A stretch of 64,000 nt of DNA, taken from contig WRAK01000007.1 of NCBI GenBank assembly GCA_009780235.1, positions 7,847 through 71,846 on the forward strand, read 5' to 3'. Under the pieces are notes generated by a model. That model had not been told where the DNA came from, ran no database searches, and saw only the letters and a list, made by a program, of their open reading frames with translations. Positions 1 through 64,000 of this stretch are shown here, piece after piece (position 1 is the stretch's first letter; every line of letters starts with the position of its first letter). The position numbers and the translations under genes are program-made. The DNA is from Oscillospiraceae bacterium. Lineage in GTDB: Bacteria; Bacillota; Clostridia; Oscillospirales; Oscillospiraceae.

Positions 1-780
1 CTGCGTGTCACCTCCGGGCCGACGATTGAAAAGGCGGGAGACTTGGCGGCATTGCTCACCAATTTGGGGGAGAATGATATCCTCTTTGTGGACGAAATCC
101 ATCGGCTCAATCGGGCGGTGGAGGAGATTTTGTACCCGGCGATGGAAGATTACGCCTTGGACATCATCATCGGCAAGGGGCCGTCGGCAAACTCGATTCG
201 CTTGGATTTGCCCCGCTTTACGTTGGTGGGAGCGACGACGCGCTCCGGGCAGTTGTCCTCACCGCTGAGAGACCGTTTCGGGGTTATGCTTCGGCTGGAG
301 CTTTATTCGGTGGAGGAGCTTTGCAAAATCGTCACACGTAGTGCGGGGATTTTGGACGTGCCTATCGAGCCGGAGGGGGCGATGGAAATTGCGTCACGCT
401 CGCGGGGTACGCCCCGTATCGCCAATCGGATGCTCAGGCGGGTGCGGGACTTTGCCGAGGTGAAAGCGGACGGGGTTATCACCCGCGCCGTGGCGGATAG
501 TGCGCTGACGAGCCTTGAGGTAGACCATCTGGGGCTTGACGCGCTCGACAGGCGGATGCTGCGCAGTATCATCGAACACTACGGTGGCGGCCCCGTGGGT
601 TTGGAGACGCTGGCGGCTACGGTGGGGGAGGAGTCCATCACCTTGGAAGATGTATATGAGCCGTATTTGTTGCAACAGGGGTTCTTGTCCCGTACGCCGA
701 GAGGGCGGTGTGTGACACAGAAGGCGTATCGGCATTTGGGGATTGCGGTTGTGGGACAGCAGGCCTTGGAGATGGAATAG
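1..780 (+). CDS. ruvB: Holliday junction branch migration ATPase RuvB (5' end outside window)
   Basis: Frame 1 is open from base 1. Peptide [10 protein letters not shown]...[20 protein letters not shown] is typical RuvB. Stop at 778-780. Confidence 0.9.
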
Positions 781-789
781 GAGCACCCA

Positions 790-1533
790 ATGAAAAATAA
801 ACCACGCAAACACATCATCATCCGCACGGCTCTTTTGCTCATCGGCCTACTGTCGTTGGCAAATGTAACATTCCTATACCTCGTGGCAAATCCGACGATG
901 GGGTTTCATTTGCAGTTGGCGATTTCCATCGGGCTGATTGTATATGCCATTTGCTTTAATTGGATTTCCAAGAAAATCCACATCGCCATCGGGCTTCTCG
1001 CCCTTATCCCCATCGCTTTTGTGCTGTTCCTGTTCATCTACGGCAATGTGAGTAATGTGGATTACAATGAAGACGTGGTCATTGTCCTCGGAGCCGGGAT
1101 TCACGGGGAGACGGTCAGCCGACCATTGGCGCGGCGGTTGGACGCGGCGATAGACTATTGGAACCGCAATCCGGATGCGTATATCGTTGTCACCGGCGGG
1201 TTGGGAAATCGGGCGACGATTACCGAGGCGGAGGCGATGGCGCGGTACCTCATCCGAAGAGGTGTGCCGGCGGAGCGGATTTTGCTGGAGGAGCTATCGA
1301 CTTCGACCTATGAAAATCTCGTGTTTGCGAAAGAGATTTTAGACGAACATTTCCCCGACGGTTGGCGGGCGGCTGTGATTACGAATGACTTTCATATCTA
1401 CCGTTCCGTCCGCACGGCACGGGCTGTGGGGATTGATGCGGGACGAATCGGGGCGTATACGGAGTGGTATACTTGGCCGGTGAATTATCTGCGGGAGATG
1501 CTGGCCGTGGTGCAGTTGTGGGTTGGCGGATAA
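790..1533 (+). CDS. DUF218 (YdcF/SanA-like) membrane protein
   Basis: N-terminal TM helices followed by VVIVLGAGIHG...VTGGLGNRATITEAEAMARYL...STSTYEN, the DUF218 pattern. Confidence 0.7.
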   Translation: MKNKPRKHIIIRTALLLIGLLSLANVTFLYLVANPTMGFHLQLAISIGLIVYAICFNWISKKIHIAIGLLALIPIAFVLFLFIYGNVSNVDYNEDVVIVLGAGIHGETVSRPLARRLDAAIDYWNRNPDAYIVVTGGLGNRATITEAEAMARYLIRRGVPAERILLEELSTSTYENLVFAKEILDEHFPDGWRAAVITNDFHIYRSVRTARAVGIDAGRIGAYTEWYTWPVNYLREMLAVVQLWVGG

Positions 1534-1560
1534 TTGTTATACCGGAAGGAGAATTTAACA

Positions 1561-2016
1561 ATGACCATAATCAATGTCAGAGATAACCCGGCGTATAAAG
1601 AACAGGCAATTGCCTACATCCAAAGCAAATGGGCGAATCGGAGAAACAAAGCGGTTTACGAGGACTGCATCTCGCACAGTATTGACGCGAAAAATCCCTT
1701 GCCGATTTGGTATTTGCTACTGGATGCAGACATCATCATCGGATGCGCGGGGCTGATTACGAACGATTTTATCAGCCGCATGGATTTGTGTCCGTGGTTG
1801 TGCGCGCTTTGGGTGGATAAGAAGTACAGAGGGCAGAACTTGGGTAATCTGCTGATTGCGCAAATCAAAGAAGATACGGCGAAGGCAGGGTTTGACACAC
1901 TCTATCTCAGTACAGACCATAAGGGGTATTATGAGAAGTATGGGTTTTCGTATATCGGAGACGGGTATCATCCGTGGGGGGAGCGTTCTCGGATTTATGG
2001 GTGTGAGGTGGGGTAA
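1561..2016 (+). CDS. GNAT family N-acetyltransferase
   Basis: ATG at 1561 sits 9 nt after GGAAGGAG. Motif WVDKKYRGQNLGNLLI matches the GNAT acetyl-CoA motif A. Confidence 0.7.
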   Translation: MTIINVRDNPAYKEQAIAYIQSKWANRRNKAVYEDCISHSIDAKNPLPIWYLLLDADIIIGCAGLITNDFISRMDLCPWLCALWVDKKYRGQNLGNLLIAQIKEDTAKAGFDTLYLSTDHKGYYEKYGFSYIGDGYHPWGERSRIYGCEVG

Positions 2017-2176
2017 ACCTATGAAAAAGTATCATTCTCGTAAGTTCAACGCACGGCGCGATGAGGATAACTGACGTCCCAAGAACGCAAGGCGAAGCCG
2101 CCGCGTGATTGGATGACGGAAGGAATGCTTTAGGGCATCGCGCCCTACAATATCATTACCAAAAGGAGCAAAAACA

Positions 2177-3526
2177 ATGGGTAAACTATTCGGTACTGAC
2201 GGAATCCGCGGTGTGGCAAACGTGGATTTGGACATCGACCTCGCTATGAAAATCGGTCAGGCGGTGGGGATTGTGATGGGGGAGGAGAAGGGGAGTGCCC
2301 CTGTGTTTGTCATCGGCAAGGATACGCGTCTGAGTTCCGATATGCTGGAGTCGGCCCTCGTGGCGGGGCTTTGTGCATCCGGGGCGGACGTTGCGGTGCT
2401 CGGCGTTGTGCCAACGCCTGCGGTGGCGTATATTACGGCACGTTCCAAGGCGGATGCGGGGATAGTCATTTCTGCGTCCCACAATCCGTTCCAAGATAAT
2501 GGCATCAAGATTTTCAACGGATTGGGCTTCAAGCTCTCCGATGAACTGGAGGGACGGGTGGAGGATTTGATTCTCTCCGACTCTCCTCTCCCCTTGCAGA
2601 CTTGTGAAAAAATTGGCAAAGTCCTGCGCAAAAATCAGGACTGGGTGGAGCAATATATCGACCACTTGACCTCTGCCGCCGTGTGTGACCTCTCCGGCCT
2701 CAAGGTGTTCATCGACTGTTCCAACGGTGCCGCCGCGCGGACGGCTTCCCGCTTGTTTACCCGGTTCAAACTGGACCTGGAGATTATCAAAGACCATCCC
2801 AACGGTACGAACATCAACGACAATTGCGGCTCGACGGACACGTCTTTCCTCAGTCGGGCGGTGGTGTCGGGGGGCTATGATATCGGCATTGCCTTTGACG
2901 GAGATGCCGACAGGTGTATTATCGTGGATGAGAAAGGCAATACCGTAGACGGCGACAAGATTATGGGTGTCTGCGGCCTCGCTCTGAAGCGCGAAGGCAA
3001 GCTTGCAAAGGACACGATTGTCGCCACGGTGATGAGCAACCTCGGCTTCCACGATTTTGCGGCGCAGAACGGCATCTCCCTCGTGTGTACGGCGGTCGGT
3101 GACCGCAATGTGTTGGAGAAGATGCTGGAGGGCGGCTATGTACTCGGCGGCGAACAGTCGGGGCATATCATTTTCCTTGACTACGCCACCACGGGTGACG
3201 GGCAACTCGCGGCCTTGCAGTTTCTCAATGTGCTTGCGGTTTCGGGCAAACCTGTCTCGGAGTTGGTCGGTGCGATTCCCAATTATCCGCAGGTGCTGAT
3301 TAATGTTCCCATCGAGGGCGGCAATGCGGCCAAGGAGGCTGTGATGGCATCGGATGCTTTACAAGCGGCCATTTCCGAGGCAGAGACGGCACTCGGCGGC
3401 AAGGGTCGGGTTTTGGTACGCCCCTCGGGGACAGAGCCGAAAATTCGTGTCATGGTAGAGGCCGAGACGCAGGGAATTGCGGACGAAACGGCGGGACGGC
3501 TCGCTGAACTCGTGAAAACATTGTAA
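2177..3526 (+). CDS. glmM: phosphoglucosamine mutase
   Basis: MGKLFGTDGIRGVAN start, active-site SASHNP and GEQSGH motifs, 449 aa. Confidence 0.92.
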   Translation: MGKLFGTDGIRGVANVDLDIDLAMKIGQAVGIVMGEEKGSAPVFVIGKDTRLSSDMLESALVAGLCASGADVAVLGVVPTPAVAYITARSKADAGIVISASHNPFQDNGIKIFNGLGFKLSDELEGRVEDLILSDSPLPLQTCEKIGKVLRKNQDWVEQYIDHLTSAAVCDLSGLKVFIDCSNGAAARTASRLFTRFKLDLEIIKDHPNGTNINDNCGSTDTSFLSRAVVSGGYDIGIAFDGDADRCIIVDEKGNTVDGDKIMGVCGLALKREGKLAKDTIVATVMSNLGFHDFAAQNGISLVCTAVGDRNVLEKMLEGGYVLGGEQSGHIIFLDYATTGDGQLAALQFLNVLAVSGKPVSELVGAIPNYPQVLINVPIEGGNAAKEAVMASDALQAAISEAETALGGKGRVLVRPSGTEPKIRVMVEAETQGIADETAGRLAELVKTL

Positions 3527-3552
3527 TTTTCAGGGGAAACTTGCAGAATTGC

Positions 3553-3581
3553 TTGACATTTTGCCTGAATAGGCATATACT
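3553..3581 (+). promoter_or_regulatory. sigma-A type promoter upstream of sigH
   Basis: TTGACA (3553-3558), a 17-nt spacer, then TATACT (3576-3581), 12 nt before the ATG region. Confidence 0.5.
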
Positions 3582-3592
3582 ACGATAAAGTT

Positions 3593-4198
3593 ATGATGGA
3601 TGAATTATACAATTTGACAGATGAAACCCTCCAAGCCCTTGCCGTGCAAGGGGATGACAGCGCAGAGGAGCTTTTGGTGCAACGGTTTGGCCGCTTGGTG
3701 AAGGCGAGCGCACGTCCCCTGTTTTTGGCCGGGGGCGACAGCGAGGATTTGACCCAAGAGGGAATGCTGGGTCTGCTCGCCGCGATTCGCACGTTCTCGC
3801 CGGGTGCGGGTGCCTCGTTTCAGACCTATGCAGAGGTCTGTGTGCGTCGTCGCTTGCTTAGTGCGGTGAAGACGGCGTCCCGCTATAAACACGGTCCGCT
3901 CAATCACGCGGTTTCTTTTGATTCCTCACAATTTGACGAAATTTCGGGACCGCACCTCCCTCGTGCTTTGGAGGAACAAATCCTCTCCCAAGAGCGGGCC
4001 GATGAGATGCACCGACGATTTCAAGATGTACTCTCCCCCTTTGAGCATGAGATTCTCAGGCTGTTTCTTGACGGCCTCAGCTATCAAGAGATGGCCGCGC
4101 GTGCCGGGAAACCGGTGAAGTCGGTCGATAACGCGGTACAGCGGATTCGGAAAAAGCTCTCCGAAACATTCCCCCTCGGCGAAATCAGCCCCGGCTGA
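3593..4198 (+). CDS. sigH: sigma-70 family sigma factor, SigH-like (early sporulation)
   Basis: DLTQEGMLGLLAAIRTF...SFQTYAEVCVRRRLLSAVKTASRYKHGPLN resembles SigH region 2. C-terminal HTH SYQEMAARAGKPVKSVDNAVQRIRKKL. Confidence 0.7.
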   Translation: MMDELYNLTDETLQALAVQGDDSAEELLVQRFGRLVKASARPLFLAGGDSEDLTQEGMLGLLAAIRTFSPGAGASFQTYAEVCVRRRLLSAVKTASRYKHGPLNHAVSFDSSQFDEISGPHLPRALEEQILSQERADEMHRRFQDVLSPFEHEILRLFLDGLSYQEMAARAGKPVKSVDNAVQRIRKKLSETFPLGEISPG

Positions 4199-4237
4199 TG
4201 CGTAATATTAAAGTCTAGCAAAAGTGAGGATTCAAGC

Positions 4238-4510
4238 ATGTACGAAGACAGAGGTATACAGTGCAAAGAGTGTAGTGAAGAGTTCATCTTCACGGCCGGT
4301 GAGCAGGAGTTTTATGCCGAGCGTGGTTTCCAGAATGAGCCGCAACGCTGCAAAAATTGCCGTGACGCCCGCAAAGCGGCCGCCCGCGGCCCTCGTGAGT
4401 ACTTTACCGTTGCCTGCGCCGAATGCGGCGGTGAGGCGAAAGTACCTTTTGAGCCGAAGACGGATCGCCCGGTATATTGCAGCGATTGTTTTGCGAACTC
4501 GAGGAATTAG
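4238..4510 (+). CDS. zinc-ribbon protein (CxxC-x17-CxxC type)
   Basis: Two CxxC...CxxC units (CKEC..CKNC; CAEC..CSDC), 90 aa, followed by a terminator. Confidence 0.65.
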   Translation: MYEDRGIQCKECSEEFIFTAGEQEFYAERGFQNEPQRCKNCRDARKAAARGPREYFTVACAECGGEAKVPFEPKTDRPVYCSDCFANSRN

Positions 4511-4536
4511 TCAGTCAATTAGTAATGCGGAAAAAT

Positions 4537-4572
4537 AAGCGTTTGGCGAGGTTGCCGAACGCTTGTTTTTTG
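4537..4572 (+). terminator. rho-independent terminator
   Basis: Stem AAGCGTTTGGC/GCCGAACGCTT with a 6-nt loop, followed by GTTTTTTGTTTT. Confidence 0.75.
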
Positions 4573-4703
4573 TTTTCGTTTGCAGAGGCGGGGTCCTGTC
4601 TTCTGCCTATGAGTTTCGTCTTGTTCATACGTTGGGCTTGCCTGCCGGCGGCGAGGCGAAAGCCAGCGTAAGGCTAAATAGAGCGGGTTGAGCAAGCGCG
4701 GCC

Positions 4704-5789
4704 CTACAACCGTTCCAGTAACTCCTGCAGATGATACTCCGCCAAATCATACACGCCGTCAAAGTCAATATGCGGATTCATGAGCTGTTCCGTCTCATCA
4801 TACACATCTTTCGCCTCGCCCAGCATGCGGACAGCTTCGTTGATGAGGAGGGCAAAGACTTTTTTGGAGAAGCGGATGCGGGTCTTTTGGTGCCGCATCC
4901 GCTCGCTGTTTGCCATCGCATCTAAGCGTATGTGGCGGTAGGCGGGGCCTTCGTATTGGATTTGATAGTCAGAGGAGACGAAGGCCAAGTCCAGCGGCAA
5001 GATAAACAGATGTTCCAACCGTTCGGGGTTCATGGGGGAGGGGCAGACAGTACAGTCGTGGCCTGCGGCGGTGGCGGCTTCGAGCAGGTCGGTGAGCATA
5101 GTGTGGGCGAGGCCGAAGTGGTTATCGAGATGATACACCCGTCCCGCCAGCGCATCCACCGTGTCCCAATGGGCGACGTGGCCTTTGTGGGTGAGGGCGG
5201 AGAGGAAGCGGCGGGTGATTTTGGGCGTGCCGCCCGGCCGCTTTTTCCCGATTTCCCGTGCGATGATGCCCCGCGTCCGCTTCCGCACGGCGGCAATGAC
5301 GGTTTCGTCTACAACGTGACTGCTAATTTCCCGCACCACGCTGTGGGCGGCGGCGATGCAGTCGTAGGCACGGGCGTAGAGGGCTTTGTATGTATGGGTC
5401 ATGTCCATGACTTGGGACTTGAAGGGGCGCAGGGCGTCGCAGTCGTAGAGCTCGCCGAGGTTGAGGTATTGCTCCAGCACGGCCATGTAGTTCGGTTCGA
5501 TGACATGCGGAGCCGTGCCGTCTACGTAGGCGGTACCGAGGGCGGGGATGTAGATGGCATCGAGCGAGTCGGGGTCTGCGGAGCAACTTATTTGCTCTAC
5601 GGTCAGCCCGGCTTCTTTCAGGCCGCTTGCGACGGTCTTGAGAAAGCTCGACTTTCCGCAGCCGGGGCCGCCTTTGATGATGTGGAGGACTTCGTCTGTA
5701 TATGGGTCAACCAGCCGGTCGTAGAGGGAATAAAACCCGGTCGGTGCATTCGAGCCGAGGAAGAAACGGATGTCTTGTGGTGTGTGCAT
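4704..5789 (-). CDS. P-loop ATPase of unknown function (PRK06851-like, from memory)
   Basis: Walker A GGPGCGKSS near the N-terminus, 361 aa. Confidence 0.55.
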   Translation of the reverse strand: MHTPQDIRFFLGSNAPTGFYSLYDRLVDPYTDEVLHIIKGGPGCGKSSFLKTVASGLKEAGLTVEQISCSADPDSLDAIYIPALGTAYVDGTAPHVIEPNYMAVLEQYLNLGELYDCDALRPFKSQVMDMTHTYKALYARAYDCIAAAHSVVREISSHVVDETVIAAVRKRTRGIIAREIGKKRPGGTPKITRRFLSALTHKGHVAHWDTVDALAGRVYHLDNHFGLAHTMLTDLLEAATAAGHDCTVCPSPMNPERLEHLFILPLDLAFVSSDYQIQYEGPAYRHIRLDAMANSERMRHQKTRIRFSKKVFALLINEAVRMLGEAKDVYDETEQLMNPHIDFDGVYDLAEYHLQELLERL

Positions 5790-5866
5790 GGTGAGTTACC
5801 CTTTCGCAATTTCTTAGTATAGCGTATGCGAATGGGGGTTGGATTGTTATTTTTGGGATGAAAATA

Positions 5867-5975
5867 GGGCGGCCGATGGCCGCCCGTGTGATTGTGTGTT
5901 TGTGTAGGGGGCGGCGTTCTTGACGCCCCACAGCGTTACGGTGTTGCAGGGCGCGATGAGGACGCCGCCCCCTGC
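5867..5975. repeat. palindromic repeat unit (GGGCGGCCGATGGCCGCCC) plus capped hairpin
   Basis: 19-bp palindrome at 5867-5885. Inverted arms TAGGGGGCGGCGT (5905-5917) and ACGCCGCCCCCT (5962-5973). Confidence 0.8.
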
Positions 5976-5988
5976 GACAAACGGGTGC

Positions 5989-6648
5989 CTACAGCAACTG
6001 CTGTCCGTTAATCGTCAGCGTGAACCGCAAATCCAACATCGCGGCCGCTCTGCGGCAGAGGGTCATACGGGAGAGGAAAATCTCGAAATAGTCCATAACC
6101 GCACAATGGGCGGTGTCGATGGAGAGGTTGAGGCTAATCTCCGTCTTATCCGCGCTGATGGCCAAGTAGGACTGTTCCACGGCGTAGTTGACGCGGTCAT
6201 GGATATCAAAGGTGGCGATGTCGCGGTTGCGGACACGGCTGCGGCGCACATCTGCCTTGTCGGCGAGGATGACGGCGGCACAGACGGCACTCACGGGGGC
6301 GGCGGTGCCCTCGTCGTGGTTGCCGATGGCGGTGATGACGGTGGCAATCTCCTCCGGGTCTCCGCCCATCTCATCCAGGAGACGGAACGCAATCAGCGCG
6401 CCGCTTTGGGCGTGGTCTTTGCGGTTGACCATGTTGCCGATGTCGTGCAAAAAGCCTGCGATTTGGGCGAGCTCCACCTCGCGCTCCGCGTAGCCCATGG
6501 TACGGAGGATATCGCCTGCTTCCATAGCGATTTTTGTCACATGGCCGAAGCTGTGATCCGTAAACCCTTGGACACTAAGGGTGTCGTCGGACTTTTGGAT
6601 GTAGGTTCTGATTTTTTCATTCTGCTGAATGTCGTTGTAACGAATCAT
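5989..6648 (-). CDS. HD-domain phosphohydrolase
   Basis: FGHVTKIA...GFLHDIGN contains the H...HD metal-binding motif, 219 aa. Confidence 0.75.
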   Translation of the reverse strand: MIRYNDIQQNEKIRTYIQKSDDTLSVQGFTDHSFGHVTKIAMEAGDILRTMGYAEREVELAQIAGFLHDIGNMVNRKDHAQSGALIAFRLLDEMGGDPEEIATVITAIGNHDEGTAAPVSAVCAAVILADKADVRRSRVRNRDIATFDIHDRVNYAVEQSYLAISADKTEISLNLSIDTAHCAVMDYFEIFLSRMTLCRRAAAMLDLRFTLTINGQQLL

Positions 6649-6774
6649 ATACGGTGCCTCCTTGTGGAAATATACCTACTTACTATAGCCTGATTTGGCT
6701 TTTTTGTAAAGTGCTATCCATCTTTTCTGCTGCATATAGATTATCTATATGAACTATATGGGGAGTGGTAGCTT

Positions 6775-7023
6775 TTGAAATCGAACATCGAGGAGCGTGC
6801 CTGTGACTTGGCGGTGTACATCATAGAGAGCAATGCGACGGTGCGCGCGGCGGCCAAAGAGTTTGGTATTTCAAAATCGACCGTACATAAAGATTTATCC
6901 GAACGCCTGCAGCAGTTTAACAAGCCCCTGTACTTGCAGGTGAAAGAGGTGTTAGAGAAAAATAAGGCAGAACGGCACATCAGGGGCGGCATTGCGACGC
7001 GGATGAAATATAAAGGGAAGTAG
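6775..7023 (+). CDS. spoIIID: sporulation transcriptional regulator SpoIIID
   Basis: IEERACDLAVYIIESNATVRAAAKEFGISKSTVHKDL...RHIRGGIATR is the characteristic SpoIIID sequence. TTG start. Confidence 0.85.
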   Translation: MKSNIEERACDLAVYIIESNATVRAAAKEFGISKSTVHKDLSERLQQFNKPLYLQVKEVLEKNKAERHIRGGIATRMKYKGK

Positions 7024-7025
7024 GG

Positions 7026-7056
7026 AAAACCCCGCCGAAAGGCGGGGTTTTTGTTT
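7026..7056 (+). terminator. rho-independent terminator of spoIIID
   Basis: AAAACCCCGCC-GAAA-GGCGGGGTTTT followed by TGTTTG. Confidence 0.8.
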
Positions 7057-7391
7057 GTGGAAGGAGGCTTGGTAACAAACGCCCACAATCAGCGCAAATG
7101 CACCCAAGCCGCGAAGCCTCCTTTTCCAAAGGAGGTGGCAGGCGCAGTTGCCCTTGACCTTAGCCCCGCCGGAGGCTAGGGGGAAGGTCGAAGGGGGACT
7201 AGTCCCCCTTCGAAGGCGCATCGTCCGCTGCAGGCGGACTGATACATTTTCCGCAGAAAATGTATGCGCCTGGAATCCTCAGTCGCCTGCGGCGACAGCT
7301 CCTTTGAAAAAGGAGCCTTTGCGGCTTATGTGTATTTGCAACAAGGAAGCTGCCGTATGATTTGAGATAGGCGGACGGCCAATGGCCGCCC
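7057..7391. repeat. non-coding cluster of at least 6 consecutive hairpins/palindromes
   Basis: Hairpin at 7117-7135. Perfect 26-bp palindrome TCGAAGGGGGACT/AGTCCCCCTTCGA at 7188-7213. Further hairpins at 7223-7239, 7242-7265, 7282-7296 and 7298-7316. Repeat copy at 7371-7395. Confidence 0.8.
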
Positions 7392-7703
7392 CTACGAGGT
7401 GCAGTCATCCACCCACCGCAAATACCCCGACAAGCCATTCGTGATGGGAATCTGGATAATCTCCGGCAGTTCATATTCATGATGCGCCCTAATCCTCGCT
7501 GAAATCCGCTCGAAGAGGTCAGCTCTGGTTTTGATGAACAGCACGATTTCGCTGCCATTTACCGCCTCACCGTTCCAAATATACGTGCTTTCCACAGGCA
7601 TCCGCTGTACACAGGCGGCGAGGTGTTCTGTTACCAGTAGTTTTGCGAGAGTTTCTGCGGATTCTTTGTTCGGACAGGCGGTTAAAACAATTGTATAGGC
7701 CAT
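7392..7703 (-). CDS. cutA: divalent-cation tolerance protein CutA
   Basis: 103 aa. LAACVQ...STYIWNGE...E.VL.IKT pattern of CutA1. Confidence 0.8.
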   Translation of the reverse strand: MAYTIVLTACPNKESAETLAKLLVTEHLAACVQRMPVESTYIWNGEAVNGSEIVLFIKTRADLFERISARIRAHHEYELPEIIQIPITNGLSGYLRWVDDCTS

Positions 7704-7741
7704 ATTACCACTCCTTTTTGTCTATCGTAGCACGGCGGGCA

Positions 7742-7770
7742 TTGACATTGCAAGAGTGGCGGTATAAAAT
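7742..7770 (+). promoter_or_regulatory. sigma-A type promoter of alaS
   Basis: TTGACA (7742-7747), a 17-nt spacer, then TAAAAT (7765-7770). Confidence 0.55.
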
Positions 7771-7786
7771 ATATAAATTACATGGT

Positions 7787-7845
7787 GTAGGGGTGCGCAG
7801 TATGCGCCTGCGGGCGGCTGTAAGCCGACCCCTACTGAGATTCGG
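7787..7845. repeat. GTAGGGG...CCCCTAC capped hairpin in the alaS leader
   Basis: GTAGGGG-TGCGCAGTATGCGC-...-GCGGCTGTAAGCCG-ACCCCTAC, with the same caps as the repeat family. Confidence 0.6.
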
Positions 7846-7857
7846 AGGCACACGGCT

Positions 7858-10491
7858 ATGGAAAAGCTTGGACTAAACGAACTGCGGGAGAGGTTCCTCT
7901 CCTTTTTCGAGGGAAAGGCGCATCTCAGGATGCAGAGCTTCCCGCTTTTGCCGCAGGGGGATGCGAGTTTGCTGCTCATCAACAGCGGCATGGCACCGCT
8001 CAAGCCCTATTTTACGGGGGAAGTCACGCCGCCGAGCAAGCGGGTGACGACTTGCCAGAAGTGCATCCGCACGCCGGACATTGAGCGGGTGGGGAAGACG
8101 AGCAGACATGCGACCTATTTCGAGATGCTCGGCAACTTTTCCTTTGGTGACTATTTCAAGCGGGAGGCCTGCGCTTGGGCTTGGGAGTTTGTGACGGAGG
8201 ATTTGAAAATCCCCGTGGACAAGCTCTATGTCACCGTGTATTTGGATGATGACGAGGCGCACGACATTTGGACGAAAGAGGTCGGGGTATCGCCGGAGCG
8301 GGTGAGCCGCTTAGGCAAGGCGGACAACTTTTGGGAAATCGGGCAGGGCCCCTGCGGGCCGTGTTCGGAGATTTACTTTGACTTCGGCGAAGCGCGGGGC
8401 TGTGACGAGCCGAACTGTGCGCCCGGGTGTGACTGTGACCGCTTTGTGGAATTTTGGAATCTGGTATTCACCCAGTTCTACAATGACGGGCAGAACAACT
8501 ACTCGGAACTTGCCAGCAAGAACATCGACACGGGCATGGGTTTGGAGCGGCTGGCCTGTATCATGCAGGACGTGGGCAGTCTCTTCGATGTAGACACCGT
8601 GCGGGCGATTACGGCGCATGTGTCGGAGCTGACGGGCGTCGCCTACGGGCGGGGCGAGAAGTCGGACGTGAGCCTGCGGGTGATTACCGACCACATTCGC
8701 TCTACGACGATGATGATTTGCGACGGTATCCTGCCCTCGAACGAGGGGCGGGGCTATGTCCTGCGCCGTCTCCTGCGCCGTGCGGCACGGCATGGGAAGC
8801 TTTTGGGCTTGGAGATGCCGTTCCTATATCAAGTCGCCGAGACGGTGATTCGGGAGAATCGGGCCGCTTACCCGGAGCTTCAAGAGAAGCGGGATTACAT
8901 TCAGAAGATTATCCAAGTCGAGGAAGAAAACTTCGCCAAGACCTTGGGTGCGGGGATGCGCATCTTTGACGAGATGCTAACCGCACTCGGCACGGGCGGG
9001 ACGCTCTCGGGGGACGATGCGTTTAAGCTTTATGACACTTACGGTTTCCCCATCGACCTCACGATTGAAATTCTGGACGAACAGGGCAAGTCCGTGGATA
9101 GAGCGCGGTTTGACGTGCTCATGCAGGAACAGCGGGAGCGTGCCAGAGCGGCTACGGCGGCACTCGGTGACTTCGGTTGGGAGGGTCTTGATCTGGGGCT
9201 TGACCGTGACGTGGCCACGGTGTTCCAAGGCTACGATTTCTGCCAAGCGAACGGCAAGGTGCTGGCCATCGCCGTAGAGGGTGAGTTACAGACTGCGGCC
9301 TCGGCGGGTGCGAAGGCGGTCATCGTCCTCGACCAAACGCCTTTCTACGCCGAGAGCGGCGGGCAGGTGGCGGACGTGGGCTATCTCTCAGCCGGGGACT
9401 TTGTATTCCGTGTGGAGGACGTGCAGAAGACGAAAGACGCGAAGTTCTTGCACTCGGGTCTCATCGAGGCGGGTCAGGTGTCCGTGGGCGACACGGTGAC
9501 GGCGGCGGTAGACGCGCCGCGGCGGCGTGCCATCATGCGGGCACATACGGCGGCGCATTTACTGCATCGTGCGCTGAAGAACGTGCTGGGTTCCCATGTG
9601 GAGCAGGCAGGGAGCCATGTGTCGGCGGATGCGGTGCGCTTTGACTTCACGCATTTCCAGGCCATGACCCCGGAGGAGCTTGTGCGGGTGGGCGAGGAAG
9701 TCAATGCCATGATATTGGAGGACTTGCCCGTCACGGTGCAGGAGATGAACATGGACGACGCCAAAGCGGCGGGTGCCGTCGCGCTCTTCGGCGAGAAATA
9801 CGGTGATTGGGTACGTGTCGTGCGGACGGGGAACTACTCCACGGAACTCTGCGGCGGGACGCATTTGACGAACACGGCGAAGATAGGGCCGTTTTGGCTG
9901 ATGAGTGAGTTTTCCATCGCCTCCGGTGTGCGGCGGATTGAGGCGGTGACGGGTGAGGCGACCTTGGCGTATGTGCGGCAGGGCCAGCTCATGTTGCACG
10001 AGGTCGCGCGTGACCTCAAAACCACCCCGGGCGAGTTGCGGGATCGGATTCATCAGATGGTGCTGGATGCGAAAGACGCACAGAAGCGGATCGAGTTCTT
10101 TGCCCAACAGCAGATTAAAATCGAGGCAGACCAATTGCTCTTGGAGGCAAAGCCCGTGGGCGGTCTCCGGCTCGTCACCGTCAAGCTGACGGATGATGAC
10201 AACGGCCACCTGCGGAAGCTCGGCGATATGCTTCGCAACAGGGACGAGAACATCGTAGTCGTGGAATGTGCGGTGTATGACGGTAAGATTACCTTCCTCG
10301 CCGCCTGCGGAAAAGCGGCCATTGCCAAGGGTGTAAAAGCCGGGGATATCATCAAACACGTCACCGCCATCACAGGCGGCTCCGGCGGCGGCAAGCCGGA
10401 CAACGCCATGGGCGGCGGGAAAGATGCAGGCAAGGTAGACGAAGCTCTGGCGAGCGTCGAGGCATTTGTTGCGGAAAAAATAGGGGGATAA
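7858..10491 (+). CDS. alaS: alanine--tRNA ligase
   Basis: 877 aa. FTNSGM-like LINSGMAPLKPYF, class II core motifs, editing-domain HTAAHLLH, C-terminal DHHA1-like GGGKP. Confidence 0.95.
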   Translation: MEKLGLNELRERFLSFFEGKAHLRMQSFPLLPQGDASLLLINSGMAPLKPYFTGEVTPPSKRVTTCQKCIRTPDIERVGKTSRHATYFEMLGNFSFGDYFKREACAWAWEFVTEDLKIPVDKLYVTVYLDDDEAHDIWTKEVGVSPERVSRLGKADNFWEIGQGPCGPCSEIYFDFGEARGCDEPNCAPGCDCDRFVEFWNLVFTQFYNDGQNNYSELASKNIDTGMGLERLACIMQDVGSLFDVDTVRAITAHVSELTGVAYGRGEKSDVSLRVITDHIRSTTMMICDGILPSNEGRGYVLRRLLRRAARHGKLLGLEMPFLYQVAETVIRENRAAYPELQEKRDYIQKIIQVEEENFAKTLGAGMRIFDEMLTALGTGGTLSGDDAFKLYDTYGFPIDLTIEILDEQGKSVDRARFDVLMQEQRERARAATAALGDFGWEGLDLGLDRDVATVFQGYDFCQANGKVLAIAVEGELQTAASAGAKAVIVLDQTPFYAESGGQVADVGYLSAGDFVFRVEDVQKTKDAKFLHSGLIEAGQVSVGDTVTAAVDAPRRRAIMRAHTAAHLLHRALKNVLGSHVEQAGSHVSADAVRFDFTHFQAMTPEELVRVGEEVNAMILEDLPVTVQEMNMDDAKAAGAVALFGEKYGDWVRVVRTGNYSTELCGGTHLTNTAKIGPFWLMSEFSIASGVRRIEAVTGEATLAYVRQGQLMLHEVARDLKTTPGELRDRIHQMVLDAKDAQKRIEFFAQQQIKIEADQLLLEAKPVGGLRLVTVKLTDDDNGHLRKLGDMLRNRDENIVVVECAVYDGKITFLAACGKAAIAKGVKAGDIIKHVTAITGGSGGGKPDNAMGGGKDAGKVDEALASVEAFVAEKIGG

Positions 10492-10495
10492 AGTT

Positions 10496-10840
10496 ATGTC
10501 AACCAATTGCATTTTCTGCAAAATCGCAGCGGGAGAGATTCCGTCGGACAAGGTGTATGAGGATGAGTATGTCCTCGCATTCCGGGACATCTCACCCCAG
10601 GCTCCCGTGCATATTTTGGTGATACCGAAAACGCACATCGCATCCGCGGCGGAGGTTTCGGCGGAGAATGCAGAACTCGTGGCGGCGTGCTTTGCGGCGA
10701 TTGCGAAGATTGCCGTGGCCGAGGGGCTTGGCAAGGGCTTCCGCGTGATTACCAACTGCGGCGAAGAGGGCGGGCAGACGGTGCACCACCTGCATTTCCA
10801 TCTGCTCGGCGGCAGACATTTAGGGGCGAATTTGCTGTGA
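10496..10840 (+). CDS. HIT family (histidine triad) protein
   Basis: CIFCKI...HILVIPK...HHLHFHLLGG histidine triad. Confidence 0.9.
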   Translation: MSTNCIFCKIAAGEIPSDKVYEDEYVLAFRDISPQAPVHILVIPKTHIASAAEVSAENAELVAACFAAIAKIAVAEGLGKGFRVITNCGEEGGQTVHHLHFHLLGGRHLGANLL

Positions 10841-13194
10841 CGGGGGCGCGATCGTCACGTGGGGATAAGGGGCGCGGCGGGCGACCGAGGTCGGCCGCCC
10901 CTGCATTGCGGCGTTTTTGTGAGGCCGTTTTAAAGCGGCGGCTCGCCTCGTTTGCGATTGCGTTTGCGGCGGCAACGGTCGGGTGGCAGTTGGTGCCTGC
11001 TTGGTATTGGCTGGTGATTCCCGCCGTTGTTTTAGCTGTGGGTGCGGGGTTTTTGCGTGAATCTTCACGGGTCGTGGTCATTGTGCTCACCACCGGGTTT
11101 TTGCTCGGGTCTGCGTGGTGCCTTGGCCACGACCTGCTCTTTTTGGAGCCCGCACGGGAGTTGGATCGGGAGCGGGGCGAGATTACCGTCCAAGTGACGA
11201 GCCTGCCGCGAGAGACGGCGTATTTCACCGATGTGAGCGGCCGCCTCGTGCGGGAGGATGGGGTGAATATCCCCATGACGCTCCGTTTGGATGAAATCGG
11301 CGAACCATTGGAGCCGGGAGATGTCATTACGGTGGACGCCGTATTGCATCGAGCTGACCGCATCGGGGACGAGCGGGTCTGGCGGCATAACGCGGACGGC
11401 GTATTTTTGCGCGCCTTTGCCACGGGGGAGTATGCGATAATAGATTCGGGGAGCCGCATGTGGTATTTCCCGCAATATTTGAACCGTGCCGTGGTGGAGC
11501 GGGTGGAGGAGATTTTTCCCGAGGACGCGGTCGGGTTTCTGACCGCCGTACTCACGGGCAACCGTTCGGCGATGGACGCCGAGGTCTTCGAGAACCTGCG
11601 GCGGAGCGGGATTGCGCATCTGGTGGCGGTATCGGGGATGCACGTTGTGCTGCTGACCGGTTTGTTGGCGTTGCTTTTGGGCAAAAGCCGCCGGGTGACG
11701 CTTGTCTTGATTCCGATGGTGTTTGTCTTTGCCGTCATGACAGGGGCATCGCCCTCGACGATGCGGGCGGCCTTGATGCAGTCGATGATACTCCTCGCGC
11801 CGCTGTTTAATCGGGAGAGTGACAAAATAACCTCTCTCAGTACGGCTCTGCTGTTGATTTTGATCGGCAATCCGTTAGCGATTACCAGTGTGAACCTGCA
11901 GCTATCTTTCCTCGCCATCGTGGGTATGTTCGGGGTTACGCCGCGGTTTTACCGCTATCTGTCCGGCTTGGTTCCGGCGGAGACAAAGGCGGGAAAGCGG
12001 GCGAAGAAGTTTATCGCCACGAGCCTGGCGACGACGCTGGGTGCAACGGCTTTCACCACGCCGATTTTAGTGTTCCACATGGGAGCGATTCCGCTGTATT
12101 CGCCCTTGACAGATTTACTTACGGTTTGGGCGGCCACGTTTATCTTCGGCGGGGGCGTGATTGTTGCGGCAGTCGGGTTTCTCTTCCTGCCTTTGGCGCA
12201 GATTCTGGCTTGGCCCGTGGTTTTGCTCGTGCGCTATGTGCAATGGGTAGCATCAGGGATTGCGCAGTTCCCTATGGCGATAATTTGGACGCAGAGCGGA
12301 TATATTCGGGTGTGGTTGGCGGTGTCGGCGGTCATGGTGGGGGTATATGTCCTCTACCGGGGCGAGAAACCGCGGGCGGTGTTGCCCGTGGGACTATCGG
12401 CGGGACTTTTGATTTTCTGTTTCTTTTTGGGCAGCATGGAGGCCCGTTCGGGCGGGCTTACGGTCACGGTCTTAGACGTAGGACAGGGACAGAGTGTGGT
12501 GCTCACAACACCTGAGACCACGGCTCTTGTGGATGTCGGCAGCGGCAGAGGACAGGGGAGCCGTGCGGGGCATATTGCGGCGGAGTATCTGTTCAGCCGC
12601 AATATCTATGAGTTGGATTTTCTGATTCTCACGCATTTTCACGCCGATCACATCAACGGTGTCGGTCATCTGATGCAGCGTGTACCGATTGAGCGATTGC
12701 TCATCCCCGAACGGGCCGAGGGCAACGCGGCGAAAGAGCGTGTGCTTGATTTGGCAGAGACATGGGGCGTTGCTGTTTACATCATTCGCAATGACAGAGT
12801 GTATCCGTCGGGCGGCGGGAGCCTGACGGTGTTTGCGCCCTTTGTCACTTTGCCGAATGCGCCGGAGAATAATCGGGGCCTCAGCGTGCTCAAGTCGGCG
12901 GGTGAGTTTGATGTGCTCATCACCGGGGACATGTACGCCGACATGGAACAGCGCATGGTGCAGTTACAAGATTTGCCGCCGCTTGCGGTGTTGGTCGTAG
13001 GGCATCACGGGTCACGGACGTCTACCTCGGAGGAATTGCTGTTGGCGACGATGCCGCGGGTGGCGATTGTCTCTGCGGGCTTGGATAATCAGCACGGGCA
13101 TCCCCATGCCGAAGTGCAGGTGCGGTTATGGGAGTTCGGGAGTTCGATGTATCGCACGGACAGGTCGGGGAGCGTTACCGTACGGTTTCGGTAA
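10837..13194 (+). CDS. comEC: DNA internalization-related competence protein ComEC/Rec2
   Basis: Polytopic membrane core (GIAHLVAVSGMHV) plus C-terminal metallo-beta-lactamase domain (THFHADHINGV, VVGHHGS). The GTG at 10837 overlaps the HIT stop. Start is uncertain. Confidence 0.8.
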   Translation: MTGARSSRGDKGRGGRPRSAAPALRRFCEAVLKRRLASFAIAFAAATVGWQLVPAWYWLVIPAVVLAVGAGFLRESSRVVVIVLTTGFLLGSAWCLGHDLLFLEPARELDRERGEITVQVTSLPRETAYFTDVSGRLVREDGVNIPMTLRLDEIGEPLEPGDVITVDAVLHRADRIGDERVWRHNADGVFLRAFATGEYAIIDSGSRMWYFPQYLNRAVVERVEEIFPEDAVGFLTAVLTGNRSAMDAEVFENLRRSGIAHLVAVSGMHVVLLTGLLALLLGKSRRVTLVLIPMVFVFAVMTGASPSTMRAALMQSMILLAPLFNRESDKITSLSTALLLILIGNPLAITSVNLQLSFLAIVGMFGVTPRFYRYLSGLVPAETKAGKRAKKFIATSLATTLGATAFTTPILVFHMGAIPLYSPLTDLLTVWAATFIFGGGVIVAAVGFLFLPLAQILAWPVVLLVRYVQWVASGIAQFPMAIIWTQSGYIRVWLAVSAVMVGVYVLYRGEKPRAVLPVGLSAGLLIFCFFLGSMEARSGGLTVTVLDVGQGQSVVLTTPETTALVDVGSGRGQGSRAGHIAAEYLFSRNIYELDFLILTHFHADHINGVGHLMQRVPIERLLIPERAEGNAAKERVLDLAETWGVAVYIIRNDRVYPSGGGSLTVFAPFVTLPNAPENNRGLSVLKSAGEFDVLITGDMYADMEQRMVQLQDLPPLAVLVVGHHGSRTSTSEELLLATMPRVAIVSAGLDNQHGHPHAEVQVRLWEFGSSMYRTDRSGSVTVRFR

Positions 13195-13199
13195 TTTGA

Positions 13200-13320
13200 T
13201 AGGGGCGGCCATTGGCCGTCCGCTGTGTAAATTTTGTACTCATCTTGTAGGGGGCGGCGTCCCCGACGCCCGCATCTCACAAAGCATGCTGCGGGGCGTC
13301 GAGGATGCCCCGCCCCCTAC
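13200..13320. repeat. repeat copy TAGGGGCGGCCATTGGCCGTCCGC plus capped hairpin
   Basis: Core at 13200-13223. GTAGGGGGCGG (13248-13258) pairs with CCGCCCCCTAC (13310-13320). Confidence 0.8.
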
Positions 13321-13396
13321 AAGGATCAAGGGTGACCATCCCACCGCCTGTGGCGGCCCCCTTTTCGGAGGGGAATATTGGATCGAGGAGAAACGA

Positions 13397-14428
13397 ATGC
13401 CAAAGCAAAAACCACAAAATCAAGGTTACCAAACACTCCGAAGCGAAATCTCCGAGGGCGCGCTTCGGCCTTTGTATTTGTTCTGGGGTGAGGAAGATTA
13501 TTTGCGGGAGGCCTGTTTGGGCCAGATGCGCAGCATACTCTTGCCCGAGGGCTTGGAGGAGATGAACTACTTTCGGCTTGACGACAAAAACATAGACATC
13601 AGCACGATTGCCGAGGCGGTGGAGGCTTTGCCTGTGTTTTCCCCGAAGAAGCTCGTTGAGGTACGGGATTTTGACTTTTACAAGGCCACCGCCGACAAGC
13701 GGGACGCATTGGATGCGTTTTTGGCCGACGTGCCGGATTATTGTTGTCTCGTTTTCGTCTTCACCGACCCCGGGTTTCGGCCCGATGGGCGGGTGAAGAT
13801 TCATAAGCACTTCAAGGGGACGGGGCTGTCGGTGGAGTTCGGGAAACAGGACCAGTCCGACCTCGTGCCGTGGGTGCGGCGGCGGTTTGCGGCTTTGGAT
13901 AAGGAAATCGAGCGGCGAGATGCGGAGTATCTGCTCTTCCTCTGCGGCTCGCTCATGCGGGGATTGACGGGGGAGATAGAGAAGATTGCGGCCTATGCCG
14001 AGGATACCCACATCACCCGTGCGGATATCGACGCGGTGGGGACGCCCGTGCTGGATGCCGTGGTGTGGCAGCTCACGGACGCGCTCGGCAAGCGGGATAT
14101 GGGGCGTGCGGCGGAGGTGATGGGGGAGCTGCTGCTCATGCGGGAGAGTCCGATTATGCTGCTTGCAGTCGTGGCGAAGCAATTGCGGCAGCTTTTATCG
14201 GCCAAGCTTGCGGCGGAGAGCGGACGGGATGCGGGGTATTTGAAGACGCTTTGGGGTATGAGCCATGACTACCCGGCCCGGCTCTTAACAGAGGCCGCCC
14301 GGCGAGTAGAATTTGCGTGGTGCCGAAATGCGGTGCTGTTAGCGGCGGAGACGGATTTGCAAATGAAGAGTACGGGATGGGACGGGGAGGCCTTGCTCAA
14401 GGAGTTTTTTGTGCGGCTCGCATTGTAG
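13397..14428 (+). CDS. holA: DNA polymerase III subunit delta
   Basis: ATG at 13397 in the 13067 ORF frame. LYLFWGEEDYL N-terminal motif, 343 aa. Confidence 0.8.
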   Translation: MPKQKPQNQGYQTLRSEISEGALRPLYLFWGEEDYLREACLGQMRSILLPEGLEEMNYFRLDDKNIDISTIAEAVEALPVFSPKKLVEVRDFDFYKATADKRDALDAFLADVPDYCCLVFVFTDPGFRPDGRVKIHKHFKGTGLSVEFGKQDQSDLVPWVRRRFAALDKEIERRDAEYLLFLCGSLMRGLTGEIEKIAAYAEDTHITRADIDAVGTPVLDAVVWQLTDALGKRDMGRAAEVMGELLLMRESPIMLLAVVAKQLRQLLSAKLAAESGRDAGYLKTLWGMSHDYPARLLTEAARRVEFAWCRNAVLLAAETDLQMKSTGWDGEALLKEFFVRLAL

Positions 14429-14502
14429 GGGCGGCCATTGGCCGTCCGCCATTTCCGCAGGGAATAGCTTAGGGGACACGGACGGCCAATGGCCGCTCCT
14501 AC
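14425..14502. repeat. inverted pair of GTAGGGGCGGCCATTGGCCGTCCGC repeats
   Basis: Copies at 14425-14449 and 14479-14502 (inverted) between convergent genes. The pair can form a long hairpin and probably acts as a bidirectional terminator. Confidence 0.8.
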
Positions 14503-14723
14503 GACCTCTTCGCAACGGTAACGACCAAATGTGCAAACGTCTCCTCCATGGTCGGCTGTTCGCCTTTGTGTGGGATAGAGGCGCGGAAAGCTCTTGTTTC
14601 CGGGGTGTCAATTAGGTTTTGCGGGTCTAGGGCTTCTGTGATTTCACGTTTGACTTCTTCTGCGGTGACACCGAATTTTTTTGCGATTTGTTCCATGATT
14701 TTGTCCAGTTGTTGTTCGGTCAT
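14499..14723 (-). CDS. small helical protein, unknown function (possibly Spo0A_C-like small protein family, unverified)
   Basis: 74-aa ORF in an AT-rich islet with a plausible ATG. No motif I can assign firmly. Confidence 0.45.
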   Translation of the reverse strand: MTEQQLDKIMEQIAKKFGVTAEEVKREITEALDPQNLIDTPETRAFRASIPHKGEQPTMEETFAHLVVTVAKRS

Positions 14724-14842
14724 GTTAAATTCACCTTTCCATTATAACGCTATAACAAGCTTGTTTCGAACTCGTCTTTGCATTATAACATAAAATAAGC
14801 CTAAAATAAAGTTATAATAACTTTGTTTTAGGAGGAAATATC

Positions 14843-15037
14843 GTGAAAAAAGAGAATGAGAAAAGTTTTGGGCTTCGGGTTGACGCTGAGATACTGGCAA
14901 AGTTTCGATATGTTTGTGGATATCATGGGCGTTCTGCGAACAGCCAGCTTATCCAACTCATGTTGAGATTTATAGCTGCATATGAGAGAGAACACGAGGC
15001 AATTGAGTTAGAAACAGATGAGAATGCCGGAAATTGA
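14843..15037 (+). CDS. small ribbon-helix-helix (Arc/CopG-like) protein
   Basis: GTG start after AGGAGG. FGLRVDAEILAKFRYVCGYHGRSANSQLIQLM resembles an RHH strand-helix-helix pattern. Confidence 0.45.
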   Translation: MKKENEKSFGLRVDAEILAKFRYVCGYHGRSANSQLIQLMLRFIAAYEREHEAIELETDENAGN

Positions 15038-15046
15038 ATAATTTGT

Positions 15047-15083
15047 AAAACCCCGTAAAAACGCTATGTTTTTACGGGGTTTA
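15047..15083 (+). terminator. rho-independent terminator
   Basis: CCCCGTAAAAA / TTTTTACGGGG stem (15051-15061 / 15069-15079) followed by TTTA. Confidence 0.7.
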
Positions 15084-15103
15084 TGGTAGAATGAAGTGGT
15101 ACC

Positions 15104-15178
15104 GTAGGGGCGGATTCCATATCCGCCCTGTTATCGGATACATATAAAGACCGGGGCGGATATAGAATCCGCCCCTAC
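15104..15178. repeat. inverted pair of variant capped repeats (GTAGGGGCGGATTCCATATCCGCCC)
   Basis: Copies at 15104-15128 and 15153-15178. They share the GTAGGGGCGG/CCGCCCCTAC caps but have a different core. Confidence 0.75.
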
Positions 15179-15197
15179 GAGGGGAAAGGATATTCTC

Positions 15198-15800
15198 ATG
15201 CAAACAATTCAAGAAGTCATCATTGTAGAGGGTCGCTACGATAAAAATACCCTTTCCCAAGTCGTCCGAGCCACGATTTTGGAGACGCAGGGGTATGGGA
15301 TATTCAACGACAAGCAAAAGTTGCAGCTCATCCGCAGACTGGCGGCGGAGCGTGGGGTCATTATCCTCACGGACAGCGACAGCGCAGGGTTTTTGATACG
15401 CAACCACCTCAAGGGCAGCGTTTCCGAGGGGCGGGTGTTGCACGCCTATATCCCCGATCGGCACGGGAAAGAGCGGCGCAAGACGGAGGCGGGGCGTGAG
15501 GGCAAGCTCGGCGTCGAGGGGATGGACGGTGAGACTTTGCTTGAGGTCTTGCGGCGTGCCGGGGCTACGTTTCGGGATGTGGCGGGGGAGAGCGGCACTA
15601 AAGCCGACGGGCGAAAACTGACAAAGGCCGACCTATATCAAGCGGGGCTGACAGGGCGGCCGGACAGCAAAGCACGGCGGCAGGCTTTGTTGCAGACGTT
15701 GGATTTGCCGGAGAATTTGACAACCAACGGGCTGTTGGATGTGCTGCATGTCCTGTATGGGTATGAGGAGGGGCTGCGGGTAGTTGGGTTGTCTGTATAG
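15198..15800 (+). CDS. rnmV: ribonuclease M5 (Toprim domain)
   Basis: IQEVIIVEGRYDKNTL...VIILTDSDSAGFLIR Toprim motifs. Confidence 0.8.
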   Translation: MQTIQEVIIVEGRYDKNTLSQVVRATILETQGYGIFNDKQKLQLIRRLAAERGVIILTDSDSAGFLIRNHLKGSVSEGRVLHAYIPDRHGKERRKTEAGREGKLGVEGMDGETLLEVLRRAGATFRDVAGESGTKADGRKLTKADLYQAGLTGRPDSKARRQALLQTLDLPENLTTNGLLDVLHVLYGYEEGLRVVGLSV

Positions 15801-15909
15801 GGCGCGATGTTCCGCACCATCGTTTTGCAAAATTTAAATTTGAAACTTGCATTTTCGTAAAAACCATGATACACTATTGCAATATCTTTCATTATAAAAT
15901 TGACTTGGA

Positions 15910-18900
15910 GTGATGGACATGGTAAAGAAAAAAATCAAAAAAGTATTGGTGGCCAATCGAGGAGAGATTGCGATTCGAGTGTTTCGGGCGTGTACCGACT
16001 TGGGAATTACAACAGTCGCGATTTATTCCCAGGAGGACGCATTTAACCTCTTTCGCACCAAGGCGGACGAGGCGTATTTAATCGGCGAGAACCAGACCCC
16101 CTTGGGGGCATATTTGGATATTGATGCGATTATCCATCTGGCGAAGTCGAAGAATGTGGACGCGATTCATCCGGGTTACGGTTTTTTATCGGAGAATGCC
16201 GATTTTGCAAGAATGTGCGAAAAAAATGGCATAATCTTCATCGGTCCGCCCTCGCATATCTTGGATAAGATGGGCGATAAACTCAACGCCAAGGAGATTG
16301 CCAAAGCGTGCAAGGTGCCCACGATTCCCGGTAGTGAAGACCCGCTCTCGGGGGCGGAAGAGGCTTTGCGGCGGGCGGAGGAATACGGTTATCCCGTCAT
16401 CTTGAAAGCCGCAGCGGGCGGCGGCGGGCGCGGGATGCGTCGGGTGAACAACCCGGAGGAGTTGAAAACGGCTTTCCCGCTGGTGCAGAGCGAGGCCCAA
16501 AAGTCCTTTGGGCGCGGGGATATCTTCATGGAAAAATACCTCGTCGAGCCGCGGCATATCGAGATTCAGATTTTGGCAGATGCCTACGGGAATGTATATC
16601 ATCTTTTCGAGCGGGACTGCTCACTTCAGCGGCGGTATCAGAAAGTGGTCGAGATTGCGCCTGCGGTTTCCTTGCCGCAGCATGTGAAAGAGGCCTTGTA
16701 CGCCGATGCCGTGACGCTGGCGAAACATGTAGATTATGTCAACGCAGGAACCTTTGAATTTCTGGTGGATAAGGACAATCGGCACTATTTCATTGAGGTC
16801 AACCCACGGGTACAGGTGGAGCATACGATTACCGAGGTTATCACGGGGATTGACATCGTGCAGACGCAGATTATGGTAGCGCAGGGCTATCGATTTGGTG
16901 ACCCGGAGATTGATTTGCCGAGCCAAGACGCCATCCAAATGCGTGGTGTCGCCATCCAATGCCGTGTGACGACGGAAGATCCCAAGAACAACTTTGCGCC
17001 CGACACGGGGAAGATTACCGCATACCGTTCGGGCGGCGGAAACGGGATTCGGCTCGACGCGGGTAACGCCTACGCCGGGGCGGAGATTTCGCCCTACTAT
17101 GACAGCCTCTTGGTCAAGGTCACGGCCTATGACCGGAACTACGAGCGGGCGACCCGCAAGTCTATCCGCGCAATTAACGAGCTGCGGATTAGAGGCGTGA
17201 AGAGCAATGTGCAGTTCTTGAATAACATCCTGTCCCATCCGAAGTTTGCATCGGGAGAGTTCCATGCGACTTTTATCGATGATACCCCCGAGCTGTACGA
17301 GTTCGCCGATTCCAAGGACAGGGCGACGAAGCTCCTCAGCTACATCGGAAATGTGGTTGTAAATCGGAGGCACGGGGAGAAAGACCCGTCCTCCACCCCG
17401 ACTGCCCCGGCATCTCCGGCAGGGGAGAAGCCGATAGGCTTGAAGCAACTCTTAGACGAAAAAGGCCCCGAGGGCTTCCGGGACTACTGTTTGCAGAGCA
17501 AGAAGCTTCTGCTCGCCGACACCACACTCAGAGACGCCCACCAATCCCTGCTCGCCACACGGGTGCGCACCCGTGACATGGCGGCGATTGCCGATTATGT
17601 GTCCCACGCGATGAGCGACCTTTTCGCCATCGAAATGTGGGGCGGGGCGACCTTTGATGTGGCCTACCGTTTCCTCCATGAATCGCCTTGGGCGCGGTTG
17701 GAACTGCTGCGGGAGAAGATTCCGAATATTCCGTTCATGATGCTCTTCCGCGGCGCAAACGCCGTGGGGTATACGAACTACCCTGACAACGTGGTGCGGG
17801 AGTTTATCCGTCAGGCTGCCAAGTCGGGGATAGACGTGTTCCGTGTGTTCGATTCGCTCAACTGGATGCCGAATGTGGAGGTGTCGATTGAGGAAATGCT
17901 GAAACAGGGCAAGGTGGCCGAGGGTTATATTTGCTATACCGGGGACATCTCAGACCCGTCGAGGGATAAATACAACTTGAATTATTATGTAACCCTTGCG
18001 AAAGAGATGGAGCGGCGGGGTGTGCATGTGCTGGGCATCAAGGACATGGCGGGGCTGTGCAAGCCCTATGCGGCGGAGAAACTCGTGTCTACGCTCAAGC
18101 AGGAGGTCGGGCTGCCGATTCACTTCCACACGCACGACACCAGCGGTAACGGCGTGGCCGCCGCACTCAAAGCGGCGGAGGCGGGTGTGGATATCATAGA
18201 CGGGGCGATTGCGTCTCTTTCGTCCATCACCAGCCAGCCGTCGATGAACGCGATTGTGACCTCGCTTGTGGGTACGGAACGTGATACGGGAATCTCCGAC
18301 GAGCGACTTTTGCCGATTTCCGACTACTGGAACCAAGTCCGCAAGCTCTATGCGGCCTTCGAGGCGGATTTGACCTCTCCGGCGACGGATATTTATAAGT
18401 ATGAGATTCCCGGCGGGCAGTATTCAAATCTGAAGCCGCAGGTGGAAAATCTGGGGCTGGGGCATCGTTTCCAAGATGTGAAAGAGAAGTACAAAGAGGC
18501 CAACGATATTCTGGGCGACATTGTGAAAGTGACGCCCTCGTCCAAGATGGTGGGCGACCTTGCGATTTTCATGGTGCAGAACGATTTGGACGCCGCTAAC
18601 ATCGTAGAAAAAGGCAAGAGCCTCGCTTTCCCGGACTCCGTGGTCAGTTATTTCGAGGGCATGATGGGTCAGCCGCAGGGCGGGTTCCCCGAGGACTTGC
18701 AGAAAGTTGTTTTGAAAGGCAAGACACCCATCACTTGCCGCCCCGGTGAGCTCTTGGATGCTGTTGATTTTGACAAGCTCAAGGAGACGGTTGCCCCGTT
18801 TTGCCCGGACGCTTCCTTGCAAGAGCTGGTATCGTATTGCATGTACCCTAAGGTGTTTGAGGACTATAAAAAATTTGCGGCTGAATTCTCTGACCTGACC

Positions 18901-19344
18901 GCCATGGATACGCCCGTGTTCTTCCACGGCCTTGCGCCCGGTGAGGTGACGCAGGTGGAGATTGCGGACGGGAAGACGCTGTTTATCAAGCTTGTTAGCG
19001 TCAGCGAGCCGGACGAAGATAATCTCTGCAACGTGGTGTTTGAACTCAACGGTATCCGTCGTGAGTTGTCTATACTTGACCGCTCCAAGGGCGGGGTGCA
19101 GAAAGCCGTGCCGATGGCCGATCCCGCCGACCCGCTGCAAATCGGGGCATCCATCAAAGGCATGGTGAGCCGCGTACACGTGAAACCGGGGGATGCGGTG
19201 ACGATAAATCAGGTGATTGCGGTGATTGAGGCGATGAAGATGGAGACCACGGTGATGAGCCGGGTGGATGGTGTGATTGGCGATGTGCTCGTACAGGTTG
19301 GGCAGCCGGTGAAAGCGGGGGAGTTGGTTGTGCGGATGGAGTAG
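15910..19344 (+). CDS. pyc: pyruvate carboxylase
   Basis: 1144 aa. Biotin carboxylase domain (KVLVANRGEIAIR), carboxyltransferase HxH (HFHTHDTSG), C-terminal biotinyl AMKME. The true start may be the ATG at 15919. Confidence 0.93.
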   Translation: MMDMVKKKIKKVLVANRGEIAIRVFRACTDLGITTVAIYSQEDAFNLFRTKADEAYLIGENQTPLGAYLDIDAIIHLAKSKNVDAIHPGYGFLSENADFARMCEKNGIIFIGPPSHILDKMGDKLNAKEIAKACKVPTIPGSEDPLSGAEEALRRAEEYGYPVILKAAAGGGGRGMRRVNNPEELKTAFPLVQSEAQKSFGRGDIFMEKYLVEPRHIEIQILADAYGNVYHLFERDCSLQRRYQKVVEIAPAVSLPQHVKEALYADAVTLAKHVDYVNAGTFEFLVDKDNRHYFIEVNPRVQVEHTITEVITGIDIVQTQIMVAQGYRFGDPEIDLPSQDAIQMRGVAIQCRVTTEDPKNNFAPDTGKITAYRSGGGNGIRLDAGNAYAGAEISPYYDSLLVKVTAYDRNYERATRKSIRAINELRIRGVKSNVQFLNNILSHPKFASGEFHATFIDDTPELYEFADSKDRATKLLSYIGNVVVNRRHGEKDPSSTPTAPASPAGEKPIGLKQLLDEKGPEGFRDYCLQSKKLLLADTTLRDAHQSLLATRVRTRDMAAIADYVSHAMSDLFAIEMWGGATFDVAYRFLHESPWARLELLREKIPNIPFMMLFRGANAVGYTNYPDNVVREFIRQAAKSGIDVFRVFDSLNWMPNVEVSIEEMLKQGKVAEGYICYTGDISDPSRDKYNLNYYVTLAKEMERRGVHVLGIKDMAGLCKPYAAEKLVSTLKQEVGLPIHFHTHDTSGNGVAAALKAAEAGVDIIDGAIASLSSITSQPSMNAIVTSLVGTERDTGISDERLLPISDYWNQVRKLYAAFEADLTSPATDIYKYEIPGGQYSNLKPQVENLGLGHRFQDVKEKYKEANDILGDIVKVTPSSKMVGDLAIFMVQNDLDAANIVEKGKSLAFPDSVVSYFEGMMGQPQGGFPEDLQKVVLKGKTPITCRPGELLDAVDFDKLKETVAPFCPDASLQELVSYCMYPKVFEDYKKFAAEFSDLTAMDTPVFFHGLAPGEVTQVEIADGKTLFIKLVSVSEPDEDNLCNVVFELNGIRRELSILDRSKGGVQKAVPMADPADPLQIGASIKGMVSRVHVKPGDAVTINQVIAVIEAMKMETTVMSRVDGVIGDVLVQVGQPVKAGELVVRME

Positions 19345-19466
19345 GATTATAGTGTATGAACCCGCCGTCCGTTTTTGTGGGCGGCGAGTCTGTTTTTATC
19401 GAGGCGGTTCTGTGTGGCCGCTCTTACGTTTTTGTTTGAGAATATGTTTGTTTACCTGCCGGCGGC

Positions 19467-19530
19467 GTTCTTTTGGTCTCGCCCAAAAGAACCAAAATGC
19501 GGCTAAAGAGAAACCAAGGTTTCTCTTTAG
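19467..19530. terminator. two adjacent hairpins between convergent pyc and yfhO
   Basis: GTTCTTTTGG/CCAAAAGAAC (19467-19492) and CTAAAGAGAAACC/GGTTTCTCTTTAG (19503-19530). The U-tracts are weak. Confidence 0.35.
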
Positions 19531-19551
19531 GAATCTCTTCCGGTTGAATTG

Positions 19552-22125
19552 CTACTCGTTTTTTGGGCGTGGTTTTGGAACCGTGCCCCTGTTACTATAC
19601 CGCTTCGCCCACCTTATCCCGTAAAACGCAAGAAATATTGTGAGAGAAGCCGCACTTATTATGGAACCCATGATAAAGCTCGTGTTCACATACCGAAACT
19701 CTACAATATGCTCGCCCACTTCCAAGAACACCCCTGTCATAGCATTGCCTATCAATACAACGTCCCTTTGCTCGCCGTTTACGAACACGCTCCAGTTGCC
19801 GACGTGGGGGATGGAGCTGTACAGCAGTCCGTATTCCGAGGCATTGACCCGACCTGTGATTCGGGTATCCGAGAAATGCGTGAGTTCAATCGCCTGATCG
19901 GCCCAAACGGCGTGGGCTTCGGCGAACAGTTCACGGTTAATCAGCCCGAAGTCAATGTACCTGTCGCCCGGTGCGGGGAAGGTTATCTCTAAAATGATGG
20001 TTTCTCCTGCTGCAAAAGCCCCCGCATGTGCAATGTAGGGAATACTACTAGTTGGTGCCCAGCCCATGTGACCTAAGGTGCTGGTGATATAAGTCAAAGG
20101 CCTGTCATCTGCGGACATGAAGATGTTATATGCGCCCGGGGCGTGGAAGAACAAGTCTCCGTCCTCCGGCATGGTGTAATAGAATCGGAATATGCCGTCC
20201 GCGGAATGGGCGTGTGTAGTGTATATGTTGAATAAGTCTTCCTCCATGCCGGAGGCCTGACGGAAGAATCTGTTTTGGGAATCCAACTGCGTTTGTATAT
20301 TCGGTTCCCAAGTTGCCAATTGTTCATTTACCATAAATGCAATCGGCAAGTCGTAGCGGTTCCGAAGCAGCACGGTAATCCCCTCTTGATATACTCTCTC
20401 CCAAAAATGTCCTTGGCCTGCGGGGTTGTCTGTTCTCTCTACCAAGTAGCGAACGCTTAAAAAGGTATTGGTGAGCGGGGAGGTTTCAAAATATTGATAC
20501 TGGTTCAGCTCCCGTATTCCGGCTAAGCCGAGAGACAGCATGAAATTTGTTACATCTGCATGGGCTTGGGAAGAAAATATGGAGAGGCGATGTAAATGAC
20601 CGGCACTAGCGTACAAGAGTGTCCCGTTGGCTCCCGCTCTGGTGAATTCTGTTCGGAAGAAGTCATTCTCTCCGATATCACGTTCGGCGAGGACGGCGAT
20701 TACTTGGTCATAATGGAATGTTTCGGATCTGGGTTCTGTGCCTTGGTTTCTTACAGCTAGATAGGATGTGAAGGATAGTTCGATTACCACAATCAAAAGT
20801 AAGGTGCATTTCAGAATACGGATCAAGCGAGTTCCCGTGCGGACTATTTTTTTACTCTGCGCCCATATGGCAAACAGAACCAAATAGGCAGCGGCCAATA
20901 GGATATTCCATAGGAGATATGCCGTGTTTTGTTCCCCCAAGCGAGCGAGTGCGAAAAACACGAGCAAAAACGCTGCGGCGGCAATCAGATGCAGGCGTTT
21001 CAGATCTTCTTCGAGCGATACATAGGTTCTGTATGCAATCCAAACGAGTACAAAGGAGACAAGGAAAGAAAAACGGGGTGCGAATCCGACCGGATTGACG
21101 AATCCGTGCCAGATAAAGGTGAGCACATTTACGTTTGTGCTGATTACTAAGAAGAGTAAAAGGGATGTCAGGCCAATCTTTTCTCGGCGCGATATCTTCT
21201 TTGATACAAGAAACATCGGCAGGAGTACGATGCTAATCATGCCGCTGTATATATTTGGCGAACCGAATGTAATGGACGGAGGACGAAAGGCCAGAAAATC
21301 TGCAATCAGATTTAAAAAAGGGTCATAGAATGCGATGTTTCTCGGGAATGGTGCTCCTGTTCTGGGTGCGGCCATGACAGATGCGGCTGTAGGCAAGGTT
21401 ACAAATGCAGTCAAGCCGATTGCGATAAGCGTACAAATGCCGATTGCGATAAATTTTTTCAAAGATTCTCTTATGGCGCACTTTTCAATAAAACATGCAA
21501 CAAAAAAGTATGCCGCTACAAACAAAGAGGTGTGGAAGGCGGTTATGGAATTGAATATGACAGCCAAGGCAAGTGCGATGATGTAGGTTGCGTATTTGCT
21601 TTCTCGAATCAGCTTATGTGTGCCGAGCATCACAAGCGGTGTCATGGCGAAAGTATCGAAGAACATGATGTTGGAATAAAAGCCAAGTGTATAAGCGCAG
21701 AGTGCGAAACAGGTTGCAAATATCGGAATCAGTATATCTTGTCTGTTCGTGACATACTTTAAATACATCGCCATGAAAAGACCGGCTGTGCCTACTTTTA
21801 GCAGGAAGAAAAGGTGCAACAGCTCTAGCAGCATGGAACTTGGAAAAAGTGTGGCAATCGGATTGAGGGGACTTGCTAAATTCAGTCCTATTTTTGACAT
21901 GTAATCGATACCGCCGCCCGCGGACCAAGACCAAAGGAGGGAAGATGCGTCTCTCAGTCTGTATACGTATTCGTTAATAAAAGGGTAGTATGTGTGGGTG
22001 AAATCTATATGTAGTGCTTGCCTGTCTCCGAAAGGGGAGGTTCCGTTTAACGCAAAGGCGAAGCCTAAAATGAGTGCCGGGAGCAGGAAAGACAATGTAT
22101 ATATGTATACTTTACTGTTCTTCAT
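19552..22125 (-). CDS. YfhO family membrane protein (putative glycosyltransferase)
   Basis: About 857 aa, polytopic. ATG at 22125 sits 8 nt after GGGAGG. The N-terminal pattern FGDRQALHIDFTHTYYPFINEY is typical of YfhO. Confidence 0.75.
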   Translation of the reverse strand: MKNSKVYIYTLSFLLPALILGFAFALNGTSPFGDRQALHIDFTHTYYPFINEYVYRLRDASSLLWSWSAGGGIDYMSKIGLNLASPLNPIATLFPSSMLLELLHLFFLLKVGTAGLFMAMYLKYVTNRQDILIPIFATCFALCAYTLGFYSNIMFFDTFAMTPLVMLGTHKLIRESKYATYIIALALAVIFNSITAFHTSLFVAAYFFVACFIEKCAIRESLKKFIAIGICTLIAIGLTAFVTLPTAASVMAAPRTGAPFPRNIAFYDPFLNLIADFLAFRPPSITFGSPNIYSGMISIVLLPMFLVSKKISRREKIGLTSLLLFLVISTNVNVLTFIWHGFVNPVGFAPRFSFLVSFVLVWIAYRTYVSLEEDLKRLHLIAAAAFLLVFFALARLGEQNTAYLLWNILLAAAYLVLFAIWAQSKKIVRTGTRLIRILKCTLLLIVVIELSFTSYLAVRNQGTEPRSETFHYDQVIAVLAERDIGENDFFRTEFTRAGANGTLLYASAGHLHRLSIFSSQAHADVTNFMLSLGLAGIRELNQYQYFETSPLTNTFLSVRYLVERTDNPAGQGHFWERVYQEGITVLLRNRYDLPIAFMVNEQLATWEPNIQTQLDSQNRFFRQASGMEEDLFNIYTTHAHSADGIFRFYYTMPEDGDLFFHAPGAYNIFMSADDRPLTYITSTLGHMGWAPTSSIPYIAHAGAFAAGETIILEITFPAPGDRYIDFGLINRELFAEAHAVWADQAIELTHFSDTRITGRVNASEYGLLYSSIPHVGNWSVFVNGEQRDVVLIGNAMTGVFLEVGEHIVEFRYVNTSFIMGSIISAASLTIFLAFYGIRWAKRYSNRGTVPKPRPKNE

Positions 22126-22311
22126 TTTACAACCTCCCTGCATTGATTCTGACTTGCCTATATGTTACTGCATCCTTAGGGGAATAGCAAGCATTTTTAT
22201 TGACAAGTCACTCTGTTATATGTCATCATCATAAACATACACAAAACTTTCCGCACCCACGCAACCGATCCCCTCAATTTTCTGTCTATATTCACATAGA
22301 GGTGTTAACAC

Positions 22312-22872
22312 ATGGAAGACCACAGTATCCTGGATTTATTTTTCGCACGCCAAGAATCGGCCATCGCCGAGACGAAGCGTAAATACGGCGGGCGGCTCTA
22401 CCGCACGGCAATGCACATTCTGTACTGTAACGAAGATGCGGAGGAGTGCGTCAGCGACGCTTTGCTCAAAGCCTGGGATGCGATTCCGCCCACTCGGCCC
22501 GAAAAATTCGGTGCGTTTCTGGCGAAGATTACACGAAACCTTTCCATCAACCGATGGGAGGCCAAAAGCGCGGAAAAGCGAGGTGGCGGTGAGATGGATT
22601 TGCTTTTGAGCGAATTAGAAGACTGTATCCCCGCATCCGACGGGCCGGAAGATGCGTTTGAGGCGACCGTTGTGACGGATGCGATTAACGTTTTTTTGGA
22701 GACCTTGGAGCAGTCGGCACGGGTCGCATTTGTCCTGCGCTATTTCCACGGCGAACCGATTCGAGACATCGCCGAGCGGTTTCAGATGAGCGAGAGCAAG
22801 GTCAAATCTATGTTATTTCGAATACGAAAGAAGTTGCTTGTACATTTAGAGAAGGAAGGTGTCATAGTATGA
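22312..22872 (+). CDS. ECF-type RNA polymerase sigma factor
   Basis: Region 2 (DAEECVSDALLKAW) and region 4 HTH (PIRDIAERFQMSESKVKSMLFRIRKKL). Confidence 0.85.
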   Translation: MEDHSILDLFFARQESAIAETKRKYGGRLYRTAMHILYCNEDAEECVSDALLKAWDAIPPTRPEKFGAFLAKITRNLSINRWEAKSAEKRGGGEMDLLLSELEDCIPASDGPEDAFEATVVTDAINVFLETLEQSARVAFVLRYFHGEPIRDIAERFQMSESKVKSMLFRIRKKLLVHLEKEGVIV

Positions 22873-23117
22873 ATATGAATCAAATTGACAAAGCAAAGAG
22901 GCTCTTTATCTGTTTCGGTGAGATTGCGGATGGCTTCTTGGAGGAAGCCGAGGCAACGGACATTGCGACTGCCCGTGCGGCACGGAAGCGAGTGGTGCGC
23001 AACAGCGCGATTGGAGCGGGCGCGGGAGCAGTCGGCGTTGCCGGGATTGTGGCTACGTGTTTGCTCTTGCGGTCGAGACGGGGCAGGCGTGTGACCATGT
23101 CCGTGGAAGTCGCCTAG
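22869..23117 (+). CDS. putative anti-sigma factor / small membrane protein
   Basis: ATGA overlap with the sigma gene. Single C-terminal TM helix. Confidence 0.5.
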   Translation: MNMNQIDKAKRLFICFGEIADGFLEEAEATDIATARAARKRVVRNSAIGAGAGAVGVAGIVATCLLLRSRRGRRVTMSVEVA

Positions 23118-23143
23118 TTTATTTGGAAAAAGGAGAATGTATC

Positions 23144-24022
23144 ATGTGCGCCAACTACAAAATCGTTGTAGATTCTACGACAGACTTGCCGCCGTATCTG
23201 GCTGAGGAATGGGGGCTTACGGTCATCCCTTTCCTCTTCACCTTGGACGGCGCGGATTATTATAACCACTTAGACCATCATGAACTGTCGCTGAAGGATT
23301 TTTACAATGCGCTGCGGGACGGCAAAACGGGTTCGACCACACAGGTAAACACCTTTCGTTACATAGAGACGTGGGAGCCGGTTTTGCAGGCGGGGCAGGA
23401 CATTTTGTACCTGTGTCTCTCCTCGGCATTGAGCAAAAGCTATGACCAGAGCCTCTTGGCCGTTGCAGAACTGAAAGAAAAATACCCGGAGCGTCAGATT
23501 ATTTCCATTGACTCTCGTTCCGCTTCTTTGGGACAGGGTGCGTTGGCGTACTATGCCGTACAGGGCCGGGATGCGGGCAAGAATCTCGCAGAAAATGCCG
23601 CTTATTTGGAGGATATGATTCCCCGTTTCCAAGTTTGGATTATGGCGGACGACTTGCACCATCTGCGGCGCGGCGGACGTGTTTCGGGTGCGCAGGCGTT
23701 TTTGGGGACAATGTTGGGTGTGAAGCCGATTTTGACGATTTTTGAAGATGGACGGATTGGCCCCGTACACAAGGTCAGAGGCAGGCTTAACGCTCTGGAC
23801 TACTTCTTGGAGCGCATGGAGGCGCAGGGCGTAGATCCCACAGGGCAACTCATCGGCATCGCCCACAGCGATGTGCCGGAGATGGCTGAGCAGCTCAGGG
23901 AGATGCTTACGGCGAAGTATGGGGCTGTGGAGTTCTTAGTAAACGATATCGGTCCGGTCATCGGAATGCACACAGGGCCGGGGACGGTCGGGATGATGTT
24001 TTTGGGGGATGTACGGGAATAG
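23144..24022 (+). CDS. DegV family fatty-acid-binding protein
   Basis: ATG at 23144 after AAAGGAGA. IVVDSTTDLP start and GPVIGMHTGPGTVG end are DegV hallmarks. Confidence 0.88.
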   Translation: MCANYKIVVDSTTDLPPYLAEEWGLTVIPFLFTLDGADYYNHLDHHELSLKDFYNALRDGKTGSTTQVNTFRYIETWEPVLQAGQDILYLCLSSALSKSYDQSLLAVAELKEKYPERQIISIDSRSASLGQGALAYYAVQGRDAGKNLAENAAYLEDMIPRFQVWIMADDLHHLRRGGRVSGAQAFLGTMLGVKPILTIFEDGRIGPVHKVRGRLNALDYFLERMEAQGVDPTGQLIGIAHSDVPEMAEQLREMLTAKYGAVEFLVNDIGPVIGMHTGPGTVGMMFLGDVRE

Positions 24023-24164
24023 GGGTATTTGAATATGCGGGCAGCAGGGGCGAGTTTTCTTGTCTCTGCTGTTTATTTGTGATATGCTTGGGGAATCAGC
24101 GGGAACTTTTTCGGGAGAAATTCGTCTAATCAAACATATACATCTGAAAGCGAGGGTCATAGGG

Positions 24165-25619
24165 ATGAAAAAGATTGTCATGCTAGTACTGGTCGTACTC
24201 CTGCTCGTGCCGGGATTTGCCGCTTGCACGGATCGGGGCGATGACGCGGCGGCCTACAGGGAACTGGAACAAGCTTTTCGGCACATGGATGCTGCCACCG
24301 TCAATCACGAGGTGGAGGTTGATTTTCTGACTGCGAGCAGCGACGTTATCCGTTTCAGCGAGAGAGGCACGATGGCGGTGGAGTTGGGTGAGATGCAAAT
24401 CGTCACCACCTATTACGACGAAGACGGCAGTCCGATTTTTGACACCGAATTTATTTTGGCGGATGGCAGGAGCTACGTGGGTATTGTGAGAACACTTGAC
24501 CGTCAGTTGGAAATGATGGCAGATGAGTTCGGCGTGACTGCTCCATCGGCCGCAGAGGTGCTGGGGGATTATACGCATGTACAGGTGCCGGATGGCGAGC
24601 TCGAAGACATGTTCGAAGACGCCGCAGGTTTTGCCGATACGTTTGCAGAGGCGGACTTGTCGGACTTCTTGACACGGGACGGGGACAGGTTTGTCATTGC
24701 TGTGAAAGGGGAATCGGTGGCGGCGCATATCGACGGTGTGGTGGGCGAGATTGGGTTGCAAACGCTCTTTGCCACGGCCGCCGTACTTGAACTTTCTCCG
24801 GCGGTATTGGATGCCATCTTCGATTTCCCCGGCTGGCTGCACGATTCTGATTTTTCAGAGGCCGCGCTGACGATTACGCGGTCTCAGACAGCGGACACGC
24901 CCCGCACGTTCTATCGGAGCATCGCGCTTTACATCCCGGGTCGAGTTAACATAACATCGGAGGCCGCGTTTGTTGTTGAGGATGTGCCGCTTGTTCTTTC
25001 GCCGGCGCATGTGTTGTCGAATGAGGATTTTGAAGAGCGCATGATGGGTGTGATGATGGAGCTTATGATGGGCGACACACGCGGGCGCGTGCCGGAAGAC
25101 CTTGAAATTGTTCGCGACCTTGAGGGCGTGAGTTTGCTGGGGCATGACCTCGCCGGAAGCAGATTTTTTAACTGGCGTTTGATTATGAATCCCGCCGGGC
25201 ATGTGATGGTTACCGTGATGGGGGGCGAAATTATTGAGACCGGGTTGAGCCAATCGGAGTCGGAGGCGATTGTTTTCTTCTACTCTATTATGATGCCGCC
25301 CGGCAATGCGGTTGACGGGCTTCTTCCCGTTGAGCCGTTTACGGGAACTTTGCCTGTATATGGCGAATTCACGGCAGGCAGTCCTCTGTGGACGGACGAG
25401 GATGACAGCGTGGCGGTTTGGGCGATGGGAACCGCGCATCGCGATGTGCGGGAGCTTACCATTTTTATGGTAGAAGAAGTGCCGGATGAAGACATTCGGG
25501 TGGCCTTGACGATTCATCTGTACTTGAGCCTATTTGAAGCCGATGATTACCTCATCCTCGCCGAACTCGGCGAGCATATCGGGATTGACTTTGCGGCGTA
25601 TATTGATATGTTGTTTTAG
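24165..25619 (+). CDS. lipoprotein of unknown function
   Basis: MKKIVMLVLVVLLLVPGFAAC signal peptide with a lipobox-like Cys. Confidence 0.55.
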   Translation: MKKIVMLVLVVLLLVPGFAACTDRGDDAAAYRELEQAFRHMDAATVNHEVEVDFLTASSDVIRFSERGTMAVELGEMQIVTTYYDEDGSPIFDTEFILADGRSYVGIVRTLDRQLEMMADEFGVTAPSAAEVLGDYTHVQVPDGELEDMFEDAAGFADTFAEADLSDFLTRDGDRFVIAVKGESVAAHIDGVVGEIGLQTLFATAAVLELSPAVLDAIFDFPGWLHDSDFSEAALTITRSQTADTPRTFYRSIALYIPGRVNITSEAAFVVEDVPLVLSPAHVLSNEDFEERMMGVMMELMMGDTRGRVPEDLEIVRDLEGVSLLGHDLAGSRFFNWRLIMNPAGHVMVTVMGGEIIETGLSQSESEAIVFFYSIMMPPGNAVDGLLPVEPFTGTLPVYGEFTAGSPLWTDEDDSVAVWAMGTAHRDVRELTIFMVEEVPDEDIRVALTIHLYLSLFEADDYLILAELGEHIGIDFAAYIDMLF

Positions 25620-25641
25620 AAATTTGTAAAATACTTCATCG

Positions 25642-25672
25642 GCGGGGACAAAATAGCTTGTCCCCGCTTTCT
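25642..25672 (+). terminator. rho-independent terminator
   Basis: GCGGGGACAA-AATAGC-TTGTCCCCGC followed by TTTCT. Confidence 0.6.
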
Positions 25673-25741
25673 ATATGTGTTATACTATTCACATTACGTC
25701 CACTACATATTGATTTAAGGTAGAAAGGGAGGCGGGAAACG

Positions 25742-26197
25742 ATGAAGTGTTTGTTTTGTGCTTTCGCTGAGAGCAAGGTAATCGACTCCAGACCGGCGGA
25801 GGAGGGGGCCACAATTCGGCGGCGGCGGGAGTGTCTGAGTTGCCAGAAACGGTTCACCACCTATGAAACGATGGAGCGGCTGCCGCTGCTCGTTATCAAA
25901 CGAAACGGTACCCGTCAGCCCTTTGACAAGGTGAAGTTGGTAGAGGGTCTCATCCGTGCCTGTGAGAAGCGTCCCGTGGCTTTGGGCGACTTGGAGGCGA
26001 TTGCCTCGGACATCGAGCAGGAGCTGCAAAACCGCATGGAGCGGGAAATCTCTGCCGTTGAAATCGGGGAGATGATTATGGACAAGCTTCGGGAACTCGA
26101 CGAAGTGGCCTACGTCCGCTTTGCGTCGGTGTATCGGCAGTTTAAAGATATCAGTACATTCCGGGATGAAGTGAACAAGTTGCTGACGGAGCAGTAG
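25742..26197 (+). CDS. nrdR: transcriptional repressor NrdR
   Basis: [17 protein letters not shown]...[12 protein letters not shown] zinc ribbon plus ATP-cone. Confidence 0.93.
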
Positions 26198-26209
26198 GAT
26201 TTGATTGGG

Positions 26210-26277
26210 GCGGACGGCCAATGGCCGCCCCTACAAAAATCAATATGCCCCTGTAGGGGCGGCCATTGGCCGTCCGC
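26210..26277. repeat. inverted pair of GCGGACGGCCAATGGCCGCCCCTAC repeats (probable bidirectional terminator)
   Basis: Copies at 26210-26234 and 26253-26277 are reverse complements separated by 18 nt, between convergent nrdR and the DUF421 gene. Confidence 0.8.
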
Positions 26278-26286
26278 AGGGCTTCT

Positions 26287-26967
26287 CTACGCCCTCGCTG
26301 CGAAATACACATTCCGATTCTCATCCACAGACAGCAAAAACACCTGATTGGGGTCTTTCAGGCCTCGGTGTTCGAGTTCTTTCATCAGCCAGCGGCGGTC
26401 TAAGCCGATGTGGGTCAGGTTTTTGTCCAGTACCCGGCCATCGTGGATGAGGAGTACGGGGAGACCGTTGTCGTTGCCTGTGAGTTGCAGGGCCTCATGT
26501 GTGGCCGGGGTGTGGGCGGTGTAGGGCAGGACGCTTAGGGAGCCGCCGACTTCCAGCACGGCGTATTTGATGGTGCTGATGTCCGTGTGGCCTTGGATGC
26601 GGAGGGCTTCCGTCAGCTCTGTGATGGTGAGGCGGTTTTTTCGCATTTCCCTCTGGTTGATTTGACCGTTTTGTACCATGATACTGGGTTTGCCGATGAG
26701 AATCGAGCGGAAGCGGATGCTTTTCATGGAAAAGTATGCGATGCTGAATTGCGCAACCAGTAGTGTCGCAACGGGGATAATGCCGTGCAACAACCTGCTA
26801 TGCTCCGGGGTTACGATGGGGGAGACGGCGAGTTCTGCGAGCATGATAGCCACGACCAAATCGCCCAGCTCGAGCTGGCCCAGTTGCCGCTTGCCCAAGA
26901 TGCGCATGGTGATGAGCATGATGGTGAACATGACCAGCGTGCGGTATGCGAGGGTTAGGAATAGCAT
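26287..26967 (-). CDS. DUF421 (YetF-like) membrane protein
   Basis: MRILGKRQLGQLELGDLVVAIMLAE N-terminal pattern, 226 aa. Confidence 0.75.
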   Translation of the reverse strand: MLFLTLAYRTLVMFTIMLITMRILGKRQLGQLELGDLVVAIMLAELAVSPIVTPEHSRLLHGIIPVATLLVAQFSIAYFSMKSIRFRSILIGKPSIMVQNGQINQREMRKNRLTITELTEALRIQGHTDISTIKYAVLEVGGSLSVLPYTAHTPATHEALQLTGNDNGLPVLLIHDGRVLDKNLTHIGLDRRWLMKELEHRGLKDPNQVFLLSVDENRNVYFAARA

Positions 26968-27059
26968 GGAAAACCTCCGGGTTTTCTATATTTAATAATT
27001 AAGAATTAATATGCAGAATTATTTTGATTTTATTTTTCCCGTTTTAGGAGGAAATTAGT

Positions 27060-28031
27060 ATGGCAGGGATGAGAGAAAAGCGTGATATGTCTGCGTTTGC
27101 GGCGGAGTCGATTGCGGAAATTCGGGCGAAGGTTGGGGGAAAGAAAGTTTTGTGTGCCCTGTCGGGCGGGGTGGACAGTAGTGTTTGCGCGCTTTTGGTG
27201 CACAAAGCGGTGGGACAGCAGCTCACGAGCATTTTTGTGGATACGGGGCTGATGCGCAAGGGTGAAGGGGACGAAGTTGAGCGGGTGTTCAAGGAGCAAT
27301 ACGGGATGAATTTCATCCGTGTGAATGCGGAGGAGCGATTCCTCGGTAAACTTGCGGGCGTGACCGATCCGGAGCAAAAGCGGAAGATTATTGGCGAGGA
27401 ATTTATCCGTGTGTTCGAGGAAGAGGCCAAGAAAATCGGGGCGGTGGATTTTCTGGTGCAGGGGACGATTTATCCCGATATCATCGAGAGCGGCACGGAC
27501 AAGAACAAGCTGATTAAGAGCCATCACAACGTGGGCGGCCTGCCGGATGTGATTGAGTTTGAGGAGATTTTGGAGCCTGTGCGGCTTTTGTACAAAGACG
27601 AAGTGCGTGAGGTGGGACGGTCTATGGGGATGCCCGGTTTCCTCGTGGACAGGCAGCCGTTTCCCGGTCCGGGGCTTGCGGTGCGGGTGATTGGAGAGAT
27701 TACGAAAGGGAAGCTGGATATTTTGCGGGAGACGGATTATATCTTCCGTGACGAGGTCGCCAAAGCGGGTCTGGCGGGGGAAATTTGGCAGTATTTTACC
27801 GTGCTTACCGGTCTGCGTAGTGTCGGTGTGAAGAACGGCGCGCGGGCGTATGGGTATGTCATTGCCCTCCGTGCCGTGACGAGCGAGGATGCGATGACGG
27901 CGGATTGGTTTGAGATTCCGTATCCCGTGTTGCGGGGGATTTCTGAGCGGATTTCGGGTGAGGTCGCTGAGGTTACGCGGGTGGTGTATGATGTGAGCGG
28001 GAAGCCGCCGAGTACGATTGAGTGGGAGTGA
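27060..28031 (+). CDS. guaA: GMP synthase, ATP-pyrophosphatase/dimerisation part only (no glutamine amidotransferase domain)
   Basis: PP-loop LSGGVDSSV. Canonical C-terminus [16 protein letters not shown] preceded by AGGAGG, only 323 aa. Confidence 0.85.
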
Positions 28032-28042
28032 CGATGCAAATA

Positions 28043-28086
28043 GCGGGGAGCCTTGAAAATACAAGGTTCCCCGCTTTGTTTTTTGC
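28043..28086 (+). terminator. rho-independent terminator of guaA
   Basis: GCGGGGAGCCTTG...AAGGTTCCCCGC followed by TTTGTTTTTTG. Confidence 0.8.
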
Positions 28087-28095
28087 CCCGTGGCA

Positions 28096-29191
28096 TTATT
28101 GTGGCATTAAGGACGAAAATCCGTCCTTATGTTGGTTCAGTTCAGCGGCAAGGATTTGACTTGTGTCCGGGTAGAGGTGGGCGTATGTTTTGTCCACTTC
28201 TTCCGGCGTGTCGCCGATTCGGGCGGCGATGGCATGGGTACGATACCCAAGCTTGATAAGTAGCGCAACGTGTGAATGCCGTAGATCGTGGAGCCGGATT
28301 CTTTCAACGCCGACCTTTTCTGCGATGTGGTTCAACCTAGCCCCCAGCGCACCCTTTTTGAAGTAGACGATACGTTCATCGTCGGCGATTTCGTAAACCC
28401 GGCTCATATATTCCATGAATTCATCATACAAGAAATCCGGCATTGTCACTACTCGGTCGCTGTTTGGGCTTTTGGTGTCATCGAAGAAATCCTCGCCGTC
28501 TTCGGTTTTAAAGGTTTCGCTGACTTTAAGGGATTTAGTGTCGTGCAGTATTTTAGAGGGAGACAGGGCCAAGCATTCTCCCTCCCTCAACCCGGCCCAG
28601 TAAAGTGCCATAAATGCTAGGTGGTAGATTGGCTTGTCCTCCGCTGCGATGGCCGTATTAAATTGGTCGAGTGTCCAAAACTTCATCTCGTCCGCACGTT
28701 TTTTTCCGATGCTTTTTATCTTGTGGCATGGATTGTGAGGCAGGTTGTAAAACTCCACCGCAAAGTTGAAAACCGTTGACAGCGTAGTATTTATTGTCCG
28801 CAGGTATGTGGGAGCGTAAGCCTCGCCGTTCTGCGGATTTTTTTTTGGCCAACATCGTGTTTTGCCATGCCCGAATGTCCGCATGGTCTATCTCAGAAAC
28901 GATGCGGTTCTTGAAGTATGGCAAGACATGGGTTTCGAGCATATGCTCTCTGGTCTTTAGGGTCGAGTTGCGGACACGGTTTTTCCTGTCCTCCAAGTAG
29001 AGGCGCACCATTTCTCCGAACCGTATGTCCGGGAGTTTGCTGTTTTTAGTTAAAAACTCTCGCTCGTAGTCCTTCGCCTTACGTTGGGTTATAAATCCAC
29101 GCTTTTTGTGTTTCCGCTTGATACCCTGCCAGTCGGTGGCGTAGAACATGGCGTACCATGTGTTGCGTTTTTCGTCTTTGTATACTGGCAT
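28096..29191 (-). pseudogene. int: tyrosine integrase, reading frame broken in an A9 run
   Basis: N-terminal ORF 28658-29191 and C-terminal ORF 28096-28884 overlap in different frames. The junction is at T9 (28838-28846). Catalytic RLHDLRHSH...Y is present. Could also be a homopolymer sequencing error. Confidence 0.8.
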
Positions 29192-29210
29192 GAAAATTAC
29201 CGCCTTACGA

Positions 29211-29240
29211 ACAGCCTCGCCCCGTTGTGGGCGAGGCTGT
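29211..29240. terminator. perfect 12-bp hairpin between lipoprotein gene and integrase
   Basis: ACAGCCTCGCCC-CGTTGT-GGGCGAGGCTGT. A T-tract follows only on the + strand. Confidence 0.4.
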
Positions 29241-29291
29241 TTATTTGGTTTCGTCTGGCATAGGTATGGTTCTCCCGTAGATTGACAGGCG

Positions 29292-29927
29292 TTAATCTAA
29301 GAAATGTATGGAGGTTGCGAAGTACAGTAGTGGGACATATAAATCTTCGTCATGCCCTAGTAGAAAAACGCAATTAACAATTGCAAATTGCTCCCCGTCA
29401 AAAACTAAAAATCCTATCCCGCTATGCGGCAACTCGTCAAGCATTACGGTATACTGTGCCATAAATCGCAAATTTCCTAGATTTCTTGGGCCGAGGTAGT
29501 CAAGTGTGAGGTTCGTTGCACCAAAATGCTCGTGTAGCATCGCTTGGAATATTATGCCAACATTCACAATAATATCGTCTTCGCCCCAGTCGGGGCTAAT
29601 ATTTGTTGGGGTGCCAAGATTTATCGCAACATGGCCGCCGAATGCAGTAATAAAAACAGCACCATCGCCTTGTTCCAGCACATCCCAATCATCGCCTATT
29701 GCAAAGCTCATATCTTGGAATGTATAGGAGGAGGCCAAAATGGAGGATGCGCTTGCTACATGGTCTACATTTTCTTCAGTATGTTCTTGCTCTGGTTCCG
29801 GTTCATGTGCTGTTGTGCTATATTCGTCTGGCTCTGGTGTCGGCTCGGCGGATGACTCATACTCGCCGCATGCTGTAAAGGACAGAACTATAAACACCAC
29901 CAACAATAGAGCTAATAGCTTTTTCAT
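29292..29927 (-). CDS. prophage lipoprotein (possible superinfection-exclusion factor)
   Basis: MKKLLALLLVVFIVLSFTAC signal/lipobox followed by an acidic linker. Lies between int and the repressor. Confidence 0.6.
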   Translation of the reverse strand: MKKLLALLLVVFIVLSFTACGEYESSAEPTPEPDEYSTTAHEPEPEQEHTEENVDHVASASSILASSYTFQDMSFAIGDDWDVLEQGDGAVFITAFGGHVAINLGTPTNISPDWGEDDIIVNVGIIFQAMLHEHFGATNLTLDYLGPRNLGNLRFMAQYTVMLDELPHSGIGFLVFDGEQFAIVNCVFLLGHDEDLYVPLLYFATSIHFLD

Positions 29928-29962
29928 ATAACACTCTCCTAATCTTTAATAGTGAAGCCGTT

Positions 29963-30400
29963 TCATTCGGCCATCATCTCGAAATTAAACCCGACCCCGG
30001 CATAATAACTAACCGCCATGCGAACAAACTCTTTGGTAAGCCCCAAGTGTTCAGCCAGCTCATAATCGTTTCTAGGTCTGCACGCTCTAATCGCCCGCCT
30101 TAATTCGCTGATGGGGAGGCGGTTTCTAATCGCCCATCTGTTTGCCCTGCCCTCAAGCCGCCACCGATGGTCGTGCGCCGTGTGGCGGCAGTAGAAGCTA
30201 CTCGTCTCGCAGTGACCCATCTCGTGCAATAAATGCACCTCTTCCTCGGCAGAGTTTGCAATTTGTGTTCGGTCGAGCGCAATGTAACAGTCGCCAGCAC
30301 CGTCCATGTGAGAAATAGAAACGGAGAATGGGAGCGAGAAATCGTCCAATATTATGCCGCTGTCGCATATTTTTTGATGGAGAGTTTCAAGCCTAGTCAT
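29963..30400 (-). CDS. ImmA/IrrE family metallopeptidase
   Basis: HEMGH (HExxH) motif. ATG at 30400 overlaps the stop of the upstream repressor gene (ATGACTAG). Confidence 0.75.
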   Translation of the reverse strand: MTRLETLHQKICDSGIILDDFSLPFSVSISHMDGAGDCYIALDRTQIANSAEEEVHLLHEMGHCETSSFYCRHTAHDHRWRLEGRANRWAIRNRLPISELRRAIRACRPRNDYELAEHLGLTKEFVRMAVSYYAGVGFNFEMMAE

Positions 30401-30959
30401 CTGCGTTCTTCGCTTTCTTTTTTCTCTCTGCGACGAAACTAGCATATGCCCGCACTTCGTCCATGACATCGTCATCTATTTCGGTGTCACCGAATAGGGC
30501 GAATTTGATGTAATCATCGGGAGTACCAGTAAACGTTTGGCCTTTTTGTGCTACGCTGAATGTGCGAGAGCCGTTGCTTGAGTGTAAGTCCTCTATAAAA
30601 AAGAATTCGTTTTCAACTAAATGCTCCCGAAGTTTTTGGATGTCTTCATCCGTGTTATTGGCGGTAAGAGTGAATTGAAGCTTATATATCCTGTCATCAT
30701 CATCTTCTAAATTATCTATATCGTCTAGTGAAATTACAGGTAGTGTGCCTTTTCTTCCAACCGTGAATCCGAGAATATAATCGCTAGACACATCAAAAAT
30801 TTCCGTTAATTGCCCTATTGTTTCTGCGGTTAGCGGAATCTTTCCATTTTCATATTTTGAAATGGCAGCCCTCTTTACGTTCAATCGTTCAGCAAGCTCG
30901 TCTTGCGTCCAGCCGCGAGATATTCTAAGCTCTTTAATTCGATTTATAATTTCTCTCAT
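30393..30959 (-). CDS. CI-like XRE-family repressor
   Basis: HTH ISRGWTQDELAERLNVKRAAISKYENG. ATG at 30959 after AGAGGTG. Paired with ImmA. Confidence 0.8.
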   Translation of the reverse strand: MREIINRIKELRISRGWTQDELAERLNVKRAAISKYENGKIPLTAETIGQLTEIFDVSSDYILGFTVGRKGTLPVISLDDIDNLEDDDDRIYKLQFTLTANNTDEDIQKLREHLVENEFFFIEDLHSSNGSRTFSVAQKGQTFTGTPDDYIKFALFGDTEIDDDVMDEVRAYASFVAERKKKAKNADD

Positions 30960-30986
30960 GGAAAATTCACCTCTTTTCTTTGAATT

Positions 30987-31103
30987 ATCATACAATATCC
31001 TATTAGGAAACTCAACGATTGTTCCCAATTAGAAACTTTTTTCTAAAAACCTATTGACAAGTTCCTCGTGGGATATTATAATAAAAATATCCCGACAGGA
31101 ACG
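30987..31103. promoter_or_regulatory. divergent lysogeny/lytic promoters with three related operator sites
   Basis: Rightward promoter: TTGACA (31054-31059), 17 nt, TATAAT (31077-31082). Leftward promoter: TTGAGT (31010-31015, complement), 17 nt, TATGAT (30987-30992, complement). Operators AATATCC-N4-AGGAAC at 30994-31011, 31061-31077 (inverted) and 31087-31103. Confidence 0.6.
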
Positions 31104-31127
31104 AACGGGGTAAAAGGAGGTGATTAA

Positions 31128-31319
31128 GTGTTTTATAAACTAAGAGAGATAAGGAGAGAGCGGAACATTTCTGTAGAGAAGATGCGTGAGGTTCTCGGGC
31201 TTGAAACACTAGCTGCGTACTACAAAAAAGAGGCTGGGTCGGTAAAATTCACATTAGCAGACGTAGAAAAAATATCTAAGTTCCTTGGCTTGTCGGTTGA
31301 AGAAATTTTTTTTGATTAA
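31128..31319 (+). CDS. Cro-like XRE-family HTH protein
   Basis: 63 aa, GTG start after AAGGAGGTG, divergent from the repressor. Confidence 0.65.
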   Translation: MFYKLREIRRERNISVEKMREVLGLETLAAYYKKEAGSVKFTLADVEKISKFLGLSVEEIFFD

Positions 31320-31390
31320 AAAGTTCCCGCATGGAACGAATGTGGAGCAGTACCTAAGACCAATTATACCAAAGAAAGGGGTGTGGAACC

Positions 31391-31849
31391 ATGAGCAAGC
31401 CAAGCAAGTTATATTACAAAACTTGTCGAGAAAAGGCAGGTTTGACACAAGAGGAAGCCGTTGAATTGCTAGGGATAGCAGATGCGACGACTCTTTCAAA
31501 GTACGAAAACGGTCATATCCCGGTTGGCCAAGATTTAGTAAAGAGGATGGTGGGTGCATACAACACACCGTCGCTTGCATGGTGGTTTGTCGTGTATTCA
31601 AACCCTGACTTAGCTACGTATCTACCTGACCCGCCCGTTATTAAAACGGATGGAGATATGATGTTGCGTCTCGAGCTTGCCAGTGACGATTTGGCGGTGA
31701 TGCGGTGTGTGCTGAAAACAATCCTTCGAGATGGCGTAGTGAATTGTGAGAAAGTGGAGCGATTGAGGATTAAAGCGGGTACATTCAGGGCGACGGCAAG
31801 CAAACTTATGGAGATTGCAGGCTACTTGGATGAAAGGGGGCCATCGTAG
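31391..31849 (+). CDS. XRE-family HTH protein with C-terminal extension
   Basis: HTH CREKAGLTQEEAVELLGIADATTLSKYENG. Confidence 0.6.
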   Translation: MSKPSKLYYKTCREKAGLTQEEAVELLGIADATTLSKYENGHIPVGQDLVKRMVGAYNTPSLAWWFVVYSNPDLATYLPDPPVIKTDGDMMLRLELASDDLAVMRCVLKTILRDGVVNCEKVERLRIKAGTFRATASKLMEIAGYLDERGPS

Positions 31850-32371
31850 GTGGGGCGAGTGCTTGATATGACGGGGCAGCGGTTCGGGAAGCTCATTGTT
31901 TTAGAAATGGCAGAACGACCTCAGGGGATAAAGAGCAGGAGTGCCTATTGGAAATGCGTGTGTGATTGCGGAAATACGCATATCGCCAGCAGGGACAGTT
32001 TAAAGCAAGGGCACGTCCGCAGTTGTGGTTGCTTAATTCCTGACAGGAACAGAAAAAACGCTACAATTCACGGCAAAGCACATACAAGGCTTCACGTGAT
32101 TTGGTGTTGCATGAAGAAAAGATGCTACAACACTAGGTCTGGTACTTATAAAAACCACGGCGGGCGAGGAATAGCCGTGTGCGACGAGTGGCGGAATGAT
32201 TTTGTAGCGTTTCACGATTGGGCGGTTGCAAATGGATATGTCGAGAATTTGACCATTGACCGCATCGACAACGACGAAAACTATGAACCTTCAAATTGCC
32301 GATGGGCCACTTACAAAGAGCAGGCCAGTAATCGAAGAAAACCTAAGTCGAGGAAGGGGGCCGTAACGTGA
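31850..32371 (+). CDS. Zn-ribbon/HNH-like (homing-endonuclease-like) protein, paralog 1
   Basis: GQRFGKL.VL...W.C.CDCGN...SCGC N-module, then Y.NHGGRGI.VC..W and LTIDRIDNDENYEPSNCRWAT. The start could be the ATG at 31868. Confidence 0.65.
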   Translation: MGRVLDMTGQRFGKLIVLEMAERPQGIKSRSAYWKCVCDCGNTHIASRDSLKQGHVRSCGCLIPDRNRKNATIHGKAHTRLHVIWCCMKKRCYNTRSGTYKNHGGRGIAVCDEWRNDFVAFHDWAVANGYVENLTIDRIDNDENYEPSNCRWATYKEQASNRRKPKSRKGAVT

Positions 32372-32601
32372 TTGTGACGAACGAGATGTTGGTGAGAAAG
32401 ATTAGGTCACTCATTCGGGATAGTGGCATCAAAAAACAAGCCCTCGCAGAGAAAATCGGCGTTTCACGTAGCACTCTCAGCCACAAAATCCATGGGAGAA
32501 GCCCAATCTCAGCCGTTGAGCTTTTCGCTATCTGTTCAGTTTTTGGCGTAAGCATAGATGTATTTTTTGAAGCAGCGGAAGGAGAGATTGGCGATGCCTA
32601 G
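32368..32601 (+). CDS. XRE-family HTH protein
   Basis: GIKKQALAEKIGVSRSTLSHKIHG. GTGA overlap with the upstream gene. Confidence 0.55.
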   Translation: MIVTNEMLVRKIRSLIRDSGIKKQALAEKIGVSRSTLSHKIHGRSPISAVELFAICSVFGVSIDVFFEAAEGEIGDA

Positions 32602-32815
32602 AAAAGCACCGAAATCAAACTATTACCGTGTGGATGATGTTATGGCGATTATGGAGGTCAGTAAGACCAAAGCCTACGACGTTATCTTGGAGCTCAACAG
32701 GGAGTTGAGAGAGCGGGGTATATACACCATCCCGGGCCGGGTGACAAAGTCATATTTCCATCTTCGCACGGATGTGAACATTGCGGAGGTTGGAGCGAAA
32801 GGAGGGGCGGCGTAG
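32594..32815 (+). CDS. small DNA-binding protein (excisionase/MerR-like HTH)
   Basis: ATG at 32594 after GGAAGGAG. YYRVDDVMAIMEVSKTKAYDVI...GRVTKSYF pattern. Confidence 0.45.
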   Translation: MPRKAPKSNYYRVDDVMAIMEVSKTKAYDVILELNRELRERGIYTIPGRVTKSYFHLRTDVNIAEVGAKGGAA

Positions 32816-33238
32816 GTGAGACAGATTATTGACATATCGGGGCAACGGTTTGGGAGCCTCACCGCCATGAGGAAGGTGGCACGACCCCGAAACGCAAAGA
32901 CTAAGCGCAGTTATTGGGAGTGCGTGTGCGATTGTGGCAATACATACATTGCCTACGTGAGCGACCTAAGACGAGGAGAGACTCATCATTGTGGTTGTGC
33001 AAGAGGGAACGCTGCAGCGCAAACTTTTAAAGAAATGACGGCGGCCGAACGCCAAGTATATATAAGCGCAATTGGTGACGAAGTTACTCGCCGTATCTTC
33101 ACCCTACGATACATAGACGGCCTGAACTGGCACCAAGTGGCTTGGCGGACGGGCGGCAACACGGCGGATAGTGTGCGGATGATTCATAACAGGTACCTAC
33201 GACGAAATCCATCAACCGCCGTAGCGGAAGGGAGGTGA
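32816..33238 (+). CDS. chimeric protein: Zn-ribbon N-module of the paralog family fused to a sigma-70 region-4-like HTH
   Basis: GQRFGSLTA...YWECVCDCGN...HCGC, then RRIFTLRYIDGLNWHQVAWRTGGNTADSVRMIHNRYLRR. Confidence 0.55.
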   Translation: MRQIIDISGQRFGSLTAMRKVARPRNAKTKRSYWECVCDCGNTYIAYVSDLRRGETHHCGCARGNAAAQTFKEMTAAERQVYISAIGDEVTRRIFTLRYIDGLNWHQVAWRTGGNTADSVRMIHNRYLRRNPSTAVAEGR

Positions 33239-33242
33239 AGAT

Positions 33243-33410
33243 GTGAGTTTAGAAAGAATTTGCCTCGGTTGCGAGAGGACGGTGCCGCCCGATGCGGCCC
33301 GATGCGGATGTGGGTATGGGTACCCTCACCATGAGCGCACGAGACGGGCAATGAAAAACCGCCCCCGGGGGCGCAATCCCCGAGAGCGGCAGGCCAGCCA
33401 ACAGGGCTGA
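33243..33410 (+). CDS. 55-aa zinc-ribbon peptide (below ORF-track cutoff)
   Basis: GTG at 33243 follows GGGAGGTGA by 4 nt. CLGC...CGC cysteines and a basic tail. Hand translation reaches TGA at 33408-33410. Confidence 0.4.
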   Translation: MSLERICLGCERTVPPDAARCGCGYGYPHHERTRRAMKNRPRGRNPRERQASQQG

Positions 33411-33458
33411 CAACAAAATACATCCTTATTATACCACGGATGAGAGCTAGGAGCAAGT

Positions 33459-33989
33459 ATGAGCAAGCAGAAATTTTTAGACATGGCCGGGAAGCGATTT
33501 GGGAGGTTGACCGTATTATCGCATCAAGGTAGTGACAAGAACTGGAATGCCATTTGGTTATGTTTGTGCGATTGCGGCGAGGAAATTGTAATGCTTGGTA
33601 GCAACCTAAGAAGTGGAAACACTCGCTCCTGCGGTTGTCTCCATCGTGAAGTTATGACTAAGCATGGAGGAAAGGGTACCCGGATCTTCCGCATATGGCA
33701 TGGAATGAAACAGAGATGTGAGAACCCAAGGAACGCCGCCTATAGATACTACGGAGGAAAAGGGGTAGTCATTAGCAAGGAATGGATAGGCGACTTTCCG
33801 GCATTTAGAGACTGGGCGTTTTCTAACGGGTATGCGGATGATTTAACAATTGACCGGCTCGACAGTAACAAAGGCTACTGCCCTGAGAACTGCGAATGGG
33901 TGACCCAATCTGAAAACAACAGGAGAATGAACGAACAGAGAGGCAGGATAAAGAGAAAGGAAAAAGTCAACTATGTCTATGCCTTGTAG
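33459..33989 (+). CDS. Zn-ribbon/HNH-like protein, paralog 3
   Basis: GKRFGRLTVL...WLCLCDCGE...SCGC, YYGGKGVVISKEW, LTIDRLDSNKGYCPENCEWVT. Confidence 0.65.
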   Translation: MSKQKFLDMAGKRFGRLTVLSHQGSDKNWNAIWLCLCDCGEEIVMLGSNLRSGNTRSCGCLHREVMTKHGGKGTRIFRIWHGMKQRCENPRNAAYRYYGGKGVVISKEWIGDFPAFRDWAFSNGYADDLTIDRLDSNKGYCPENCEWVTQSENNRRMNEQRGRIKRKEKVNYVYAL

Positions 33990-34158
33990 AAAGCTGTCAC
34001 GGGAATGCAATGGTTGCATGGCATGTCACCCGGAGCCCGAAACCCCCGTTTGCCCTATATGCGATTGTGAAGCGGGGGGTTTTTACCTCAATGCAGAAAA
34101 AGAAGTAATCGGTTGCGACGAGTGCGTCTCTCGAACGGACGCTTGGGAGGTGACGTGA
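33973..34158 (+). CDS. small Cys-rich protein
   Basis: 61 aa with CNGCMAC, CPICDC and CDEC motifs. Confidence 0.4.
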   Translation: MSMPCRKLSRECNGCMACHPEPETPVCPICDCEAGGFYLNAEKEVIGCDECVSRTDAWEVT

Positions 34159-34159
34159 T

Positions 34160-34474
34160 ATGACGGCAACGAAGATACCTACTGTCGGCGCAGAATTTGC
34201 CGTTGTTGCAAATAACGGGGCGACATATATATACCCACAGTCTTGGGAGGTCGTAGCGGTGCATTATGACGACGGGGCCGGTGAGGAGACAATCCGAATC
34301 CGGGCCACCGGGCGGACAGCGATAGCCCTAACAGAGCACCTTGAGCATCGAAAGGCGACATCCTCGGCGTGTGAGATGTGGGCGGCGTTTACGCCGGAGG
34401 AGTTTTGCGAACATGATGTAGGCCCTGATTGGTTCGATGGGCTAGAGATTCAAATGATAGATGGTGCGGCGTAA
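34160..34474 (+). CDS. hypothetical protein
   Basis: 104-aa ORF in phase with the operon packing. Confidence 0.45.
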   Translation: MTATKIPTVGAEFAVVANNGATYIYPQSWEVVAVHYDDGAGEETIRIRATGRTAIALTEHLEHRKATSSACEMWAAFTPEEFCEHDVGPDWFDGLEIQMIDGAA

Positions 34475-34510
34475 CGTGCCTGACAGACAAATTGATACAG
34501 GAGTAAAACT

Positions 34511-35476
34511 ATGAAATTTAAACCATGCCCGGACGGTTGCGGGGCGAATCTCGATCATAACGAGACTTGTGATTGTCAAAAGGCAAGAGTGCTTGATGTA
34601 AGCGAAGACGTATCAGCCGCCGAAAGCCCGGTGACGGATATCATCGTCATAAAGCAACTCCCGGAGATTGAGGAGCGGCTAAAGGAAATCAGCGAGGCGG
34701 CCCAAGTCAAGATTGCAGAGGCTCTTGCGCTGGAATGCAACAACGAGAGTATCCAAGCCGTGAAGAAGCTTCGCACGGCGTTGCGCAACGACTTTGATGC
34801 TTTGGAAGAACAGCGCAAAGAGGTTAATCGTCAGATTAAAAAGCAGCTGGAACCATTTACGGACGCATACAAGAAGTTCGTTACGGATATCTACACTCCG
34901 GCAGATGCGACATTGAAAGCCAGAATTGACACGTTGGAGGACGAAAAAAAGGCGCGGATGCGGGAGGAGGTCAAGGCGTACTTTGACGAACTTGTCAAGC
35001 ACCACGGCATTGATTTTGCCAGCTTTGATGTTGTCGGCATCAATGTAACGCTCTCGTCTACTGCGACGGGGCTGAAAAAGCAAGCAAAGGCATTTATCGA
35101 TAAGGTGTGCGACGATCTTGCCCTGATTGCCACGCAGGAGCACAAAGCCGAGATTCTTGTGGCCTACAGGGAGAGCCTGAACGTCTCGCTGGCCATTACC
35201 AGCGTGAGACAGCGGATGGAGGCTGTGGAGGCGGAGAAACGACGGGAAGAGGAAGCCGGCCAACGGCGACAGGCGGCGAAAGAGGCGGCGCAGAGGGTTG
35301 ACGAGGTGTTGCCCCCGCCGGTGGCGGATGTGTTAGAGCCGCCCACACAGTCCACGGTGCCGCCGGTAGCGGCCGAGAAGATACTTACGCTTTCATTTAC
35401 TGTCAGAGGTAGCATAGACGATTTGCGAGCCTTGAAGCGGCACATTGAGGCCGGACCGCTGGAAATTATTAAATAA
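34511..35476 (+). CDS. DUF1351-like phage protein (recombination-module associated)
   Basis: Long coiled-coil protein immediately upstream of recT. The pattern IKQLPEIEERLKEI...RKEVNR is typical of DUF1351 (from memory). Confidence 0.55.
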   Translation: MKFKPCPDGCGANLDHNETCDCQKARVLDVSEDVSAAESPVTDIIVIKQLPEIEERLKEISEAAQVKIAEALALECNNESIQAVKKLRTALRNDFDALEEQRKEVNRQIKKQLEPFTDAYKKFVTDIYTPADATLKARIDTLEDEKKARMREEVKAYFDELVKHHGIDFASFDVVGINVTLSSTATGLKKQAKAFIDKVCDDLALIATQEHKAEILVAYRESLNVSLAITSVRQRMEAVEAEKRREEEAGQRRQAAKEAAQRVDEVLPPPVADVLEPPTQSTVPPVAAEKILTLSFTVRGSIDDLRALKRHIEAGPLEIIK

Positions 35477-35484
35477 CGGAGGGT

Positions 35485-35787
35485 ATGACTATGAGTAAGA
35501 TTATCGGTGTCAGATTTTGCGACCAAGAAACCGGGGAACCCCGCGGCCGTGTATACAACTACTACGATGGGGTAGGCAATCTCGCCGTGGGTGATTTGGT
35601 TGTCGCCACGGTGCGAGACGAAGAAAAGACGGTGCAGGTAACGGCGGTCGATGTGCCGGAGAGCAAAATAGGAGATAGGATTCTTGCGCTACTGAAAACA
35701 ATCTCAAAAAGATATGTGCCGCAAGAATCACCGCCGGAGACCTCGGACGAAGAAATTATAACTATGGAGGATTTAGACAATGCCTAA
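35485..35787 (+). CDS. hypothetical protein
   Basis: 100-aa ORF that overlaps the recT start by 8 nt. Confidence 0.45.
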   Translation: MTMSKIIGVRFCDQETGEPRGRVYNYYDGVGNLAVGDLVVATVRDEEKTVQVTAVDVPESKIGDRILALLKTISKRYVPQESPPETSDEEIITMEDLDNA

Positions 35788-36646
35788 TAACACACCCGCG
35801 GCGAAAAAGCCGCAGTTCAGCGTTGCGTTGCAGACCGACGGCTACCAGAGGCTAATCCGCAACACCTTGTCAGACCCAAAGGTGGTACAACGCTTTACTG
35901 CGAGTATCAGTTCGGTGGTTGCAGTAAATCCCGAACTACAAGAATGTGATGTCGGGTCAATTCTCACCTGCGGGCTACTTGGCGAGGCATTGGGGCTTTC
36001 TCCAAGCCCACAACTCGGACATTTTTACTTTGTGCCGTTCAACGATAATAGGCGAGGCAGGAAGGTTGCAACCTTTATTTTGGGCTACAAAGGCTATATC
36101 CAGCTTGCAATCCGAAGCGGCCAGTACAAACGAATCAACGTTCTGGCCATCAAAAAGGGTGAGCTCATAAACTATGACCCGCTGGCAGAGGAGATAGAGG
36201 TAAAACTTATTCAAGATGAACTGGCACGGGAGACGGCTGAAACTACAGGCTATTATGCCATGTTCGAGTACGTCAACGGCTTCCGTAAGGCTCTGTATTG
36301 GAGCAAGGATAAAATGGAGCAACACGCCCTGCGGTACTCCAAAGGGTACAAGGCTAAAAAGGGATATACGTTCTGGGAGAAAGATTTTGATGGGATGGCC
36401 TATAAAACCATGCTCCGTCAGCTCATTAGCAAGTGGGGGATTATGTCCATTGAGATGGTGCAGGCTTTTGAGGCGGACAATGCGGCCGTCAATCAAGACC
36501 TGTCTGCGGACATCGTGACCGCTGGAGATATTGACGATACGGCGGTTGGTGTTGCGGCGGTGATTGATGGCGATGCTGATGTTGTAGACAACTCTGTGGC
36601 AAACGATGAGGACCAGTCGGACAATGTCACGATGGACGACCTGTAA
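35780..36646 (+). CDS. recT: RecT family single-strand annealing protein
   Basis: SILTCGLLGEALGLSPSPQLGHFYFVPF...GYKGYIQLAIRSGQY. Confidence 0.85.
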   Translation: MPNNTPAAKKPQFSVALQTDGYQRLIRNTLSDPKVVQRFTASISSVVAVNPELQECDVGSILTCGLLGEALGLSPSPQLGHFYFVPFNDNRRGRKVATFILGYKGYIQLAIRSGQYKRINVLAIKKGELINYDPLAEEIEVKLIQDELARETAETTGYYAMFEYVNGFRKALYWSKDKMEQHALRYSKGYKAKKGYTFWEKDFDGMAYKTMLRQLISKWGIMSIEMVQAFEADNAAVNQDLSADIVTAGDIDDTAVGVAAVIDGDADVVDNSVANDEDQSDNVTMDDL

Positions 36647-37296
36647 TGGTTGTGTTTGACATCATCTCGACCGGGTCAAAAGGCAACGCCGTGGTTGTAA
36701 ATAGCCATATCCTCATCGACTGCGGCGTATCGTTCCGGGCGGTCAAAAACCATCCCGATTTTCGGGCGATAAACCTTGTCCTACTTACACACATCCACGG
36801 TGACCATTTCAACCGCACCACTATTCGCAAATTGGCGCAGGAGCGACCTACGTTGCGCTTCGGGTGCCCTCCATGGTTGGTTGCCGATATAGCGGGCTGC
36901 GGGGCGGATAAGCGCAATGTGGACGTGTACGGCATGGGAACGGGCTACAGGTACGGCGGATTTGTTGTAGAGCCGTTCCCGCTTCCGCATAATGTCCAAA
37001 ATTGCGGCTATAAAATCTTTTTTGACGGCTGTGGAAAGATGATATACGCCACCGATACCAACAACATGACGGGAATTGAGGCGAAAGATTATGACCTCTA
37101 TCTGATAGAGGCGAACTATACCGAAGAGGACATTGTTGAGCGCATCCGCAAGAAACAGGAGACTGGCGAGTTTTGCCATGAATATGCGGTTTTAGAGAAT
37201 CATTTGAGTCGAGAGAAGGCCCTCAATTTCATTTATAAAAACATTGGCCCTAATGGACAATATGTCTTTTTGCACCAGCACGAGGGTGGAGAGTAG
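36646..37296 (+). CDS. metallo-beta-lactamase fold hydrolase (putative recombination exonuclease partner)
   Basis: LLTHIHGDHFN motif. Confidence 0.7.
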   Translation: MVVFDIISTGSKGNAVVVNSHILIDCGVSFRAVKNHPDFRAINLVLLTHIHGDHFNRTTIRKLAQERPTLRFGCPPWLVADIAGCGADKRNVDVYGMGTGYRYGGFVVEPFPLPHNVQNCGYKIFFDGCGKMIYATDTNNMTGIEAKDYDLYLIEANYTEEDIVERIRKKQETGEFCHEYAVLENHLSREKALNFIYKNIGPNGQYVFLHQHEGGE

Positions 37297-37297
37297 T

Positions 37298-37906
37298 ATG
37301 GCGAAATACGGAAGATTAACTGTCCTTGAACGCTTCTACCCAAGCGGAAAAGGGAATGCGTATTGCCGATGCCTGTGTGATTGTGGCAATGAAAAGTGCG
37401 TTAGAGAGACACACCTGAAATCTGGGAAGATAAGGAGCTGTGGCTGTCTTAGCGCAGAGCTAGCGAGCAAACGCAACAAAACTCACGGGGAACGTCGCAC
37501 CAGATTATATAGAATTTGGACGAACATGAAAGCAAGATGCAACAATTCCAAAGCTTCACGGTACGAGCACTACGGAGGCAGAGGGATCACAGTTTGCGAG
37601 GATTGGCAAAAATCGTTTGCAACCTTCCGTGATTGGGCACTTGAGAACGGTTACACAGACACTCTAACCATTGACCGAATTGACAATGATGGAAACTACG
37701 CACCGGATAATTGTAGATGGACTACAGCGCAAGAACAAGCGAGGAATACATCGAAGAATCATAAGGTCGAGTTCAATGGAGAGGTGCGCTGCATAACCGA
37801 ATGGGCCGACATATTCGGCATCGATAGGGGTACCTTGCTTTACAGAATCAACATTGCAAAAATGTCCATTGAGCAAGCTGTTTTACAGCGGGAGGCCCCA
37901 ACATGA
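37298..37906 (+). CDS. Zn-ribbon/HNH-like protein, paralog 4
   Basis: YGRLTVL...CRCLCDCGN...SCGC, HYGGRGITVCEDW, LTIDRIDNDGNYAPDNCRWTT, plus an extra C-terminal HTH-like tail. Confidence 0.65.
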   Translation: MAKYGRLTVLERFYPSGKGNAYCRCLCDCGNEKCVRETHLKSGKIRSCGCLSAELASKRNKTHGERRTRLYRIWTNMKARCNNSKASRYEHYGGRGITVCEDWQKSFATFRDWALENGYTDTLTIDRIDNDGNYAPDNCRWTTAQEQARNTSKNHKVEFNGEVRCITEWADIFGIDRGTLLYRINIAKMSIEQAVLQREAPT

Positions 37907-38487
37907 CCACGACAATCCAGTTCAAGGATGCCTCGGTAGGCACCTCTGACGGAGTGGAATATCTCATGATTCCGCTCGATGGATACGAGAGCAAGGTCAA
38001 AGCCCGGAAGTTTGTGGCGGAGGCCCAAGATAAGCCCTATGTTGTAGAACTGAAACGATACTACCGAAAGCGGAGCCGGGATGCAAATTCATATTTCTGG
38101 GTATTGGCCGGGAAGCTGGCGGCGGTACTCCGGATCCCGAAAGAGGAGATTTACCGCGGCTACATTGAGGATATCGGCGACAACTTTGAAATCGTCGAAA
38201 TCCGGGACGAAGCGAAAGCGGCGTGGGTTAGAAATTGGAGCGGGCGGGGCCTTGGTTGGGTATGTGAAGACCTCGGCCCCAGCGTGACACCGGGGAAGAG
38301 CAGTATCATTTGCTATGACGGATCCAGCGTTTATAACACCCGGCAGATGTCCTGCTTGATTGACCTTATCGTACACGACTGTAAGGAGCAGGGAATTGAG
38401 ACGCTATCGCTGGACGAAATATATAGGCTAAAGGAGTTATGGGGTGAACGAGCGGACGAAAGCCCTTCAGATACCAAAGCGGGTTAA
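37903..38487 (+). CDS. NinB/Orf-like recombination mediator (tentative)
   Basis: KRSRDANSYFWVLAGKLA resembles lambda Orf RSLDQNRKLWACLGDVS (recalled). Confidence 0.4.
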   Translation: MTTTIQFKDASVGTSDGVEYLMIPLDGYESKVKARKFVAEAQDKPYVVELKRYYRKRSRDANSYFWVLAGKLAAVLRIPKEEIYRGYIEDIGDNFEIVEIRDEAKAAWVRNWSGRGLGWVCEDLGPSVTPGKSSIICYDGSSVYNTRQMSCLIDLIVHDCKEQGIETLSLDEIYRLKELWGERADESPSDTKAG

Positions 38488-38764
38488 GGAGGCCGTAGCG
38501 GCTCGTGACAGTTTTGGGTATCCCCCGCATCCGTGCTGCATCCTCTGTTGTAGCCCGGAAGGGTTGCCGGAGGCGCACTATATCCCGCGGAGCCGTGGCG
38601 GACTTGGGGTTGAGGAAAATGTTGTTACCCTGTGCCGCCCGTGTCACACGAAGCTTGACCAGACGGTGGAGCGGCAGGACTTGTTACGGCAGGTCAAAGA
38701 GTATCTACAATCAAAATATCCGGAGTGGGATGAAGCCGCGCTGGTTTACAGGAGAGAGTTATGA
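38444..38764 (+). CDS. HNH endonuclease
   Basis: CILCCS...EAHYIPRS...NVVTLCRPCH. GTG start after AAGGAG. Confidence 0.65.
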   Translation: MNERTKALQIPKRVKEAVAARDSFGYPPHPCCILCCSPEGLPEAHYIPRSRGGLGVEENVVTLCRPCHTKLDQTVERQDLLRQVKEYLQSKYPEWDEAALVYRREL

Positions 38765-39177
38765 ATCACGTTGTACTTATGGGCCGGATGACACGAGACC
38801 CGGAGCTGCGGCACACGCAGTCTGGTCACGCCGTTGTGAGTTTCCGCATCGCCGTTGACCGTCGGTTTTCCGGTAAGGACGGTGGCGAGCGGCAGGCTGA
38901 CTTTATCGACATTGTCGCATGGCGGCAGACTGCAGAGTTTATCTCCAAGTATTTCTCCAAAGGCCGCATGATTGCGGTGTATGGTAACCTGCAAGTCCGG
39001 GAGTGGCAGGACAAAGACGGAAATAAACGCTGGAGTACGGAAGTGCAGGCCGAGCAGGTTTACTTTACGGGTGAGAAGCGTGAGGGCGGCGGCGGTGGTG
39101 GAAGAGTTTACGCCCCGCCTGACGTGAGCGCAGATTTTACAGAGCTAGACGATGACGACGGCGAGCTGCCGTTTTAA
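38761..39177 (+). CDS. ssb: single-stranded DNA-binding protein
   Basis: OB-fold MNHVVLMGRMTRDPELR...W.TEV, Gly-rich linker, acidic tail DDDGELPF. Confidence 0.92.
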   Translation: MNHVVLMGRMTRDPELRHTQSGHAVVSFRIAVDRRFSGKDGGERQADFIDIVAWRQTAEFISKYFSKGRMIAVYGNLQVREWQDKDGNKRWSTEVQAEQVYFTGEKREGGGGGGRVYAPPDVSADFTELDDDDGELPF

Positions 39178-39201
39178 ACCTACAGGAGGGAGGGGCTGCG
39201 G

Positions 39202-39882
39202 GTGGCTCGTAAAGCATTTTCAATTCATTCTGATTTTTACGAAGAAATACGAAACCTAACGCAAAAAAACCGTAGTGACGTAATTCTTGCCCTCATAGAT
39301 TGGGCTACGGACACGCCCGCTACAATACAGCTAGACCCTGAAATATCTATGTTATTTCGCCTTATGTGTGCGCAAATTGAGCGCATATCAAAGGCGAACG
39401 CCGGGAACGGCGCACAAGGCGGCAGACCGAGCGGAAAAAGCGAAGAAAGCGAAGAAAAGCGAAGAAAGCGAAAAAAGCCTCCCGTTCCCGTTACCGATAC
39501 CGTAACCATATCCAATACCGATACCAAGAGAAAGAGTGCGTCCGCGCTCGTGGCACAGTCTGATTTGCCCGTCCCCGTGAAAGATGCGCTTTGCGACTGG
39601 CTTGCTTATAAGCAGGAGAAACGGCAACCGTACAAGGAAAAGGGGCTGATGGCACTAATTACCACGGTTGGTGGCAACCTCGAGAAATACGGTGAGGCGG
39701 CGGTCATGGCCTGTATCAAGGAATCCATGGCCAACAACTGGCAGGGTATCATCTGGGACAGAATCGACAAGACGGGAGGTGGGCGTAGTGTTGGAGAGCA
39801 TTCTGGCGGCCGTGCCGGAACATCTGCGGGCGGGCGTGAGCCGGGAACTGGAAAACGTGGACTTGACACAACAAGGCTCTGA
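39202..39882 (+). CDS. putative replisome organizer (DUF4373/DnaD-like, tentative)
   Basis: Position directly upstream of the DnaC-like loader. C-terminal LAYKQEKRQPYKEKG...NNWQGIIWD pattern. Confidence 0.45.
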   Translation: MARKAFSIHSDFYEEIRNLTQKNRSDVILALIDWATDTPATIQLDPEISMLFRLMCAQIERISKANAGNGAQGGRPSGKSEESEEKRRKRKKPPVPVTDTVTISNTDTKRKSASALVAQSDLPVPVKDALCDWLAYKQEKRQPYKEKGLMALITTVGGNLEKYGEAAVMACIKESMANNWQGIIWDRIDKTGGGRSVGEHSGGRAGTSAGGREPGTGKRGLDTTRL

Positions 39883-40621
39883 GGCATGGGAACAGGAAAG
39901 GGTCGAGCGTTTAAACGCTGATATCGCCGGTGAGGCGGACGGCTACGATTGCGCCGAGTGCAAAAACAGAAGGTACTTCTGGGGCAGAAAAAACGGGTAT
40001 ACCGTGACAATGCCTTGCAAATGCGTTGATACACGAAGAGCTCGCCGCCGCATTGAAAAGAGTGGGCTGTCGCACTTGCTTTCAGAGTGTACGCTGGAAA
40101 ACTTCCGAACGGACACGGTTTGGCAACACAGTATGAAAGAGAAAGCTCTGGCGTTCCTTGATGACCACCGCGGCAAATGGTTCTGCGCCTTAGGCGTAGT
40201 GGGCGGCGGGAAAACCCACATCTGTACTGCGATGTGCGGGAAATTCTTAGAGCGTGGCCAAGACGTCCGGTACATGATGTGGCTGGACGAGGTTGTCAAA
40301 ATCAAGGCCGTTGCGATGGACGATGAAGCGAGGAGCCGCTTGGTGGAGCCGCTGAAACGAGCGTCTGTGCTGTACATCGATGACCTGTTCAAGTCTGAGC
40401 GAAACGGCACAATCTCGGCGGCTGATATCAAGCTTGCATTTGAGATTCTGAACCACCGCTATATCAACCGGGATTTGGTGACAATCATCAGTTCGGAGCG
40501 GTACATCGAAGATATTTGCGATATTGACGAGGCTGTAGGCAGCCGCATCTATCAGCGGACGAAGGAGCATGTTGTCGAGCTGGTGGGTGCGGATAAGAAC
40601 TACAGGTATAAAAGCCCTTGA
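39788..40621 (+). CDS. DnaC/IstB-like AAA+ helicase loader
   Basis: Walker A GVVGGGKTH and Walker B LYIDDL. GTG at 39788 sits 8 nt after GGGAGG. Confidence 0.72.
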   Translation: MLESILAAVPEHLRAGVSRELENVDLTQQGSEAWEQERVERLNADIAGEADGYDCAECKNRRYFWGRKNGYTVTMPCKCVDTRRARRRIEKSGLSHLLSECTLENFRTDTVWQHSMKEKALAFLDDHRGKWFCALGVVGGGKTHICTAMCGKFLERGQDVRYMMWLDEVVKIKAVAMDDEARSRLVEPLKRASVLYIDDLFKSERNGTISAADIKLAFEILNHRYINRDLVTIISSERYIEDICDIDEAVGSRIYQRTKEHVVELVGADKNYRYKSP

Positions 40622-40646
40622 GTTGCCGGGGCGAGGAGGTGTTGGA

Positions 40647-42053
40647 ATGAATCTAACCTATGGTGATTTTTTAGAGCAAAAACGTCTTGATTTGGCAGAT
40701 GGCGGATTTGGTGTCGAAAAAGGAATCCTTAACAGACGGCTCTTTGAATGGCAAAGGGATATTGTGGAATGGTCACTACGCAAAGGAAAGGCGGCTCTGT
40801 TCGAGGATTGTGGGCTTGGAAAAACTTTTCAGCAGCTTGAGTTTGCGAACCAAGTGTGTTGGCATGAAAACACCAACGTTATAATCCTAGCTCCGTTGGC
40901 GGTGGCGCAACAGACGAAGGCAGAGGGAGAGCGATTCGGAATATCGGTCAATATCATCGAAAATCAAGCCGATATTAAAAAAGGAATCAACATCACCAAC
41001 TATGAAAAATTAGATAAATTCAACTTTGGAATGTTCGGCGGCGTGGTTTTGGACGAAAGTTCAATCCTAAAGCATAGTGGAAGTAAAATTCGTAGGGAAA
41101 TAACGAAGATATTTTCAGGCACCCCATTCCGTCTACCATGTACCGCAACGCCTGCCCCAAATGACTTCATGGAAATCGGGCATCATGCTGAGTTTTTGGG
41201 CGTAATGAGCCAAGCGGAAATGCTGGCTACGTTCTTCGTGCACGATAGCGGCGACACGTCGAAATGGAGGCTCAAAGGCCATGCGGAGGGGAAGTTTTGG
41301 GAGTGGATTGCAAGCTGGGCCTGTGTACTTCAAAAACCGTCTGACCTTGGGTATGACGATGTAGGTTATACGCTACCCCCTCTCATCATTCACGAACATA
41401 TTGTGAAGTCAACCAACCTAGAGGACATTGACGGTCAAACCCTACTCATACCTCGTACGACAATGAGCCTAAATGAACGCAGAAAGGCGCGGAAACTAAG
41501 CCTTGAGGATAGGGTCGGCGTGGCGGCGGATATAGCAAATTCAATTGATGGGCAAGCATTGGTGTGGTGCGACCTAAACGCTGAGAGTGAGGCACTCAAG
41601 AAAGCTATCAATGGTGCAGTCGAGGTCAAGGGGAGCGACACTAATAAGCATAAAACTGAATCCATGACAGGCTTTACCGATGGAAGTGTCCGAGCATTGG
41701 TAAGCAAACCATCCATTGCCGGGTGGGGGATGAACTGGCAAAACTCCAATAACATGATATTCGTTGGCCTTTCGGACAGTTTTGAAGCGTACTATCAGGC
41801 TATCCGCCGCCAATGGCGATTTGGGCAGAAGAGTCCGGTCAACGTTCATCTTGTCATATCGGAAGCCGAAGGGGCTGTGAAAGCCAATATAGAGCGAAAG
41901 CAACGGGATACAGAGCGGATGACGCGGGAGCTTATCAAGCATACACAAAAAATACTACAAGCAGAAATCAGGCAGACCACCCGTATAACAGAGGGATATG
42001 CCGCGGCAGAGACCATGGTCGTGCCTGATTGGCTGGGGAGGGTAGCGGGATGA
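40647..42053 (+). CDS. SNF2/DEAD-like superfamily-2 helicase
   Basis: Motif I DCGLGKTFQ, motif II VVLDESS, C-terminal helicase-domain motifs. Confidence 0.72.
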   Translation: MNLTYGDFLEQKRLDLADGGFGVEKGILNRRLFEWQRDIVEWSLRKGKAALFEDCGLGKTFQQLEFANQVCWHENTNVIILAPLAVAQQTKAEGERFGISVNIIENQADIKKGINITNYEKLDKFNFGMFGGVVLDESSILKHSGSKIRREITKIFSGTPFRLPCTATPAPNDFMEIGHHAEFLGVMSQAEMLATFFVHDSGDTSKWRLKGHAEGKFWEWIASWACVLQKPSDLGYDDVGYTLPPLIIHEHIVKSTNLEDIDGQTLLIPRTTMSLNERRKARKLSLEDRVGVAADIANSIDGQALVWCDLNAESEALKKAINGAVEVKGSDTNKHKTESMTGFTDGSVRALVSKPSIAGWGMNWQNSNNMIFVGLSDSFEAYYQAIRRQWRFGQKSPVNVHLVISEAEGAVKANIERKQRDTERMTRELIKHTQKILQAEIRQTTRITEGYAAAETMVVPDWLGRVAG

Positions 42054-43069
42054 ACGTAGGAGTTATTGAACAGCACATAACTGATCGATTTGCGCTTTAT
42101 AACGGAGACTGTGCAGAGGTTCTCAAGGGCATCCCGGATAACACGATTCACTACGAAATCTATTCGCCGCCGTTTGCCAGCCTGTATACATACTCAAATA
42201 GTGACCGGGACTTGGGGAATGTCCGTAGCAATGATGAGTTTTTTACGCAATTCAAATTTATTGCGGAGGAGCTTTTCAGAGTTTTAATGCCCGGCCGCAT
42301 TATGTCGGTACATTGCATGGATATTCCAGCCATGAAGGAGCGGGACGGCAGAATCGGTTTGATTGACTTTCCGGGTCAGCTGATAGCGATGTTCGAGAAA
42401 ATAGGGTTTATATACCATTCCCGTGTCGCAATTTGGAAAGACCCGCTTGTGGAGGCAACTCGCACAAAGGCACTAGGGCTTATGCACAAGCAATTGTGCA
42501 AGGATAGCGCAATGTGCCGGAACGGGTTGCCGGATTATCTGTTGTCGTTCAGAAAACCCGGAACGAACCCGGAGCCGATAGCGCACCCTGGCGGGCTAAC
42601 CTCGTTTGCCGGAGAAGACGAACCGTGCGCTCCGAGAGTTGAGCCAACGATGAAGGATAGTGATAGGCACAGAAAGGTCAGCATGGTAAAGGAAGACCCT
42701 GTCTACTCGCACCACGTATGGAGACGGTACGCATCGCCTGTTTGGATGGATATCAACCAGAGCAATACATTAAACCGTACGAGCGCAAGAGATGAGAAAG
42801 ATGAGCGGCATATATGTCCGCTGCAACTCGATGTGATTGAGCGAGCACTCACCCTGTATTCCAATACAGGAGATACTGTATTGTCACCATTTTTGGGGAT
42901 AGGATCTGAAATCTATCAAGCCCTTAAAATGGGGCGAAAAGGGGTGGGTATGGAGCTCAAAGAAAGCTATTATCGTCAGGCCGTTCTTAATTGTGCCAAT
43001 GTAGCAGAAGAGGATCAGGTTTGTATGTGGACAGGCGAGGGAGCGGAGGGAGAGCCATGCGACACGTAG
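42050..43069 (+). CDS. beta-class N4-cytosine or N6-adenine DNA methyltransferase
   Basis: Motif IV SPPF is N-terminal and motif I VLSPFLGIGSE is C-terminal. ATGA overlap with the helicase. Confidence 0.82.
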   Translation: MNVGVIEQHITDRFALYNGDCAEVLKGIPDNTIHYEIYSPPFASLYTYSNSDRDLGNVRSNDEFFTQFKFIAEELFRVLMPGRIMSVHCMDIPAMKERDGRIGLIDFPGQLIAMFEKIGFIYHSRVAIWKDPLVEATRTKALGLMHKQLCKDSAMCRNGLPDYLLSFRKPGTNPEPIAHPGGLTSFAGEDEPCAPRVEPTMKDSDRHRKVSMVKEDPVYSHHVWRRYASPVWMDINQSNTLNRTSARDEKDERHICPLQLDVIERALTLYSNTGDTVLSPFLGIGSEIYQALKMGRKGVGMELKESYYRQAVLNCANVAEEDQVCMWTGEGAEGEPCDT

Positions 43070-44520
43070 GAGATATCACCGCCCTTCTCGGTCACGAGTT
43101 GGAGCCGGTGGACGTTGTAACCGGCGGTAGCCCATGCCAAGACTTGAGTGTCGCCGGGAAGCGTGAGGGTCTATCCGGCGAACGCTCCGGGCTTTTCATG
43201 GAACAAATCCGTATCATAAAGGAGCTGAGGCAAGCAGATGAGCAACGTAGAACAGGTCAGCCTATTCGACCCAGGCACATGGTGTGGGAAAACGTCCCCG
43301 GAGCCTTCTCCAGCAACAAAGGCGAAGACATCCGGGTCGTCCTCGAAGAAACGGCAAGGATTGCCGAGCCGGATGCCATTATTTCTAGACCTCCGGGCGG
43401 GAAATGGTCAACTTCTGGGTGCATCATGGGAGACGGATGGAGCATCGCTTGGCGAGTTCTCGACGCACAGTTTTGGGGAGTACCCCAACGTCGCCGTAGA
43501 ATCGCACTTGTCGCAGATTTTGGAGGCCAATCCGCACCCGAAATACTCTTTGAGCGAAACGGCGTGCCGGGGAATCCTGTGGCGAGCGGAGCGGAGAGGG
43601 AAGGAGTTGCCAGAGGAGTTGCGGACGGCATTGGAGGCACAGAGTACCTTTCGGGGTGGGATGTCCAAGACAAACGCATATTCAGCGGAAGGGGGGTCTC
43701 TCCAACCTTATCCGGATGCGACGGAGGCGGTGGAAGAAATCCGGCGGGAATAGTCTATGCAGGTTTCAACGGCCACAAAAGCATAACAGGATCTATTCAA
43801 TACGCAGAGGGCGTGTCACCAACGCTTGAAGCTAATATGCCGAGCAACATTTGCGAGATTTGCCGGACAGACCAGACAGGGAGTAACGGTCTGGGAATTT
43901 GCGAAGATATAGCACACACGTTAGACGGTGCTACGGGCAAAGCGGTTTTCGAGAGCCACGGCCAAGATTCCCGGTATAGGGGGCCGTTAGACGTATCGCC
44001 AACGTGTGCAAGGAAATGGGGAACGGGTGGTGGGAATGTGCCGCTAGTCGCAGGCATAGATTGCCGCAACCATTACGAGAATGATGGTGTGTCGGCTACG
44101 CTACAAGCGAAAGAGAGCGGGGGGCAAAGCCTGAATTATATCAATCCCGTAAGGATTGAGCAATCAGTCCGCCGCCTCACACCACTCGAATGCGAACGGC
44201 TCCAAGGCTACCCGGACGGGTGGACGGATATCCCGGACTACATACACAACGGAAAGCGGCGCACGGCCAGCGACACGGCTCGGTATCAGGCACTAGGCAA
44301 CAGCATCGCACTTCCGCCGTGGGTGTGGATCCTCGGGCGCATATCGGCGCAATATGGGCGCACCGCAACGCTGGGTAGCCTGTTTGATGGGATAGGCGGG
44401 TTCCCGCTGATTTGGGAGCGGATTAACGGCGGAGGGTCGGCGGCGTGGGCGAGTGAGATTGAGCCGTTTTGTATCGCGGTGACGGAGCATTGGTTTAATG
44501 GAGCAGGGGCGGTAATATGA
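43057..44520 (+). CDS. DNA (cytosine-5)-methyltransferase with permuted motif order
   Basis: GGSPCQDLS (IV), WENVPG (VI), QRRRRIALV (VIII), repeated SPTL target-recognition-like segments, RRLTPLECERLQGYP (IX), ALGNSIALP (X). Only after these comes LGSLFDGIGG (I) at the C-terminus. Confidence 0.82.
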   Translation: MRHVGDITALLGHELEPVDVVTGGSPCQDLSVAGKREGLSGERSGLFMEQIRIIKELRQADEQRRTGQPIRPRHMVWENVPGAFSSNKGEDIRVVLEETARIAEPDAIISRPPGGKWSTSGCIMGDGWSIAWRVLDAQFWGVPQRRRRIALVADFGGQSAPEILFERNGVPGNPVASGAEREGVARGVADGIGGTEYLSGWDVQDKRIFSGRGVSPTLSGCDGGGGRNPAGIVYAGFNGHKSITGSIQYAEGVSPTLEANMPSNICEICRTDQTGSNGLGICEDIAHTLDGATGKAVFESHGQDSRYRGPLDVSPTCARKWGTGGGNVPLVAGIDCRNHYENDGVSATLQAKESGGQSLNYINPVRIEQSVRRLTPLECERLQGYPDGWTDIPDYIHNGKRRTASDTARYQALGNSIALPPWVWILGRISAQYGRTATLGSLFDGIGGFPLIWERINGGGSAAWASEIEPFCIAVTEHWFNGAGAVI

Positions 44521-45359
44521 ACGGCATAATCCGAGTATTTCCGCAGCGTACATCATACACCCCAACGGACGGCTACAGTTTTATAGGCTCGCCGCCTCCG
44601 CTCTTCATACCAGAACATAAAGAAGTCCATATCTCCTGCATATTTACATGGGACAAAGCCGAATGCGAAGAGTTGACCTACCAGTGGGAGGGTCAAACAA
44701 ATAAGCCGGTCAAACTCGGCGGCCCGGCATACAGCTCACCGGCAGACGAGCACATCCCCGGCATGTACATCAAGCAGAATATTATTTTCACGACCCGCGG
44801 CTGTAACAATCGGTGCCAATGGTGCGTGGTGCCACGCATAGAAGGACGGCTCCGGGAGCTACCAATTCATGTGGGGAACATCATCCAAGACAACAACTTC
44901 TTGCAAGCCAACCGGGCGCACAAAGATAAGGTCTTCACCATGCTACGCACACAACGAGGTATTTGTTTCAAAGGTGGGCTGGATGTTGGTTTGATAGACA
45001 CTCACTTCATCGACAACATAACCGGCCTTCGCATTAAAGAGCTCTGGCTGGCTTGCGATACGGATGCGGCGATTCCGAGGTTCAAAGCCGCCGCCGAAAA
45101 GCTGGTAAAGGCGGGGTTCAATCGCGAGAAAATTAAGTGCTACGCGCTAATCGGCGACAATATGGCTGAAAACGAAGTTCGATTACGCGAGATATATCAC
45201 GCGGGGGCTATGCCGTTTGCACAATTGTACCGGGACTTTGGGGGCATGAAAACGGAGTACAGCAAAGAATGGAATGCGTTTGCCCGTTCGTGGCAACGCC
45301 CAGCGGCAATCGTCGCACACATGGAAAAAGGTACAGATTTTAGAGATTTCGGAACATGA
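44517..45359 (+). CDS. radical SAM domain protein
   Basis: TRGCNNRCQWCV contains the Cx3Cx2C cluster motif. ATGA overlap with the C5-methyltransferase gene. Confidence 0.6.
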   Translation: MNGIIRVFPQRTSYTPTDGYSFIGSPPPLFIPEHKEVHISCIFTWDKAECEELTYQWEGQTNKPVKLGGPAYSSPADEHIPGMYIKQNIIFTTRGCNNRCQWCVVPRIEGRLRELPIHVGNIIQDNNFLQANRAHKDKVFTMLRTQRGICFKGGLDVGLIDTHFIDNITGLRIKELWLACDTDAAIPRFKAAAEKLVKAGFNREKIKCYALIGDNMAENEVRLREIYHAGAMPFAQLYRDFGGMKTEYSKEWNAFARSWQRPAAIVAHMEKGTDFRDFGT

Positions 45360-45375
45360 CGGGAGGGAGCAGATT

Positions 45376-45555
45376 GTGGCAATTAAAATCAGAATCCAGA
45401 AGCACGGTGCAATGACCGAGGCGGATCGGTTGCAAGTTGCAACCCTGCTTATAAAAGCCGGGTACACGGCTCGCATCGGTCGAGAACGGCCGGCGGGCAA
45501 AGATAGCGGCACATATATCTACTACGTCGAATATTGGGACGGAACGCAATCATGA
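45376..45555 (+). CDS. hypothetical small protein
   Basis: GTG at 45376 after GGGAGGGAG, 59 aa. Confidence 0.35.
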   Translation: MAIKIRIQKHGAMTEADRLQVATLLIKAGYTARIGRERPAGKDSGTYIYYVEYWDGTQS

Positions 45556-45770
45556 GCGCATTAGATATGAGCTATGACGGAAGCCTTTATATGGCAGTAA
45601 CCCCGGACGAGTACGAGCTGCCTTTGGTCGTGGCCGCATCAGCGGCTGAATTGGCAAGGGTGTGCGGAACATCTGAAAGCAACATTCGAGTTCAGATATG
45701 TCGCGGATACAATGGGACGAATTCAGGCAGGAAATTTGTAAAAGTTGAGGTTAGAAGTTGTGATGAATAA
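45552..45770 (+). CDS. hypothetical small protein
   Basis: ATGA overlap with the upstream ORF, 72 aa. Confidence 0.4.
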   Translation: MSALDMSYDGSLYMAVTPDEYELPLVVAASAAELARVCGTSESNIRVQICRGYNGTNSGRKFVKVEVRSCDE

Positions 45771-46338
45771 AAGCGGAATAGGTTGCGAAAATCAGCCGAC
45801 AACCTCAAATGGAAAAACGCAATATCAAGATAGGGATTGGCTGAGTGAGCAATATCAATCGCTCAAAAGCATTTACGCAATCGCAAAAATATGTGGTTGT
45901 CATCCAAGGACGATTCACAGTTGGTTAATTAGGCATGGCATCTCACGAAATAAAAACCGGAACCATTCGGAGGAGACAAGGCGAAAAATGTCGATTGCAA
46001 ATAAAGGTCGCCCATCTGGTATGCTCGGGAAAAAGCATTCTGATGAAACAAAAAGAAAAATGTCCGAAGGAAGAAAAGGGCCTTTGAATGGGAATTGGAG
46101 AGACGGGGCGACTGAGAGGATTCGGAAGTTTCGCAGAACCAAAGAGTATATACGCTGGCGGAAGCAAGTAATAGAATCGGCAAATGGTAGATGCCAGAAA
46201 TGCGGTCTAGAACTCCCATTAGAGGCTCATCACATTGTTAGTATTCACAAAGACTGGGAGCTGGCGTTAGAACTATCAAATGGAATGGCGTTATGCAAAG
46301 AGTGTCATTTGAAAGAAGGTAAAAGGAATGATGAATAA
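45763..46338 (+). CDS. HNH homing endonuclease with NUMOD3 repeats
   Basis: Tandem HSEETRRKMS / HSDETKRKMS NUMOD3 motifs, then CQKCG...EAHHIVS...CKECH. Confidence 0.75.
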   Translation: MNKSGIGCENQPTTSNGKTQYQDRDWLSEQYQSLKSIYAIAKICGCHPRTIHSWLIRHGISRNKNRNHSEETRRKMSIANKGRPSGMLGKKHSDETKRKMSEGRKGPLNGNWRDGATERIRKFRRTKEYIRWRKQVIESANGRCQKCGLELPLEAHHIVSIHKDWELALELSNGMALCKECHLKEGKRNDE

Positions 46339-47176
46339 GAGCAAAATCGACTATGTTGATTTTTCATGGAACCCTGTAACCGGTTGTCGGCACGAGTGCC
46401 GGAACACATACTGCTACGCCTCAAAGCAAGGCAGACGGTTTTGTGGGGACATCCGGGCGAACAAAACCTCGCCACAGATTCAGATGCTAGACGGCGGCTT
46501 ATACATACTGGACGAACCGTTCAGGAATAGTGCCGGAAAGGTTGTACCTCTCCCGGCCGGGTTCGAGCCGACGCTCCACAAATACCGACTGGAGATGCTG
46601 AGCCGGAAAAAGAAGCCCGCCAACATCTTTGTCGGGAGCATGGCGGACGTGTTTGGTGAGTGGGTGCCGGATGAGTGGATTACAGCTGTATTTGATGCTT
46701 GCGCCGCAGCTCCGTGGCATAAATACCTGTTCCTTACGAAGAACCCGGCGCGGTACGGGGAACTCGCCGAAAAAGGTCTGCTCCCGGATGCTCTGAATAT
46801 GTGGTTTGGCTCCACGACAACGAGGCAGGAGGATATGTTCTGGTGGAGCAAATGCCATAACACGTTTGTGAGCATTGAACCGTTGATGGGGGTATTTGAG
46901 CCGCCGGATAATCCCATGAAGAAGGTGGATTGGGTCATCATTGGTGCTGAAACGGGTTGTCGCCGCGGCAAGGTCGTGCCGGAACAGGTATGGGTAGAGA
47001 ATATCGTCGTTGCCTGCCGGGAACTTGGGACTCCTGTATTCATGAAAAAGAACCTCGCTGCCGTGTGGGGCGAGCCGTTGATTCAGGAATACCCTACTAG
47101 GTTGAATGCACAGGCGAGAGACAATCATGAGTTCGACGAGGCCCGATTTACGGAGGAGGTGCCGCGCAATGAGTAA
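46328..47176 (+). CDS. phage Gp37/Gp68 family protein (DUF5131)
   Basis: SWNPVTGC.HEC..CYA, FVGSMADVF, FLTKNPARY, DWVIIGAETG. Confidence 0.78.
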   Translation: MMNKSKIDYVDFSWNPVTGCRHECRNTYCYASKQGRRFCGDIRANKTSPQIQMLDGGLYILDEPFRNSAGKVVPLPAGFEPTLHKYRLEMLSRKKKPANIFVGSMADVFGEWVPDEWITAVFDACAAAPWHKYLFLTKNPARYGELAEKGLLPDALNMWFGSTTTRQEDMFWWSKCHNTFVSIEPLMGVFEPPDNPMKKVDWVIIGAETGCRRGKVVPEQVWVENIVVACRELGTPVFMKKNLAAVWGEPLIQEYPTRLNAQARDNHEFDEARFTEEVPRNE

Positions 47177-47447
47177 AATTTCGCAAAACGACATGGAGTA
47201 TCTGCAAGACATGGTGGACAGAGGGGAAATGACCGCTGCACAGGCGAATGTTGAAAAAATACGTATGGCGCGAGTCTTAGTAGTAAAGAAGCTACCGGCC
47301 GATGTGCTCTCTGCGCTCAATGCCGCAGTTAAAATCGGCGAGCTGTGCCATAAAAAGAAAGACGGGCAGAAGCCGGAAGTTTATTATCATCCGATTTGGC
47401 CAACGAAGAACGTAATCGCGCCGAACGGCAGGTGCTTGATGCGCTAG
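47169..47447 (+). CDS. hypothetical protein
   Basis: ATG overlaps the DUF5131 stop, 92 aa. Confidence 0.4.
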   Translation: MSKISQNDMEYLQDMVDRGEMTAAQANVEKIRMARVLVVKKLPADVLSALNAAVKIGELCHKKKDGQKPEVYYHPIWPTKNVIAPNGRCLMR

Positions 47448-47490
47448 TGGGTGTTATGGCTAGGCCTAAAACATAAATGGAGGAACGACG

Positions 47491-48015
47491 ATGGAACGGT
47501 TGACAGAAAGAATTCCATATGGCGCGTGTGAGGGCGTGGCGGTGCAAATTGACTGCCCCACGTATGACTGCATGAACGGGTGTTTGGACAATAGTGCTTG
47601 CGTAGAAAAACTCGCCGCCTACGAGGATACTGGCCTCACGCCTGAAGAAATAAAAGAGGTTGGCTGCCATATATACGGGCCGATTCATAAGGAGATTGCC
47701 GCATATAGAAGGTCTGGCCTCGCCCCGGAGCGTGTAGCAGAGCTGGCCGCGGCGGAGCGGGATGGGCGGCTGGTGGTGTTGCCGTGTAAAACAATTTTTG
47801 ACCCGGGATGGGATGCCGGGCCACCGTGTGCCTTTCTTTGCCCTGAAAGAATAGAGGGAGAAACTGAAGAACCGTGCCATCGGTGTAGAGATGGAATGCC
47901 TTTTGTCCATGAAAGACCATGTACGCAAGATGATATTAAAAATATTGGCAAAACCGTATTTCTCACCCGCGCCGAAGCCGAGGCAGCACTAGCGAAGATG
48001 CAGGAGGGGTACTGA
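47491..48015 (+). CDS. hypothetical phage protein
   Basis: ATG after GGAGGA, 174 aa, Cys-rich. Confidence 0.5.
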   Translation: MERLTERIPYGACEGVAVQIDCPTYDCMNGCLDNSACVEKLAAYEDTGLTPEEIKEVGCHIYGPIHKEIAAYRRSGLAPERVAELAAAERDGRLVVLPCKTIFDPGWDAGPPCAFLCPERIEGETEEPCHRCRDGMPFVHERPCTQDDIKNIGKTVFLTRAEAEAALAKMQEGY

Positions 48016-48431
48016 TGAAAACAATTGAAAACGGCATAAGAGGGTATCACAGCGATTACGCAGACATCGCAGAAAGACTGAAAAACGGCTTAACAGAAGA
48101 TGATGCTAAGCTCAAAGAAGGCGAAATAAACTATCCAACTATGGCGGTAATGGCATATCAAGCGGCAGCACTATATGACTGCCGCTGGCAAGCTGCCTGC
48201 GAGGTGATTGATATAATCGCCGCCAAAATAGGATTAAACGCCGAAGAATTAGGTTTAAATTTTTACGGCGTGAGCAGGGATAGTCGAACGAAGACTGCAA
48301 GCTCACCACTCGCAGACAGGATAGACGAATACTTTGACCGAAGCGGCGACAAGGTTAAGCTGAAAAAAGAGATTAGTGAGTTGAAAAAAGAAAATACTCT
48401 GTTGCGGGATATGTTGCGAAGACAGTACTAG
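48015..48431 (+). CDS. hypothetical protein
   Basis: Start overlaps the upstream stop by 1 nt (TGATG), 138 aa, C-terminal coiled coil. Confidence 0.45.
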   Translation: MKTIENGIRGYHSDYADIAERLKNGLTEDDAKLKEGEINYPTMAVMAYQAAALYDCRWQAACEVIDIIAAKIGLNAEELGLNFYGVSRDSRTKTASSPLADRIDEYFDRSGDKVKLKKEISELKKENTLLRDMLRRQY

Positions 48432-48442
48432 GTGGAAAGCAA

Positions 48443-48736
48443 ATGAACAAACGACCGAAATCATGGATAATCCCAATTGCCCTGATATTTCTTGCCCTCG
48501 TCGCCGTGATTATCGTGGGTTACATCGCCGCAGAGCCGCCCCCGGTCGAACATCCGGGTATTGAGTTTTTGGGCGAAGGGGTCGAAGCTGTTGTTCCGAC
48601 CTCGCCCGTCCGCACCGAGATGCCGGAGATTATAATCAGGACGTTTGTGCCTGATTTGCCGTGTGAGGAGGAAGAGGAGTATGACGTTGTTCCGTGCTGT
48701 GAGGCATTGGAACTCGACACGCTGGCAGGGAAATAG
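48443..48736 (+). CDS. small membrane protein
   Basis: One N-terminal TM helix (WIIPIALIFLALVAVIIVGYI). Confidence 0.4.
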   Translation: MNKRPKSWIIPIALIFLALVAVIIVGYIAAEPPPVEHPGIEFLGEGVEAVVPTSPVRTEMPEIIIRTFVPDLPCEEEEEYDVVPCCEALELDTLAGK

Positions 48737-48750
48737 GAGGGAAGATTGCA

Positions 48751-49029
48751 ATGAGTGGAGACAAAAAGAAAGGTATGGCAGAGCAAATCTCTGAGGCCCT
48801 TATGTCTATGCTTTGTGAATATCGCCGTAATACCGGGAAACCAGCCAAGGCTATTTTCATGGGGATGGATTTAGTGCAATACCTTGAAGTACACGACAGA
48901 GAAAAGTTTATTTATAAGGCAGGGCTTATCGAACTTCAAGGAATTCCGGTATATTATGCCGCTGACGGAATCCTTGGAGTAGGGGAAGCCGTCCAAATGG
49001 AAAGGATGTTCACGGATGGAAGTCAATAA
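48751..49029 (+). CDS. hypothetical protein
   Basis: 92-aa ORF after an AGGAGGGAAG RBS. Confidence 0.4.
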   Translation: MSGDKKKGMAEQISEALMSMLCEYRRNTGKPAKAIFMGMDLVQYLEVHDREKFIYKAGLIELQGIPVYYAADGILGVGEAVQMERMFTDGSQ

Positions 49030-49852
49030 AAAATACAACGATTACGACCTCAAAAAAGCCCTAGCCCGGCGGCACAAAAAGGATATGTTTTTCACCGAGG
49101 TAAAAGATGGCCCAACACATTCCGTCCGCCACCACAGCAAAATAGATGCTCTTTCAATCAGTCTCTCGTGGCTGAACTTTTCGATAATCGGATACGAGAT
49201 AAAGGTCAGCCGGTCGGATTTCCTCCGAGACGAGAAATGGCGAGCGTATCTCCCGATGTGTAACCAGCTCTATTTTGCTGTAGCCCCCGGTGTATGTGAC
49301 CCGGCTGAGGTGCCGGATGTGTGCGGGTTGGTGACGATGACCGCAAAAGGAGGCCTGCGAATCGTGCGAAAAGCCCCGTGGCGGGAAATTGACGAGCCGG
49401 TCAATATGTACAAGTATCTGATGTTTACATACCTCGGTGCAAACCCCAGCGGTAGCCGCATGACACGGGCAGAGGACATTACACGAGCGGATCGCCTAGC
49501 GATGTGGCGGGACTACCTTGATGATAAGGAAACGATGCGTGAGATTGGCCGCCGTGTCGGCGGGAAATTTAGTCGAGAAATGCAAACGATGATGAAAAAA
49601 GCCGACATGTATGACCGGACGACAATTGATGCAGACGAAAGAGACAAGGCGCTTTATGAGATATGTAAGGCGTTGGGCATTGCTTCTCATGCTTGGCGAC
49701 CAGCGGAGCAATGTCTGCGTGAAATCGAGCGCATGAAGGGTTCTGGTGGCATCACAACCAAGATGGAGGCCGATATCAAGAATATCCACCGGATGACGGG
49801 GGATTTGGTCAAAGCCATTACACCAGAGGGCGGAGGGGAGGGCGCAGTATGA
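49016..49852 (+). CDS. PD-(D/E)XK nuclease-fold protein (MmcB-like, tentative)
   Basis: IDALSIS...GYEIKVSRSDF resembles a D...ExK nuclease motif. Confidence 0.45.
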   Translation: MEVNKKYNDYDLKKALARRHKKDMFFTEVKDGPTHSVRHHSKIDALSISLSWLNFSIIGYEIKVSRSDFLRDEKWRAYLPMCNQLYFAVAPGVCDPAEVPDVCGLVTMTAKGGLRIVRKAPWREIDEPVNMYKYLMFTYLGANPSGSRMTRAEDITRADRLAMWRDYLDDKETMREIGRRVGGKFSREMQTMMKKADMYDRTTIDADERDKALYEICKALGIASHAWRPAEQCLREIERMKGSGGITTKMEADIKNIHRMTGDLVKAITPEGGGEGAV

Positions 49853-50271
49853 GCAACATCCGCAGAATAAAACACCTGGCCTCGCATTCCAAGAAGGTGC
49901 GTGTCAGAAAGAAAAACAAGAAACGTCTTATAAGGCTTTGGGACACACTTGGCTGGCAACGTATCCCGGATGCTTTTGGTCGTTTGTCTGTAGCAGTACG
50001 TACGACGGGGTTTGCTGTTGAGGAATTTAGCCGCATTATGCAGACGTACGAGATGACGGACACCATAGACATCGAAAACCCGCACGAGAGCGAATTTTGG
50101 ATAGACGAATCATCCGCGCCGCTCCCCGTACTGTTTGAACAAACATACGGGTTAGGTGATACCGTGTATGATTATCCGGTCTGCCCTCGGTGCATAGAGC
50201 CTACATACTCGCAACTGAACTGCCCGTTTTGCGGGCAGAGATTTTTGGAGGAGGGCGACCATGCAATATAA
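49849..50271 (+). CDS. hypothetical protein with C-terminal zinc ribbon
   Basis: CPRC...CPFC. Confidence 0.4.
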   Translation: MSNIRRIKHLASHSKKVRVRKKNKKRLIRLWDTLGWQRIPDAFGRLSVAVRTTGFAVEEFSRIMQTYEMTDTIDIENPHESEFWIDESSAPLPVLFEQTYGLGDTVYDYPVCPRCIEPTYSQLNCPFCGQRFLEEGDHAI

Positions 50272-50701
50272 AATCAACAACCCGAGTGACCCGTACACCT
50301 TTTTGGCAGAGAGCCGGGAGGTAGCCGCACTCGTCATACTCTTACTCGGCCCGGCATACGGAGCCACGCCGGAGAGCGGAGAAAAAGGAGTGCCGATATT
50401 CATGCTCGGCGGTGCAACGGAATGGTACGAGGGGACCTTTGGCCGAACCCCGGACGAGGGTGTCAAGGCACTTGGAGCTGATGTGGCAGATGCTCTTGAA
50501 AGTGTGATGCTCGGAAGCTTTGAGGATAGGCGCAGATATACCGCCGCACTTGAGGCCATAGATGACCCGGAGAAACGCCGGAGGTTCATGGAGGAATGGC
50601 AGGACGGGCGTACGAGCATGAACAATATTGGGAAACGGTGCCACGACATTGCACGTGCTATCCGAAACGTGTACACGGCGAAAGGCGGGGGCGAATCATG
50701 A
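50261..50701 (+). CDS. hypothetical protein
   Basis: 146-aa ORF, tightly packed in the operon. Confidence 0.4.
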   Translation: MQYKINNPSDPYTFLAESREVAALVILLLGPAYGATPESGEKGVPIFMLGGATEWYEGTFGRTPDEGVKALGADVADALESVMLGSFEDRRRYTAALEAIDDPEKRRRFMEEWQDGRTSMNNIGKRCHDIARAIRNVYTAKGGGES

Positions 50702-51048
50702 ATATACACAAGCAAATTGAGTACCTAGTATGCCAACAAATTGAGTACCTAGTATGCCAAGAGCTGGCGGAGGCAAGAACCAAGCACGGCCGCCGCTTTA
50801 ACTCCCCGCACGAGGGCTATGCCGTCCTGCTGGAAGAGTTTGAAGAAATGCTGGATGGTGCAAACAACATAGGAGAGGTGTTGCCTTATCTTTGGCAGGA
50901 TACCAAGCAAGATGCACCGCAGGCGAGCCTTTGTGGTTGGATGCCTCGGATTAAGGCAGATGCGATAAACGTAGCCGCCGAGGCTATTCAAGTGGCGGCA
51001 ATGGCGGTGAAGTTTTCGGAGAGCTTTTCGAGAGAGGAGGGAGCGTAA
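50698..51048 (+). CDS. hypothetical protein carrying an in-frame 24-bp tandem duplication
   Basis: ATGA overlap with the upstream gene. QIEYLVCQ is duplicated. Confidence 0.45.
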   Translation: MNIHKQIEYLVCQQIEYLVCQELAEARTKHGRRFNSPHEGYAVLLEEFEEMLDGANNIGEVLPYLWQDTKQDAPQASLCGWMPRIKADAINVAAEAIQVAAMAVKFSESFSREEGA

Positions 51049-51049
51049 A

Positions 51050-51232
51050 ATGCAAAACGGGAAAGCAAATGTTGCGGCCGTTGCCACGGGAGCGATGGCA
51101 GAAATGGTATCAATCTTTTTCAAGCAACTCGTGGAGCAAGGATTTACACGAGACGAGGCGATGCAGTTGACACAGGTACACCTTGAGACTGCAATGACGA
51201 GAGCCGTGTCGAGGCCGCAAAATCAAAAATAA
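51050..51232 (+). CDS. hypothetical small protein
   Basis: 60-aa ORF. Confidence 0.3.
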   Translation: MQNGKANVAAVATGAMAEMVSIFFKQLVEQGFTRDEAMQLTQVHLETAMTRAVSRPQNQK

Positions 51233-51252
51233 AGCTCGGAGGACGTTTTAGT

Positions 51253-51621
51253 GTGATTAAACTACATAAACCAGCGGAAATAGTAGCTTGCGTTGAAAAT
51301 ATGGATAGAATCCGGCGCGAAATTATCGAGAGCCGTAATATGGCGCAGGCTCGGATTGCTGAACTTGAGCGCGACCAGTCTGACATTACCCATGAGATCG
51401 AGCGTAAGCGTTGCCGTTATGCGGATAGGGCGAGGCTTGCAACCAAGCTACAAGCAGTATTGGCGGAGCGTCGTGTCTTGAAAGACTGGTTGCACAAGAC
51501 AAAACGGATTGCAAGTGTTATCGAGAGTAATAGCGGTGTGAACGCGCAGAAGTGGACAAACGAGCTTTTAGGCGTTGCACGGGAGGCGGCGAAACAGGCT
51601 GCACTACATGATTCGGCGTAA
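51253..51621 (+). CDS. hypothetical coiled-coil protein
   Basis: GTG start, 122 aa. Confidence 0.35.
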   Translation: MIKLHKPAEIVACVENMDRIRREIIESRNMAQARIAELERDQSDITHEIERKRCRYADRARLATKLQAVLAERRVLKDWLHKTKRIASVIESNSGVNAQKWTNELLGVAREAAKQAALHDSA

Positions 51622-51726
51622 ATAGAGAACAGCCCGGCAATAAGCCGAGCTGCTCCTCGCAGGGTGGATGACATAATGCTGTTGTGGTGACTTCATTATA
51701 CCAATATTCTGCGGAGGTGTCAACAC

Positions 51727-52149
51727 ATGGAAAAAGGGCCAATGAGCAAGCGGCGGCTGGAGCAGTATAAAAGCCTCCAAAGTGAAATTGCTATGCTGGG
51801 GGAGCAGATTCTATCTGCAACAGCCAGCGACGGCGTTGTGACTGACATGGTGCGCGGCTCTGCTGCGGAGCACCCGTACACGTCCCAAAACATTGTCATA
51901 CAGGGGCACGGGTCGCCGAGAGTGAGTAGGTTGGCGGCGCGGCGGCGGGAACACGAGGCGGAGTGCGCCGCCGTAGAGGAGTACGTCGAGGCGGTAGAGG
52001 ATAGTGTTATACGCCAAATTCTCACATGGAGGTACCTTTTGGGCGAATCCGTAGAGGAAACTTCCCGGATGGTGGGGTATAGTAAAAGTCAGGTGGATAG
52101 GAAGTTGAAAAACTTTTTTGAAAAGATGCGCCATTATGCGCCATTATGA
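51727..52149 (+). CDS. sigma-70 region-4-like late transcriptional regulator (RinA/DUF1492-like, tentative)
   Basis: C-terminal IRQILTWRYLLGESVEETSRMVGYSKSQVDRKLKNF HTH. It is the last gene before the late operon. Confidence 0.5.
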   Translation: MEKGPMSKRRLEQYKSLQSEIAMLGEQILSATASDGVVTDMVRGSAAEHPYTSQNIVIQGHGSPRVSRLAARRREHEAECAAVEEYVEAVEDSVIRQILTWRYLLGESVEETSRMVGYSKSQVDRKLKNFFEKMRHYAPL

Positions 52150-52208
52150 GGTTGAATGCGCCATTTTCCGTGTGTTATTATTATCATGTAAAAATCCGAA
52201 TCACCATA

Positions 52209-52240
52209 GCCGCCCCTTTCGCCGGGGGCGGTTATTTTTT
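52209..52240 (+). terminator. rho-independent terminator separating early/middle genes from the late operon
   Basis: GCCGCCCC-TTTCGCC-GGGGCGG followed by TTATTTTTT. Confidence 0.75.
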
Positions 52241-52354
52241 GTGGAAGGAGGCTCGACTGGCACCGCGCTTGCTCCTTGGCTCGGTGTAACCCTTACCGCC
52301 TGTCATATCGCCAATGGCGGCAACGGAAGGGAAACATACAAAGGGGTCTTATTT

Positions 52355-52942
52355 TTGAAGATTATCAGAAAGAAGATTGATGAACTAATCCCGGCTGGCT
52401 ACAACCCAAGGAAAACGTTGACGCCGGGGGATGCAGAGTATGAGCAAATCAAACAGTCGATTCTAACCTTTGGTTTGGTGGAACCGGTTGTGTGGAACAG
52501 CAGAACCGGCAATGTTGTTGGTGGCCATCAACGGCTGGTTGTGCTACGTGACCTTGGGCACGAAGAGATTGACGTGAGCGTGGTCGATTTGAGCGAAACG
52601 CAGGAGAAGTCGCTCAATATCGCTTTGAACAAAATTATGGGCGAATGGGATGACGAAAAGCTGACTGCGCTACTAGAGGAACTGGCGGCAGACGCAGATG
52701 AAATGATGCTGGGGCTTACCGGATTCACAGATGAAGAGCTCAGCGAGATATTTGCTACTGAGTACGTGGATACCGCCATTGCTTTTGACGGCGATGACGA
52801 ACTTCCGCCGAGTCGGGAGGCACGATTCACCTACCAAGAGCAGTTCGGTGTCATCGTTATATGCAAAGACGAAGGCGAGCAGCAGTCCGTTTATGAAACG
52901 CTTACCGCACAAGGATTCTCCTGTAAGGTGGTGGCGACGTGA
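52355..52942 (+). CDS. ParB/Srx-like N-terminal domain protein
   Basis: IDELIPAGYNPRK...VVGGHQR...ALNK motifs. TTG start 8 nt after AAGGGG. No ATG is available. Confidence 0.7.
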   Translation: MKIIRKKIDELIPAGYNPRKTLTPGDAEYEQIKQSILTFGLVEPVVWNSRTGNVVGGHQRLVVLRDLGHEEIDVSVVDLSETQEKSLNIALNKIMGEWDDEKLTALLEELAADADEMMLGLTGFTDEELSEIFATEYVDTAIAFDGDDELPPSREARFTYQEQFGVIVICKDEGEQQSVYETLTAQGFSCKVVAT

Positions 52943-54093
52943 ACGAGCTGACGAAAATCGCCATCCATAACAGAACCTCCGATTTTAACAGCTATCGTGC
53001 GGCGCGGGTGAAGAGCCTGTTCAATGCAGAGAGCGGCTGTAACTTCGACTTGGAAGCGGAACTGGACCTTACAGGCAGCTGGCAGATTGGGGTAGTGGTC
53101 GGGCCGAGTGGGTCCGGCAAGTCCTCAATCGGCAAAGTCATCTTCGGGGAGAACCTGATGCACGATTATACGCAGGGCTGGGCAAAGGATAGGCCAATTG
53201 TGGACGAAATTGCGCCGGACGGCGACTTTAACGAGGTCACCGGGGCATTGGCCAATGTCGGCCTCGGTGATGTTCCTGCGTGGCTCCGGCCGTTCCATGT
53301 TCTATCGAACGGGGAGCAGTTCCGTGCGGGACTGGCTCGGCTTATTTGCATGAGGGCCGAGCGTGTCGTTGTTGACGAGTTTACCTCTGTCGTAGATCGG
53401 CAGATTGCACGGATTGGCTCACAGGCCTTTCAGAAGGCGTGGCGGCGCACCAATCCAAAAGGAAAGGTGGTGTTGCTTTCCCCACATTACGACATCTTAG
53501 ACTGGGTACAGCCCGACTGGGTTTTTGATACCAAGACAAAAGAGTTTGAACGTGGGTGTCTTCGGCAAAGGCCAAAGATTGAACTCTCGATTCTCAAGAC
53601 GGACGGCAGTTACTGGCCGCACTTTAAGCACCATTACTATTTAGACCTGCCTATGCCGCCGGCCGCAGAGTATTTTGTCGGTGCGGTGGACGGGGAGCTT
53701 GCTTGCCACCTCTCCGTTTCCCCGCTGTTTACAGCTCGTGCGTACCGTGCAACACGGCTTGTGACGATGCCGGAGTGGCAGGGGGCGGGCGTTGGGCTCC
53801 GCTTCCTCGAATGGGTATGTCAGCACCACCTTGAGGGGAACGGCCGGAAAGGTCGCAAATACGCAACGTTCTTCCACACGTCGCACCCGCAGTTATGTAT
53901 GGCCCTGCGCCGGGGCAAACGATGGGTGCAAACTAGTGCCATGCTGTACGGCGATAACAAAGCCCGCAGCGCGCGAAGCATTGCCAAATCGCAGGCTCGG
54001 CAGGTCGGAAAAAAGAAGGACACGATTATCGGAGTCGGCTACGGCGGCCATTTTCGTGCGATTCAGGGGTTTAAGTATGTCGGGGCGGCGTAG
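52939..54093 (+). CDS. ABC-type ATPase fused to a GNAT-like acetyltransferase domain
   Basis: Walker A GPSGSGKSS, signature-like LSNGEQ, Walker B VVVDEF, H-loop SPHYD. C-terminal RLVTMPEWQGAGVGLRFLEW resembles GNAT motif A. GTGA overlap with the ParB-like gene. Confidence 0.68.
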   Translation: MNELTKIAIHNRTSDFNSYRAARVKSLFNAESGCNFDLEAELDLTGSWQIGVVVGPSGSGKSSIGKVIFGENLMHDYTQGWAKDRPIVDEIAPDGDFNEVTGALANVGLGDVPAWLRPFHVLSNGEQFRAGLARLICMRAERVVVDEFTSVVDRQIARIGSQAFQKAWRRTNPKGKVVLLSPHYDILDWVQPDWVFDTKTKEFERGCLRQRPKIELSILKTDGSYWPHFKHHYYLDLPMPPAAEYFVGAVDGELACHLSVSPLFTARAYRATRLVTMPEWQGAGVGLRFLEWVCQHHLEGNGRKGRKYATFFHTSHPQLCMALRRGKRWVQTSAMLYGDNKARSARSIAKSQARQVGKKKDTIIGVGYGGHFRAIQGFKYVGAA

Positions 54094-54601
54094 CACCGAT
54101 GGGCTGGCGGTATTCGTCTACGGCGCAAGCGACGGTGTCACACAGCCTATGATTCAAGCCTGTCTCGGGCTGGTAGAAAAAGAGCACCGGCACGAGCCGG
54201 ATATACACAAGGCCGACCTTGCGATTGCACCGCTGTTGACGACGTTCCTCGCAACGGAGGAGATACTTATGCCCCGGATGGGGACGCTGGTGTTTCATCC
54301 GTCACTACTGCCCCGGCACCGGGGCGGGGACGCAATCAAGTGGGCGTTCAAGTTGGGGGAGGCGTACAGCGGTGTCACGTGGTTCTGGCCCGATGAGGGA
54401 ATAGACAGCGGCGATATCTGTGAGCAAGAGGTCGTGGGGATTCTTCCGGGAGAAAGTCCACGGGAGTTTTATCAGCGAGCAGTCATCCCAGCGGCCGTCA
54501 GGTCACTTGGGCGGGCGTTGGAGGGAGTCGCCAGCGGAATGCCACGGAGGGTACCGCAACAGTTGGAACACGGTTCATACGAGCCACGGATAAGAAAGTG
54601 A
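54077..54601 (+). CDS. formyltransferase-fold protein (Fmt/PurN N-terminal domain-like, 174 aa)
   Basis: LVFHPSLLPRHRGGDAIKWAF...GVTWFWPDEGIDSGDI matches the formyl_trans_N core. 17-nt overlap with the upstream gene. Confidence 0.62.
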   Translation: MSGRRSTDGLAVFVYGASDGVTQPMIQACLGLVEKEHRHEPDIHKADLAIAPLLTTFLATEEILMPRMGTLVFHPSLLPRHRGGDAIKWAFKLGEAYSGVTWFWPDEGIDSGDICEQEVVGILPGESPREFYQRAVIPAAVRSLGRALEGVASGMPRRVPQQLEHGSYEPRIRK

Positions 54602-54612
54602 TGTGTACCAAT

Positions 54613-54646
54613 GACACCGTTGCGGGCTGAAGCTCGCAGCGGTGTC
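54613..54646 (+). terminator. 15-bp hairpin between the formyltransferase-like gene and the tRNA (terminator or processing signal)
   Basis: GACACCGTTGCGGGC-TGAA-GCTCGCAGCGGTGTC (two G-U pairs), followed by AATTATTTAT. Confidence 0.4.
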
Positions 54647-54662
54647 AATTATTTATAAACAA

Positions 54663-63431: not shown

Positions 63432-63625
63432 TGGCGACGGTGACAATGAAGAAAGCCGGGGCGCAGATTACCGTATCAGCAACTAGGCGCAACTACTACG
63501 AGACCCTCGGTTACGTAGTGGTCAAGTCTGAACCCGTTGCGGCGAACCCGCAGGCCGAGAGGAAACCGCCAACGAACAAGCCCACGGCCGGGAAGCCGAC
63601 GGCGACAGATGAAAGCGAGGGATAG
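63431..63625 (+). CDS. small head-associated protein, paralog-like of the preceding gene
   Basis: Same layout as the preceding gene (short beta-rich N-terminus ending GY.V, then a Pro/Lys/Thr tail). TAATG overlap. Confidence 0.4.
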   Translation: MATVTMKKAGAQITVSATRRNYYETLGYVVVKSEPVAANPQAERKPPTNKPTAGKPTATDESEG

Positions 63626-63628
63626 CTG

Positions 63629-64000
63629 ATGTATGCAGACTACGGTTTCTATAAAGAACACGGATCCGGGAATATCCCGGAAGAGAAGTTCCCGCGTATT
63701 GCAAGACGGGCACAACAACAGATTGATTACGTGACCTTCGACCGCGTCTCGGCTCATTCGCTGGGGGAATTGTCGTGGGAGCGTATCAAGATGTGCCTGT
63801 GCGAGCTTGTTGACCATCTATGGGATGTCAGCTTGACGATTGAGCAGGACGAAGATGGCATCTCAGGGGTAATCAGCAACGAGCGTGTAGGACCGTGGTC
63901 TGCCAGCTACCAACTGCCGCAACATTTGCTTTCGGAGAATCTCGACGAATCAATGCACAAAATCTGCCAGCGATGGCTGACAAGACCAATAAATCTTATG
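63629..64000 (+). CDS. head-tail connector (gp6-like) protein, 3' end outside window
   Basis: ATG at 63629. Hand translation stays open to base 64000 (MYADYGFYKEHGSGNIPEEKF...). Position after the capsid genes. Confidence 0.5.
   Translation, partial: MYADYGFYKEHGSGNIPEEKFPRIARRAQQQIDYVTFDRVSAHSLGELSWERIKMCLCELVDHLWDVSLTIEQDEDGISGVISNERVGPWSASYQLPQHLLSENLDESMHKICQRWLTRPINLM

Follow-up and report, generated by a model that had tools for sequence, protein, structure and literature searches.

The 6.5-kb run of genes at positions 40,647 to 47,176 of the window, in a prophage of a gut Oscillospiraceae bacterium, is probably a composite DNA-modification or anti-restriction island of independently moving modules, and not one pathway. 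The window that we analysed is a 64,000-nucleotide stretch of contig WRAK01000007.1, in which the island closes the array of early genes (recombination and replication) of the prophage. A sequence-only reading had proposed an anti-restriction or hypermodification operon. Our results agree that the island goes beyond two orphan methylases, but they do not support a single operon or pathway, because the radical SAM and DUF5131 genes were found together in only 3–9% of loci. The best non-self identities also differ among the genes (83% for the radical SAM protein, 69% for DUF5131 and 59% for the C5-methylase), which supports a mosaic origin.

Gene identities were assigned by Pfam, PHROGs and NCBIfam profile searches, and every gene named by the sequence-only reading was found on the + strand with the claimed domains. 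The island is flanked by a RecT-NinB-SSB-O-like-DnaC early module. Downstream of the DnaC-like loader (39668–40621), and with the ribosome-binding site GGAGG upstream, is the gene of an SNF2-family helicase/translocase (40647..42053, 468 aa; Pfam Helicase_C and SNF2-rel_dom; phrog_62, 1e-57). It is followed by a beta-class amino-methyltransferase (42050..43069, 339 aa; Pfam N6_N4_Mtase, 7e-17; PADLOC MTase_II), a circularly permuted C5-cytosine methyltransferase (43057..44520, 487 aa; Pfam DNA_methylase, 1e-33) and a 280-aa radical SAM protein of the phrog_9298 family (44517..45359; cluster CNNRCQWC; identified by PHROGs, AF2 model and Foldseek). Two small ORFs and an HNH gene then precede DUF5131, as had been described. 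The small ORFs encode 59 aa (45376..45555; GTG start, ribosome-binding site GGGAGGGAG; phrog_3253, function unknown) and 72 aa (45552..45770; weak profile match to a sigma-70 region 4-like HTH), and the third gene encodes a free-standing NUMOD3-HNH homing endonuclease (45763..46338, 191 aa; Pfam NUMOD3 and HNH; phrog_8446). The adjacency of the 59-aa ORF to the radical SAM gene was not kept in other loci, and homologues of the 72-aa ORF were found in only 6 loci at variable positions. The DUF5131 (Gp37/Gp68) protein of the radical SAM superfamily (46328..47176, 281–282 aa) and a 92-aa ORF without family match (47169..47447) complete the tightly overlapped run, all on the + strand. The HNH gene is inserted directly 5' of DUF5131, and its first codons (ATGAATAAAAGC) are almost a copy of those of DUF5131 (ATGAATAAGAGC).

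The claimed overlaps of 4–13 nt were exact. An ATGA at 42050 joins the SNF2 and beta-class methylase genes, 13 nt (43057–43069) are shared by the two methylase genes, and an ATGA at 44517 joins the C5-methylase and radical SAM genes. The two small ORFs are likewise joined by an ATGA, and the 92-aa ORF overlaps the end of DUF5131 by 8 nt. Because overlaps are frequent across the prophage (18 of 44 pairs of neighbouring genes on the + strand in the 30–56 kb region, from crude gene calls), short overlaps are no mark of the block. Overlapped junctions in the block (7/8) were compared with those in the rest of the early region (11/36) using the same crude calls, and the tighter overlap of the block could reflect more than packing.

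The SNF2 protein has visible GLGKT and DESS motifs and both lobes of the SNF2 family, the SNF2 ATPase and Helicase_C. The SNF2-rel_dom score of 24.9 equals the cut-off exactly, and Helicase_C reached 32.9 against a cut-off of 23.5. In the adjoining methylase, the SPPF motif (motif IV, at about residue 39) precedes SPFLGIGSE (motif I, FLGIGSE, at about residue 279), which is the beta-class order, and N6_N4_Mtase scored 62.6 bits against a cut-off of 26.7. Its product is probably m4C or m6A. In two relatives (L164 and L107) we found a single SNF2::N4/N6 methylase protein of 837–841 aa, which scored 1e-196 and 1e-119 against the SNF2 and methylase proteins of the window. Because they are fused into one protein in relatives, the two can be treated as one unit. 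A beta-class methylase adjoined or was fused to SNF2 in 8 of the 16 SNF2-bearing loci. SNF2 partners the beta-class methylase and not the whole block.

All the expected C5-methylase motifs were found, namely I (FxGxG), IV (PCQ), VI (ENV), VIII (QRR), IX and X (GNS), and the protein scored 117.7 bits in Pfam (cut-off 22) and 113.5 bits for TIGR00675 (cut-off 100.65). The motif order is III-IV-VI-VIII-TRD-IX-X-I-II, and the Pfam DNA_methylase match begins at profile position 47. A BLASTP comparison with the canonical methylase of locus L075 aligned residues 1–430 with subject residues 46–484, and residues 437–480 with subject residues 2–43. The permuted layout was common to 115 of the 120 best homologue clusters, which makes the protein a member of a large and widespread circularly permuted lineage. 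This permutation had gone unremarked in the sequence-only reading. All ten motifs in a permuted order are likewise known in the natural C5-methylases M.BssHII, M.Alw26I, M2.Eco31I, M.Esp3I and M2.BsaI. However, the break here lies between motifs II and III, a topology unlike those of the permuted C5-methylases in the 2018 REBASE survey.

The 280-aa protein consists of a small N-terminal Rossmann-like domain (about 85 residues, with four strands and one helix in the AF2 model) and a radical SAM core. The motif C96-x3-C100-x2-C103 and the partial TIM-barrel core fold place it in the radical SAM superfamily. None of the three cysteines varies among 38 close homologues, and each is kept in at least 90% of 41 diverse ones; C41, the single Cys of the N-terminal domain, is likewise invariant in the close set but falls below 90% in the diverse set. 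The protein scored 21 bits against PF04055, below the gathering score of 29.5, with a match confined to the cluster loop, and a precomputed PF04055 match exists in a minority of its homologues. The AF2 model (pLDDT 93.9) gave four Foldseek matches at E ≤ 0.001, which represent three proteins, all radical SAM enzymes with probability 1.00; the best matches were TsrM, which ranked first, MiaB and AprD4. MiaB/RimO/MtaB, TsrM and AprD4 share with it a Rossmann-like domain followed by a C-x3-C-x2-C core, and weak sequence matches near the cluster loop. However, it is about 170–250 residues shorter than the TsrM, MiaB and AprD4 matches and appears to lack a full-size cobalamin domain. For a place among the cobalamin-dependent (class B) radical SAM methylases, the TsrM match speaks in favour and the short N-terminal domain against. 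Membership of MiaB/RimO was rejected, as the protein is without the three-Cys auxiliary cluster and ends at residue 280 without TRAM; scores against NCBIfam methylthiotransferases were 16–20 bits, with cut-offs of 251–357. QueE was rejected as well, with no NCBIfam match and only rank 12 in Foldseek (E = 0.02). Neither TIGR04471 nor TIGR04470 (radical SAM mobile pair A/B in NCBIfam) was matched.

We found more than 1,300 homologues of this protein, and identity to it was 66% or higher in the best 120 clusters. The family is basic (median pI 8.6), and its full-length form occurs in 5 of 301 genomes of the source's order. The gene was found without its block partners in a phage (L008) and in a T4SS element (L007), and in Acetobacterium it lies between ParA/ParB and a relaxase. 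The phrog_9298 gene is carried by phages and by conjugative or mobilisable elements and is strongly conserved.

Membership of DUF5131 is clear from PF07505 (127.4 bits, cut-off 28.9) and phrog_2045 (8e-61). The motif GC.HEC..CYA given by the sequence-only reading is the family consensus, and the actual motif is GCRHECRNTYCYA, that is, C-x3-C-x4-C. Among 36 aligned homologues, this copy alone has a 2-residue insertion and the other 35 keep the x2 spacing, so the canonical C-x3-C-x2-C is absent here; the aromatic residue preceding the third Cys is retained. The copy also lacks the Cys-rich C-terminal tail found in most relatives. The suggestion of a radical-type enzyme was borne out by the RadicalSAM.org grouping and by a fold match. 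The best PDB match of the AF2 model (pLDDT 85.9) was the spore photoproduct lyase, with probability 0.99, a TM of about 0.46 and a weak E of 3e-3, and SplB and DUF5131 belong to one RadicalSAM.org megacluster. Neither single-sequence nor profile searches gave a PDB sequence match to the lyase, and we rejected an identity with that enzyme by sequence, the likeness being one of fold only. SplB is a radical SAM DNA repair enzyme and offers a precedent for such an enzyme acting directly on DNA; however, the hosts of DUF5131 are gut anaerobes, in which UV photoproducts are irrelevant. DUF5131 occurs in 73 of 301 genomes (24%) of the source's order, and its closest relative adjoins radical SAM and C5-methylase genes that are non-orthologous to those of the window. 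It is an independent and very common radical SAM family. Our literature search found no published function for the 280-aa protein or DUF5131, in line with the earlier statement that their roles had not been established experimentally.

The sequence-only reading had suggested co-occurrence statistics for the radical SAM gene with the methylases and with DUF5131. We calculated them in a comparison set of about 200 related elements, using 68 non-redundant loci centred on the radical SAM gene and 37 centred on DUF5131. Within 2 kb of the radical SAM gene, a C5-methylase was found in 28% of the 68 loci, an N4/N6 methylase in 16%, a Dam-type methylase in 15% and any methylase in 50%. In the long-flank loci, a methylase was present in 23 of 39 radical SAM windows of ±2 kb (59%) and in 4 of 78 control windows taken 5–9 kb from the anchor in the same loci (5%; p = 2 × 10−10). 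The remaining 16 of 39 had no methylase within 2 kb, a count that may be too high as the profiles cover three classes (C5, N4/N6 and Dam-type). The methylase mostly lies directly upstream: it occupied gene position −1 or −2 in 34 of 137 loci and +1 or +2 in 9. The same order was kept at 40–45% identity in Planctomycetota, Anaerolineales and Omnitrophota. Methylases and the radical SAM gene are statistically linked, and the association extends to distant phyla. The result for DUF5131 went the other way: it was found within 5 kb of the radical SAM gene in 8.8% of the 68 loci, and a radical SAM gene was near DUF5131 in 2.7% of the 37. Three or four block families occurred in shuffled order in seven loci (L015, L104, L073, L075, L161, L127 and L085), so that a looser functional guild is conceivable.

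These results bear on whether the block could be a single hypermodification pathway, in which the methylases would install m5C and/or m4C/m6A, the radical SAM and DUF5131 proteins would elaborate the base, and the helicase would open access to the DNA. The tight overlap of the first four genes is consistent with it, as are the radical SAM gene directly 3' of methylases in many loci and the few loci that hold radical SAM, DUF5131 and methylase genes together (L161, L127, L085, L015 and L104). We nevertheless regard this pathway as very unlikely. The radical SAM gene shows no preference among three methylase classes of different chemistry and may have none within 2 kb, which argues against the processing of one particular methylated base; some conjugative or mobilisable elements likewise carry it away from any methylase. 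The radical SAM and DUF5131 genes are also rare in each other's loci, the block is interrupted by two small ORFs unrelated to it and by the HNH gene, and the cluster loop of DUF5131 is atypical. Known phage hypermodification is phage-encoded and post-replicative, with a radical SAM enzyme in one pathway. Outside thymidine, it includes 5hmC with TET/JBP and glycosyltransferases, 7-deazaguanines (DpdA, QueC/D/E) and Mom. Thymidine hypermodification uses 5-HMUDK, aGPT-Pplase, PLP enzymes and a radical SAM isomerase (PMC5889632, PMC8989533). Our Pfam, PHROG and NCBIfam scan of ORFs between 35.8 and 52.1 kb found no TET/JBP, 5-HMUDK, aGPT-Pplase, DpdA, Que or Mom hallmark; kinases, glycosyltransferases and aminotransferases were likewise not found in this region.

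It may also be explained that the radical SAM enzymes are unrelated to DNA modification or defence (serving, for example, in repair, on tRNA or RNA, or as metabolic auxiliaries) and adjoin methylases because the region between replication and packaging genes is an accessory hot spot. DUF5131 windows were enriched in methylases too (14/30 against 8/60 controls), as a general island effect would predict; HNH, ParB-N and ASCH genes are also found nearby, and the nearest folds of the radical SAM protein are tRNA and protein methylthiotransferases. However, the enrichment at the radical SAM gene is very local, and it is directional and kept between phyla. The gene also lies in the relaxase/ParB/SSB regions of transferable elements, where establishment and anti-defence genes cluster (PMC11541004), and the basic character of the family likewise speaks against a mere hot spot, which we consider rather doubtful. 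The adjacency across phyla and one radical SAM::methylase fusion (L060) suggest real cooperation rather than mere independence. Such cooperation might act through the cofactor, with SAM converted to an analogue for non-methyl transfer, or by shielding methylated DNA from methyl-dependent (Type IV) restriction. Either would explain the fusion and a partner from any of the three classes, but the idea is pure conjecture with no precedent among the closest folds, many elements carry the radical SAM gene with no nearby methylase, and the fusion looks like the loss of a stop codon at the overlap ('...KDYKH-MIELIK'). We consider it very improbable.

In the composite island that we favour, the SNF2 translocase and the SPPF methylase would form a translocase-coupled methylase, beside an orphan C5-cytosine methylase of the permuted lineage. 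A third module would be the radical SAM enzyme, placed preferentially just 3' of the element's orphan DNA methylase of any class, and a fourth would be DUF5131, with its lyase-like fold and a 5' end invaded by the homing endonuclease. The genes would be transcribed together, with coupled translation, at an early stage following induction or infection. Both methylases would mark replicating phage DNA and allow escape from restriction in the next host, most likely as ordinary anti-restriction enzymes. Each radical SAM enzyme would have a separate job, with DNA or the defences of the host as its most plausible target, and the two would not perform successive steps on a methylated base. The 280-aa gene is a good, though unproven, candidate for a new function that is directed at DNA or counters defence.

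Orphan anti-restriction methylase islands include the multispecific C5-methylases of Bacillus phages SPR and SPbeta and the methylase/SSB islands of plasmid leading regions (PMC11541004). Like the island described here, they have no cognate endonuclease, are expressed early on the mobile element and cluster with SSB, ParB-like and establishment genes; their presumed role is to shield incoming or progeny DNA from restriction. The present island goes beyond them with a helicase-coupled beta methylase, an unusually permuted C5-methylase and two uncharacterised radical SAM enzymes, and the term 'radical SAM' is absent from the leading-region survey (PMC11541004). The closest defence counterparts are the PADLOC candidate systems PDC-M41 and PDC-M30 and the NCBIfam pairs of three-Cys-motif protein and TcmP. 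DUF5131 scored 96.6 for TIGR04471 and 21 for TIGR04470, below the cut-offs of 355 and 410. Because it matches PDC-M41B (7e-37) and PDC-M30B (1.5e-33), the family also occurs in bacterial defence islands. The four ORFs adjoining DUF5131 gave no PADLOC match, so neither system has its partner (A) there, and TcmP (TIGR04474) was not found anywhere in the genome; the DUF5131 of the window is a stand-alone phage form.

The prophage block, which lies within a gut Oscillospiraceae genome, was searched with Pfam, PHROGs and NCBIfam, and the gene list of the sequence-only reading was borne out on the + strand at 40.6–47.4 kb. The block opens with an SNF2 helicase (40647–42053), a beta-class methyltransferase with SPPF ahead of FLGIGSE (42050–43069), a C5-methyltransferase (43057–44520) and a 280-aa radical SAM protein with CNNRCQWC (rSAM; 44517–45359). 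Two small ORFs (45376–45555 and 45552–45770) precede a NUMOD3-HNH endonuclease (45763–46338) and DUF5131 (46328–47176), the last two matched by Pfam and PHROGs. A 92-aa + strand ORF (47169–47447), for which no Pfam or PADLOC family match was found, has an 8-nt overlap with the DUF5131 stop. The junction sequences also agree with the overlaps reported earlier, with ATGA at 42050 and 44517 and 13 shared nt at 43057–43069. Short overlaps are a general habit of this prophage, though the block is denser: by crude gene calls, overlapping neighbours account for 18 of the 44 adjacent gene pairs at 30–56 kb and for 7 of the 8 block junctions.

The block is the tail of an early operon, because it is preceded by genes for RecT, a metallo-hydrolase, HNH, NinB, SSB, an O-like initiator and a DnaC-like loader, and is followed by small genes without assigned function and then a late regulator. 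The rSAM and DUF5131 genes are each single-copy in the host genome, and a TcmP partner protein was not found anywhere in that genome. The two small ORFs were ruled out as rSAM partners, since they are not conserved beside rSAM elsewhere.

To judge how far these genes belong together, we gathered 160 rSAM-centred and 80 DUF5131-centred loci by pattern-based retrieval, which is skewed towards anaerobe metagenomes. Profiles built from the proteins of the window and from recurrent neighbours were then run against the ORFs of these loci. Among 68 non-redundant rSAM loci with flanks of 5 kb or more on both sides, DUF5131 was found within 5 kb of rSAM in 8.8%. A methylase lay within 2 kb in 50%, as detected by three home-made profiles on crude gene calls (C5 in 28%, N4/N6 in 16% and Dam-type (D12) in 15%). 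For the DUF5131-centred loci (n = 37), the figures were 2.7% for rSAM and 40% for a methylase within 2 kb. The occurrence of one radical SAM family is nearly independent of that of the other.

The methylase association was then compared with control windows of equal width, 5–9 kb off in the same loci. We found a methylase in 23 of 39 rSAM windows versus 1/39 and 3/39 in the controls (Fisher p = 2 × 10−10), and the enrichment was significant for the C5, N4/N6 and Dam-type classes taken separately. Enrichment at DUF5131 was weaker (14/30 versus 8/60 controls, p = 0.001). Of the two linkages that the sequence-only reading had proposed to check by co-occurrence, the one between rSAM and methylases therefore stood (23/39 versus 4/78 pooled controls), and the one between rSAM and DUF5131 did not (8.8% and 2.7%).

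The association is also directional. A methylase occupies gene position −1 or −2 to rSAM in 34 of 137 loci and +1 or +2 in 9, and the gene orders seen include C5-Dam-rSAM, Dam-C5-rSAM, C5-N4/N6-rSAM and SNF2-N4/N6-rSAM. In distant phyla, rSAM follows an N4/N6 methylase of about 470 aa that by eye is a ParB-N fusion. One locus (L060, 4292–5875) has a 527-aa ORF in which a radical SAM protein is fused to a full N6_N4_Mtase domain; we gave this fusion little weight because its junction resembles a stop codon lost at an overlapping start. This local, directional and cross-phylum link between rSAM and orphan methylases is real, and an accessory-gene hot spot in general does not easily account for it. 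Two ORF clusters beside rSAM in high-GC loci (c37 and c67) were set aside, as they look like spurious wrong-frame ORFs.

rSAM also occurs without a methylase nearby, in a phage (L008), in a T4SS element (L007) and in Acetobacterium elements. The last of these, from cultured strains of several species (L113, L119, L122, L135 and L167; carriers include A. wieringae DSM 1911, A. bakii DSM 8239 and A. carbinolicum DSM 2925), share the conserved backbone ParA, ParB, a 122-aa Cys-rich ORF, rSAM, a ParB-like gene and a MobA/VirD2 relaxase, with an SSB further on past the relaxase. The rSAM gene of these mobilisable elements adjoins what is presumed to be their oriT/relaxase region. This region resembles the leading-region islands, known for their clusters of orphan methylases, SSBs and genes against host defence (PMC11541004).

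The sequence-only reading took the whole block as an anti-restriction or DNA-hypermodification operon. The hypermodification claim was not supported: no hallmark enzyme of a known hypermodification route was found among the ORFs scanned at 35.8–52.1 kb with Pfam, PHROGs and NCBIfam, and rSAM and DUF5131 rarely co-occur. On balance, we favour the view that the block is a mosaic island in which rSAM is a separate module, probably directed at DNA or defence. This view fits because the best non-self identities are unequal between the genes (83% for rSAM, 69% for DUF5131 and 59% for the C5-methylase), the gene order is shuffled among relatives, the block contains a homing endonuclease and small ORFs of no relation to it, and the two radical SAM families are nearly independent. 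A single pathway acting on a methylated base is very improbable, since rSAM is found next to methylases for m5C, for m4C/m6A or for Dam-type m6A, and also with no methylase neighbour at all. That the radical SAM genes have no connection to DNA modification is rather unlikely, given that the link to methylases is local, directional and found across phyla. Cooperation of rSAM with a methylase at the level of the cofactor, or related to Type IV restriction, we regard as scarcely probable.

A bolder and doubtful proposal is that rSAM would be a new kind of radical enzyme, encoded by mobile elements and directed at DNA, which may act together with any orphan methylase upstream of it. It might put a non-methyl mark directly on DNA, or change either the SAM cofactor or the methylated site, and so let the element escape both classical and methyl-dependent restriction. 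Counted in its favour are strong conservation, with identities of about 70% across many clusters and about 40% across phyla, a location immediately downstream of C5, N4/N6 or Dam methylases, the one methylase fusion, and the proximity to the relaxase/ParB/SSB region in transferable elements. Modifications of phage and plasmid DNA decide restriction survival in a new host, and are a source of useful enzymes. If rSAM and methylases do cooperate, the anti-restriction toolkit of mobile elements common in the gut and in other anaerobic communities would come to include radical chemistry. This would also assign a function to a family represented by well over a thousand protein clusters, and might shed light on DUF5131, carried by a quarter of the order's genomes. 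If they do not, the lesson is one for annotation: tightly overlapping prophage radical SAM and methylase genes should not be taken for a hypermodification operon unless co-occurrence speaks for it. The rSAM-methylase link is the part of the block worth experimental study.

The rSAM family has more than 1300 homologues. The top 120 clusters are 66–83% identical to the window protein, identity is 40–45% in Planctomycetota, Anaerolineales, Omnitrophota and Synergistota, and the full-length family occurs in 5 of 301 genomes of the order. The proteins are basic (median pI 8.6). The AF2 model is confident (pLDDT 93.9), and the solved structures closest to it in fold are TsrM, MiaB and AprD4 (E ~1 × 10−5; TM 0.48–0.59, query-normalised). 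Like them, rSAM is predicted to have an N-terminal Rossmann-like domain followed by the radical SAM core. However, the auxiliary cluster, the TRAM domain and a full cobalamin domain are missing, so rSAM probably belongs to none of these families, and membership in MiaB/RimO was ruled out by the missing auxiliary cluster and TRAM domain. As to the cobalamin-dependent (class B) methylases, TsrM is the best fold match, but the N-terminal domain of rSAM has only about 85 residues. A QueE or 7-deazaguanine enzyme was also rejected, for NCBIfam gave no match, que/dpdA genes were not found among the scanned ORFs and the fold match was weak. The best viral-model match was a giant-virus methylthiotransferase. 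BFVD gave no close fold, sequence searches of PDB entries by single sequence or profile gave nothing useful, and no PADLOC model matched. We found no close homologue in deposited phage and plasmid collections, and thus there is no cultured-phage model for rSAM. Literature searches on DUF5131, PF07505, TcmP and radical SAM with phage methylation found no functional study. A second, distinct radical SAM family was seen in about 12 of the 301 genomes (G126, G029, G273, G213, G085 and others) as ORFs of ~310–340 aa that match only positions 83–250 of the rSAM profile (E ~1 × 10−17 to 1 × 10−23); in G256, its gene lies 1.1 kb from a DUF5131 gene.

The SNF2 helicase and beta methylase alone, among all the genes of the block, behave as a unit. 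Two loci (L164, 5001–7514; L107, 9267–11792) carry close relatives of them as a single polypeptide of 837–841 aa, scoring 1 × 10−196 and 1 × 10−119 against profiles seeded with the window's proteins, whereas the window has split genes joined by an ATGA overlap. Among 16 SNF2-bearing loci, the methylase is fused in 3 and immediately downstream in 5, and PHROG 16 covers both domains.

The C5-methylase begins at motifs III/IV and finishes with I–II, giving III–X and then I–II overall. BLASTP aligned its residues 1–430 to 46–484, and 437–480 to 2–43, of a canonical relative (L075). The alignments thus show a clean circular permutation that breaks the motif order after II and before III. The layout is common to 115 of the 120 best homologue clusters, and hence the permuted enzymes are a functional lineage and no local accident. 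The natural permuted C5-methylases of a 2018 REBASE survey break only in the variable region (PMC5944983), unlike that of the window, so the II/III topology may not have been described before. It would be a further small addition to methyltransferase classification.

DUF5131 is a very large family (more than 7800 matches), present in 73 of the 301 genomes. SFLD and RadicalSAM.org place it as a radical SAM subgroup, in a megacluster shared with spore photoproduct lyase, which is also the best, though weak, fold match of its AF2 model (pLDDT 85.9; probability 0.99, E = 3 × 10−3, TM ~0.46). The N-terminal Cys motif noted earlier is present, but its spacing is C-x3-C-x4-C (GCRHECRNTYCYA), whereas all 35 other aligned homologues have C-x3-C-x2-C. 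The difference is a unique in-frame insertion of 6 nt (two residues) in the Fe-S cluster loop (46385–46415). The Cys-rich tail that most relatives have at the C-terminus is missing too, and the window protein may be a weakened or altered enzyme. In PADLOC, DUF5131 resembles the B components of two candidate defence systems, but no partner was found among the four adjacent ORFs scanned. A 'radical SAM mobile pair A/B' was rejected as a model for rSAM and DUF5131, as scores were far under the cut-offs and co-occurrence was rare.

The closest DUF5131 relative (L169/L170) has 69% identity. It was considered as a syntenic relative with the same rSAM; however, direct comparison showed a radical SAM gene of a different family, and its canonical C5-methylase is 28% identical to, and non-orthologous with, that of the window. 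Other DUF5131 phages have neither a radical SAM nor a C5-methylase gene. The L169/L170 phage has the same ParB-N/ABC-ATPase/formyltransferase cassette as the window at 52.4–54.7 kb.

The HNH gene starts with ATGAATAAAAGC (MNKS...; 45760–45775) and DUF5131 with ATGAATAAGAGC (MNKS...; 46328–46345). It seems that the homing endonuclease was inserted at the DUF5131 start, copying its first codons. As a general feature of DUF5131 loci such start mimicry was rejected, since a crude 24-nt repeat test gave only two hits among 63 loci, of which one was an artefact, and it is a local observation at the window locus. HNH genes of other types lie directly upstream of DUF5131 in L169/L170 and of the radical SAM gene in another locus (L005).

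Follow-up and report, generated by a model that had tools for sequence, protein, structure and literature searches.

C5-cytosine methyltransferases are a textbook case of fixed motif order, and to our knowledge the natural exceptions described so far all keep both structural domains intact. In the natural permutants of Type H (M.BssHII, M.Alw26I, M2.Eco31I, M.Esp3I and M2.BsaI), which are explained by a model of permutation by duplication, the break lies in the variable region, such that motifs IX and X come ahead of motifs I to VIII and both structural domains stay contiguous. A rearranged order of the C5 fold is also seen in plant DRM, where motifs VI to X precede motifs I to V. The C5 methyltransferases of Bacillus phages studied by the Trautner group (M.SPRI, M.Phi3TI, M.H2I and M.Rho11sI) are reportedly multispecific, with several short tandem modules between motifs VIII and IX that vary among related phages. 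In M.EcoHK31I, finally, the alpha chain lacks motif IX, and activity depends on a beta chain that supplies it and is read from another frame inside the alpha gene (PMC2836561).

A 2018 survey of REBASE found natural permutants solely with breaks in the variable region, and stated that the Type B order, broken between motifs II and III, does not occur naturally (Albert et al., 2018; PMC5944983). Type B was also engineered in the laboratory from CG-specific methylases of mycoplasma and spiroplasma, with the new N-terminus in the II/III loop and the old termini fused either without or with a short linker. Among all permutants of that work these constructs showed the highest activity, while the authors speculated that AdoMet binding might be weaker in Type B (PMC5944983). 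Our literature search for a natural Type B permutant, with most subscription journals and REBASE itself outside its scope, yielded nothing beyond this survey. Here we describe a gene in a stretch of 64,000 nucleotides (the window) whose product is very probably, judging from sequence and predicted structure, just such an enzyme: a functional single-chain AdoMet-dependent DNA cytosine-5 methyltransferase and natural circular permutant, encoded by a prophage whose host is a gut Clostridia bacterium of Oscillospirales type.

Motif order and predicted fold

In the ORF listing of the window, the gene lies in a single open frame at 42991..44520 and comprises the following features outside its variable region.

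43045..43059, + strand: GGAGG Shine-Dalgarno sequence, 7-nt spacer and ATG start (sequence read; M1 conserved to 90% or more in A2, an alignment of 89 sequences)
43057..44520, + strand: gene for the permuted C5-cytosine DNA methyltransferase of 487 aa, with stop codon (ORF listing, profiles, homologues, AlphaFold)
43066..43149, + strand: motif III VGDIT (aa 4-8) to motif IV GGSPCQDLS (aa 23-31), including the catalytic Cys27 (HhaI alignment)
43282..43512, + strand: motif VI VWENVPG (aa 76-82) to motif VIII QRRRRIALV (aa 144-152) (invariant in alignments A1 and A2)
44167..44319, + strand: motif IX VRRLTPLECERLQGYPDGW (aa 371-389) and motif X YQALGNSIALPP (aa 410-421) (HhaI alignment, family alignment)
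44320..44367, + strand: junction, consisting of the post-motif-X helix and a short linker, WVWILGRISAQYGRTA (aa 422-437) (conserved in A1 and A2)
44368..44517, + strand: relocated AdoMet-binding segment forming the C-terminus, with motif I TLGSLFDGIGGFPL (aa 438-451), motif II AWASEIEPF (aa 463-471) and helix B (aa 472-480) (identity to Javan261 Dcm, pLDDT, invariant residues)

At its start the gene shares 13 nt with the N6/N4 methylase gene upstream (methylase stop TAG at 43067-43069), and at its end the stop codon and the following start codon overlap in an ATGA; the gene is translationally coupled within a phage DNA-modification block with genes for an SNF2 helicase, the N6/N4 methylase, a radical SAM protein, an HNH protein and DUF5131.

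The motifs of the protein run III-IV-VI-VIII-variable region-IX-X-linker-I-II, in place of the canonical linear order from I to X. A circularly permuted C5 methyltransferase with a break point unlike that of the M.BssHII type had already been proposed in a sequence-only reading of the window, and both points are borne out by Pfam, TIGRFAM, the M.HhaI alignment and the homologues, with motifs IX and X following motif VIII and the variable region. The reading erred in placing the start of the ORF just before motif IV: it starts at motif III (GDIT), and the break between motifs II and III corresponds to Type (or Class) B of Albert et al. (2018). Motif I does follow motif X at the C-terminus as had been proposed, at a distance of 17 rather than about 20 residues. 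As the motif I pattern used in the survey would match the present protein, no such sequence can have been among the 20,677 REBASE entries searched.

Profile searches place the protein among the C5-cytosine methyltransferases. PF00145 matches with 117.7 bits against a cut-off of 22, in three stretches where two in swapped order had been foreseen, and TIGR00675 scores 113.5 against a cut-off of 100.65; motif order is no strict criterion of membership, because M.BssHII-type enzymes count as accepted members. Comparison with M.HhaI by phmmer aligns residues 4-58 with HhaI 58-112 (motifs III and IV), 128-153 with 145-170 (motif VIII), 340-393 with 242-293 (the 'TL' of the target-recognition domain, TRD, and motif IX) and 441-473 with 16-46 (motifs I and II). 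All catalytic motifs (GGSPCQ, aa 23-28; ENV, aa 78-80; QRRRR, aa 144-148) and AdoMet-binding motifs (FDGIGG, aa 443-448; E467; GD, aa 5-6; GN, aa 414-415) are present, intact and invariant across the 89 homologues of A2. The relocated segment is 56% identical to residues 5-41 of the canonical Dcm of Streptococcus phage Javan261, and its residues S441, F443, G445, I446, G448, F449, W453, N457, W464, S466, E467, F471 and V475 are invariant in A2. In these columns, four-fold synonymous sites approach saturation (1.6-2.0 bits), so that the protein is under purifying selection, including its relocated motifs I and II.

The predicted model agrees with a C5 methyltransferase fold. AlphaFold assigns pLDDT values of 85-97 to residues 1-165 and 370-482, with 87-95 and a beta-alpha-beta-alpha pattern for the relocated segment, and Foldseek ranks M.HhaI first, followed by M.MpeI, DNMT1 and DRM, with a probability of 1.00 for M.HhaI, M.MpeI and DNMT1. 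A superposition on M.HhaI had been suggested as a check; the Foldseek alignments keep the sequence order over about 150-170 columns and do not directly display the C-terminal segment where the N-terminus of canonical enzymes lies. That it packs at this position is suggested by secondary structure and confidence values. In the variable region, the pLDDT is below 50 for residues 168-331, so DNA recognition cannot be read from the structure.

Recurrence and origin of the permutation

The order III-IV-VI-VIII-X-I-II recurs in all of the 120 best database proteins. Motif I also follows motif X within one ORF in 109 fetched loci, whose independent sources are metagenomes, isolates and phage genomes. 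Relatives are found on over 565 contigs of IMG/VR and in 332 species genomes, and strains in culture that carry the gene include Gemmiger gallinarum DSM 109015, Intestinibacillus massiliensis Marseille-P3216 and Acutalibacter sp. 1XD8-33/36. An 88-residue query spanning the junction retrieved 901 representatives of 50%-identity clusters at E<=1e-10, and its 150 best matches are all single and collinear, nearly all of them at the protein C-terminus. At the junction, the old C-terminus is united with the old N-terminus in the consensus 'PPWRWVLKRLxAQYERxAT' (A1 and A2). An upstream motif I in the same frame, which the sequence-only reading had named as evidence against a permutation, was sought and not found: the in-frame stretch 42991-43056 before the ATG holds no FxGxG-like segment, and no such segment lies within 900 nt upstream in any of the 109 permuted loci.

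Non-permuted relatives, which the same reading had recommended looking for, allowed the break point to be mapped. In pairwise alignment, M1 of the window protein corresponds to M48 of Javan261 Dcm and residues 438-476 correspond to its residues 5-41, with an equivalent break point for the prophage enzymes of Roseburia inulinivorans and Anaerotruncus colihominis. These canonical relatives carry a conserved internal methionine ('F-P-x-M-K-H-L-G-D-I-T') where the permuted proteins start. Query coverage in the locus search is no proof of collinearity, as Lachnospiraceae matches at about 42% identity have the canonical order despite being matched over query residues 1-480.

In an IQ-TREE phylogeny, all permuted sequences fall on one side of a single branch (SH-aLRT 97) with one change of state, although the canonical sequences were entered in a re-ordered form, so that junction columns may add to the split. 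The permutation is a fixed architecture of a large monophyletic family in gut Clostridia phages and prophages rather than a one-off rearrangement, and it would have happened once and then been inherited by this family. The new start codon would derive from the methionine already conserved inside canonical relatives, and most plausibly the gene was duplicated in tandem and the copies fused in frame, after which both outer parts were lost. Because neither an ORF with motif I at both ends, the expected intermediate, nor an upstream remnant of motif I occurs in the 120 best proteins or in the 124 loci with a scorable motif I, this duplication route is one that we infer.

Variable region and embedded second frame

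Two further features overlap in the central part of the gene.

43663..44136, + strand: variable (target-recognition) region; 'TL' modules of about 30 aa, five in tandem (aa 203-229, 242-266, 274-294, 302-329 and 334-360), of types 6-7-3-0-1 in this order (iterated HMM, clustering)
43238..43753, + strand: overlapping +1-frame ORF of 171 codons, conserved part to about 43645 (open frame, four-fold-site test)

How many sequences does the enzyme recognize? Across the family, about nine recurrent module types are combined in 70 different ways, with one to eight modules per protein, the pattern expected of interchangeable specificity cassettes. Moreover, on sequence inspection module 1 resembles the recognition loop 'RIYSTRGIAITLSAYGGG' of M.HhaI. 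Five different modules would probably give more than one target sequence, although the shuffling is compatible with multispecificity and does not prove it. It is quite possible, however, that the modules are structural repeats of one large TRD reading a single sequence. Types 0 and 1, which are found in about two thirds of 185 proteins of the family and always come last, adjoining motif IX, may form the one true TRD; AlphaFold yields no confident independent domains in this region; and a tblastn search with residues 201-365 matched no Bacillus phage record. An earlier proposal of a multispecific enzyme like those of Bacillus phages therefore survives in part, with five tandem modules of five shuffled types and no detectable homology to the TRDs of these phages.

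The embedded +1 frame appears to be a gene in its own right. It has a GAGG 7 nt upstream of its ATG and is open over 117-189 codons in 76 of 76 viral loci (142-189 in 75 of them), where the +2 frame has a median of 33, and over at least 135 codons in all 66 genome loci. Canonical relatives have it as well, with 133 codons in Streptococcus Javan261, which is low in GC, 156 in Burkholderia Bcep22, 145 in Enterobacter CobraSix and 163 in phage P1 dmt. A synonymous-shuffle test is weak on its own (per-locus p 0 to 0.27, mean 0.063), because the main-frame amino acids themselves disfavour stops in the +1 frame; decisive is the entropy of four-fold sites in the overlap (Mann-Whitney p = 2e-8). Main-frame four-fold sites are frozen exactly at the second codon positions of invariant +1 residues, such as P112-T for L50, G141-A for E81, P143-C for P83 and L151/V152/A153/G156 for L-S-Q-..-E. 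To judge by these sites, the +1 ORF is shown to be under strong purifying selection and to code for a conserved second protein.

This product of about 140 residues has a conserved C-terminal part, 'ES.LSQILE..PHPKY.LS..AC.GIL.RAERRGKELP', and only its residues 90-140 fold confidently in structure prediction. It matches no Pfam or PHROGs family, no PDB sequence (best E-value 0.25) and no fold in Foldseek, and its profile bears no similarity to any part of the methylase profile in hhalign. The latter result also leaves a resemblance of 'YLSAKACQGIL' to motif IX, noted by eye, without support.

An element of the form 'L..ILE....KY.LS' is found in the main chain after motif VIII of many C5 methyltransferases, and the +1 protein would supply it if the permuted chain were inactive or unspecific alone and needed this protein as a subunit. 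The reality of the +1 gene and the precedent of the M.EcoHK31I beta chain (PMC2836561) speak for such an obligate two-chain enzyme. We nevertheless regard it as rather unlikely, since no motif, motif IX included, is missing from the main chain here, in contrast to EcoHK31I alpha, since Type B permutants engineered as single chains were active by themselves, and since the +1 protein, of which only a part folds confidently as noted above, has no detectable resemblance to any methylase part; its function could equally be regulatory or anti-defence. A broader proposal, which we put forward with similar reserve, is that the locus is a dual-coding unit whose +1 product is a dedicated partner of the enzyme, be it a subunit, an assembly factor or a regulator, conserved from Clostridia phages to P1 Dmt. 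If so, two-frame methylase genes like that of EcoHK31I would be a widespread phage strategy and no curiosity. Beyond the EcoHK31I work, our literature search, with most subscription journals outside its scope, returned nothing on an overlapping gene in phage C5 methylases. Standard annotation misses the conserved +1 gene, which phage P1 has as well, a reminder that second products can lie hidden in well-known phage genes.

Function and relation to known systems

What would the permuted chain do? Relative to canonical enzymes, it begins with residues from about 48 to the end and leads from the post-motif-X helix through a linker of about six residues into old residues of about 5-47, which comprise strand 1, the FxGxGG loop, helix A, strand 2 with the acidic residue of motif II, and helix B. 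Because the N- and C-termini of C5 methyltransferases adjoin in the fold, the chain should form the same Rossmann-type catalytic domain, and the chemistry would then proceed as usual, with attack of the cysteine of PCQ on C6 and transfer of the methyl group from AdoMet. Together with the adjacent N6/N4 methylase, the enzyme may methylate phage DNA and so protect it from host restriction.

A role of the enzyme in a hypermodification pathway with its radical SAM and DUF5131 neighbours, with RNA as substrate or with transfer of a group other than methyl (carboxymethyl, for example), seems to us very improbable: while a C5-carboxymethyltransferase (8yf3) appears at Foldseek rank 20 and the gene is translationally coupled to the radical SAM gene, ordinary DNA m5C methyltransferases give the best matches in both sequence and fold, the motifs are canonical, and canonical relatives occur in many contexts without such neighbours. 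An artefact, in which misassembly or a collapsed tandem duplication has joined the beginning of another methylase gene to the ORF as its C-terminal motif I segment, or decay, in which the gene is a dead, N-terminally truncated remnant, might be suspected from the unusual motif order and from the source genome, a 51-contig draft about 92% complete, but is in practice refuted by the same single-ORF junction in hundreds of independent contigs (109 loci, about 900 clusters), by the invariant linker and motif I-II residues amid saturated synonymous sites, and by a proper Shine-Dalgarno sequence and ATG with conserved M1 and no motif I upstream.

Members of this family abound in the gut phages of humans and animals, and the specificity of the family thus bears on phage-host restriction barriers in the microbiome. 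It offers a natural test both of the permutation-by-duplication model and of the proposed cost of Type B permutation in AdoMet affinity, and provides ready-made scaffolds for split or targeted methyltransferases.

Among known systems, close ones are the canonical Dcm-type phage and prophage enzymes of the same clade, namely Javan261 Dcm and the enzymes of R. inulinivorans DSM 16841 and A. colihominis DSM 17241, with phage P1 Dmt and Bcep22 gp25 more distant. They share 35-43% core identity, the motifs FWGVPQRRRR and ENVPGAFS, 'TL' modules like ENHGQD.RY.GPL.V and the embedded +1 ORF, and differ in having motifs I-II at the N-terminus and the methionine of the permuted start at about residue 48. 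With M.EcoHK31I the locus has in common a second coding frame wholly inside a C5 methyltransferase gene; here, however, motif IX lies in the main chain (aa 371-389), and the +1 protein, unlike the beta chain, has no motif IX homology detectable by hhalign. The tandem arrangement of short, varying modules between motifs VIII and IX recalls the Bacillus phage enzymes, while the modules themselves are without detectable sequence homology to theirs. Plant DRM has another break point and belongs to another lineage. In Type H enzymes the break leaves the catalytic domain whole, whereas here it lies inside this domain, and the present enzyme does not belong to that type. Engineered Type B enzymes, finally, have the same topology, but the present enzyme is natural, phage-borne, of another C5 clade and equipped with a long modular variable region. 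Thus, an arrangement reported absent from nature by the sole survey we found is present in gut phages, and nature, too, cuts within the catalytic domain, in precisely the loop that engineers found most tolerant.

Motif order and its recurrence

The C5-cytosine methyltransferase of this prophage is very probably a functional enzyme with a natural Type B permutation, that is, a break between motifs II and III; the activity itself is something we infer. Its gene is part of a translationally coupled block of phage genes, helicase to DUF5131:

40569-42053, SNF2-type helicase
42029-43069, N6/N4 methylase (PF01555), stop 13 nt into the C5 gene
42991-44520, + strand, open frame holding the C5 methylase (ORF listing)
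43057-44520, + strand, C5 methylase; ATG 43057 the likely start, GGAGG 7 nt upstream
43238-43753, + strand, embedded +1 ORF, ~140-170 codons across relatives; open from 43228, ATG 43238 with GAGG 7 nt upstream, stop 43751-43753
44517-45359, radical SAM protein, 280 aa; CNNRCQWC, PHROG 9298, Pfam below cut-off
45745-46338, NUMOD3-HNH homing-type endonuclease, overlapping the DUF5131 gene just downstream of the modification genes
46328-47176, DUF5131 (PHROG 2045), likewise just downstream

The product has 487 aa; its ATG overlaps the N6/N4 methylase stop (TAG 43067-43069) by 13 nt, and its stop (TGA 44518-44520) shares ATGA with the radical SAM start. Pfam finds PF00145 in three matching stretches, not the two anticipated by the sequence-only reading, with 117.7 bits (cut-off 22), and the TIGR00675 cut-off is exceeded too. 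By phmmer against M.HhaI, aa 4-58 align with HhaI 58-112 (motif III GDIT and motif IV PCQ), aa 128-153 with 145-170 (motif VIII), aa 340-393 with 242-293 (recognition 'TL' loop and motif IX) and aa 441-473 with 16-46 (motifs I and II). The motifs thus run III-IV-VI-VIII-variable-IX-X-I-II, bearing out the permutation proposed from the sequence; the protein begins at motif III, however, not just before motif IV as first thought, which places the break between motifs II and III.

Could such an order be an artefact? A protein database search gave at least 8000 matches, and the 120 best, nearly all spanning 99% of the methylase at 44-59% identity, share its motif order without exception, none having an N-terminal motif I. 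Alignments of 14 and 89 family members show hardly any variation in the C-terminal 'T[LM]GSLFDGIGGFPLIWE..NG.GS..WASEIE.F.IAVT', and conservation of M1 reaches at least 90%. Relatives are encoded on more than 565 viral contigs in IMG/VR, and stop-to-stop ORFs of the fetched viral loci place PCQ at about aa 30, GNSI at about aa 430 and FxGxGG at about aa 460. A junction query of 88 aa, comprising motif X, linker and motifs I-II only, matches 901 of 1.84 billion cluster representatives at E<=1e-10; each of the 150 best matches is single and collinear, nearly all lying at the extreme C-terminus. Collinearity needs checking on the ORF itself, since the related-locus search joined separate pieces and gave 'query residues 1-480 matched' for canonical Lachnospiraceae genes too. 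The fetched loci comprise 109 permuted and 15 canonical ones, the latter with motifs I-II at the N-terminus; a motif I at each end is seen in none of them, and no motif I-like peptide, which would have spoken against a permutation, occurs within 900 nt upstream of the 109. The other reservation, a misassembled C-terminal segment, is contradicted as well: a collapse or chimera is untenable because the identical junction recurs in hundreds of independent assemblies.

Origin of the permutation and predicted fold

Non-permuted homologues, suggested as a means of placing the rearrangement, proved informative. Streptococcus phage Javan261 encodes a canonical Dcm that begins 'MSRLTLGSLFDGSGGFPL...WASEVEPYTILITRKNIPSMKHLGDITKL'; in pairwise alignment, M1 of our methylase pairs with M48 of this Dcm, and aa 438-476 correspond to its residues 5-41 at 56% identity. 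The prophage enzymes of Roseburia inulinivorans DSM 16841 ('...AVTMYRFPEMKHMGDITKL') and Anaerotruncus colihominis DSM 17241 are arranged in the same way. From these alignments, the permuted protein equals canonical [~48 to end] + 'Y-E-R-x-A-T' + canonical [~5-47], and as its start it uses a Met that the canonical protein already had, conserved, at an internal position. In a tree of 59 sequences and 382 columns, with canonical sequences re-ordered into permuted order beforehand, one branch (SH-aLRT 97) separates permuted from canonical sequences. As the former are confined to one side of it, one change of state suffices, which indicates a single ancient event. The natural route would be tandem duplication with in-frame fusion and then loss of both outer parts, which is Jeltsch's model (cited in PMC5944983); no intermediate occurs among the fetched loci, so this duplication is a step that we infer.

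Acutalibacter, Butyricicoccus and uncultured Oscillospiraceae supply the nearest tree relatives; cultured carriers of permuted genes are Gemmiger gallinarum DSM 109015, Intestinibacillus massiliensis and Acutalibacter spp., and Lachnospiraceae relatives have the canonical order. Within its own genome (1.94 Mb, 51 contigs, the window being on contig 7), the gene is single-copy.

An AlphaFold2 model built on the 89-sequence alignment has pLDDT 85-97 over aa 1-165 and 370-482, and <50 over aa 168-331 of the variable region. In Foldseek, M.HhaI is the top hit (E = 9e-6, probability 1.00), with M.MpeI, DNMT1, MET1 and DRM after it. The modelled C-terminal elements (strand 439-442, helix 448-457, strand 462-465, helix 470-480) correspond to canonical strand 1, helix A, strand 2 and helix B. 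The segment would pack beside strand 4, a placement on which the Foldseek alignments, which follow sequence order, do not bear directly. Every catalytic and cofactor residue is there, without variation in the family, and four-fold synonymous sites in their columns are near saturation (1.6-2.0 bits); the protein, relocated segment included, is thus under purifying selection.

Variable region, neighbourhood and variant relatives

An iterated HMM seeded on the methylase's own repeats finds five modules of ~30 aa (aa 203-229, 242-266, 274-294, 302-329 and 334-360), each built around a '[SA][PAH]T[LC]....GG' core that resembles the M.HhaI loop 'GIAITLSAYGGG'. The number per family member is 1-8, most commonly 3. 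Clustering of 541 modules from 185 proteins yields about nine recurrent types in 70 different architectures, ours being 6-7-3-0-1; types 0 and 1 are widespread (about two thirds of the proteins) and always last. Multispecific C5 enzymes of Bacillus phages have interchangeable specificity cassettes, and the combinatorial pattern would fit such cassettes here. The five modules and 70 architectures speak for the multispecific enzyme envisaged by the sequence-only reading; against it, homology to the Bacillus phage modules is not detectable, and the variable region may instead form a single large recognition domain. We consider multispecificity about evenly balanced.

As the N6/N4 methylase stop lies inside the C5 gene, the phage carries two coupled orphan methylases (N6/N4 and C5) downstream of the SNF2-type helicase. 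By analogy with known orphan phage methylases, their role would most likely be to shield the phage's own DNA from host restriction, and the radical SAM protein may take part in an additional step of DNA modification.

Some family members carry G-tract frameshifts. In Faecalibacterium phage FP_Toutatis (NC_047915; L001:3320-3330, coordinates within the fetched locus), a G9 run at the 'PPxGKW' position shifts the methylase frame, so that the enzyme is split: annotated gp14 joins the main-frame N-terminus with the C-terminal portion of the +1-frame protein, and gp15 is the rest, in another frame. Phase variation or a sequencing error may lie behind the shift; our methylase lacks such a tract and is an uninterrupted single chain. 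A 711-aa permuted methylase from a Paludibacteraceae MAG (L140:1459-3592) has an in-frame insertion of ~200 aa with an HNH-type motif 'IDHINNDKQDNRLCNLQLLTPGEN' between motif IX ('RLQGYP') and '(Q)NWTDIGEW', which looks like a mobile endonuclease domain inside the enzyme. A canonical-order relative from a Clostridium sp. MAG (L134:2940-5931) is fused C-terminally to a PAPS-reductase-like domain of ~300 aa with an 'SGGKDS' PP-loop motif, suggesting a coupled second DNA modification.

The embedded frame and comparison with known systems

All 76 viral loci keep the +1 frame open, over 117-189 codons (142-189 in 75 loci), against a +2 median of 33 codons; in 66 genome loci it stays open over at least 135 codons. 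Its conserved translation is '...SLFD..TWSGKTSPE.S..T.EKTS..SSKK...PLFL.L...G....SWETDGALLGEYSMHSFGESP..AVES.LSQILE..PHPKYYLSAKACQGILRRAERRGKELP..L..AL'. Synonymous shuffling is suggestive only (mean p 0.063 per locus); the four-fold-site test is decisive. Median main-frame entropy at these sites is 1.7 bits outside the overlap and 1.21 bits inside (Mann-Whitney p = 2e-8), and seven sites in the overlap are at <=0.13 bits, the frozen bases being exactly the second codon positions of the invariant +1 residues L50, E81, P83 and L-S-Q-I-L-E. In all likelihood, the embedded gene is a real coding sequence. It is older than the permutation: the following phages, whose methylases are canonical, also have it, each time in the annotated methylase's +1 frame:

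L083, Streptococcus phage Javan261, 133 codons, low-GC genome
L082, Burkholderia phage Bcep22, 156 codons
L084, Enterobacter phage CobraSix, 145 codons
L167:2483-2971, coliphage P1 dmt, 163 codons

The +1 product has counterparts in about 1,470 database proteins, ~140 aa long and labelled 'hypothetical'; in both contigs examined, they overlap an intact methylase frame. In a JGI 3300045988 contig (L165:2250-3500), the permuted frame is intact but has no ATG to start from ('..EF-TKHLGDIT'); gene calling gave the +1 ORF and a fragment of the C-terminus in its place, which shows that annotation pipelines mis-split this locus. Pfam, PHROGs, PDB-sequence and fold searches with the +1 protein gave no match, and only aa 90-140 are confidently modelled, as three helices.

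To our knowledge, M.EcoHK31I is the sole precedent for a second frame inside a methylase gene. Its beta chain, required for activity, is likewise encoded in a second frame, inside the alpha gene (PMC2836561). Unlike in that precedent, motif IX is kept in our main chain, and hhalign detects no similarity between the +1 and methylase products; a subunit role of the +1 product is therefore hypothetical and, in our view, rather doubtful.

For the permutation itself, the reference is the work of Albert, Varga, Zsibrita and Kiss (2018; PMC5944983), who built 21 permutants of M.MpeI and M.SssI, with ten types among those that were active, and whose Class B has the new N-terminus between motifs II and III; a lowered AdoMet affinity of this order is the authors' speculation. 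Their 27 natural permutants among 20,677 REBASE C5 entries were all cut in the variable region (PMC5944983). As 'SLFDGIG' would satisfy their motif I pattern (PMC5944983), no sequence like ours was in their REBASE file, and no later description of a natural Type B permutant was found in the searchable literature, many journals and REBASE lying outside it. Relative to that literature, the methylase is a new natural variant of the C5 methyltransferases: its break point differs from M.BssHII, as proposed at the outset, since the M.BssHII type is cut in the variable region, whereas ours is cut between motifs II and III, a position shared with the Class B permutants that were engineered.
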